From positions 107,942,001 to 108,006,000 of the forward strand of contig OX597816.1 of assembly GCA_951406725.2 (NCBI GenBank): 64,000 nt of DNA, in the 5' to 3' direction. The notes below the pieces were generated by a model that searched no databases, was not told the origin of the DNA, and worked only from the letters and a program-made list of their open reading frames with translations. A program made the translations under genes and the position numbers. This document shows positions 1 to 64,000 of this stretch, in pieces. The stretch's first letter is position 1, and every line of letters begins with the position of its first letter. Source of the DNA: Octopus vulgaris (Eukaryota).

Positions 1-213
1 TGGTTTCCCGGTTTCAATGGCGTATGTTTTTCCCAGCTGGACGGAACACCAGTCCATCGCAGCGTTACTCATTTTTGCCCAGCTGAGTGGACTGGAGCAA
101 CGTGAAATGAAGTGTTTTGCTCAAAAACATAACACGTCGCCTGGTCCAGGAATCGAAACCACAATCTTACGATCATGATGCTGACACCCTAACCACTAAA
201 GCAACGCGCCTCC
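1..213 (-). mobile_element. tRNA-derived SINE (CORE/V-like body), runs off the window edge
   Basis: Minus strand reads GGAGGCGCGTTGCTTTAGTGGTTAGGG (A-box-like) ... GGTTTCGATTCC (B-box-like) ... TTGAGCAAAACACTTCATTTCACGTTGCTCCAGTCCACTCAGC ... CTGCGATGGACTGG. Homologous copies lie at 60233-60470 and 54920-55110. Confidence 0.75.
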
Positions 214-1699
214 TCGATTGTCCTCACATAACGTTTCTATTCGATCTTAGTCTTATTTAAGATGTTTTTTTTTAAGTACTTACACCCATCTCCTGTTTAT
301 TACTGGCAATTTTCTTGTGTAATTCACCTTTGTTCTATCCCCAACGTGTTGAACATTTGTTACCAACAAAAGAATTCATCATAATTATCATCATCCTCAT
401 CCAATTGGACTTATATCATGCAAGTTATGTAATTCAAGTGGAATGCTGTTAGTTACACTAAAGCAGCTCCCATCTTTTATTTCTCATCAAAACAAATATT
501 TTCATTGTTGAGATTATGTTTAATTTAGTGACAGAAAAGCAATGATACCTTTAGTGGTACGTCTGCCTTGAATACAGAGGGTACGTAGTTCAGGTGTCAT
601 CTTTTCTATCCAGCGTATTATCGGGTAATACTTACATCTGAATCCACTTTGAGACACGTCGTTAATAATGTCTTATTCACATATTTCCCCGAACTCCTAC
701 ATTTGTGTTCTAAAAGCAAAAGTTTCAGTATATTATTATCTTCATTATTGACACACTGGATGTGCAGCATACATAAATGTCATATTTACTAGTCGATGAA
801 TACTGCAATTAAAAAGGGGAAATGAATATATACATTGTTTGCGTGAAAATGAATGTATATCGTAAGCATGAATATTAGTAGAAAGGCATTTAAGAAGAGC
901 TACAAGTTATCATTTATGCACACATCGTCAGTCTATGTAGCTTTGCTCCAAGAAAAGAAATATAGCTACAATTCCCATGCTACTTGTATTTAAAAACATT
1001 ACTAATGCATATCACTAAAGCTTTGGTTCTGCAGAAGGTCTCAAGTAGAAATAATAGCTGCGATTTAACGCATGGGTACAAACATATCTGTCTAATTAAG
1101 AAGTTCAGCTTGCAATTAAATGTTTCCCGCTCAATACCAGTGCGTAGTATACAAGATAAAAGCTTGAAAAACGAAAACTATTTGGAAGCCCGTCAGAAGG
1201 AATTATCATTGTTCTTAAGTGGCAGACATTTGTTGCCCCATTGAAAACACGCATCTAGTTCTTTGTTACTTTTTAACAGAGCCCACTCAGTTCCGATCTG
1301 AAGACATCTTTCTCTTTTTCTTGTTTTCAGCTCTCATTTGATGTGAAAAGAGGTATGGATGAGGTCCTTACCTCTTATTCAAAGCAGGAATAGAAGACAG
1401 AAAGTTATTAACAGCACAGCCTTGCATCTAGTTGCATTTAATAAAGTTTATCCCCCAGACGGGCAGAGTTTAGCACTCAGACAAGTTTTGTTACTCTTTT
1501 CCACCCAAGTATTTTTCTAATGTTATATGCTATTATTTTGAGTAAGTAGAATCGCTACAGCATCGAATAAGTGCTTTGTGGCACATGTTCTAGCTTCCTA
1601 CATTCTGGCCCCCAAATTCTGCTGAGGTCAGCTTTGCTTTTCATTCTTTCGGTATCGATAAAATATAGAATTATTCGAGTACTGGAGCGAAGTGATCGA

Positions 1700-1960
1700 C
1701 AAACCCCTTTCACTCAAAACTGTTGGACCAAATCAAAAATCATTATTTATAGCTGATTTAGCTTCGAGAAACATCGTTAATAAAGACTTATTTGCACGTT
1801 TCTCAACTCTTCTACAGTTACGCTCTAAATGTAATCGTTTTTGTTTAGAAATCAGTGGTGTTGGTCTCACCATTCTGGAAGGCTGGGCAAATATCGGGTT
1901 TACTACCCCACAACTCCCGTTGTTTTGAATAACTTCATACAAGAAAACAACGACTGAAAG
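1700..1960 (-). pseudogene. possible degenerate Tc1/mariner transposase N-terminal (HTH) fragment
   Basis: ORF 1733..1942 (NNGSC...PSRMVRPT...LERNCRRVEKRANKSL) loosely resembles the 'ETGSV..GRPRTVRT...RNPRRS.RKLA' region of Tc1-like transposases. No catalytic domain seen. Confidence 0.3.
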
Positions 1961-2721
1961 AAACGGCTTTTGAATATTTTGACTGACCGAAAGTTCTTAA
2001 GTGATTTTATTCTTAAACTAAAATAAAGATTCGGATTTAACTTTTCATTGTCTGCTAATTAATTAAGATAGGTAGAAATTAAATTTGGAGCCGAATTTCT
2101 GCTTTCGTTTAAGAGACACAACTAGCTAGGATATATTTAAAACGAGAACAATTAATTCATAATTACTTGGGGTGAGGAGGGCATCTCTCTTGTAGATTAT
2201 ACACGCTAGTAAATAAACGTACGCAAAAGAAAATATAGTTTAACCAAATAAATGATAAATCTTCATTCTGTCTAAGCCTACCGTTGTAATCAATAACTAA
2301 TCAATATATTAGCACGTTTAGATCTACCACAGTAAACGTGAACAAGAACGAAGCTACGTATTCGTAAACAAAGTGAATAATATAGATCTAACATATTTTC
2401 TGATTATTGCGTGGTATATGTGTATTTGCATATATATCTATATATGTATATGTGCATTTGTATGTGTATGGGTGTATTTAATACGACTCGCGCTGTGCCT
2501 CGCATCAGTCTGTCTATGCCTTCCATGTCTGCTACTGGGCAGTCATCTGTTTTTGTCAAGCATGTGTGCATCAGAAGCACTGATTATAAATATATATTGT
2601 TTTGTAACCTGAAACATTGTGCCTTAAAGTTATTCGTTTCTTTTTTCTTCTTTTTCACTTTCAATATTTTCGTTACAGTAATCTCTACAAGAATTCTACA
2701 CACACACACACATACGAATAT

Positions 2722-3372
2722 AGGCGCAAGCATGTGTGGTTAGATGCTTGTTTTCCAACCGCATAGTTCCTGGTTCAGTTCCACTGCGTGGCACCTTGGG
2801 CAATTGCCTTCTACTATAGCCTCGGGCCGACCAAAGCCTTATAAGTGGATTTGGTAAACGGAAACTGGAAGAAGCCCGTCGTATATATAATAATGATTAC
2901 AGTAATAATAATGGACTCTCCCGTCGTTAGACGATGAATGAGGGTTCGGCAATTTCTTGTCGAACAACCACACAGATGATTTGTTAATTGTGATCAAATG
3001 TTTGTGTACACATAAGCTCACTCCCGCCATCAAATCAGCATTACCTGAACAGGTGCACCGTGTGCCACATGACAGGTGACGAAATGATTGCAGAGCGAGA
3101 AAGTGTTTTGCTCAAGAACACAACGCAACGCACGATCCGGGAATCGATCTCACGATCTCGCAACCGTGAGTGTGACTATATATGTATGTATATATATATA
3201 CTTGTGTGTGTGTGTTTGTCTGTGTTTGTCCCTCCATCACCGCTTGACTACAGAATAAGTAGTAGGCTTTAAAATATGTCGTGGGGGCGATTTGCTTGAA
3301 TAAAGCCTTCAAGACGGTGCTCCAGCACGGTCGCAGTCAAATGACTGAAACAAATGAAAGAATAAAAGAATA
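2722..3372 (+). mobile_element. tRNA-derived SINE with LINE-derived 3' tail, interrupted by a nested SINE
   Basis: Head 2722-2885 (GGTTCAGTTCCACTGCGTGGCACCTTGGGCAA...) matches the copy at 63873-64000. Body resumes at ~3180. Tail GACGGTGCTCCAGCACGGTCGCAGTCAAATGACTGAAAC at 3313-3351. Confidence 0.7.
2910..3175 (-). mobile_element. tRNA/CORE-like SINE nested in the opposite orientation inside another SINE
   Basis: Minus strand has GATCGATTCCCGGA (B-box-like) and GTTGTGTTCTTGAGCAAAACACTT, shared with the SINE at 1-213. Confidence 0.6.
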
Positions 3373-3601
3373 TATAAATAGGCTGACAAATTTGAAAAGT
3401 AAAAGTCTATTTCGCATTGTTAGGATGTAGGAGCCGTTGAACTGATCTATCACGAGCAGATATCTTATGTTGTTTATATGTTCCATGCACTCCTAACCGG
3501 TTATCAAAAGCAATTATCATTTTTCTTTCAAATTCTGTTTTCTGGTGGGTAATTTCAGCTATCGCCTCATATATACATATCTACTCACACCAATACACAC
3601 G

Positions 3602-3639
<38 letters not shown>

Positions 3640-3974
3640 AGTGTATAATTGTCCTTCTGATTGAATACAAAACTAAGTAACTGGAACATGAATTCGAACA
3701 TTGTAGAGTACAATCTATTTACCATAATTGAATATGTAGATTACTGATTAAGTTTCGTGTTGTTGCTGGTTGTATTAGTGAACAACTGAATCAAATATCA
3801 AATAACTATAAGTGTGTATAGTTGGGGTTTAATTGGTATAGTATATAAATATATATATAAAGCAGAACTATCGCCTTCTAAAACATTCTGAATGGAAATA
3901 GTGGATATTCCAGGTAATTTCAGTATTGAGAAACTCTTAATTTATATACTTATAAGTTATTATTGTAAATACGA

Positions 3975-4376
3975 CCCAGTTTCAAATTTTGTCACAAGGG
4001 CAGTAATTTTGAAGGGAAGGAACAAGTCGATTACATCGACTCAGTGTCCAACTGGTACTTATTTTATTGACCCCGAAAGGATGAAAGGCAAAGTCGACCT
4101 CGGCGGAATTTGAACTCAGAACGTAAAGACAGACGAAATACCCATTTCTTTACTACCCACAAGGGGCTAAACTCAGAGAGGACAAACAAGGACAGACAAA
4201 CGGATTAAGTCGATTATATCGACCCCAGTGCGTAACTGGTATACTTATTTAACCGACCCCAATGGATGAAAGGCAAAGTCAACCTCGGCAGAATTTGAAC
4301 TCAGAACGTAACGGCAGACGAAATACCGCTAAGCATTAGGCCCGGTGCGCTAACGTTCTGCCAGCTCGCCGCCTTA
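3975..4376 (-). mobile_element. tRNA-derived SINE, Meta-domain-like, dimeric form
   Basis: Head GGCGGCGAGCTGGCAGAACGTTAGC, B-box GAGTTCAAATTC and central GCCTTTC(A)TCC..GGGGTCG..AAAT.AGTACCAG motif. The B-box and central motif occur twice. Confidence 0.8.
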
Positions 4377-4432
4377 GGCTTATGTGTAATAATAATAAAT
4401 AGTTAACTTGACTATACAGCGTTATGACTTGC

Positions 4433-4770
4433 ATGGCTCAGTAGTTAGAGCGTCGGGCTCACAATCATGTGGTAGTAAATACGATTCCCTGACAGGGCTA
4501 TGTATTGTGTTCCTGAGCAAGACACTTTATTTCACCTTGCTCCATTTCATTCAGCTGTAGAAATGAGTTACGACGTTACTGGTGCCAAAGTGTATCGGCG
4601 TTTGGTGTTCCCTTGGACAACATCGCTGACGTGGTGAGGGAAGTCCAGCATGCATGGGCGACCGTTGGTGTTCCATAAACAACCTTGCTCGACTTATGGT
4701 TTAGAGGGGAGCTCTCTAGGTGCATTCCCATGGTAGTTCATGACCGAAGTGTGCCTTTATCCTTTACTAT
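4433..4770 (+). mobile_element. tRNA/CORE-like SINE (diverged)
   Basis: TGGCTCAGTAGTTAGAGCG A-box; CGATTCC B-box remnant; TGTGTTCCTGAGCAAGACACTTTATTTCACCTTGCTCC core. Confidence 0.6.
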
Positions 4771-4819
4771 TTTTACAGTGTTGTAGGTAAATTACAGTAG
4801 TGCATTATTAATGATGTGA

Positions 4820-5133
4820 AAGCGCGTGAGTTAGTCGTTTGGGTATTCGGTTCGCGATCGCAAGGCCATGATTTTGTCCGCTGGCGCGTTGCGTATTTGA
4901 GCTAAACACTTTATTTAACGTTGCTCCAGTCCATCCAGCTAGCAAAAATAAGTAGTACCTTTATTTGAAAAGGACTGCCTTGTTACATTTCGTGTCACAC
5001 TGAACCTTCCTCAGAACTATATTAAGGATACGCATGTCTGTGGCGTGTTCAGCCGCTTGCACGTTAATTTCACGAGAGGCTGTTCTGGTGATCGGATCAA
5101 CTGGAACCATCGTCGTCGTAACCGACGGAGTGC
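4820..5133 (+). mobile_element. tRNA/CORE-like SINE (diverged)
   Basis: Same core as above. Its 3' half matches the better-preserved minus-strand copy at 52657-52972 (TTGCACGTTAATTTCACGAG...GTCGTCGTAACCG.CGGAGT). Confidence 0.65.
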
Positions 5134-6551
5134 ATGGTAATTAATGGAGTAGAAGGATGGAATGCAAAGTTTAACAGAACAAATTATTTGATATTTACTG
5201 TAGTGAAGTCACACGGCCTAGTGTTTAGAATTTGGGGCTGCTGATAGTTAGGTCGTGAGCCTATTTCTTGGACAAGGTAGTACGTTGTTCCTAAACAAGA
5301 CATTAAATTTCACGTTATATTAGTGTAGTCATGCTAAAAATAAGTGAGAGTGGCACATTGGCGTTAATCTTGCGACTGGCCTGCGACTCGTTTAGCGAGG
5401 AGTCTTAAAATCTTAGCCAAAACAATTTGAAAATCCGGAACAAGATTCGGACGTATGGAAACTGCAGGCTCGAGTGAGACTTGTTAAGTTGTTAAAGATA
5501 TTGTTATCTAAGATGTAAAGTACTTAAGTAGAACGGAAGGGCTACTTGACTGTGGGTTGCGTTGCTATTGTATTTACATTTAATGCAAAATGAGACAAAA
5601 AATATGGTAGTATGAGGAATGCTAGGCTGGTTATCTAATGTAGCGTTAGAAATGTATAATGCAGAATGTAAGGTGAACGTGTCTTTCAAAGGAAAATTGA
5701 GGATTAACTATCAGTATAATGTGTATCAGCTCAAGTTGAAATTACTATATAAATTATAGATGGTTTAGAAAATATAATTTGGATCTGCTGTTGCAGTTTA
5801 GGGGTAAATTGACTACAAGCCGTTACTTAGGCGTATGAAACAAGAATAATTCGGAGAAATGTAAGCTTTGTCTCTATTAATGCTAAATCATTAGTTAGGA
5901 TTAAGGGTTAATTACAATATAGAGAACTGTATGACTATATTCTAGACTAGGATGTATCGATATCAAATAACTAACCAACTGTATATCTAGTAGGAAGACT
6001 GTTATATATCAATTAATTTGAGATATCAAAAAAGATCAATTACAGTTAATGATCTTTTATAAAAATCAAAAAGCAAAATCATATTTAACTGTAAACCTAT
6101 TACATGAATTGATAATTAGCATCCATAGACACAAATCTAAAATATAATTATACCGTTCTCCAAAACAATACCCACACAACATTCATTATTTTATCAGATT
6201 ATGAAATTTAAAGTTTGAAGATATTCTTTGTTTAATGTTTATTAACAAAATATGCAATATTCTAATTATACGATAAACTTAACTAACGGTTTATACCGAA
6301 GTTATTACTAAATTGGGAAATCCAGCCTAATTGCTTATATTTCCTCTAAATTAGTTTTGTATTACGTATAGAATTTCCAGCTTGATCTGACACTTTTAAT
6401 ACATAGGCAATTAACCTTCATTTATTCTTCTTTAAAACACGTTGACATCCACCTTACTTTCTACATTGTATCATTAAAAGCTAATGTAGCATCTGTGCAG
6501 GAACAATATTTATTTTTCAAAGAAATTTATTGTTTCAGTAGATCACAGATC

Positions 6552-8290
<1,739 letters not shown>

Positions 8291-11177
8291 ACTTTGATAC
8301 TTTGATACTTTGATAGGTTTCGGCCATTATTGGCCCAGGCCATGTCTAACTTAATAGCACCACCTGGTGAAGTCTTTCAAGTCAGAATTTGGGCACTATG
8401 GCCCACTCAAGTAGAGAGTTATTGTTTACAGAGACATATCCGGGTGTAGGGGGTTTATCCGGGATTTCTTGAAGGAATCTGTCCAAAGACTTCTTGAACC
8501 CTATAGGGTCAGTTTCTGTTTTAATGTGTTTTGGTGTAATGTTAAAGAGAGCGGGGCCAATTGAGGTGAAATAATTGTGCCGTATTGTTGTTATGAGATG
8601 AGAGTGCGATTTTTGTTTTGGGCGGATGGCACGGGGCCCAAGCCTTGGATGTACCTTAAAGGTGATGCCAACATCATTTGGGCAATGCTGATGGAATATT
8701 TTCCACATCATGCAGATGATGTAGCGCTCACGACGACGTTGGAGAGAATAGAGTTTTAGCTTTTCTAGTCGACCCCAATAGTCGAGGCCTGTCATGCCAT
8801 CTATCTTTTTTGTGATTGCCCTTTGAGGTGCTTCGACTTTTTTGATACCTTGTATTGTGTGGGGAGACCACAGTGGACAACAGTATTCAAGGTGGGGTCG
8901 GGCAAAAGTGGAGAAGAGAAGGATAATGGTGTGGATATCTCTCGACTGGAAAGTTCTGAGAATCCAGGAACACATTCTGCGGGCCATGTCAACTTTGGTG
9001 TTTATATGAGTGGCCCAGCTTACGTTGTTGTCCACAATTACTCCCAAGTCTCTGATGTTGTTGGACGCCGCGAGAGTTTCACCTGAAGGAAGGGAGTATG
9101 GGAGTTTCAGGGCATCCTCTTTTCCAAAGTGGATTAGCTCAAATTTATCCTCGTTCAGCAGCATATTGTTTTTTTCTGCCCATTGGATAACAGCCAGTAG
9201 ATCTGACTGAAGGCATGTCCGGTCACTCGCCTCATTTATGACCTTCTGTATCTTGGAGTCATCTGCAAAGATTTTTATGTTGCTGTGCTTGATGATGTCA
9301 TTAATGTCATTAATGTAAATGATGAAAAGAAGTGGGCCCAGCACAGTGCCTTGCGGAACGCCACTACTGACTTTGGCTGGGCTTGATTTTACCCCTTCAA
9401 CTACAACATGTTGAGATCTGTCTGTCAGGAAACACTTAATCCATTTCAGTAACTTTCCAGAGACACCAATGTTGGATAGTTTTTTCAATAGGATCTTGTG
9501 ATCGACCCTGTCGAAGGCCTTACTGAAATCAAGGTAGATGACATCGGTGTTGGAGCCCTCTCCCAAAGCTCTCAAAATGTCCTCAAAGTGATGCAGGAGC
9601 TGCGTTAGGCAGTCCCTTCCATTACGGAACCCATGTTGGTTGGAGATCAGCCGTCTGTTGCTTTCCAGAAATTGGGTTATTTGAGATCTCACCACCCTCT
9701 CAAATACCTTGATGATATGAGAGGTGAGTGAGATCGGACGGTAATTCACTGCAAGGGACTTGTTTCCCTTTTTGAAAACTGGGACAACAGACTGGGACAG
9801 AAGGTTTTTTGGAATATAGCCAGCATCCAGTGAGTTTCTACACAGATTAGCAAGGGGAGATGCAAGTTGGTGTCGACACACCTTCAGGACACAAGCAGGG
9901 AACCTATCGGGGCCTACTGCTGAATTGTGTTTTATTTCGTTTATCGCCGCTAAGACATCAGGGGCACTAAACGTTATGTCCGATATAGTGTGTTGGGGGT
10001 TGACATCACTGATACAGCCCAGATCGGCCATATCAGGATTGCTGAAAACAGAGCAGTATTGTTTCTGCAGTATCTCGGCCATGGATTTGGCATTATCTTG
10101 GAGAGTGCCAGTTTCGTCAATTAGAGGGCCTACAGTGGAGACAGTGACCCTGCGTTTCCTCGCAAATGAAAAGAACACTTTGGGGTTGAGTTTGATTTTT
10201 TCAATGGCCCACTTCTCCTCAGCTGATCTTTGGTTATTGATGAGGGACTTCATGCATTGTTGGAGGTTATATTTTTTGGATTCAAGCAGTGCGATAGCCG
10301 TCGAATGTGTGTGTTGCTGTTGGCAGTACTTTAGTTTGTTAATTTTTTTGTTTGTTCTTTTTATTTTTCTGATAATGGTTTTTCTGTTTTGGGGGATTCT
10401 GCACTTTTTGTTCACAGGTCTTGGTGGGGAGTGTTTTGCACATATGTCTGTGACGGTGTCTACAAAGATCTGCCAAGATGTTTTATGGTTGGTGGAGATG
10501 TGTGTATGTGTAAAGGACCAGTCAACATTTGATAGCTCGTTCCTGATTGCATCCCAGTTGGCTTTATGGAGATCCATGTTGTCAAATGGGTGGGCTGGAG
10601 GAAGGTCACTAGGATTAGCTTTCGGCTGGTGGAATTTCATGTTACAGAGAACCATTTCATGGTCTGAAAGAAGGGTTTTTTCCACTGTAACGTTATGTAT
10701 AGTGTTAGTGTGGTTACTAAACACTAGGTCCAAAATGTTCTGATGTCTTGTTGGTGCAAGGACAAGTTGGGACAAGAAAAACTCATTCGTAAAGTCGAAA
10801 AGTGACTCTGCTGCTTCTTTGTCAGCGGTTGAGGCGGGAGTGCTTGGTTTCAAACAGTTTGTAGTCCAGTCAACACAGGGTAGATTGAAGTCTCCCATCA
10901 TGAGTATGTTGCTAGAATGGCACTGTTGAATAAAGCACTTAATGCTGTTGAGGCATTCTTTAAAGCACAGTATGGGTGTTTGGGGCGGCCTATAGAGCCC
11001 AATTACTGTCAGATCATTGGCTTTGTTGTGCACGGTGACTGATTCACAGTAGCCGTTGGAGAATATACTATTTCCATCTGCCGTAAATGAATCATGCAGG
11101 AAAATGGCAGTTCCACCCTTCCTCCTGCCGATACGATCCGCGCGGATGGTTGTGAAATTCTTCACTCTCTCACTCTC
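8291..11177 (-). mobile_element. CR1-group non-LTR retrotransposon (LINE 'A'), 5'-truncated, inserted in (TA)n
   Basis: APE+RT ORF, 67-nt 3'UTR (8315-8381) and 3' tail (ATCAAAGT)x3 at 8291-8314. (TA)n on both flanks. Confidence 0.92.
8382..11165 (-). CDS. ORF2: AP-endonuclease (N-terminally truncated) + reverse transcriptase, 927 aa, no internal stops
   Basis: EN motifs GGTAIF, YRPP, MGDFNLP, ILDLVF, SDH. RT motifs [43 protein letters not shown]-terminal [11 protein letters not shown]. The first EN motifs (N...ETWL) are missing, and the GTG start is the truncation point. Confidence 0.93.
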
Positions 11178-11219
11178 TATATATATATGTATATATATAT
11201 ATGTATATATTTATATATG

Positions 11220-11252
<33 letters not shown>

Positions 11253-11745
11253 ATATATATATGTATATATATGTATATATATATATATATATATGTATGT
11301 ATATATATATATGTATGTATATATATATATGTATATATATGTATATATATATATATATATGTATGTATATATATATATGTATGTATATATATATATGTAT
11401 ATATATATATGTATGTATATATATATATGTATATATATATATGTATATATATATATGTATATATATATATATGTATATATATATGTATATATATATATGT
11501 ATATATTTATATATGTATATATTTATATATGTATATATTTATATATGTATATATATATGTATATATATATATGTATATATATATATGTATATATATGTAT
11601 GTATATATATGTATATATATGTATATATATGTATATATATGTATGTATATATATATATGTATATATATATATGTATATATATATATGTATATATATATAT
11701 GTATATATATGTATATATATATATGTATATATATATATGTATATA
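11178..11745. repeat. (TA)n/(TATG) microsatellite array
   Basis: Read directly. Confidence 0.97.
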
Positions 11746-11846
11746 TAGAATAACTTAGAATAACTTAGAAAGGTTTTTGGCCAGTATTGGCCCAGGCCAT
11801 GTCTAACTTAATAGCACCACCTGGCGAAGTCTTTCAGTTCAGGATT
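11746..11846 (-). mobile_element. ~100-bp 3' stub of a LINE-A sister subfamily
   Basis: 11771-11846 aligns closely to 8315-8390 (ATTGGCCCAGGCCATGTCTAACTTAATAGCACCACCTGG identical) and includes the TGA stop. The tail is (TTCTAAGTTA)x2.5 instead of (ATCAAAGT)n. Confidence 0.88.
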
Positions 11847-12155
11847 ATGTATATATATGTATATATATATATGTATATATATGTATATATATGTATATAT
11901 ATATATGTGTATATATATATGTGTATATATATATATGTATATATATATGTATATATATATATGTATATATATGTATATATATGTATATATATGTATATAT
12001 ATGTATATATATATATGTATGTATATATATGTATATATATATGTATATATATATGTATATATATATATGTATATATATATATATGTATATATATATATGT
12101 ATATATATATGTATATATATATGTATATATATGTATATATATATGTATATATATG

Positions 12156-12196
<41 letters not shown>

Positions 12197-12289
12197 GTAT
12201 GTATATATATATATGTATATATATATGTATGTATATATATATATGTATATATATATGTATGTATATATATATGTATATATATATGTATG

Positions 12290-12320
<31 letters not shown>

Positions 12321-12385
12321 GTATGTATATATATATATATATATGTATGTATATATATATATATATGTATGTATATATATATGTA

Positions 12386-12416
<31 letters not shown>

Positions 12417-12423
12417 ATATATG

Positions 12424-12454
<31 letters not shown>

Positions 12455-12664
12455 GTATATATATGTATATATATATATGTGTATATATATATATGTATAT
12501 ATATGTATATATATGTATATATATGTATATATATATGTGTATATATATATGTATATATATATGATATATATATATGTATATATATATATGTGTATATATA
12601 TATATGTATATATATATATGTATATATATATATGTATATATATGTATATATATGTATATATATG

Positions 12665-12741
<77 letters not shown>

Positions 12742-12956
12742 GTATATATATATGTATATATATGTATATATATATGTATATATATGTATGTATATATATA
12801 TGTATATGTATATATATATATGTATATATATGTATGTATATATATATATGTATATATATATGTATGTATATATATATATGTATATATATATATATGTATG
12901 TATATATATATATGTATATATATATGTATGTATATATATATATGTATATATATATG

Positions 12957-12989
<33 letters not shown>

Positions 12990-13018
12990 GTATGTATATA
13001 TATATATATATATGTATG

Positions 13019-13090
<72 letters not shown>
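11847..13090. repeat. (TA)n/(TATG) microsatellite array
   Basis: Read directly. Confidence 0.97.
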
Positions 13091-13094
<4 letters not shown>

Positions 13095-14846
13095 TACCAC
13101 TGCAGATATAAAATCAGAGGCGGCGACGATAGATTACATCGATATAAAGGAAGACGATGTAACCAAGGCTATAGATGAAATGAAAACAGACTCAGCTACT
13201 GGCCCCGATGGATTCCCGGCAATCCTCCTAAAAGCATGTAAGAGAGTCCTAGCAAGACCACTGCAGTTCCTCTTTCAGAGCTTCCTTGCAGCTGGCAAAC
13301 TTCCAGGAAAACTGAAGGAAGGTAAAATATGCCCCATTCATAAAGGAGGTAGCAGAGCGGAAGCCAAGAACTATAGACCTATCTCTCTGACCTCACACAT
13401 CAGCAAGGTCATGGAACGAATAGTCAGAAGGAAGCTGATCACCTTCCTTGAAGAGAATGACCTGCTGCCCGACACCCAACATGGTTTCCGACCAGGGAGA
13501 AGCTGTTTAACTCAGCTCCTACAACACTATGACTGGGTGCTGAAACGGCTGCTCAACCACTCAAATGTGGAAGTGATATATCTCGACTTTGCAAAGGCCT
13601 TTGATAAAGTCGATCATGGAATGATATGTCACAAACTGCGTGATCTCAACATAGTTGGAAAACTGGGAGAATGGCTTCATGACTTTCTGAAGGATAGAAG
13701 TCAGGTGGTAGTAGCCAATGGGGCCACCTCCATTAACACACAAATAGTGAGCGGTGTTCCGCAGGGCACTGTTCTGGGACCACTACTGTTCATAATGGCC
13801 CTCTCAGACATGCCCTCAGCCACGCAGAGAGCCACGATCACAAGTTATGCAGATGATACAAAAGTCTCACAGGCAATACAGAACCCTGAGGACACTAAAC
13901 ACCTGCAATGTGAGCTGGACGAAATATACAAGTGGGCTGAAAAGAATAGCATGCAGTTCAATGCTGGAAAGTTTCAAGCTTTATACTATCAGCATGCAAA
14001 ACTGAATGCAATACCCAATGAATACACTGGACCCGGAGGGATTGCAATCCCAGAGGCACAATCAGTGCGTGACCTTGGTATTCACATGAGTGATGACGCG
14101 ACCTTTCATGTACATGTTGCTAAACTGACAATGAAATGTAGACGGCTGGCTGGATGGATTCTTAGAACCTTTAGAACAAGAGAACAAGAAACCATGATGG
14201 TCCTCTGGAAGACACTTGTCCTAAGCCACTTTGACTATTGCTCTCAGCTATGGTCACCATCCAGTGTCAAGTTGATCACAGAACTTGAGGCGATCCAACG
14301 AAGCTACACAAAGAAGATAGCCTCTATGCAGAATGTAAGCTACTGGGAAAGACTCAAGAGATTAAAATTATATTCCCTGGAGCGTAGGCGGGAAAGATAT
14401 GCCATAATATACATCTGGAAGATCCTGGAGGGAAGTGTCCTGAACTTTGGCATCGAGAGTTACGCAAATGCCAGAACTGGGCGCCACTGCGTGGTGCCTA
14501 GGACTCCAAACCTGCCATCAAGATGTAGGACAAGATACTGTGATAGCCTGGGCTTCCGAGGCCCACAGCTCTTCAATATCCTCCCGAAGAACCTGAGAGA
14601 CCTGCATGGGGTGGATACAGATGTCTTTAAAATGAAGCTGGATCTCTTCCTGTCAGGTGTCCCAGATGAACCAACTTCACGGCAGGAGGGGCAGATGAGG
14701 GCAGCTGCATCGAACTCTCTCATGCACCAAATAGCAGTTGCTAGAAAGCCTCCATGAAGTGAAACCAAGTAGCAACACCAAATGGCGGTGCCCCAGCATG
14801 GCCACAGCTCATAAGCTGAAACTAGAATCAATCAATCAATCAATCA
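13091..14846 (+). mobile_element. CR1-group LINE ('B'), 5'-truncated just upstream of RT, inserted in (TA)n
   Basis: RT ORF, 3'UTR 14758-14825 and tail (AATC)x5 at 14826-14845. (TA)n on both flanks. Confidence 0.92.
13093..14757 (+). CDS. reverse transcriptase domain + C-terminus of LINE ORF2 (554 aa, open frame, no true start)
   Basis: [66 protein letters not shown]. The upstream part of track ORF 12574..14757 is only microsatellite. Confidence 0.92.
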
Positions 14847-15110
<264 letters not shown>

Positions 15111-15392
15111 TAATTAATAAGGGTGAGAGAATTAGATACTAATTTAATAGTATATTTATTCCACACCAAGTGGCCTAGTGCTACGAGAAACCTGGATTAT
15201 TATAATATTTTATAACATATTATAATATTTTCACAAAATAAATATAAGAGAGTGGTCACTATATTGATCACTCTAGCACCAGTTAATCCAAAAGGTTTCA
15301 ACCACGAAAAATACATGTTTCCCATGAAAGCCGGTACGACTGTTAGCTCACACGGACAGGGCAAATAAAAAATAACAAAAATACAGATTATT

Positions 15393-15468
15393 TTGGGACA
15401 ATTGTTTCGCTATTAATGAATTAAATGTAATATTACTTACAGTAATCCATTTGTAGCTCTTCAGCCAA
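15393..15468 (-). ncRNA. type I hammerhead ribozyme
   Basis: Reverse complement of the motif described at 17668-17743. Confidence 0.85.
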
Positions 15469-15926
15469 GACTATCTGGATGAAATCCACTCAATCACACG
15501 CCAGATTTTACCATAACGATAAATACGCGTGCGGTTCAATTGATTACATCGGACGTTATAATTCAAATGCCCCAACCAACAGCGCGCCAAACTCTCACGG
15601 AAAACAAATACAGCATTTAGAAATAAATGCAGCATAATTATAATTAATTAATAAGGGTGAGAGAATTAGATACTAATTTAATAGTATATTTATTCCACAC
15701 CAAGTGGCCTAGTGCTACGAGAAACCTGGATTATTATAATATTTTATAACATATTATAATATTTTCACAAAATAAATATAAGAGAGTGGTCACTATATTG
15801 ATCACTCTAGCACCAGTTAATCCAAAAGGTTTCAACCACGAAAAATACATGTTTCCCATGAAAGCCGGTACGACTGTTAGCTCACACGGACAGGGCAAAT
15901 AAAAAATAACAAAAATACAGATTATT

Positions 15927-16002
15927 TTGGGACAATTGTTTCGCTATTAATGAATTAAATGTAATATTACTTACAGTAATCCATTTGTAGCTCTTCAGCC
16001 AA
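15927..16002 (-). ncRNA. type I hammerhead ribozyme
   Basis: Identical copy in unit 2. Confidence 0.85.
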
Positions 16003-16460
16003 GACTATCTGGATGAAATCCACTCAATCACACGCCAGATTTTACCATAACGATAAATACGCGTGCGGTTCAATTGATTACATCGGACGTTATAATTCAA
16101 ATGCCCCAACCAACAGCGCGCCAAACTCTCACGGAAAACAAATACAGCATTTAGAAATAAATGCAGCATAATTATAATTAATTAATAAGGGTGAGAGAAT
16201 TAGATACTAATTTAATAGTATATTTATTCCACACCAAGTGGCCTAGTGCTACGAGAAACCTGGATTATTATAATATTTTATAACATATTATAATATTTTC
16301 ACAAAATAAATATAAGAGAGTGGTCACTATATTGATCACTCTAGCACCAGTTAATCCAAAAGGTTTCAACCACGAAAAATACATGTTTCCCATGAAAGCC
16401 GGTACGACTGTTAGCTCACACGGACAGGGCAAATAAAAAATAACAAAAATACAGATTATT

Positions 16461-16536
16461 TTGGGACAATTGTTTCGCTATTAATGAATTAAATGTAATA
16501 TTACTTACAGTAATCCATTTGTAGCTCTTCAGCCAA
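16461..16536 (-). ncRNA. type I hammerhead ribozyme
   Basis: Identical copy in unit 3. Confidence 0.85.
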
Positions 16537-16994
16537 GACTATCTGGATGAAATCCACTCAATCACACGCCAGATTTTACCATAACGATAAATACGCGTGC
16601 GGTTCAATTGATTACATCGGACGTTATAATTCAAATGCCCCAACCAACAGCGCGCCAAACTCTCACGGAAAACAAATACAGCATTTAGAAATAAATGCAG
16701 CATAATTATAATTAATTAATAAGGGTGAGAGAATTAGATACTAATTTAATAGTATATTTATTCCACACCAAGTGGCCTAGTGCTACGAGAAACCTGGATT
16801 ATTATAATATTTTATAACATATTATAATATTTTCACAAAATAAATATAAGAGAGTGGTCACTATATTGATCACTCTAGCACCAGTTAATCCAAAAGGTTT
16901 CAACCACGAAAAATACATGTTTCCCATGAAAGCCGGTACGACTGTTAGCTCACACGGACAGGGCAAATAAAAAATAACAAAAATACAGATTATT

Positions 16995-17070
16995 TTGGGA
17001 CAATTGTTTCGCTATTAATGAATTAAATGTAATATTACTTACAGTAATCCATTTGTAGCTCTTCAGCCAA
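16995..17070 (-). ncRNA. type I hammerhead ribozyme
   Basis: Identical copy in unit 4. Confidence 0.85.
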
Positions 17071-17667
17071 GACTATCTGGATGAAATCCACTCAATCACA
17101 CGCCAGATTTTACCATAACGATAAATACGCGTGCGGTTCAATTGATTACATCGGACGTTATAATTCAAATGCCCCAACCAACAGCGCGCCAAACTCTCAC
17201 GGAAAACAAATACAGCATTTAGAAATAAATGCAGCATAATTATAATTAATTAATAAGGGTGAGAGAATTAGATACTAATTTAATAGTATATTTATTCCAC
17301 ACCAAGTGGCCTAGTGCTACGAGAAACCTGGATTATTATAATATTTTATAACATATTATAATATTTTGTGAAAATATTATAATATGTTATAAAATATTAT
17401 AATAATCCAGGTTTCTCGTAGCACTAGGCCACTTGGTGTGGAATAAATATACTATTAAATTAGTATCTAATTCTCTCACCCTTATTAATTAATTATAATT
17501 ATGCTGCATTTATTTCTAAATGCTGTATTTGTTTTCCGTGAGAGTTTGGCGCGCTGTTGGTTGGGGCATTTGAATTATAACGTCCGATGTAATCAATTGA
17601 ACCGCACGCGTATTTATCGTTATGGTAAAATCTGGCGTGTGATTGAGTGGATTTCATCCAGATAGTC

Positions 17668-17743
17668 TTGGCTGAAGAGCTACAAATGGATTACTGTAAG
17701 TAATATTACATTTAATTCATTAATAGCGAAACAATTGTCCCAA
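17668..17743 (+). ncRNA. type I hammerhead ribozyme
   Basis: TTGG-CTGAAGA-[GCTA...TAGC]-GAAA-CAATTG-TC^CCAA. Full core (CUGANGA, GAAA, UH), helix I TTGG/CCAA, helix II closed by G-C, helix III A-U and C-G with an AATT loop. Predicted cleavage after C17739. Confidence 0.87.
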
Positions 17744-18201
17744 AATAATCTGTATTTTTGTTATTTTTTATTTGCCCTGTCCGTGTGAGCTAACAGTCGT
17801 ACCGGCTTTCATGGGAAACATGTATTTTTCGTGGTTGAAACCTTTTGGATTAACTGGTGCTAGAGTGATCAATATAGTGACCACTCTCTTATATTTATTT
17901 TGTGAAAATATTATAATATGTTATAAAATATTATAATAATCCAGGTTTCTCGTAGCACTAGGCCACTTGGTGTGGAATAAATATACTATTAAATTAGTAT
18001 CTAATTCTCTCACCCTTATTAATTAATTATAATTATGCTGCATTTATTTCTAAATGCTGTATTTGTTTTCCGTGAGAGTTTGGCGCGCTGTTGGTTGGGG
18101 CATTTGAATTATAACGTCCGATGTAATCAATTGAACCGCACGCGTATTTATCGTTATGGTAAAATCTGGCGTGTGATTGAGTGGATTTCATCCAGATAGT
18201 C

Positions 18202-18277
18202 TTGGCTGAAGAGCTACAAATGGATTACTGTAAGTAATATTACATTTAATTCATTAATAGCGAAACAATTGTCCCAA
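18202..18277 (+). ncRNA. type I hammerhead ribozyme
   Basis: Identical copy 534 bp downstream. Confidence 0.85.
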
Positions 18278-18687
18278 AATAATCTGTATTTTTGTTATTT
18301 TTTATTTGCCCTGTCCGTGTGAGCTAACAGTCGTACCGGCTTTCATGGGAAACATGTATTTTTCGTGGTTGAAACCTTTTGGATTAACTGGTGCTAGAGT
18401 GATCAATATAGTGACCACTCTCTTATATTTATTTTGTGAAAATATTATAATATGTTATAAAATATTATAATAATCCAGGTTTCTCGTAGCACTAGGCCAC
18501 TTGGTGTGGAATAAATATATATTATAGTATCTAATATAATATATATTATGCTGCATTTATCTATGCTATATATGAGAGTTTGGCGCCTGTTATGGGGTAT
18601 TTGAATATACGTCCGATTATACCGCACGCGTATTTATCGTTATGGTAAAATCTGGCGTGTGATTGAGTGGATTTCATCCAGATAGTC

Positions 18688-18763
18688 TTGGCTGAAGAGC
18701 TACAAATGGATTACTGTAAGTAATATTACATTTAATTCATTAATAGCGAAACAATTGTCCCAA
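18688..18763 (+). ncRNA. type I hammerhead ribozyme
   Basis: Identical copy in the last, partly degraded unit. Confidence 0.83.
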
Positions 18764-18916
18764 AATAATCTGTATTTTTGTTATTTTTTATTTGCCCTGT
18801 CCGTGTGAGCTAACAGTCGTACTGGCTTTCATGGGAAACATGTATTTTTCGTGGTTGAAACCTTTTGGATTAACTGGTGCTAGAGTGATCAATATAGTGA
18901 CCACTCTCTTATATTT

Positions 18917-20956
<2,040 letters not shown>

Positions 20957-21167
20957 ATAAAATATTTGAAACAAAGATAGGTAATCAAAATATATATAAT
21001 ATATATGTAAAAATTGTATTTTTAGTTGATTTATTTTTTTTTAGTATATATAAATGTATAATAAAAGAAAAATATTTGTATATAATTTTTTTTCTATATT
21101 CTTTATGATCTTTTTATTTATATACAACCTCCCAAAAAAAACATACACCAAAACAAAAAAAAAAAAA

Positions 21168-22700
<1,533 letters not shown>

Positions 22701-22705
22701 ATACA

Positions 22706-22852
22706 TCGGTTTCAAACTTTGGCACAAGGCCAGCAATTTCAGAGAAAGGTAAAGTCGACTTCGGCGGAATTTGAACTCAGAACTTAAAGACGGATGAAAT
22801 ACCGCTAAGCAGTGTGCCCGGTGTGCTGACGATTCTACCACCTCACCACCTT
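22706..22852 (-). mobile_element. Meta-like SINE, internally deleted
   Basis: AAAGTCGACTTCGGCGGAATTTGAACTCAGAAC...AAATACCGCTAAGCA, as in 3975-4376. Confidence 0.7.
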
Positions 22853-22855
22853 ACA

Positions 22856-22890
<35 letters not shown>

Positions 22891-22933
22891 ATCCATCGAT
22901 CCACCCATCCATCCATACATACATACATACATG

Positions 22934-22970
<37 letters not shown>

Positions 22971-22984
22971 ACACACACACACAT

Positions 22985-23275
22985 TGGGTCATCCCATAAA
23001 TAATGCACTTTTTTACACTCTTATTTTTCAAATTTAGATTAATAAAGTTTTTTTAATCTAAACTATATCCTGCTTCATTTTCTACAATGCTCTTTCATCT
23101 ATCTGCTAGACTTGCAAAGCCACTCCTCCAAATTCCACTTGTCCGTAACGAAAATACTACCCTAGTACTGTACTGACCTCGTCTACAGAATTCTTATTTT
23201 TCTGTCCAAATGATTTTGAAGACTGCGGAATAAATAATAATCAGATGGAGCAATGCCTGGCGAATATGGTAGGTT
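22985..23275 (-). pseudogene. mariner transposase C-terminal relic with a terminal repeat end
   Basis: Minus strand translates PYSPGIAPSDYYLFRSLQNHL (mariner YSPDLAPSD motif), followed by disrupted frames. It ends in TIR-like TTGGGTCATCCCATAAATAATGC (+ strand reading). Confidence 0.75.
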
Positions 23276-25446
23276 ATTACCGTTCCCCTTTGAAACTGCT
23301 CCATTCAAAATGGTCCCTCAGTATGGCCGCAATCCAATGGCTTTAAAAGTTTGATACGTATTTACTCTTGTGTATACATATATATATAAATAGACATACA
23401 CATCTATTCTCTACTTCTATTTCTGCTTTATTACGTGCAGTTTTGTTACACGTAACAGGAAACCCATGAGCAAATAAACATATTTATAAAAAGAGGACTT
23501 GTACCGCAATAGAGTAAACACATGCTGAGTATTACATATCTTTAGATGGGTACATGTTTGTACACAAGTACAGAAATTCTCAATATGTACACAACTATGG
23601 AAACAGATTTCTATACAAAAACAAACGTGAACACATTAAGAGGCACATATTTATATGCATATATACTCGCATGTACACATACAGATTCACCTATGCGTAT
23701 ATAGAGAGATACGATTACAATGCATGTGTAAACACATACTCAGACACATATACATAAACACCAATAAACATACATGCATACAAACTTACAAACATACATA
23801 CGTGCATACATACATACATTCATACATGCATGGAATCATATACACGTATAACACCTATATTACACTCGAGGGATAAGGAGAATTATGGTTTCTTATTGTG
23901 GTTAATTAAAAATAATCACGTAAACAACTCTAGCAATCATCATCATTTTAATCATCATTTTCGGTATCATCATTCATAATTGGTAGCGCAGTAAGAACAG
24001 TACAATTCCGAATCATAAAATGCCTTAGAGCATCTAATTTATTTATTTTACAGGAAATTAAAAAAATAAATAAATATGGGCTTTACAATACACGTAGGAT
24101 AGCGAAACGATGGAGGGATAGAACAGTAGCCACTATAATGAGAAGCATACTTCTGGCACTGAATCGTTTAAACTCAACGCGGTTATGTACGAACGACATT
24201 AGCGTAAGGGTGTCGGACGTAATGGAAATCAAGGTGGTCGTTAATAGAATCAATGTACTGGCAAAGCACGCTTTAAGCAACAAAATTTAGATTCCAGCTC
24301 TGCAGTTACGTAACATCGTAATGTACACAGGGTGATAATACTGTATTTCAATATTTATTTATGTATTTCAATATTTGTTCAATATCTGTTTATGGATGAT
24401 TTTGTAAAACCGATGAAGTCGACTTGCCCCCTCCCCAGAAATTGTAAGCTTTGTGTCAAAATTTTAAGGAATAAATATTATTGAGTGATAGAGCAGTGCA
24501 TACCCTCAAAGTGACACTGGGGTAAAATATACGAAGCGCAGTATACCCATCATGACTACCTGTCTGATAAGGGTACATCAGGCACATGCATCACAGCCAT
24601 ATGTTTCGCGACATGTAGTTCAGTGTTATGAGTTGTTGAACATATGGTTTTTGTTAAGATGCTTGAACTCTATTCTTAGCTAGATTTCTAAGATAAGAAC
24701 TGGAATGACTTTATGAGCAGTTCACTCAGAAAAAGACTGATATGGGGTCATACTCGATAGGTTGAGATGTGGTGAACGTATTATCTCCGAATTTCATTAC
24801 GTCCTGTTCATCTTAGCTTAACAGTTTTTATCTTATCATGCTAGAGTAACCGCAATACAACAAATCCTCCTCTTGTGAGAATGATGTGTTCTATTGTACA
24901 GGAGAAACACCTACAAGGGACTCAATACTATGCTTGTTCGTTATATACCCATATGGACCAAAATGTGATCAGGATACATCATTTGTGGACGACATTTGCG
25001 GTTAAGTGACTGTGATCTTCATTTCTGAAGCACTTACGTCAATATTTCTCTGTTAGTCCTATATTCTAGACAGAGTTTCGATTATCTTTGCATTCTGTAG
25101 AGGATTTGTAATCTTTCAAAGATCCATTAAGTTCTTTGGATGTTGTATACGTCGACAAAGTGGACTCAACAGCAATTCCACAGAACATTTCTTTACAGAC
25201 TATTGGCAACATCCAAAAGTCTCTTGCCTGGTAATGCATCTGAGGAGCATTGTTAGAGACAAACTTTAAAATCACGGGCCTGATTATAATGGGTCACTTC
25301 GTAATGCACACAGGGTGACTATACTCTATTTCACAGACGCGTTCAATATTTTTTTATGAATGATTTTGTAAAACCGATGAGATCGACTTGCCTCCTCCCC
25401 CGAAATTGCAAGCTTTGTGTGAAAATTTTAAGGAATAAATATTATT

Positions 25447-25955
25447 CAGTGATAGAGCAGTGCATGCCATCAAAGTGACACTGGGGTAAAATATACGAAG
25501 CAGAGTATACCTATCATGACTACATGTCTGATATGGGTACACCATGCAACACAGCCATATGGGCACATGGTAAACAGCGCATGACTTTGTAGGTTGGAAA
25601 CAGAATTTTCTTCAGGTCAAGTATCCCACCCCGCTCAAAAGGTTCCTGAATAAGTATTGTTTAAGGACGATGTACGAAATACCCATGTTTCCAGGGGTAA
25701 ATTATTCAACACCCCAAAAATTCCTCTCAACACACAGCTGTGATGTCCCCTACTACTCCTGTTTGTCATCAGAGATGCGCATATCGTTACCTACGTGTTC
25801 AACTGGTTAAATTCAAACAAATGACAAGAAAATTTGTGGTACTGAGCAGAATATTTGCTGCAACCCATCTTTAATACCAAGACAAAACAAGTACGTAACA
25901 AAACTTTCAATCAGTTGAGAAACCATGAGAGTCACTGCCTGGTGCTGCATCAGGC
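25447..25955 (-). mobile_element. non-coding interspersed element bounded by (TAA)n; probable non-autonomous R4/Dong partner
   Basis: Bounded by TAA repeats at both ends, with a partial second copy at ~24483-24603 and Dong elements adjacent. Strand and family assignment are inference. Confidence 0.45.
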
Positions 25956-26001
<46 letters not shown>

Positions 26002-27383
26002 GCATTTCAACAGCTTCTAACGCTGGAGATGTACTACGGTGTTAGCTGTTCACTACCAGTGAACACCTCTTTTCGAGCATCTTCGGGAGTATTTGAGCGG
26101 AGCGATTCCAAGCAATCCTGTTTTCTGCAAGTGCCCCATCCTTATTGCAGCCCCTATTTGTTCCATGCGCTTCTCGAGATTTTTGCTCACTGTTCCCAGA
26201 GCCCCGCCAATTATTGGTGCAACTACCACCTTTTTCATCGACCACAACTGCTTAACTTCCCGCGCTAACCTGTCATATCCCTCGACTTTTCTTTTTTCCT
26301 CATCGCATACCTTGTTGTCAGTTGGGCATGCTATATCTATGATCAAGCATAGTTTCTTTTTCCCTCAGTTAAGACTATGTCTGGCTTCCTATTCTCTATC
26401 CCATGGTTGCACTGAATTGGTATAACAGAGATTTCCTTCGAGAGCATATCTAACCCTGCCTGGGTTCTTCTTTTCCACCATGGATCTTTTCTTCTGTCAC
26501 TCCCATTCTGTTTCTTTTTCATGACATCGACACCCACATTTTCTGCTACAACAATACTTGCTGCCTTGATCAAATTATTTGTTTCTGTGATGTTGTTTGT
26601 TTTCATGTATTTCGGAATTTCATTGACGTTTTTTGTTTCTTGATTCAATTTCCATCAATCAACCTTTCTAAGGTTGCAAATAATGTCGCTATCGTTCCCC
26701 TGTAGTCTTGCTTTTATTCTGTCGTAGATTGCCTTTTGTTGATTTGTCATGTCGCCATTAGTTTTGTTGTCTTCTTTTAGATCATCTATATGTCTCTCAT
26801 CAATTAAACTACAACTGCTCCTTTCCTGTGCTATGGGATTACTCTTACTGGTAAGAACTGTATTTTCATCGTTATCGCTGCTGCTATTTTCCATGACCCG
26901 TCTTTTGATAGCTTCGAGCTCTAATTCTGTTAACCAACGATTTTTTTTCTTATTTCTCTAGCTTGATCACATAGTCTATTTCCCATGAGTTGAAACAATC
27001 CCTTTTCTCTCCAATGATCATACATACGTTGTCGGTAACCCCTAATTTGAGCACCATTTTCATCTACCGGGTTGCTCAGGTAGTAACACTCCCTGACCAC
27101 AGCATTAATTTTCTTGCTCCATCTACGCCGTGTATGGTGGTCCATGTCTGGATATCGACAGGCTGCAGCCGGACCAGAATCTCTGAGCCTGCCTGGTACA
27201 ATACTATTACCATCATTGGCTTCAGTTTCATTACCACCGTTATTCACAATATTTTGTTTTTTCAACTTCACTCATATAAGGTAGCGATTATCAGGTTGCG
27301 TAATTACCAGTGTTTTTATTATGAAACCATCACTAGACGTATCATTAATCAGGCCATGGTGAGGCTCCGCCTGTTTCTTTTCT
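26002..27383 (-). mobile_element. R4/Dong-clade LINE with internal deletion of the RT domain (pseudogene)
   Basis: N-terminal motifs RRRWSKK...ECYY...GYRQRM..W...RLCDQAREIRK and ITETNNLIKAA...PWWKRR are joined at ~26421 directly to the REL endonuclease (IQCNH..ENRKPDIV; IIDIACP; PIIGGALG; LQKTGLLG). (AAT)n follows the 3' end. Confidence 0.8.
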
Positions 27384-27400
27384 TTATTATTATTATTATT

Positions 27401-28244
27401 CAGTAGTTTTATTTTTATAGCGTGCTTTCACTTCACTACCGAGCACAGCTCTGTGTGCCTTGGGTATGTGCTGTGATTTGTTGTGATGCTCTGATGGTTA
27501 TTGTATGGAAAGTGTTCTGCGTAGGATGTGTGCAGTGCCTAGTAGTGCAATTTTCTGTATGTTATATGTGTTTGTAAGTCCTGGTGTTTTTGTTATGTAT
27601 TTGTCTGAATATTTTTTTATCATGCCTAATGCACCTACTATGATAGGAATTGTTTCTGTTTTCAGATTCCACATTCTAGTTACCTCTATTTCCAGGTCTT
27701 TGTATTTTGAGAGTTTCTCCATCTCTTTTAGAGACACGTTGTCATCAGCCGGTATTGATACATCAATTAGAAAGCATTTTTTTTCTTCATGATCTCTGAC
27801 AACTATATCTGGTCTGTTGGCCTTAATTTCTCTATCTGTGTGTATCGGCATATCCCAGAGTATGGTTGCTTTCTCGTTTTCTGTGACCTTTTCTGGTGTG
27901 TGCCTATACCATCTTTTTTCTGTTGTTATTCCATAATGTTGGCATAGCTTCCAATGTATGTAGGTTCCAACTCTGTCATGTCTGTGAATATATTCCTTCT
28001 TAGCCAAGACTGGGCAGCTAGAGATAATATGATTTATTGTTTCTTGTCCATCTCCACATATTCTGCAGTTACTTGTAATATTTCTTTTCATTACATGTTT
28101 TTGGTAATTTCTGGTGGGGAGGCTTTGGTCTTGTGCTGCAATTAAAAATCCCTCTGTTTCTGCTTTGAGTCCTGAGCTTCTCAACCATTGCTGGGATTTT
28201 TCTTTGTCTATTTCTTTTGCGTTTAGTTTAGTCCAGTATTTACC
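27401..28244 (-). mobile_element. R4/Dong-clade LINE, 5'-truncated, inserted in (TAA)n
   Basis: Open C-terminal ORF and 97-nt 3'UTR, with TAA repeats at both ends (27384-27400 and 28245-28330). Confidence 0.9.
27498..28244 (-). CDS. C-terminal CCHC zinc knuckle + restriction-like (PD..D..K) endonuclease of an R4/Dong ORF (truncated, open)
   Basis: ETEGFLIAAQDQ, CRICG...ETINHIISSC, RHDRV, NRPDIVV...LIDVSIP...EKLSKY, PIIVGALG. The frame stays open up to the truncation at 28244. Confidence 0.9.
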   Translation of the reverse strand, partial: GKYWTKLNAKEIDKEKSQQWLRSSGLKAETEGFLIAAQDQSLPTRNYQKHVMKRNITSNCRICGDGQETINHIISSCPVLAKKEYIHRHDRVGTYIHWKLCQHYGITTEKRWYRHTPEKVTENEKATILWDMPIHTDREIKANRPDIVVRDHEEKKCFLIDVSIPADDNVSLKEMEKLSKYKDLEIEVTRMWNLKTETIPIIVGALGMIKKYSDKYITKTPGLTNTYNIQKIALLGTAHILRRTLSIQ

Positions 28245-28260
28245 ATTATTATTATTATTA

Positions 28261-28316
<56 letters not shown>

Positions 28317-29616
28317 ATTATTATTATTATTACCACTGATATCACTGATATTATTGTTTTTATATGTAGTAGCAGCAGTGGTGGCAGCAACAGCAACAGT
28401 AGCAGGGATGAGAGTAGGAGTAAAGGTGGTAGTTGGGATTCAGATTCCTGTGATATCAGAGTAGTAGTAGTTGTAGTCTTAGCAGCTGCAGCATATTATT
28501 TTTATTTTTATCATTATCGCCATCACCACCGCTATTATCATTATTACTATTTCTATTTATTATTAAAAGATTTTATTAAATGTTCTTTATTTTCAACTTT
28601 TGTCTTGTACTTGAGATAATCATGAATATGTGGTTCTTGAAGGAAACAGTTGGGTAGCAACTTGGTGAATAAATTAAATTCTACAGGTCTATAAATAGAT
28701 TCGGCAGATAGTGAGGTGGTCAGCCATAGAGACAAAAGAATCTTCGTATCCTTTGAGTCATCAGAGGTCAAATGTGTTTACTGGCCCTGAAAAGAAGCAA
28801 TTCAACCTGTTCTATTTGTAATTGCTGGTAGAAAAAACAATAATAATAATAATGATAAAAAATAACAAGCTACATTTCTTTCGACTTTACATTCTGAGTT
28901 GAAATTCCGCCGAGATTGACTGTGCTTTTGCCCTTTTCAGGTTCCATAAATCAAGTGCTAGTTAAGCATTGTGGACGATATTATCTTCTATGCCACTCCT
29001 TCAAAGTTTCACACCTTGTGCCAATAATAGAGAGAATCATTATTATTATATTGTGCTAAAGCTATCTTCGAGATAGCTCAATAAATGTTGAATTTGACGA
29101 TGTATGTGATGAAAAAATATTTTTATTGACATTGAACATCTGGAATTTTTACGTACATTTCTAGGGGCGAGGTGAAGAAAAATGTCTTTTAGACAATAAG
29201 TGCTTTTAAAAAATGTTGTTTACTAGTTATTCAAGATAAGTTCTGCAGAAACAGTAAGAAGTGCTAGCTTCAAGCGTCGTAGATGATGAACGAATAATGA
29301 TAAAGATCTGAAAATATTGTGACAAAGTTCCAAAGAAAAAGCATACAAAAGAAAATAAGAATACGATTGAACAAGTGGACACAGCACATACTTTAACAAA
29401 GTTATAAAAAATTCTCGAAACATTCTTAGTAAGAGAAATAGTTTGCAATAATTGCGAATCGGAGAGGTGATCGATATTAGTCGTTCTCCAAATAATAACT
29501 AGTTGGGTGAGATTTGGAATTTAGATAAACATGGAAGTTCTCACGAACTCTGAAGACCGCAAACTATCTTGCAGTTGTATCCATTGCGTGATAAAAAGAA
29601 GTCAAGTAGGCGATTC

Positions 29617-30243
29617 ACGTCTGCATTCACAGTTTTGAATCAGGATAAAACCGTCAGGGTCTCTGCTCAGAGAGGCTGGGAAACAAAAGAAGAGTGAAAG
29701 TAATAGTAAAACGCCAAAGTACCAGCAACAGCAGTAGACCATAGAAACTAGTGTTTGCAGACCACCACCTGTCATGGCTCTGAGGATAGTGCTAAAAAAC
29801 ATCTCGTCGTGAGGGCCAAGATAACGACTCGAAATTTGTGAGCTCTCATCGTAGTACTCTCACTCCAAAATCTTGAAACATTGGCGCGGAGAAGGAGACT
29901 CGAAAAAATAACAGACTTGCTTAGTAACCCACCTTCAAAAGAAAAAAAACATAATATAGGAAGTACGATTTCCAAGAGTTTAAGAAAGATACACTGGATA
30001 AGCTTATATTCCACTCTAACGGCGTGAAATTCATAGTACTTTGAGTTGACAATGAAGAAATTATAGATCATATGAACCACTAAAGGGGTGAGGCTTTGGA
30101 TGATGGGATGAGATTTTGTGGAAAACGTATATGGTAACGTATAGATGGAAACTGAACTAGCATATCTGTCAAGAACTACATTTGGACATACTCTGTAAAC
30201 GGTGGACGATTTTATCTTGATTCAAAACCGTGAATGCAGACGT
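29617..30243. mobile_element. TIR element (internally deleted Tc1-like / MITE)
   Basis: 39-bp imperfect inverted repeats at 29617-29655 (ACGTCTGCATTCACAGTTTTGAATCAGGATAAAACCGTC) and 30205-30243, with 3 mismatches. TA lies at the right end. Confidence 0.65.
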
Positions 30244-30362
30244 AAATTTTAGTAAAAACAAGTTTCAATGACAGGTGGCGACTTATGAATGTGTGGGCGG
30301 TTTTCTCTTTTTTTTTTGATATTCACATACACACACACACACACATGTATATATATATATAC

Positions 30363-30431
<69 letters not shown>

Positions 30432-30589
30432 TGTATCATAAGGGAAGTATTACTCACTCTATTTTCGGTTACATATGCCGGTTAAATTATGTTGGAATTT
30501 CGTCAGCTTTGTGACTTGTCAGCCGAGTCCTCAGTTGGGGTGCTTACATTGGGCTATTTGATTCTTTGATTCCCACTCTCATATCTTAA

Positions 30590-30624
30590 CTTACATATAT
30601 ATATATATATTATCATCATCAGTA

Positions 30625-30665
<41 letters not shown>

Positions 30666-30750
30666 GTAGTTATTATTATTATTGCTATTATCATTCTTCT
30701 TCTTCTTCTTATTGTTGTTATTATTATTATTGTTATTGTTATTATTATTA

Positions 30751-30805
<55 letters not shown>
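30590..30805. repeat. compound (TA)/(ATT)n microsatellite
   Basis: Read directly. Confidence 0.95.
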
Positions 30806-31203
30806 CACACTGCAGAGTGCTGGAAATAGAATTAAATAGCATCAAAATACTGAAACATTAATCAATTTGATGAAGGAAATAAAAATATTAAATGAAATAG
30901 AATATTTATAATATATTGGGAATCACGTCTTGTTAGTTGGTCATATACACGTGCTAAATTATCAGAGACTATAAAATTCTTCGAAATATTATCACAGTTG
31001 ATTGAATCTAATTGTCTCCTTTCCATTTTAAATAGTTACCATAGTGATAATGAAATTAAATGTCTTCGAGCATATTTCCATACAATCTATCAAAGTCTTT
31101 CCCAGGTAAAAATTAATCAAATACGTTTTATATCAAACTTGACGTTCAGAAAAGACAATTACTTATCAAAGTCTCTTTTATTCTATCAATTCCTTTTGAT
31201 TAT

Positions 31204-31324
31204 TTCTTCTTCTTCTTCTTCTTCTTCTTCTTCTTCTTCTTCTTCTTCTTCTTCTTCTTCTTCTTCTTCTTCTTCTTCTTCTTCTTCTTCTTCTTCTTCT
31301 TCTTCTTCTTCTTCTTCTTCTTCA
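31204..31324. repeat. (TTC)n microsatellite, ~40 units
   Basis: Read directly. Confidence 0.97.
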
Positions 31325-33109
31325 TGCATTTGTCGTTGTTAACGTTGTTCCTTTTTTTTACGAAATCATTATAAGAATCTAAGAAACGATTCTTAAAATT
31401 AATTTGGTAGAATTATGAGAGCATCAGATAAAATATCTTTCAGCATTAAATTACGGCCGATCACGTTCTGTGTTCATATCATACAGAAGTTAACAGGCCT
31501 TGTAATCCTTGCAACCTAAATGAATAACCGTGCGCCCGAAAATATGTGACCTATTGCCTGTTAGAAACTATTTTGATTACATTCTGTTTTAGATTTTACC
31601 CTGACAAGGTGTACTACATAAAGCTATCCATTTCTAATTTAGCGTTTTGTGATTTTTCACTCGAAAGCCTTGAGAACTGGTCAACAAAAAGCAAGAAAAT
31701 AGTCAAAAATAATGTAAAACAATGCCTTAACGTTTTGCAACAAAATGGAAGTAACAGAAAACTTTATACAAATCAGCACACACATGTATGGTGAAACACT
31801 TCGAAAATAAAAATGAGATATTCTTCACTGAGAATAAGGTATGTAAATTAAATACCAAAATATTTTATAGGGATATTAAGAAGTAACAATAAAACTGGAC
31901 GAGATCAACGGGAATCAAGCATGATTAAGAGGGGGTAACTGGAATAAAAACATTTAAGCGGTACAAAGCACAATGGATGAAAAGAGAACAAAATGGTTGT
32001 AATAATAGCACAAACATGCATTACCATGGCTGATAAGAACTCCAAGCAACCAGTAATCCCATAGGATTGAAAAAATCTCTAGCATCTGGCCAGTATCCAT
32101 GGGAATGGAGCGGTAATGTTTAAACGGGTAAGCCGACAAGAGTCAACACTTGCTTGACTATTTAAGAAAAAAGCAACATGAAAACAAAGGAGCCACAGAT
32201 GAAACAAGTATATAACAACCGCTTACAAAACCTTTATAATCGCACTCTAAAACAGTTAGACTATTCATGATAGAACTACATTCTCTAACGTAATCATATA
32301 AATCACTACAAAGGCAGCTGTAGTCCATACTAGAATACCTTTAATAAACATGTTTGCTCAATCAAGGCTGCCCTTGTGGTACAGTAGCAGCAGCAACAAC
32401 AGCAACAACACTTCCATCGATATTATTGTCTTCTTATACTTCACTACTAGAACTACGACGCGATAATAATCCTCAACTTTCCTCTGATCCCTTGCTCACC
32501 ATCCCAGATCATATTACTCCATAAAATATATAGAAAATTCCGGATCTTTTCTCTTACTGCCAGCAGTTTTTGAAATTATAGAATTAAGTGACAATTTTCA
32601 AATTGGATATATTGATGTTATTTTTCACGCTGAATATAATTGTTATTCATGTATTCCAGAAAACCCTCAGAAAATATTATAGAGGTTTAACGTTTGGTTA
32701 TTTTAACTTAATCAGAAAACAGGATTTAGAAGCAGGCATTTTCTGCCAGATAGCTGTCTATCACAACAGTATCACAGACACACTTTTATTAAACAAAATG
32801 ACAGCAATATATTACGACGAAGAAGGTTGTAAAAGGTTTTTAAGTTTTAATAAGTTTAAATGAATAAAGTCATATGAAACGTTAAAACAGGCAAATACTC
32901 AATGAATTGTTTTTGCGAATAATTGGAAAAGAAAACTGTACGTGAAATTACAAAAAGCAAATTTATACATAATACTACTGTAGTTTAGTTCATGTAAGCA
33001 GTACATTTTCTCTAGTGAAAATTCAGAAACGAAAGTCTGGCACACTAGGATTAAAGATATTTCTTCGATATGAGGTTCAGTATTAGAATCATAGTTTAGC
33101 AATAATGTG

Positions 33110-33335
33110 AGGGTTTACGGTTAAAATTACGGCTTAGGGTTAGCTTTTAGGGTTAGAATTAGGAGTTGGGGTTTAAGTTTTAGAATTAGAATGAGGGTTT
33201 AGTGTTGGGGTCTAGGGTTAGAATTAGGGTTTAGGATGAGAGTTTGGATTTAGGGTTGAGGTTTAGAGTTCAGATTTAAAGTTAAGGTTTAAGATTAGAA
33301 TTAGGGTCTAGGGTGTAAGTTTAGGCTTAGAATCA
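33110..33335 (+). repeat. degenerate interstitial (TTAGGG)n-like tract
   Basis: Multiple TTAGGG/TTTAGG/TTAGAA hexamer variants. Confidence 0.7.
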
Positions 33336-34387
33336 TGGTTTTGCGGAAAATTGCAAAAGGAAACTGTACGTTATACTCTAGTAAAAGTTCAGTTCGTGTA
33401 AACAATTAATACGTTTTGGTAGCAAAAATTCAAAAACGAGAGTTCAGAAAACAGGTACTCGTCAAAGAAAATAGTTTAAAGAAATTACACGTAATGATTG
33501 TAGTAGTTTTAAGCAGACAATAGCTTGGTTTGTTAATATGGAAACAGGTACCAATGTGTCTGTGGCTTTCGATTAACTAAAATTACCCTAAATTTGCAAA
33601 GCTTAAAAGCTATTAACTTTTTTATTTACTAGTTTATGGCAAAAATAAATTTCATTTTCATAATTAGTATACAAAAATATATCAGTACCCTAAATTTGAA
33701 AAAAATTAGAAGAAACTTTAGAAAATTTATAACAGAGAGCAACAGAAAATATCTAAAATTCATCTCTAAGGCAGTTTGGTGAACAGTTTCAATGTTTAAC
33801 AGAGTAATACTTTACAGAATTTCCAATCTTAAAAACATAGATACCGCATTATGACGAAGAAATTATAATCTCTCTAAGTATCTAAGTTATATAGTCTCAC
33901 TTATTTTTGAACTTAATAAAATAATTCATGAAAGTTTTCTATATCGGTCACAATATAAAAAAGCAAAACATATCATATATTATATCTTTATATGTTAAAG
34001 GAACAATGCCAAACGCTGCCTGATCTTTCAGACGTATAGAGAAATACTGAAACTCTTAGATGTAGAGACTTTTATTTTTTAAACTTTGGAACATATACTT
34101 CTAAAATACCAAGATTAAATATACAAAGATATTAGGGATGTAGTGTGTGTGTGTGTATGTGTGTGGCGTGGAGGCGTGTGGCTTAGTGGTTAGGCTGTTG
34201 GACTCATGATCGTAAGATTGTGGTTTCGATTCCTGGACCGGACGACGCGTTGTAACCTTCTGCCAAAGAAACACGCAGAGGATCCTCATTTAAAGAGAAT
34301 ATCGGAATATAAGTAAATAATAACTATTAAATGAGAAGCAAATTTAATGTTAATTGAACGCTCGACGCATCATCAGCAGATATTATA

Positions 34388-34612
34388 CTGGCTTCAAATT
34401 TTGGCACAAGGCGAGGAAGTTTTGGGGAGGATAAGTCAATTACATCACCACCCCCCCATTCCTCAGTTTTCAACTGGACGTCTTTTATCAACCCCGAAAC
34501 GATGAAAGGTAAAGTTGATCTCGGTGGAATTTGAATTCAGAACTTAAAGACAGACGAAATGCTGCTAAGTGATTTTTTTCTAGCGTGCTGCCTTGCTAGC
34601 TCGTTGCCTTAT
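34388..34612 (-). mobile_element. Meta-like SINE (diverged), followed by a second fragment at 34630-34735
   Basis: GATGAAAGGTAAAGTTGATCTCGGTGGAATTTGAATTCAGAAC; TTCAAATTTTGGCACAAGG terminus. Confidence 0.7.
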
Positions 34613-34739
34613 CGATAGATATTATATTGATTTCAAATTTTGGCGCAAGGCCAACCAGTTTTGGGGTGGAGTAAGTCGATTACATAGTTCCCAATGTCTA
34701 ATTGGTACTTATTTTGTCTACTTCGAAAGGATGAAGTTT

Positions 34740-35997
34740 TTGAAGTAGGCTCAATGGAAAAGACAAGATCGGTGCAATGAACACATGGGCTGTTTCCTTT
34801 ATGCGTTATGGCGCAGGTGTTGTTACGTGGACAAAGAACAAGCTTCAGGAAATGGACAGGAAAACCAAGAACTACACCCCAAAAGCGATATTGAAAGACT
34901 GTATGTGCCCAGGAACAAGGGAGGGAAGAGGCCTCATTAGGTGCAACATCTGTATTGTCAATGAGAAGAACAGTCTGGGATGGTACATCAAACAGCAGAG
35001 TGAAGCCTTGCTTGCCGCTGTTAGAATTAACAATACAATACCTACCGAAAAAGTAATGCACCCACAAACAAGATGAAGAAGAAAGAGTAAGCAATTAGAA
35101 AGCGAAATCACAGCATGGTAATAATTTTGAGAAATCGAAGGAAAAAATAAGATCAACACTTGGAGTTGGCTAAGAAGAAGTCATTTGAAAGGATGCACTG
35201 AGGTATTGATATGCAGCGCTCAATAATAAGCCCTGAGAACTAATTACACCAAGCTCCAAACGGATAAGAGTAGCGAATCGCCCCTTTGTAGGATGTGTGG
35301 CATCAGAAACAAAACAATCTCACTCACATACTGTGAGTGAGTGTAGCAAGCTGGCCCAAAAGCACTATAAACGAGGTCATGCTAACGTGGCTAGGTTCGT
35401 CCACTGGAGGCTATGTAAAAAGTACGGCCTGAACAGAGCACGGAAATGGTACGAGCATAAACCAGAAGGAGTCACCAATAACAAAGAATATAATATACTG
35501 TGGGATTTGACAATCCAGTGTGACTCCCTGATCGATACTCGGAGACCAGATATTGTTGCAGTAGATAAAGGTAAAAAAGGAAACCAAGGCAATATATATT
35601 GCAATACCTGGCGATGCACGCATAAGTGACTAAGAACTAAAAAAGATTAAAAAATACAGACTACCAAAGACAAAATCGCAAGACTGTGGACTATAAGGAG
35701 AGTATCTCTCATTTCAGTAGTTGCTAGGCCATTAGGAACACTAACAACCAAGTTCGAGAAATATGTCGAAGAAATCGGAATTAACATGAGAGCAGAGCAA
35801 GCCCGAAAAAAAACACTCTGCTTTGGACAACTAGGATTCTTAGATTGGTACTTGGCTATTGAATGTTTTCTACGGTAATAAACAACCAATTATCAAAGCT
35901 TATAATGTGCGAAAAGTAACTCTGTGAGACCTCTGGCAGCAGGTTGCTGTCCGCGCTCATAGAATCTACCAGAACAACCGACCGTTCTGAGAAGTAA
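34740..35997 (+). pseudogene. degenerate R4/Dong LINE (post-RT region, CCHC, REL), ending in (AAT)n
   Basis: NTWAVSFMRYGAGVVTW...MDRKT, EGRGLI, CRMCG, VSECSKLAQKHYKRGHANVAR, ILWDLTIQCD...RRPDIV, with stops and frameshifts. (AAT/GAT)n starts at 36001. Confidence 0.82.
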
Positions 35998-36062
35998 TAC
36001 AATAATAATAATGATAATAATAATAATAATGATAATAATAATAATAATGATAATAATAATGA

Positions 36063-36101
<39 letters not shown>

Positions 36102-39100
36102 CAACTCTCTCACCAGAAAATGTTTTGAACATCTTGTTTGAAGAAATAAAAATGAAAATTGTGGACGTCAAGTTAAAAATATCGACGGTTCAGTGCACAA
36201 ATAAACTCTCACAAACAAGTACAGAAAATATAAAGAAGGCAATAAAACAACTTAGCAATTTCCCTTCAAATCAAGCGATGAAATACATAGAACTTATTTA
36301 CATCTCTTGTATTAGAATACTATATGTGCAATTTAGCCAAAAGGGAACATAAAGAAAAAATTAAACAGCTAATCCTAGTGAAAATATACAAAATAAATAT
36401 GTATAATAAACAACAGGGAAAAGATGTATTAGTTTTAACTAAACTATAAACAACTGTTTTCTAACCAACATATTTAAAGTTGATTATTATATCAAGTAAG
36501 GATGTGGAGCCAGAAATTTAAATCAAAGAATGGATTCGCGGTTAGAAATCTTTGCCAAACATTCTAAAAGTAGAACATCCAAAGAGCAAGAATTTGCACA
36601 GTACTTGAAGCAGCTCAAATTCCACAGAACGTCTTAGGGAAAACCAATTTCAAAAAAAAATTAAATCGCCATAATAGAATTCTTAAAAGAAAGATGTAGA
36701 GTGATGCATGGATTCAGTTATCAAAGTGTCTGACTTTGTATGTAGACCTACAGAAACCAATGTCTTTTATTAAAAAAATTCGACAACAGGGGCGCGTCAG
36801 ATTTTATGACACACTGAAGAGCCGCTTCTGGAGAAACTTCGAAGTCACAGCCCCCTCGCAGTTTCTTTAAATGAAATACTTAGATTCCGCATCCGTGTTG
36901 AATCCTTTGTCAGTTTGTGTTTCTTGTGATTGTAAACAGATTCTCCAAATATAAATATTTCTATCTTTTCTTTACATTGGACAGGTCGTGCTTTATCTTT
37001 TAATTAGCTGAGAAGGCTGATATCCTCAAGCCAGAAACTTGGTTCTAAGGCAACCAAGGTAGCAGGTGGGGGTATTCAACTGCACGACGTGCGAAATCAA
37101 AGTTGGCCGTAGCGGGGTTTGAACTCAGAACACAAAAAGCCACAACAAACACGACAAGGTATCCTGTTCAATTTTGATACAGTCGTGCCGCTCTATCGCT
37201 TTGGATTTGGATTTTGTTATTACGAAAATATGAAAGGTAACGTTGACATAAGCGGAATTTAACGAATTCCTCTTCTCTCATCTGCAACTTTAACAAAATA
37301 TATCAGATTATAAAAAAATGTTAGGCCCACTTTTGTATTAGTTTCAGTAGAGCTCACGTGTTATATTTGTTAGATAATTGTTAACTTTTTCACGATCGAG
37401 ATCATGATCTTGAACATTATCTAGAATATTATTATGGGCCAAAAGTGAGAGAAACCTCTCGTTAGTTTCATGATATGCCTAGAAATATCAACCAAGTCCC
37501 TGTTCACGACTTTCTTGCCTGAAAGAGGAAGAGGAACACACTGGACAATCGGGTCCAAGACAGTAAAGATACAGCTGGATCGATCGATTTTTGACCATAG
37601 TTATTCTTGATCACTGTTCACCTGATGCTAAACACCAAGATCTTCACCACCTCCACAACCATCACCACTTCCCCACCGCCTCTACTATCATCTTAATCAC
37701 CATTCTCATCCCTCTTCTCATCATCGTTATCATTATTATTATTTACGGTCGGTAGCGATATTATAAATTCCACATAAACAAATACCCCATGCAGCATTAT
37801 TCTACTGTCCGAGTTGAAATACTGCCAAATTTAATGTTTCTTCCCCTCTTCTATGTGTCTGATAGAATATGGTTTAAGAATGTTCTAAGGTTTACTCAAA
37901 CGACTGGAGCCCCTTCCCCTTCCTTCACATTCTGGTAAAGTTTATATCTTTGTGCTGACACTAGAAATCGTTATAGTGCAGTAATAAAGTGACAATATAA
38001 TTTAGAAACAGACTGGAACAATGAATGTTGTCAAAAACATAGAGAAACAAAACAAAGCCAACACAATAACAACAAATGCTAAAAATAATCAATATGTCTT
38101 ATGATTCTTGGAACCACGACTTAGATTTCTATCGATTATTGTCGTTATATTCTAATAATCTATTTTCTGATAAATTATTGTAATGTTATTTTCTTTTAGC
38201 TGTCCGAACCGCCTCTTTATTAATCCCTGTGAAGAGTTTCTGGCTTACACATTTATTATACGTACTTCTAAAGATTTCTTCATATCTTATAGTCACGCTT
38301 TAACAACACGGCGTGTAATCAATTGAGACATATGTACTCATACACATACAGACGCACATCGAGGAAGTCCGATCAAAATGGCTATGTTTTGCTTGTTAAG
38401 AACGAAACCAATATCGGTTGCACAATAGAATTATTTTACATGCACATTCGTCCCATCACGACCAAAAGTCGAAAACTGCTTATAATAGGAAATGCGACTG
38501 ACCGGCTCCCTATTTTGAATTCCTAATATATAAAGAGATCTCTCTTTTCTTTGTAATGAATATTATGTTTTCGATCATTCACATGACAAACTATCTTTCA
38601 TTCGTAGTAGATCAGTTTATAATATTTTCCGGGCGGGAGAAAAAAAATTTAGCTCAAAATACTAAAATACCATGCAGAATACTGAATTTTATGGAGTTTT
38701 AAGTTTCCACAGTGGTTTCCATAAAAGAAAAATCCTTTCTTGTATACTGAGACTGTTTTACAAAACAAGATGAAAGAGGAAAAAATATTGTGAATGACTC
38801 AAAACACTATATATAAATAAGTACATACATATACACCTACCTAGTCCTCGTATGTATACATATACACACATACACACATAGATATATGTGTGTGTGTGTG
38901 TGAGTGTCTATGTGAGTGTGCGTATCTATGTGTTTGTGCATGTTTATGTGCATGTTTCCCACCACCTCTTGATAACGTAGCGGTTTGGCAAAATATACCG
39001 ATACAATAAGCAACAGGCTTTAAAAATAAAGTAATGGGGTCGATTGGTTCGGCTAAAATTTCTTCTACGCGGTACCACATTATATTCAGGCAGCCTAGGT

Positions 39101-39442
39101 CTGTTGAGTAATCCGTTACAGGATATGCGGACTTCAAAATATAGCTACACCACACATGTATATATATATATCAATATGGATACCCTGGACCCATTTATTT
39201 GAGCTATATAAAAGGTAGCTCATATAAAGATATCAATATTTGGATGTTTGTTTGCTTGTGAGTCACATACAGGTATGCAGCAAATTCTTCAGCAATAATC
39301 AGTCGCTGAACCATCTCTACAAAACACCATGTCAAAAAAGAAAAGCTTCTGTACGCCATTTAAATTTATTTATCTTGTAAAGATATAAATATCTACATGA
39401 TTTCAGTTTTTGTTTCTCTTTCTCTATACATATTTACATAAG

Positions 39443-40330
39443 TATAATTAAGGGCTCTGGAATGCCAGCGCCTATACGCTCAAAGTAGATGTCAAATACC
39501 TACAATTCACTCTAAATTGGTTCTCTATTTATAACTCTAGGTCAGATGCGAGGCAATGGGCAAGAAGATTTACAAAATTTCGGATAATCCCAGCCAGATC
39601 TAAAGATTTCATGCCCTGCAATAGAAATTGCTTTGCAATCCTCAGTAGAAATTCACCGATAAACATAAACAAGAAATATATATACATACCGATAAATTTA
39701 TTCGTAGATACCAATATATACATGTATTTCCCGCGTATACATTCTATCTACTAGCGTATCTCCATGTGGTTAATGTCAGAAATTATACGGGGTAAATACA
39801 GTTCCGCAGTATAATGTAATGACTAGAGATATAATCATTAAAATGATTATATTCTTGGCTAACATATATAAAGTGATCGTATCGGTAAAATTAATTTTTA
39901 AGTATATAATTATAGAATATAATTATAATTAAGGGCTCTGGAATGCCAGCGCCTATACGTTAAAAGTAGATGTCGAATACCTAAAATCCACTCTAAATGC
40001 ATGTATATATTGCAATCTACGAATAGATTTATCGGTATCTATATGTATTTCTTGTTTATATGTTTATCGGTGTATTTCTACTGAGGATTTCTATTGCAGA
40101 GCATAAAATCTTAAAATACAGGACTATCCGAAATTTTGTAAAGCATCTTGCACATTGGCGTGCATCCGACCTAGAGTTATAAATAGAGAACTAATTTAGA
40201 GTGAATTGTAAGTACATCTACGTTTAGCGTATAGGCACTGGCATTTCAGAGCCCTTAATTATAATTATATTTTATAATTATATACTTAAAAATTAATTTA
40301 ACCGATACGACCACTTTCTATACGCTAGCT
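39443..40330. repeat. diverged direct + inverted repeat structure (A ... X-A' | rcA-rcX), PLE-pLTR-like
   Basis: A=39443-39729; X+partial A=39856-39998; reverse complement of A then X=39995-40330. Contains a degenerate hammerhead-like motif. Confidence 0.8.
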
Positions 40331-40479
40331 ATATCCATAAATTTATAAGTATATATTTATATGAATATATGCATGCATGTATATTCTATATATCAATCTC
40401 AAGCGTGTTTATCTGCATCACTATCTCTCTTTACACACACACATATGCACGCGCACCTGCATTTTGTTATCACCGCTAC

Positions 40480-40721
40480 TTTATTATCTCCCCTTCTTCC
40501 TAGCCCTCCTGTGTGAACCCTCTGTCCAGCATTCGCCATGATAGATCGCTAGTCATTACACATTCTTTATTTTCTCTCCTTGTTTCTTTCTGTGTTCCTT
40601 TCTGTGGAAGACCGTAGGCTCGAAACGTTAAAGACTTTTTCACTTCCCGAGCGTTAAACTAATACATCTGTTTGTTGTCTATAGCACTTTCCTTCGTCTT
40701 TTTTTGTGTGAATCCTCCCCA
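40480..40721 (+). mobile_element. probable Penelope-like pLTR fragment with degenerate hammerhead-like motif, ending at (TA)n
   Basis: CTTT-CTGTGGAA-GACC-GTAG-GCTC-GAAA-CGTTAAAG at 40598-40633 resembles a mutated PLE-type CTGANGA(A)..GAAACGT motif. Left boundary approximate. Confidence 0.45.
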
Positions 40722-41254
40722 TATATATATATATATATGTAAGCATGCATACAGATATATAGTTATAAATATAGATGCACATATAAATGTATACACGCAG
40801 TTATACAAAAATTAGGTCTTTGCAGTTATCATTAATGACTCGTGAGTATTCAATTGAGACGGGTTCTAGATAAGACAGGCCTTTATAGACAAAACGTGCA
40901 TAATAAGCTACCCACGGGCTGTAGGAGTCTGGAAAAATAAACGTCATTAATTCTTAACCTCATTGATCTGTGAAGATCATAGTTGCAAATATTACGTTTA
41001 TTATCGTATTATTCCCTCGCCTGGGGATAAGAGAAATATTATTGAAATCTTTAATGATTTTTATCGCTCGATCTATGATATTTTATCGTTGTATTTATTG
41101 GTTTTTACGAAGTATTAGCCTCACTCACTAGATATTTTCTCAATTCTTCTGCACCTGTTGACAGTAAACCAATTACCGTCACTCCATTATATTGCCCTAT
41201 CATGTATCTATCCGTCACGTTTCCCGTGCCTTATACTATTGTTCTCGTAAGATC

Positions 41255-41294
41255 TACATATATACATACATACACACATATATCTATATATATA

Positions 41295-41349
<55 letters not shown>

Positions 41350-41358
41350 ATATATGTG

Positions 41359-41395
<37 letters not shown>

Positions 41396-41468
41396 ATGTA
41401 TGTATATGTATGTATGTGTATGTATGTATATGTATGTATGTATATGTATGTATGTATATGCATGTATG

Positions 41469-41510
<42 letters not shown>

Positions 41511-41514
41511 CATA

Positions 41515-41546
<32 letters not shown>

Positions 41547-41709
41547 CGTGTATATATATATATACGTGTGTATATATATATATATACGTGTGTATATATA
41601 TATATATATATATATGGATGTATGTATATATACGTGTGTGTATATATATACGTATATATATATACGTATATATACTCATATATATATATACGTGTGTGTA
41701 TATATATAC

Positions 41710-41756
<47 letters not shown>

Positions 41757-41800
41757 CGTATATATATTTATACATATGTATATACATATATATATATAAA
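41255..41800. repeat. compound (TG)/(TATG)/(TA) microsatellite
   Basis: Read directly. Confidence 0.95.
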
Positions 41801-41861
41801 TAGATGAGTGTATTTTTACCTTGTTAACAATTAACACGGAAAAAATAAATAAATCCATTTA

Positions 41862-41914
<53 letters not shown>

Positions 41915-42009
41915 ATAGGAATAAGACAACAAAAGAAAGAGACCTCGATGTTATGTAAATAGTGGAATTTATCTGTAAATGTAATACGTGACAATCATTC
42001 GGTAGCCAT

Positions 42010-42070
42010 GATAGAACTCCGAGTTTCGGATGCCTAGGTTGAAATCCACGCCGCCATCTCTTCAGTTATC
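42010..42070 (-). ncRNA. hammerhead-ribozyme-like motif (slightly degenerate) in a probable PLE pLTR fragment (~41912-42300)
   Basis: GATAA-CTGAAGA-GATG...CATC-C-GAAA-CTCGGAG-TT-CTATC. Core intact, with one bulge in helix II and one mismatch in helix I. The element abuts (TA)n. Confidence 0.55.
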
Positions 42071-42404
42071 CGGCCATCGGAAAAATGCTATGAAAAATGA
42101 CCGTCAAACAAAGAGAAAATACTGTGTGATTGACCGTTATTAAGACAAAACAGCTATTTGAATGATCACTAAGTGAGAGGAGGGAGTAAAAGTAAGGAGG
42201 TAAAATGTTCATAGTATTCGCGTAAGCGCGCATGTTCATACCTACACTTGCACGTCCGCACGCCCACGTGCGTGCGCCTAAAAGTATACTTTCATCCACC
42301 CTCACTTGAAAACGTACACATTCTCAGGCTATTCCGTTGATCGGGTCACCTGGAACTCTCGCCGTCGGAAGCGACGGAGTGCTATACATGCACACACATA
42401 CATA

Positions 42405-42463
<59 letters not shown>

Positions 42464-45460
42464 TTATGTGTGTGTGTGTGCCTGTGAACACACACTTACA
42501 CATATTGTATGCATGTATCGAAGAGCAAAGTAACAGCAATAAACAAACAAGTTGAATTGACGTTCATAATTATTAGCTTGGCGTTCAGAGAAATACAAAG
42601 CGATATAATCAATCGGACATTGTGCTTCTCCAGATAATAGTGAAGAGTGGAAAGATAAAAATGAAATTCAGTAAAACATTGCAAGTTTCGTTGGTCTACT
42701 AGTATATAAAGAACTTCGAAGTCACTGTCAAAAATATTCTTCTAACAAAATAATAAACATATACTCTGCAAATGTATAGAATAATCTTTAGCTTCATGTA
42801 AAATGATTAGACATGAAAACAAACCTTTATATATTTATATAAATATATAATAACAAAGGGTAAAATTAATTAATTAAGAAGTAATCAATAATTTCACCAA
42901 GTAGAATTCGGTCTGAAAAAAGGACCATTTCACGGTAAACTTAAGTAATACTTAATGAAAGGGTTCAGCAAAGACTTGCTTTACCACATACCGAAGTTTA
43001 GAAATAGCAGCCAAAAATCTTAGCTATTTCTTCTACTTTATATATGTGTGTGTGTGCGTGTGTAAATATCTATAAATACACACAGACATATATATTTTTT
43101 TATATACGTGTGTGTGTGTACGTATGTATAAATACATATACGCATATATATATTTTCATATATGTGTGTATGCATGTGTGTGTCCATGTGTGTGTGCATC
43201 TGTGTGTGTGTGTGCGCTTATGCATGTATAATGTGACTATATACATACTTACATACATATATGCATATATACATGTATACGCGCATACATATATGTCTAT
43301 ATACAATATAAATTTACATTTATATATATAAATCTAGATATTTATAAGTATGTATAATATATATATATATTTGTGCTTGTATGTGTGTGTGGGGGGGGGC
43401 GCAGTTCCTCTGTACTCAGATGTATTTAACGTTAAGAAATACCACCACTAAAGTAATGGCAACGCATTAAAGTAATTCAATTTTTAAAAATCTTACTTAC
43501 TAAAACGAAATATCTTAGTTTCACAGAACTGTATGTAAACGATATGGAATACAGCATATCTAGACACGTTTATTGTGGTTTGCTGGAGGCAATTATTAGC
43601 TTTTAGTTGATGGGCGGTTCCAAAACATATCAACTTAATGAATGTTTATTATTTGTTTCTTACTTGTTTTTTCCTAAGCACTATACTCTTTTTCCCGTTT
43701 TGGTTGTATTTTTTGCTTTTGAATTTCTTGCACAACATGAATTTTAATGTTCGTGCGCTGAAGCCCGTTGAAGAAAATAGTGCATGACCGATATTTGTCT
43801 CAAACAAATAGTAAATATTGATTCCTCACTGACATATTGGTGCAGACATGATTATGTGCTTAAGAAATTCACATCAAAGTCAAATAGACTGGGGTTGATC
43901 TCTGCACGGCCCACCAGGCAAGTATTTTCAATTTTGCCTCTAGACTTACCCAATCTTTTAAATAAAATTGGTTAGACAGAAGATGTGTGCTAGCTCATTT
44001 GATAGCCTGTACTTCTCCTGATTCGAAGTCCGTTGTCCGAATTATCACCAATCTCCTAGCTTCTTAATGTTATTTGTAATGTCCATTCTGTTGCAGACAT
44101 TTGGAAAATGTATTTAGTAAAATGATAACACGATATTTGGATGCGCTTCTTTCTACACCAGCAACTTACGAGTTGTTTTTCTCAGTCTCTCTTTTTATAA
44201 ATCTGTGTTGGTGGACTACATTTTTTCCCTGTGGCTAAAATAAAATCACAACAAATATATGATTCAATGCCTTCGAGAGAGAATGAAACCTAGATTTCTG
44301 CTGCCTTGGAAAAAACTTTTGTGACACTCATACTTTGGTCAAGTCTACTTCGAATCCTAAGAGAAACACTTTGTCTCAACTGAGAACTGAAACTGCTCTG
44401 TAGTACCAACTGCTCCAAAACATTCCTCGTTTTAAAAGCTTTAATTAAATGCAAAGTGAACCGATTTGGTTGATCTATTTTTAAACCTGATGTTAGTAAA
44501 TTGAAGATTTATATGGACTTTATCGAGATAAATTTAGTTATTTTATCGGTGAGTTAAAATGTGTAAAGTATAATTTATAAATACAATTTAAAGAGTAGAT
44601 TTAAATTGAAAACTACTTTAATGGAGAGTTACTGAAACATTATTTAAATTGTAATTTTCTAGATTATAGTCTTAAAATAGAATTTGTAAATATGTAAGAG
44701 TTTATATAATTCGTCATTAAAATTACTATATTGGGAAATTATTAATTCTAAGTCATAAATAACGGTTACAGTTCAGATTGATTACTAGAAAGTAAAGAAG
44801 TGGATACTAAAGATAAGCATATTTTCATTCAAGTCTTTTGTTTCTAATTTTGTTGTATAGTATTGATTTCCAAAACCATTAATCTCGTTCTGTCGCTTTA
44901 GGATTTCACTTCATTTATTTACATATACTATTTACATATACATATATTTACATATAATACATTTATTTACATATACTAAAATGAATAAAGAAGTTGCTAA
45001 GCGGTCACTCTATCAACTAGAAATAGAAATTAAATCTCTCTGATCCCGCCCAGTTATCTTAAAAAGGGAGGACACGTCTAAAGAATAAAGGGAAGTATAA
45101 GAAAGTTTTGAGAGGAATTTCTTCGATTATAGACCTGCTTGATCAGGGTTGGCCAGTACTAAACAACAACTACAACAACATGCCTATATGCTCATAAGTT
45201 TCGTGTAAAATTTTAAAGTTATATTTTTCGCTGCCTGAAATTTCGAAGCAGCTGCATTGAAAACTACTAGCTGCTTACATGGTTAAAAGCTAAAAGGGAG
45301 AGAAAGAGTGGAGTAGCATTTTATGAAACGTTTAATTAATCACAATGCGTTAAAATATGATCAATAAACTTAGCTGCAGAGAGAGGATTCCAAAGTATTG
45401 TATGTATAAAATATGAATGCGTAGGCGTACACACACACACACACACACACACAGATAGTT

Positions 45461-45640
45461 GTTTCAAATTTTGGCAGAGGGAGAGAAATTTAAGGGATGG
45501 GGTAAGTCGGTTACATCTCCCTCAGTATTCATCTGGTACTTATTTTATCGACCCTGAAGGGATAAACGACAAAGTCGACCTCGTCCCTGAAGGGATAAAC
45601 GACAAAGTCGACCTCGTCAGAATTTAAACTCTGAAGATAA
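45461..45640 (-). mobile_element. Meta-like SINE fragment with an internal 33-bp tandem duplication
   Basis: CCCTGAAGGGATAAACGACAAAGTCGACCTCGT occurs twice within 45552-45617. Confidence 0.65.
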
Positions 45641-45742
45641 GCAGCAGAAAATTCAACAAAATCTGTTACTCTGATTTTTCTCGTTGCCGTTCATCAGACA
45701 GATTCACAGTTTTTTCTAGCAAAAACTGTCTGATGAACGTAG

Positions 45743-48282
<2,540 letters not shown>

Positions 48283-48289
48283 ACGTGTA

Positions 48290-49250
48290 CATGATGACAT
48301 GTCACAAACTGTGTGTCCTTGATATTTCTGGATAACTGTGAGAGTAGCTGCGTGGCTTTTTAAATGGTAGACGTCAGACAGTTACACCCAACTGTGCTTT
48401 CACTGGAGACAGCGAAAGCTCTACATCGGAACTGTACTGGGACCACGAATGCTTGTGGTGGCTCTCTCAGACATGCCCTCGGCCATACCGTCAGTCACTT
48501 TCTCCAGATATGCTGATCATAAAAGTGTATCACAGGAGGTCAAGGACCTTGATGATATACTAAAACTGCAAAAGGACCTGATTGCAATATGCAAATGGGA
48601 CGATGAAAGCAACATGCAGTCCAATGCTATGAAGTATCAACCATTCCACTATCGGCCCACAAACTACTCCAATGGAGAACTTTCGCTGTTTGTTGCCGGA
48701 ATTACTGTTGTCAGCTGTTGTCGCTGCAGAGCGTCAAATTGGTGGCGGAACATGAGGCTACCCAGCGCCACTTCACAAAGAGATTGGCTCGGTGAAACAG
48801 ATGAGCTACTGGAAGAGGCTAAAGGAATAAAAGGTCTACTCCACTGAGTTAAGACGTAAAAGATATGCAATGATATACGCGTGGAAGATCCTGGAAGGTC
48901 TAACTCCCAAATTTGGAATTGGAAATTTTACCAACCACTAAATTGGACGGCAGTGCATGACACAAAAGATCCCGCCTTCCCCATCTAGAATAAGGACCTA
49001 GTACGGTAACATCTTGGGTTTCAACAGTCCACAACTATTCAACATCCTACCAAATAACCTGAGAAATTTGTGAGGTGTTGATGTGGAAATTTTCAAAGAA
49101 CGTCCAGGTAAATTTTAATCTGAGATACCAGATGAAATCTCATATCTCATTGTGGCAGGATGGACAAAGAACATTAGCAGCATCCTACTCGTTACTTCAC
49201 CAAAACCAGCACAGAAAAGGAACCCAAACGCACCGAAAAATGTTGAAAGG
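48290..49250 (+). pseudogene. old degenerate copy related to CR1-group LINE 'B'
   Basis: TVLGPRMLVVALSDMPS...YADH (cf. [17 protein letters not shown]...YADD), [36 protein letters not shown]. Many stops and frameshifts. Confidence 0.85.
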
Positions 49251-49283
49251 TAATACACACACACACACACACACACATACATA

Positions 49284-49330
<47 letters not shown>

Positions 49331-50470
49331 GCTATTATGCAAAATTATCGTAAATCGAAAACGTTACTTATTCAGAAAATAAAAAAAATAGTTTCATCAT
49401 TCTATAAGAAAACCATTGTACTATACTTTGACAATTTTGGGTATCTTGGCATCTGAAGCAGCTGGAGATACGACCAAATTCGACCAAAAGAACTGGCTGT
49501 TGCAAGCAAAAATTGAAAATCGCATGTGGCTGAATTTGGACATACGACAGTTTAACGTGATACCAACACTATATGTGTGTGTGTGTGACTGTGTGTGTGT
49601 GTACGTATGTGTGTGAGTGTGTATGTGTATACAAATACACACACACACGCACATACATTTAATTTTAAAATATGTTGGTGAGTTATGACAATTTATTGAG
49701 AATGAAATAATTTTTCTCATTCAATAATTAATGAAACACGTCGTAAACATTATATTTTTAACACAGATTCACATTTTTGTATTATTATTGCTTCTATGAT
49801 TGTTAATGAAATCTCATCTACTTTGTTTTCTTTTGAAACTGTAAATATAAAAGAAATTCCCGACTGTATTACTATATTTCTAGCTGGAAACACAAAAGTG
49901 TTACTTGCCAGACACAATGTAATATATTGTTTAGAAACATCCTTGCCTCATTGTTTCGACCTAAAATCTGTCAAGATACTATTATAATTTAAAGGCGCGG
50001 CAGAAGAATCATTTAACTAATTGACAATAAATGATATTTAATCCAATTTTCATAACTCAACGATTCACTAATAACCAGAGATAATGCCATTGAATCGTAA
50101 AGACGTGATATAAAAATGTGAACGCTACTGTAAAATGTTTCAAAACATCTTTTTAATTTAATTAACGAATAACTTAACTTAGCCGGCAGACAAATTTCAG
50201 TTACTAAGTATTCTGTAATAAAAGGGGAATAACCACAAAAGAAAAAAAATTATCAATATATAAATAAGAATGAATTAGATTAAGTTAAGAATATAACGTG
50301 GTGCCTTCTCTTTTTGCGCGAGAAAAACGTCTGGCGTCAAAGAAATTTATTGTTTAGAATTTCCATACTTTCAAAACTCCGATATAAGTATTACATTAGG
50401 ATAATAGTGTTTCAAAACTAAAAAAGAAATATTTTTATACACTATGTTGTCATATAAGTGTTTAATGGGA

Positions 50471-50995
50471 AGGCGGTGAGCTGGCAGAATCATTAGCACG
50501 CCGGGCGAAATGCGTAGCCGTATTTCGTCTGCCGTAATGTTCTGAGTTCAAATTCCGCCGCGGTTGACTCTGCCTTTCATCCTTTCGGGGTCGATATATT
50601 AAGTACCAGTTACGCACTGGGGTCGATTAATCGGCTTAATCCGTTTGTCTATCCTTGTTTTTCCTCTCTGTGTTTAGCCCCTTGCGGGGTAGTAAAGAAA
50701 TAGGTATTTCGTTTGCCGCTACGTTCTGAGTTCAAATTCCGCCGAGGTCGACTTTACCTTTCATCCTTTCGGGGTCGATTAAATAAGTACTAGTTACTGT
50801 TTGTCCCCTCTGTGTTTAGTTCCTTGTGGGTAGTAAAGAAATAGGTATTTCATCTCTCTTTACGTTCTGAGTTCAAGATCTCCCGGGGTCGGCTTTACCT
50901 TTTATCCTTTCGGGGTTGATAAATTAAGTACCACTTGCATACTAGCATCGACCTAATTGACTGACCCCCTTCCCCAAAATTTCGAGATAGAAAAG
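50471..50995 (+). mobile_element. Meta-like SINE, trimeric form
   Basis: Head at 50471. The GTATTTC...GTTCTGAGTTCAA module starts again at ~50704 and ~50845, each time after AAAGAAATAG. Confidence 0.85.
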
Positions 50996-51047
50996 AATAT
51001 TTGTTTAATAGAGTCATCATATGACTCGGCAAACAATAATAATAATA

Positions 51048-51860
51048 GTTGCTTCAAATTTTGGCACAAGGCCGGCAATAGGGAACGGGGTTGTCGATTA
51101 CTTATGTTCTTGGTTAGTTCTTCACTTTATCGACCACGAAAAGATGAGAGGGGAAATTGACTTCAGTGGTATTTGAACCCAGAATTTAAAGAGTTGAAAT
51201 AAATGCTTCTACGTATTTCTTCCGCCGAGTAAACGATTCTGTCACTGCTTTACTATTCTTTACTTTTCAATAATAAGCATAAGGCCTGAAATTTTGGTAG
51301 GTGGAGCTAAGTCGATTACAGTGACTCCAGTGTCCAACTGGTTTTTATTTTATAGCCCCACCCCCAAAAGGGGGGAAGGCAAAGTCGACCTCGTCGTAAT
51401 TTGAACTCAGAAGGTAAAGACGAGCAGAATGCTGCTACAAATTTCGTCTGGCGTGCAAACGAGTCCGCCAGTTCACCGCTTTAATAATAATCCTTTCTAC
51501 TAAGGTTACAAGTCTTGAAATTTGGGGGCAGGAGACTAGTCGATTACATCGATACCAGTGTTTCACTGATAATTAATTTATTGAGCCTGAAAGGATGAAA
51601 TGCTAAGTGAAGACGGACGAGATACCTATTTCTTTACTACCCACAAGGGGCTAAACACAGAGAGGACAAACAAAGACAGACAAACGGATTAAGTCGATTA
51701 TATCGACCCCAGTGCGTAACTGGTACTTATTTAATCGACCCCGAAAGGATGAAAGGCAAAATCGACCTCGGCGGAATTTGAACTCAGAACGTAACGGCAG
51801 ACGAAATACTGCTAAGCATTTCGCCCGGTGTGCTAACGTTTCTACCAGTTCGCCGCTTTA
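51048..51860 (-). mobile_element. cluster of three to four minus-strand Meta-like SINEs separated by short TAA runs
   Basis: Copies at ~51048-51250, 51278-51480 and 51490-51860 (the last well conserved from 51615). A further copy lies at ~52097-52270. Confidence 0.8.
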
Positions 51861-52309
51861 ATATTAATAATAATAAGAAGAAAGAGGATTTCTAACAAGC
51901 ATTATCGCTCTTCTTTATATTTATTATTATGTTTCTCTTGTATTTTTGTTTCATCAAATTCTGTTTGTTTATTTTCTTCCTATTATTTCTTCGTCTTACA
52001 TTTTCATTACTCAATCAGTTTTATTTCTAGCATTATAGGTGAACATCTTGACAACGTTCCACTATTTAAAACAATATATAATAATTCTTTAAATATTGGT
52101 TTCAAATTTTGGCAGAAGTCCAGTGCTCAGCTGCAACTTATTTTATCGACACCGAAATGATGAAAGGAAAAGTCAACTTCGGTAGAATTTCAACTCAGTA
52201 CGGTAAGACGGACAAATTCCTGCTAAGCATTTTGACCGGCTTGCTAAGGATTCTGCCAACTCGCTGCCTCATAACTGTTTAAATATTAGAATCTCAGCAC
52301 CCATTAATA

Positions 52310-52632
52310 AATTGGGATCTGAGTTGCTCAAACACTCTGCATACAGTCTAGTTGTCGCACCTTCTGGCTGTTATCTTTTTGGACCGCTAAAACAACCTCT
52401 ACACGGTCGTCGATTTGTTATGGACTAAGAAGCGGGGAAAGTGGCGTATAAATGGCTGAGCAACCAGTAAAAAATCTACAAAAAGCTTCTTCTCAAAACT
52501 TGTGGGCTGCTGGAAGAAGTGCATCGGAAAGTAAGGAGATTAGGTCCCAAAATTATGTAATTGTCCGCGTCTGCTTTTGTTTTGCTAAATTACACGAACA
52601 AGTGTGCGTAAAATTTTTGACTTACTCTCCTA
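52310..52632 (+). pseudogene. mariner transposase C-terminal relic
   Basis: Translates ELLKHSAYSLVVAPSGCYLFGPLKQPLHGRRF...KWL...KLVGCWKKCIGK*GD (cf. HPPYSPDLAPSDYHLFGPLK..RW.KCI..GDY). Confidence 0.78.
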
Positions 52633-52656
52633 TTTATGTATGCTCCTCCTTAAAGA

Positions 52657-52972
52657 CTCCGCCGGTTACGACGACGAGGGTCCCAGCTGATACGATCAAC
52701 GGAACAGCTTGCTCGTGAAATTAACGTGCAAATGGCTGAGCATTCCACAGACACGTGTACCCTTAACGTAGTTCTCGGGGATAATCAGTGTGACACAGAG
52801 AGTGACAAGGCTGACCCTTTGAAATACAAGTACAACTCATTTTTGCCAGCTGAGTGGACTGGAGCAACGTGAAATAAAGTGTCTTGCTCAAGGACACAAC
52901 GCGTCGCCGGGAATCGAACTCACAACCTTACGATCATGAGCCGAATGCCCTAACCACTAAGCCACGCGCCCT
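52657..52972 (-). mobile_element. tRNA/CORE-like SINE, well conserved
   Basis: GGCGCGTGGCTTAGTGGTTAGGGC A-box; GAGTTCGATTCCC B-box; TGTGTCCTTGAGCAAGACACTT core. Confidence 0.85.
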
Positions 52973-55134
52973 CACTTTATGTATGCTAACATACATGCAT
53001 ACACCATGTTTGTATGTATATATACATACATATATACATATGTATGTATGTATGTATGTATATAAATATATATATATACACGCACATGTATATGTTGTGT
53101 GTATGTTTGTATGCGTATATGCCTGTATCTTTTTTGTATGTGCGTGTGTGGGTGTGGATGTGGATGTGTGTATGCATGGAGATAACATTGACGAAAATTT
53201 TTATCATTACGTCTTATTTCCTTTGTGTATCTTTTGCTTCCCATAGATAGAAGCCAGAAAATGGCTTGGAATTTACTGAATACCATGCAACATATATATA
53301 TATATATATTCATTTCTTGAATTGTTGCATTGCAGAAAATAAATCTATATAACTTCATTATGTATTGTATATCACTGATTTACATACCATATGCATGACA
53401 AACAGTTGTATATTTTGCATGCCGAATGTTGCACTTCTTGGATTAGAGGAAATGAGATTGATCTTCCAATAAATTATTATATGAAATATATATATATATT
53501 TATTTATTTATTTATATATATGTATCTATAATTTTCACAAAGTTTATTATTATATGTCTTATATAGCATTGAATTTCTTCTTCCATTTATAGGTACGTGT
53601 AGAATCATTAAATTGGAGATGGTACATTTGTAAGACTTCAATTGTTGTTAAAGGAAATGGATAGGGATAGAACATTAAAACCAACATTCTAAAAATGTCT
53701 TATCTGTATACATAGAATAAAGAAATTTTGTTTTGTGCTAAAGTAACACGTAGATTTTAGTCTTTGACATTATTATAGATGCTTCTGTATGTGCACAAAT
53801 CCACTCTTAGTAACCCTGCAACGGAATCTTTTTGGTTTTGATTTGTTTCCATCTGAACATATGTGACATTGTGCCAAACAAGCATCACCACTTTTACTTA
53901 AATGCACATGTTATTAACGTCCGGCCCACAGGTCAGCGATGATCAGTCACCTATATCCATAATGGGAGTAATTTTAGTGATGGCTATATGGTCTTTATTT
54001 TAAGTATGATGTGGTGAGGATTACCTAATCTAATGGGTCATACTCTTTTTAAAATAGTTTTACATAAAAAATGATTTGTGAGATTAGAATATGTAAGGTA
54101 TATTAAAATACACTAAGTGCAAACTTTATATGATATAGAACTCAATACACTGGGTAGAGTAGATAAAAATGTTCATTATATCAAACACTGACAGTCTATG
54201 ATGAGTTTCACCCCAGATTTGGGTGTTCAGGACTATACTTATCAGTCCTACCAGAGGTTACTTTTGATGTACAGACACACAATAGATTACGTGATTCTGT
54301 GTGGATTACATGGTTATTTTTCCTTCCGTAGTGTGTCGTGTAATAAATGTGAAGTTGCTGTAAATGAAACTATGTATCTAAAATATATCTAAAGGATAAG
54401 CATTTCATTGGGTATGGGCATGCCAGTCAAGAGGTTTCGAAATTGGACGGGAAATGAGATCTAATTAAAAACTTGCATGAAATAATCCTTTCTACTATAG
54501 CCAAAAGGCCTGAAGTTTTGGAGGATGAGACTAGTGAATTACGTCTACCCCAGTGATCAACTGGTACTTATTTCATCAACCTCGAAAGAATGGAGGTAAA
54601 ATCGACTGCGCATGATATATAAGGTATGACAAAGAGGTGTCAAAGTATGCAATTCTGATAAATTATTAGGGATAGTGGAGACTCCATCAGAAGGCGGTCC
54701 CCCAGAATTGTTCATGTAAGAAACAGTCAAAACCTTTGTTATGGACTAAATTTGTCTCCGAAATATTATTTTAAAATTTGTGTCTATGTTTGAATCTATG
54801 AACTACTCTACACTAAAATATTTCCAGGGTAATACTGCTGCGCAAGAAAGTTCTTTGTGCAGTCGGAGTTAATGTTTTTTCTCAGAAAAAATGAATAAGT
54901 ACAATGTATATGGGGGTGTTGCACTCATGATCGTAAGATTGTGGTTTCAATTCCTGGACCTCACGATGCACTGTGTTCTGGAGCACACATTTGAACACTT
55001 GATTTAACGTTGCTCCAGTGAACTCAGCTTGCCAAATAGTCCGATGGTTGGCATCCCATCCAGCTGGAGGAATATATATGCCACAGAATCCGGGAAACTG
55101 GCCTTAAGAACCCATGACATCAATTATTTTGATA

Positions 55135-55151
55135 CACACACATATACACAA

Positions 55152-55232
<81 letters not shown>

Positions 55233-55248
55233 ATATATATATTGTATG

Positions 55249-55292
<44 letters not shown>

Positions 55293-55324
55293 TATATTTG
55301 TATGTATGTATGCATATATATATG

Positions 55325-55355
<31 letters not shown>

Positions 55356-55378
55356 TTATGTATATATATATATATATG

Positions 55379-55418
<40 letters not shown>

Positions 55419-55425
55419 ATGTATT

Positions 55426-55456
<31 letters not shown>

Positions 55457-55467
55457 TTGTATGTATT

Positions 55468-55500
<33 letters not shown>
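55135..55500. repeat. (TA)n/(TATG) microsatellite
   Basis: Read directly. Confidence 0.95.
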
Positions 55501-55504
<4 letters not shown>

Positions 55505-55898
55505 GAGGGAACAAAAGTTCTGAAGACATCATCCTTAATAGTTCATCCAACTTAGCTTTATTTATATATCTAAATATTTATGGCGTTTTGATTTTCTACT
55601 TTGAATTACATTATTAAGTAAGAGATCATCTGATTTGTAGTTAAAGAGATCTTAATAATCATTGTTGATTTTCAGGTAATTAATTAAAATAGTTGGTCGG
55701 AAGATGAAACATTTTCTGAATTTCTAATGGACCTAAAAGTGCTTAACGTTCAAACCCAATTAGATGCTAAAGTGTTATGCCAGCAATTTCTGCTTCACAT
55801 CGTCTTTGCAATTTAATTTGCTGTCATGCCAACTTCCAGCCGACTTGAAATGAAACATTACGTGTATACACACACAAACACTCACATCTATCTCTCTT

Positions 55899-56009
<111 letters not shown>

Positions 56010-57515
56010 TGTAGATGGATAGATATATAGATAGATAGATAGATAGATAGATAGCTAGATAGATAGATAGACAAACCGACACATAAAAGATAGAAACTAA
56101 AGCAACAACTTTATGCTGTCACGTACAGTCTTTGCCTTCTGTTCTGTGCCACTACCAAGCAATTAGAAATGAATTTTTCGTCAAACTTGATATTTACAAG
56201 AAAGTGAATCATGTAAATTTAATTTTGATAGTATACTGCATTCGAGAATAAGATTATATTCGGAGGTGCCACATTTCTAGTTGAGTATTCTGTCTATGAT
56301 ATGCAGAGTTTGTCGAGACGTATTAGGAGTGGAACCTTGTTTTATTGCAAGTTTTACTCTTCTGGCTGTTTCAAACGGGTGAAACAGAGAAGCAGCGGGA
56401 CGATATATAAATAAAACATTTCTTGAACTTTATAATGTATTGACTATGCCCTGAAAGGTGGTCATATAATTAAAAGCTACATTTCAACATTTAGTTAGAT
56501 ACCAACAATAAAACTTCAATAACAGTCACCACATTTGTATCTTATGTGTATTCTATGGATACGATGCTGAGGACATAAAATGCCGTGTGTTCTGCACGGT
56601 AAAATTTTAAAAAATTCATTCTATGTTGGCGGATTAATAATTGTTTAACCCTTATCAACTGAAAATCACGAAATCAATGCCAAATCGCTACAAATACTGA
56701 GGAGGCTGGGTAATCATTCCTGGAGGTCCAACACACAAAACTAAAAGAGTATCTTAAAGACTAACTCTGGTTTTAAAATGAGAAAGATCTTTGGATTTAT
56801 TTATTGCTGGCCCTCTACAAATAGCGATGATGAGGGTACTGCTCTCATATCTAGGGTATACAGGCATTCTAGCTGCATCCAGTGAAGGTAATTCGACTGA
56901 ATACCAACTACTAACACGTTACGACCCGACGTTTGTGAGTGTGTGTAAGTGTGGGTTAATGCCAGTTCTTTGTCTCAAAAGGGAAGTAAATATCTAAATG
57001 GGTGTAACAGTCTTGGCCAAGCTAACCATTTGATAAAAGGAATTCAATAATTTGAGTACGATACAAAGAACTTGGGTCGATATGGTTGGCGAAATACTCC
57101 AAGTTGCATGGTTACAGTCAAATGAACGGTTTCAGTCAAATGAACGAAATCAATGAATGAATAAAATAATGCTCTTTTTATTTACTTTTACTATGATATT
57201 AATTTAACAATATATTGTAGAGGTCTGTATATATTTTGAGATATTCCCGGTTATACTTTCTGAAGAGAAGGAATAAACTGCCTCTTGTTATTTCCGTTGT
57301 ACTGAAGGTGAGACTCGATGAAACGATATTGGTGGTTGGAAATATTTCAGCTGTGGTATTTGGTGTTACTTATTGCTAAGAGTGAAAATTTTCGCCTGTG
57401 GTACTAAATGAACGTTGTTTCCTTTTCACTTCTGAATTCCACCTCACCCCTCCTGCTTTTTCTTTGTTTGTTATACAAATGCTTTTAATAGAATGCTTTC
57501 GTGCGTGCGTGTGCG

Positions 57516-57581
<66 letters not shown>

Positions 57582-58173
57582 CTTGTTTGTCTCGGTTATC
57601 ATGCAGGTTGGGATCATATCTTCCGCTGTTAATGTATACGACCCCAAGTACATATATAAATGTAATGCAGATATACGCATTACGTCTAAGTGTGTAGACA
57701 CATTATAACCACTATACAAACTGTAATAGGATTTTCATTTGTATTCATTCTAAATTATTCTCTAGATTACTCTTTAGTTTCAAAAGTAGACGCAAAGGCA
57801 TGAAATAATTAAGAAAAAGTATATATATACATATGCTTTAATGGTGTTTCACTCATGATCGTAAGATTGTAGTTTCAATTCCTGGACATCACGAGGCACT
57901 GTGTTCTTGAGCAGAGATTCACAGAGGAGCAGTAAAAGCTATCATTATTTCATTTCAGAGAAACAGGTTTATGGATTAGGTTAAGCTTGCTCAAGGTACA
58001 TTTTAGTTCCATTCTCAAATAGAAAATTATATTTGTGGGCTACTGAATTTCTCTCCGGGCTTCAGAGGTAAAACACTTAACGTAGAATTTCTCGCAGTAC
58101 AAAGATTATACATACAAACATACATAAATGCATACATACATACATAATACATACATATTTTTTTTTTTTTTTT

Positions 58174-58390
58174 GTACTTGTTTCAGTCATTTGACTGCGG
58201 CCATGCTGGAGCACCGCCTTTAGAGTGGTGAAAGAGTACAGCAGGGATCACCACCACCCCCTGCCGGAGCCTCGTGGAGCTTTTAGGTGTTTTCGCTCAA
58301 TAAACACACACAACGCCCGGTCTGGGAATCGAAACCGCGATCCTCCGACCGCAAGTCCGCTGCCCTAACCACTGGGCCATTGCGCCTCCA
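58174..58390 (-). mobile_element. tRNA-derived SINE (distinct head) with LINE-B-like 3' tail and poly-A
   Basis: GGAGGCGCAATGGCCCAGTGGTTAGGGC A-box; GGTTTCGATTCCC B-box. Tail GGCGGTGCTCCAGCATGGCCGCAGTCAAATGACTGAAAC at 58180-58218, then an A-run. Confidence 0.8.
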
Positions 58391-58391
58391 C

Positions 58392-58432
<41 letters not shown>

Positions 58433-58459
58433 TCATATATATATGTAAATATATATACG

Positions 58460-58498
<39 letters not shown>

Positions 58499-58591
58499 AT
58501 ATATATATATACATTAGTGAGAAAGATACATACATTCATACTTATACTTACATATCTATGTATATATATACTTACACTATATTTAAATACC

Positions 58592-58634
<43 letters not shown>

Positions 58635-59883
58635 CATATACATTACACACACAGATAAACATATATACTCACCACACACGTACGTGCACGCACAAAAACA
58701 CACACACATGCTCTGAAGTACTTCCTAATATGTAATACAGAACAAGTAGATTGCTTAGCTAGGTATGTAATTAGGGGGTTGCTATATCTATCGTTAGTCA
58801 GATTGCTAGGTTGTTCTAGTTTATCGAAAGTGATTCTCCACGTATTCTTTTATCGTAAAGAATCGATTTTTCAAAGCTCGAAATGTGTGCAGGGAACATT
58901 TGACTTTTCCTACTCATACACAAAAATACGTTTCAATCCAACAAATAATAAATTGAAACGTAAAGCTACAGCAAGAATATAAAACCCTTGATCAAGCGTA
59001 GCACCCCAAGTCAATTCGTGTTCTTATTTTATATATTTTTATATTTTCGAGAAGAAAATTATCTGCTATCAAAAGATTAGAAAACAATGGTGTCAGACGC
59101 AGCTTCTCAAAATCCCGTCGATAGTGAAAACATGACTATTTCCGCGTTTCAGTTTATTAGAGCGCTCTTTTGTTCTTGTCGCCATTGCTGCTGTCACACA
59201 ACAAACCGAAAGTGAAAAAGAATTATTGAATTTAACTTAAATTTTGTTTTAAAAAAAGGTTCTATTATATCTTTCAAGGGCATTGATTAACGGATATTCA
59301 AGTGAACAATTCGTATTCATATAATAAAACATCTATTATTAAAGCTGACAGAATTCGAATGCTGCTAGCGGGTAAGTTGTTGGAGGAAGAAAAGAAAAAC
59401 AAAACAAATTATGTTTCTATGTTAAAAACAGAAGTTTTCTGCTCTCAAACGAATAAACCAGTAACCTTTCCTGCTTAATCCAGTTTTATCTACTCACGTG
59501 ATTACTATATTTACTATAAGTCATGGTAGTACAATTTTACAGCACGTTTACAAACATTTGAGATACCTAAGAAATAATTAGTTATTAATGCCGCTTAATG
59601 ATATCGGTAGCATTAAATAGAATTTAAGATAGTACTTTTTCGGTAAAGTATATTACAGGTTATCTCTCTTTTGTTTGTTACTTGATGAACAACTTTCGAA
59701 TCTAGATTCGGAAAACGACGGGTGGGAGTTGGGGAATAGAGAAAACAAAAGGATTAATCACTTCCGAAAACAACAGAGTGTTTAATAGCTTGACGAAAGG
59801 GAGAGTGATAAACAGATAAGAAAAGTGGAGAAAAGCAGTGTGCACGTCTATGGAGGCACGTGTATCTGAGTGTGTGCGTGTAG

Positions 59884-59929
<46 letters not shown>

Positions 59930-60232
59930 GGGAGAAAGAAAGAGTTAAAGCGAGAGATAGGGAAAAAGATAGACGGAGAAAGTGAGAGAGAGATCATGCT
60001 TTTAATATAATATCACAACCTACGAAGTATGCTTTACGTCAAAAATCTCATTCGTTATTTTAACGAATAATACTTTAAGACACTGTTACAATAGTTCACA
60101 AATGCAGTTAATTTTAAAGTCTCCGTCACACTATAATCTCCATCATAAGTATGTCTATAGGTGTGTTTTTCTATACATATATATACACATATGTATATGC
60201 ATACTCAAGTTTATATATATATATATATATAA

Positions 60233-60470
60233 AATGAATGTTTCCTTCTCGAGCCCTGCAAGCCTCATGAGGGCCGGTTTCAATGGCGTATAAATTCCCC
60301 AACTGGATGGGACGCCGGTCCGTCGCAGAATTATTCATTTCTGCCAGCTGAGTGGACTGGAGCGACGTGAAATGAAGTGTTTTGCTCTATAACACAACGC
60401 GTCGCGTGGTTCAGGAATTGAAATCACAAAGTTACGATCATGACCTCAACACCACTAAGCCACGCGCCTC
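60233..60470 (-). mobile_element. tRNA/CORE/V-like SINE, same family as 1-213
   Basis: Aligns with 1-213 (GGTTTCAATGGCGTA...CAGCTGAGTGGACTGGAGC...CACTAAGCCACGCGCCTCC). Confidence 0.78.
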
Positions 60471-60485
60471 CTTTATCTATCTATC

Positions 60486-60536
<51 letters not shown>

Positions 60537-60791
60537 TGGTCGATGTAGGTATACACATATATGTATTGAGAGAGAATGAGAGAGACACACACATATATAT
60601 ATATATAAACACACATAGATATTCAGATATCAAGATTTGCTTTAAACTGAAGAATTACTCAATTCCCTTTTAGTCGAGTCCATCTAAATTATTTAAATTT
60701 TACAAAGGCAGAAGTTGACAGTCACTTGGAGATTTCGGCTCGCTCGCCTTCAAGAGACTGAAACTGATCTGTATGTGTTTGTGTATGTTTG

Positions 60792-60831
<40 letters not shown>

Positions 60832-61199
60832 CGTGTGTGTGTGTGTTTATACACACATAAATATCTGAAAATTGACAATGAATTGTCAAGACCGCATACA
60901 ACGAGTGGTGACAATGACTTAACCTCGAACTGCTAGCTTTCATTGAAAGTAATTCTTTCAAATTTTGACGCAAGGCCAGAAAACGTTTGTGAGGAGTGTA
61001 TGTCTATTCTTTTGAACCTCGATGCTCAACCGATCACGATAGCATGACAGTTATTTCAGAACGTAGAGAGTCGGATGAAATACTGACCAGCAATTTTGTC
61101 TGGCGGTGCTAGCGAATCTGCCAGGTTGTCGCGTTATGCTAAAGTATGGAGAAATCAGCCAGTTCAATTTTAAACCCTTTTTAGCGTAACTCGACATAT

Positions 61200-61720
61200 A
61201 AACAATTTGGGGGGAGGGGCCAGTCGATTAGATTGACCCCAGTACGTAACTGGTGCTTAACTTATCGAGCTAAGTAAGCATTTCGCCCGGCATGCTAACG
61301 TTTCTAATTTTTTTATTGCCCACAAGTGGCTAAACATAGAGGAGACAAACAAAGGCAGACAAAGGGATTAAGTCGATTCCATCAATCCCAGTGCGCAACT
61401 GGTAATTAATTTATCGACCCCGAAAGGATGAAAGGCAAAGTCGACCTCGGTGGAATTTGAACTCGGAACGTAAAGACAGACGAAATACCTATTTCTTTAC
61501 TACCCACAAGGGGCTAAACATAGAGTGGACAAACAAGGACAGACAAACGGATTAAGTCGATTACTTGACCCCAGTGCGTAACTGGTACTTAATTTATCGA
61601 CCCTGAAAGGATGAAAGGCAAAGTCGACCTCTGCGGAATTTGAACTCAGAACGTAAAGGCAGACGAAATACAGCGAAGCATTTCGCTCGCCGTGCTAACG
61701 TTTCTGCCAGCTCGCCACCT
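61200..61720 (-). mobile_element. Meta-like SINE multimer
   Basis: Head at 61720. Body module repeated at ~61490-61670 and ~61310-61489, with a further fragment to 61200. Confidence 0.85.
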
Positions 61721-61741
61721 TCATATGAACAAATATTAATA

Positions 61742-61897
61742 TAAGAGATGATGCTGAAAAGTTCAACATATCCCCCTTTCAGATTCACAAATTTATTGCA
61801 GCATTACTTCAGTTTTTCTAAGCCCTGTAAAAAGTTAAACCTCCATCCAGGTCTTTCGCGATACCTTTAAAACCAGCAACTTTTCAGCACCCCCTGC
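61742..61897 (-). mobile_element. internally deleted mariner (MITE-like)
   Basis: Inverted ends TGCTGAAAAGTT / AACTTTTCAGCA. Minus strand encodes NKFVNLKGGYVE (cf. mariner C-terminus KCVELKGDYVE). Confidence 0.65.
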
Positions 61898-62003
61898 TAT
61901 ATATAAATGTCTGTATGTCGTTGGATTGCGTGTTCTGTCCTTTCTTCTTTGTTAACTTCCTTTTCCTTTTCTTTCTTTTCTACTCTAAGCCTCTTCCTCA
62001 AAC

Positions 62004-62004
<1 letters not shown>

Positions 62005-62035
<31 letters not shown>

Positions 62036-62121
62036 CTTCTTCTTCTTCTTCTTCTTTTTCTTTTTCTTCTTCTTCTTCTTCTTCTTTTTTGTTGTTGTTG
62101 TTGTTCTTCTTCTTCTTCTTC
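62005..62121. repeat. (TTC)n/(TTG)n microsatellite
   Basis: Read directly. Confidence 0.95.
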
Positions 62122-63044
62122 ACCTCTATAAATCAAGAAACCATGTAGATGTAAGGGAACTGAGAAAGATTGTTTTGAGGGCGTGGCAAAGGCTCTCCCC
62201 CAAAATGGAAGGTTTGAAACTAGAAATAAATATGTTCAAACATCAAAACTAAGAACAAAGACAACAGAAAAATAAGCGACAGAGCCAAAATCACTTGTAA
62301 GTTATAACTTGTAATCTCCGTCCGGTTTCGAGCAAGGTGGATAATCTGTCTCTTTGTTCATCATGATTCCTGCTATTGTTAAGCTAATAAGAATAACCAT
62401 TATATTTTTTAATTATTTTACTTGTTTCAATCATCTGACTGTAGCCATGCTGGACACCAACTTTAGTCGAGTAAATCGTCCCCAGAGTTTATTCTGTGTA
62501 AGTCTAGTACTTATTCTAGCGACTATTTTGCCGAACCGCTAAGTTGTCCAAGTAAAATTTTAAAAATAAATTAAAATACCTCATTGCGACAATCTAAGAA
62601 GAATTGAAAGTGCTATGACATTATTCTCTGGGCGAAGACAGAAATGATATGCAGGGATTTATATGTGGAAGAAAGTAGAAGCCATAGTTACAGATTTTGG
62701 TTTGAGAGCTATATCAATCATTTAGAGAGTGCTGAAGTTAAGACCAAGATACTATAACAGATGAGGCACGCGGGTGTTTAATGTCATTAAAATAAAACAC
62801 AAGTTATATAACATAACATTTATTCAAGCAGCACCAAAATAATCTACTGAATTCCTGGATGAGCCAACATCACGGCAAAAGGGCAAGTGAAGCCAGCAGT
62901 TTCAAAGGCTTTCCTTTGGAATTAGCATCGAAGAAACAGTAGAAACAGTAACAATAGAACAGAAATATACTCCAAAATAGCCACAGCTAATAAGCTAACA
63001 AAATTTATACATATATATGTATGCATGTATATTTTATTGTGTAT

Positions 63045-63082
<38 letters not shown>

Positions 63083-63647
63083 GCACACACACATATACAC
63101 ACAAGCATTTATATGCATGTAAAGAATCTGGCTGGATAGTTGGACGCATGGATGCACGCATATATGATTATGTTTTCTACCGTGTGTGAACGAATTTCCA
63201 TATACGGAAAAATCTATGCAGATAGAAAATATACCTGGGTACACACATCAAGTTAAGCATGTAAGCAGTTACGTAAATACATATGGCTTTCTGCTTTAAG
63301 ATATCAAATAGTACGTAGCATTGATCTCTATAATGGCGTAGTCATATGACGTTTGTCTTATATGGACACCGACACATATGTTTATATATTTGTGCGTATG
63401 TGTGTGTGTTTGTGTGTGAGCGAGTGTCTGTATGTTTGCATTGGTAGGTGTGTATGTAAGTTTATGCAATAACAGTACGAATAGATCCATTCAAAAACTA
63501 TATGTTGCCGGAGGCAAATACATATACGTACATGAGAGACAAATGCAACAAACACATACACAAACACACACACTGACATGCATACAAACGTACATAATTA
63601 TACATATATACCAGCACATAAACAACATTATATAAACAGAATAACTC

Positions 63648-63694
<47 letters not shown>

Positions 63695-63781
63695 TATTAG
63701 AGACAAAACCACTATTTTGCAAAACAAACAAGGAAAGACTTAATCAATACATAAAATTTTAATAAATAGTCAAAAAAACCG

Positions 63782-63821
63782 CCACTATTATTTCTTGTCT
63801 TGATCGACAATCTTCAGGTGG
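63782..63821 (-). ncRNA. minimal hammerhead-like motif in a ~165-bp fragment embedded in (TA)n (63688-63855)
   Basis: CCAC-CTGAAGA-TTGTC-gatcaa-GACAA-GAAA-taa-TA-GTGG. Perfect helix I (4 bp) and helix II (5 bp); helix III vestigial. Confidence 0.6.
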
Positions 63822-63872
63822 ACTTCCAATATATCAGTTTCAAATTATGAAGTGATATATATATATATATAT

Positions 63873-64000
63873 AGGCGCAGGCATGGCTGTATGGTAAAAA
63901 GCTTACTTCCTAGCCACATGGTTCCTGGTTCAGTAACACTGCGTGGCACCTTAGGCAACTGTCTTCTAGTATAGCTTCGGGTCCACCAAAGCTTTGTGAG
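63873..64000 (+). mobile_element. tRNA-derived SINE head (same family as 2722), runs off the window edge
   Basis: GGCGCAGGCATGGCTGTATGGTAA...GGTTCCTGGTTCAG..CACTGCGTGGCACCTT.GGCAA. Confidence 0.75.

Follow-up and report, generated by a model that had tools for sequence, protein, structure and literature searches.

Metazoan non-LTR retrozymes have been described as non-coding tandem units carrying one type I hammerhead each (PMC7229834; 10.64898/2026.07.22.740005). They are low in GC (below ~45%), have a self-paired monomer, co-occur with Penelope-like elements (PLEs) and, in invertebrates, have motifs in which a helix III of two pairs is capped by a tetraloop. Circular RNA has been demonstrated for them, with cloned circles of 170-400 nt, and the length range reported for animal retrozymes is 51-972 bp (Li, Clavereau and Pollet 2026, 10.64898/2026.07.22.740005); in the same report one of nine predicted Xenopus retrozyme dimers was cleaved in vitro. 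Tandem hammerheads are also found in the transcripts of newt/axolotl satellite 2, which is very high in copy number, has units of ~330-350 nt and can be cleaved as a dimer by virtue of its palindromic loop 3 (PMC7229834). EN+ PLEs have two reverse transcriptase (RT) starts bounding a tail that is present at one end, an inverted 5'-truncated partner, tandem copies, AT-rich or (TA)n targets and a type I hammerhead (PMC11167929; Craig et al. 2021, PMC8557442). The bounding of the tail by two internal RT start sites has been observed in vitro, where the PLE protein extends both strands and a dimer is predicted; uncleaved linear RNA was the dominant template of the PAc PLE, ribozyme mutants of which still insert (Frangieh et al. 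2024, PMC11167929). Finally, the MRC1-like elements of Chlamys are non-autonomous, multicopy in head-to-tail arrangement and mobilised by PLEs, with a 3' end that resembles the autonomous partner and with canonical hammerheads absent (PMC8557442).

The array described here lies in a 64-kb stretch of octopus DNA, referred to as the window, and belongs to an element class that is already known. It shares with metazoan retrozymes its pure repeats of a non-coding unit with one type I hammerhead, its GC content of 33% and a strongly self-paired monomer (folding z = -7.3 linear, -8.4 circular). The absence of a long ORF from the 534-bp unit, noted in the first-pass annotation, was borne out (longest ATG ORF 54 aa), and sampled loci elsewhere in the genome likewise consist purely of unit repeats, with neither coding capacity nor LTRs. 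The length had been called unusual in that annotation, which holds against the cloned circles but not against the reported 51-972 bp. A helix II of ~49 nt is a further difference from described retrozymes and, whereas circular RNA has been demonstrated for those, it is predicted for the window family. The features listed above for EN+ PLEs are all shared, but the window family has no ORF and its tail is ~130 nt, compared with 30-40 in print and ~115-185 in Hydra-type PLEs of the same genome. Unlike the MRC1-like elements, it has hammerheads, and no clear partner homology was found among six PLE families sampled. It differs from satellite 2 in comprising ~2,100 units in ~700 dispersed TA-targeted insertions. 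What is new beyond the earlier reading is the presence of two fixed arm ends (sites A and B), their one-of-each pairing, and the fixation of variants across whole arrays.

Ribozyme motif and extent of the family

Seven identical hammerhead motifs had been reported in the window, and their positions and strands were confirmed to the base, with a complete type I hammerhead in 7/7 full units. Four lie on the minus strand (15393..15468, 15927..16002, 16461..16536 and 16995..17070) and three on the plus strand (17668..17743, 18202..18277 and 18688..18763), the latter with predicted GUC sites after 17739, 18273 and 18759. The motif runs from helix I through a CUGAAGA core, a long helix II with a 6-nt loop, GAAA and a helix III of 2 bp with a palindromic tetraloop to the GUC site, so that the CUGANGA / GAAA / NUH core and helices I, II and III are present in type I order. 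The brevity of helix III counts against ribozyme activity. A type I descriptor applied to the window returned seven matches, exactly the seven motifs, and matched 0 of 2000 shuffled units. The Rfam search that had been suggested in the first-pass annotation gave no hammerhead model match to the unit, either at gathering score or at E<=10, probably because of the ~49-nt helix II. In 40 loci, 184 of 187 hammerhead cores are intact.

Nine motifs from three sister families were compared for covariation. All six inner pairs of helix I are changed on both sides, and helix II is 95% paired; the covariation score was reached by 0 of 500 shuffles, although kinship of the sequences can inflate such a score. 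The last pair of outer helix I is specific to the window family and is not present in the sister families. A ribozyme fold under selection is supported by these data, the pairing of helices I and II being backed by sister-family covariation, and self-cleavage at the GUC site is predicted from the conserved core and covarying stems.

In a genome-wide copy search, also proposed earlier, a 27-mer spanning the cleavage site was matched exactly 2,121 times (control 0), with ribozyme copies spread over ~700 loci. By similarity search, 766 candidate places were found, the best of them 99-100% identical and on many contigs. In total 72 of the ~700 loci were sampled, 40 picked by likeness to the window and the remaining 32 being consecutive loci of contig C1, used as a held-out set. 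At least five ORF-less sister families are present in the genome; they are older than the window family, and stems I and II covary among them. Profile matches near PLEs (L112, L120, L163, L172, L214) proved to be further ORF-less sister families. The proposal of a young non-autonomous hammerhead tandem element stands, given dispersed copies of 85-100% identity with PLE-type footprints, and the window array is supported as one insertion of a young, dispersed, non-autonomous retrozyme family.

Whether such arrays are simply PLE termini (pLTRs) had been raised as the point to check; a satellite amplified as DNA was considered along with this, as neither would be an independent element. The type I hammerhead, the tail and the inversion are all pLTR features, and an origin of retrozymes from pLTRs has been reported. 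However, a PLE ORF was contiguous with 0 of the 72 arrays examined, the two loci nearest to a PLE (L034 and L261) being separated from it by a microsatellite and their own termini. No clear homology of the unit to a PLE terminus was found among the six families sampled: the ribozyme region weakly resembles a Hydra-type pLTR (BLAST E = 0.005 over 44 nt), and the best profile match of the unit to a PLE pLTR has E = 0.1. The arrays are also dispersed, with target duplications, and accompanied by the ORF-less sister families. The pLTR or satellite reading is largely refuted and we regard it as very improbable; since not one of the 72 adjoins a PLE ORF, the element is an independent non-LTR retrozyme and not a pLTR.

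Young intact PLEs are present in the genome. Those of Hydra type carry RWK, DKT and CxCx5C motifs, long-helix-II hammerheads and the tails mentioned above; an 806-aa Hydra-type ORF went unrecognised by Pfam. PLEs of the Hydra clade appear the likeliest candidates for helpers of the family.

Contigs from four runs presumed to be RNA span most of the unit. They carry no information on strand, ends or circles, and residual DNA from a repeat with 2,000 copies would give the same picture, so they were set aside. One loose contig end is similar to a template-switch oligo, with a matching hexamer inside the unit, and was for this reason not accepted as a true 5' end. A sigma-70 promoter scan gave matches at chance level, a bacterial signal being irrelevant to an animal.

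Arm ends and insertion targets

The window array consists of a left arm with four hammerheads (15111..17369, ribozyme sense minus) and a right arm with three (17369..18919, ribozyme sense plus), which meet head-to-head at 17369. The joint of the two 5' ends (17362..17376) lies at a short AT-rich hairpin, at unit ~157-165, where numbering starts at the predicted cleavage site. The outer 3' end of the left arm is site B (unit ~286-292) and that of the right arm is site A (unit ~160). The (TA)n tracts observed earlier at both array ends are indeed there, at 14846..15112 on the left and 18910..22616 on the right. Taking 17740..18273 on the plus strand as the reference unit, from cleavage site to cleavage site (the predicted monomer or circle), the interval from site A (unit 160) to site B (unit 292) corresponds to 17900..18031, which may be interpreted as the analogue of the PLE tail (after PMC11167929). 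Unit spacing is 534 bp except for the last plus-strand unit (486 bp), which contains a deletion-rich stretch with 48 gap letters (18520..18616) that may represent sequencing error or low-fidelity copying.

Across the sampled loci, arms end at the same two unit sites ~130 nt apart. Two arms are present at 43 of the 72 loci, and 40 of these are clean A+B; two more are near-site A+B (L047, L246), one (L034) has site B with a 99-nt off-site piece, and A+A or B+B occurs in none. Single-arm loci account for the other 29, with 14 ending at A, 14 at B and one near B; since these ends are split about evenly, around half of the two-armed loci would be A+B by chance (p ~1e-12). The same rule was seen in 10/10 readable loci of a sister family and in 9/9 readable loci (one unclear) of an autonomous 775-aa PLE family. 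It does have exceptions, as the autonomous Hydra-type PLE insertion L160 ends A+A. A (TA)n flank was found at 69/72 loci and target duplications, where readable, are 13-15 bp, being clear at L036, L039 and L044. The marks of PLE-type insertion are present, namely a tail delimited by two constant 3' ends, an inverted 5'-truncated partner and an AT-rich target.

These data also bear on whether the head-to-head palindrome of the window could have arisen from a fold-back read or from faulty assembly. It is near perfect, 16219-17367 and 17371-18519 being 100% identical, and one arm contains the deletion-rich stretch, as such an origin could produce. A fold-back would, however, leave an identical end on both sides, and 42 other loci are inverted with different joints, unequal arms and the fixed A and B ends, some of them with target duplications. 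We find an artefact scarcely credible.

The strictness of the pairing sets the family apart from published PLE data, as the bulk data of Frangieh et al. have no strand difference (PMC11167929) and Craig et al. describe a tail 'often only at one end' (PMC8557442). The accessible text of two retrozyme papers (PMC7229834; 10.64898/2026.07.22.740005) makes no mention of two-armed A/B insertions or array-wide fixation, and that of the former does not contain the words 'inverted', 'target site', 'microsatellite' or 'cephalopod'. Hammerhead, ribozyme and retrozyme are not mentioned in the main text of a 2026 octopus repeat annotation (PMC13282606). A literature search covering freely accessible main texts returned no paper on a cephalopod retrozyme and none on retrozyme twin priming.

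Variants within arrays and the RNA template

Substitutions found in at least three loci were fixed in every unit in 175 cases, present in all but one unit in 4, in a single unit in 7 and at intermediate frequency in none. Private substitutions were fixed in 16 cases, single in 65 and intermediate in 4 (L029, L053, L251, L259). Several variants are fixed across both inverted arms. Array-wide fixation could in part reflect DNA-level homogenisation after insertion. At L259 there are scattered changes at one position in 4/13 units, and two arrays (L021 and L023) have mixed junctions with changes exactly at the cleavage point; a clean single circle needs stochastic miscopying to yield these junctions and the four intermediate variants.

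Alternatively, the family may be mobilised by PLEs from long uncleaved linear multimers, with the ribozyme playing a minor part and the arrays homogenised or expanded later as DNA. Unprocessed RNA is the main PAc template in vitro (PMC11167929), the majority of tested retrozyme dimers stayed uncleaved, and L023 and L029 have adjacent paired variants suggestive of unit duplication. Yet shared variants at intermediate frequency are missing even though singletons are common, variants are fixed across both inverted arms, and the ribozyme stems covary across families. A multimer would also let both primers share one site, and A+A or B+B was found at 0/43 loci, although a fixed dimer geometry could produce this absence as well. 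On balance we consider linear multimers an unlikely template.

A nicked circle would account equally well for fixation and for the one-of-each rule. Here the cleaved but unligated monomer would have its ends held by helix I, and the RT would jump from the 5' to the 3' end in each round; the junction changes of L021 and L023, sited exactly at the cleavage point, are in its favor. In the first 40 loci, however, 189/194 junctions either match exactly or differ by a variant that belongs to the family, and bases are added or lost in none. At first, 13/115 of the 5' ends seemed to fall at the cleavage site (p = 0.013), but the number dropped to 10/115 (p = 0.11) once the joints had been re-read by eye, and this lack of a pile-up points to a template without a hard end there. 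We therefore rate the nicked circle as rather improbable. The alternating junctions of L021 were also considered as the record of a dimer circle, a reading dropped in favor of a template switch, as the altered letters match those at the inversion joint.

Proposed route of insertion and implications

Taking these observations together, we think it probable that this is a young, non-coding, dispersed family with two fixed arm ends, likely inserted by a PLE dimer copying one RNA circle into (TA)n. In such a route the tandem array would be transcribed in the ribozyme sense and the hammerheads are predicted to cut the transcript into 534-nt monomers, which would be closed, probably by RtcB, by analogy with axolotl and mussel retrozymes in vitro. 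The footprint in AT-rich DNA is observed, and the cutting of both strands may be attributed to the GIY-YIG domain of a PLE. Both cut target strands would then be primed on the same 534-nt RNA circle by a borrowed PLE RT-endonuclease dimer. From the arm end positions, each of the two RT subunits would extend a different DNA end, the first beginning at unit 160 (site A) and the second at unit 290 (site B), and each would lap the circle 0.3 to 13 times. The two cDNA ends would presumably be joined by microhomology to give the head-to-head arrays that are seen, or one arm would be lost.

The return of retrozymes to the genome through PLE reverse transcription of the circle has so far been a hypothesis, and the origin of the tail and inverted copies of PLEs is given as an open question (PMC11167929; PMC8557442). 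For both questions the family supplies countable genomic footprints in its one-of-each ends and array-wide fixation. It also specifies exactly where on a 534-nt RNA copying would start, and the same genome encodes young, intact proteins that are candidate helpers, so that the mechanism is testable in vitro. More tentatively, and short of an even chance in our estimation, the arrays may be direct recordings of single RNA circles, made by a dimeric PLE RT from two sites at both ends of a staggered break in up to 13 laps; the scattered changes of L259 and the ligation-scar changes of L021 and L023 would, as part of this same proposal, record modified bases and the junction chemistry of individual circular RNAs, and twin starts of this kind would account for the tails and the inverted copies found in all PLEs.

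Array structure and the hammerhead motif

In the window, the 534-bp unit forms an array of two arms (15111-18919) joined head to head at 17369, with (TA)n on both sides as described in the first-pass annotation. The seven identical hammerhead motifs recorded there were all found exactly in place, and a type I descriptor matched these seven in the window and nothing more, with no match in 2000 shuffled units. Cleavage on the plus strand is predicted after 17739, 18273 and 18759. An Rfam scan for a hammerhead in the array gave no match; helix II of the motif is unusually long. The unit has a GC content of 33% and, in keeping with its earlier description as lacking a long ORF, its longest ATG ORF is of 54 aa. 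It folds far better than its shuffles in linear form (z = -7.3), with a z of -8.4 in circular form.

Nine ribozyme motifs, drawn from three families, were examined for covariation. Their catalytic core was invariant, and double-sided changes were found in all six inner helix I pairs and in four helix II pairs. Of the pairing cells 92% were paired, a score reached by none of 500 shuffles, this control being inflated by the relatedness of the sequences. Together, the invariant core and the covariation of the stems make it likely that the hammerhead fold is under selection as RNA.

The last plus-strand unit contains a stretch rich in deletions (18520-18616). Similar units occur at other loci of this genome (L261:6122-7076, L262:4534-5047, L038:5547-6020, L244:3985-4500 and L065), often in the shorter arm close to its 3' end, and represent either sequencing error in palindromes or early reverse transcription of low fidelity. 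Neighboring features include a LINE with a 942-aa open frame carrying endonuclease and reverse transcriptase (RT) domains (8385-11210, minus strand), located between two long (TA)n tracts, and a 5'-truncated LINE RT frame of 554 aa (13093-14757, plus strand) ending in a short tetranucleotide tail immediately left of the (TA)n into which the array is set. At 50656-50931 and 61307-61671 lie two-copy tandem repeats (141 and 183 bp) that resemble SINE fragments.

Family size and independence from Penelope-like elements

A DNA search of the same genome with the unit gave 766 candidate places, the best 40 of which were scored; these had 99-100% identity and were spread over many contigs. That the array is an artefact is scarcely credible. 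A 27-mer spanning the cleavage site occurred 2,121 times genome-wide (control, 0), and as the first 100 of these places correspond to 33 loci, the family is extrapolated to about 700 insertions. For structural analysis 72 loci were used, namely the window, 39 places from the genome search and 32 held-out consecutive loci of contig C1, a 33rd locus of which was already in the sample.

At none of the 72 loci was an array contiguous with the ORF of a Penelope-like element (PLE), so the element is not a PLE terminus, as the independent retrozyme first proposed required. We regard it as highly improbable that the arrays are PLE terminal repeats (pLTRs) or satellite. Similarity of the unit to any PLE terminus is weak. 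The element shows all those traits of metazoan non-LTR retrozymes that can be judged from sequence. Its length, earlier thought unusual for an animal retrozyme, falls within the 51-972 bp range reported by Li et al. 2026, where only one of nine assayed dimers cleaved.

Older sister families are also present, with units of ~490-540 nt. Further ORF-less sister retrozyme families were seen at L197, L192 and L202 (family 3), L112:4009-4233, L163:8510-9070, L120 and L214; in family 3 a U-U mismatch sits at the helix II base, as it does in one axolotl motif (PMC7229834). Other small TA-flanked hammerhead elements (L068, L072, L073, L063, L069) have a short helix II, are sometimes inverted and show no BLAST-level kinship to the unit.

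Paired ends of the arms

The outer (3') ends of the arms fall at site A (unit 159-164, numbered from the predicted cleavage site) or at site B (unit 284-293). Both orientations occur at 43 of the 72 loci, and 40 of these have clean A+B ends. Two more are near-site A+B (L047, with an end at 273, and L246, at about 180), one (L034) has a B end plus a 99-nt off-site piece, and no A+A or B+B pair was seen. The single-arm loci, 29 in all, comprise 14 A, 14 B and one near B; given this even split, independent choice would leave about half of the pairs discordant, and the one-of-each pairing departs from it with p of about 1e-12. The rule also held at 10/10 readable loci of one sister family, a count that leaves out five unreadable loci and one duplicate. 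Inner (5') ends occur all over the unit; 10 of 115 lie no more than 15 nt from the cleavage site, which is not above chance. (TA)n flanks were found at 69/72 loci, and L036, L039 and L044 show clear target duplications, 13-15 bp long.

Several PLE families in this genome are young and intact. Three with the Hydra-clade marks RWK, DKT and CxCx5C insert in (TA)n and carry long-helix-II hammerheads like that of the unit, and their tails (the interval between the two sites) are ~115-185 nt, near the 130 nt of the retrozyme family. Three Hydra-type copies follow the one-of-each rule and one (L160) is A+A. In a 775-aa PLE family with a 30-nt tail, the rule held in 9/9 readable two-arm copies, one further copy being unclear.

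The intact Hydra-clade PLEs (L155, L160, L165, L104; 800-1,090 aa) have long 3' UTRs. They are longer than the Hydra elements described in print (<3 kb), and their tails, at 115-185 nt, exceed the published 30-40 nt. In the PLE family seen at L104:5850-5925, L109, L114 and L123, the hammerhead upstream of the ORF is accompanied by a second, different one 3' to the ORF. The 775-aa family (L232:4799-9068, contig C3 of this genome and relatives) is very young, with many identical copies and 4,270-bp tandem units, and in its hammerhead C replaces U4 (CCGAAGA). L209-L213 represent a young Neptune-type PLE with a 1,008-aa frame, whose hammerhead is minimal and whose 3' region is long and (CA)-rich.

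Variants within arrays and the proposed template

Substitutions were counted at positions covered by three or more segments, with segment ends trimmed and deletion-rich segments dropped. Variants present in at least three loci were fixed in every unit of an array in 175 cases, in all but one unit in four, single in seven and intermediate in none; private variants were fixed in 16 cases, single in 65 and intermediate in four. In several cases both inverted arms were fixed for the same variant. Filling of a whole array, both arms included, by a new change is most simply explained by a one-unit template copied many times; that the template was an uncleaved linear multimer seems rather unlikely.

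In the first 40 loci, 189 of 194 unit junctions were exact or carried a family variant, and none had gained or lost bases. Mixed junctions exactly at the cleavage point occur at L021 and L023. At L021 the same three altered letters are found at two unit junctions and the inversion joint (4386-4388, 5067-5069, 5601-5603), which suggests that the template was switched repeatedly at the point of cleavage and ligation. Copying of an unligated monomer by end-to-end jumps is an unlikely account of the family. Elsewhere, one change at L259 is present in 4/13 units in scattered order, L251 has two mixed positions, and L029 and L053 each have a variant in two units. These positions and the mixed junctions do not fit a simple one-unit template; either stochastic miscopying of a single template position at each lap or later DNA-level events may account for them. 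The L259 change (L259:1305-8454) is T-to-C, non-periodic and located within one arm, possibly a record of a modified template base.

The reading that we favor, and consider probable, is twin priming by a PLE dimer on one monomer circle. The unit would be transcribed, cleaved and closed into a circle; one subunit of the putative dimer would prime at A and the other at B, each would roll round the circle, copying repeatedly, and the two cDNA ends would then be joined by microhomology. The structure of the arrays, their ends, the fixation of variants, the targets and the independence from PLEs are observed; transcription, cleavage, closure, the enzyme and its dimeric state are inferred. According to PMC7229834, animal retrozymes are expressed as circles, which RtcB can close, and PLE RTs are proposed to make tandem cDNA from them. 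In vitro, both strands of the target are cut and extended by a lizard PLE, which starts internally at two sites bounding the genomic tail and is a predicted dimer (PMC11167929), and PLE insertions often have the tail at one end plus an inverted 5'-truncated copy (PMC8557442).

A search of the literature, covering articles without their supplements, found no cephalopod retrozyme and no account of arms with paired A/B ends or of variants fixed array-wide, and looking up the sequence itself gave nothing. The element itself is of a known kind, and its interest lies in the testable footprint.
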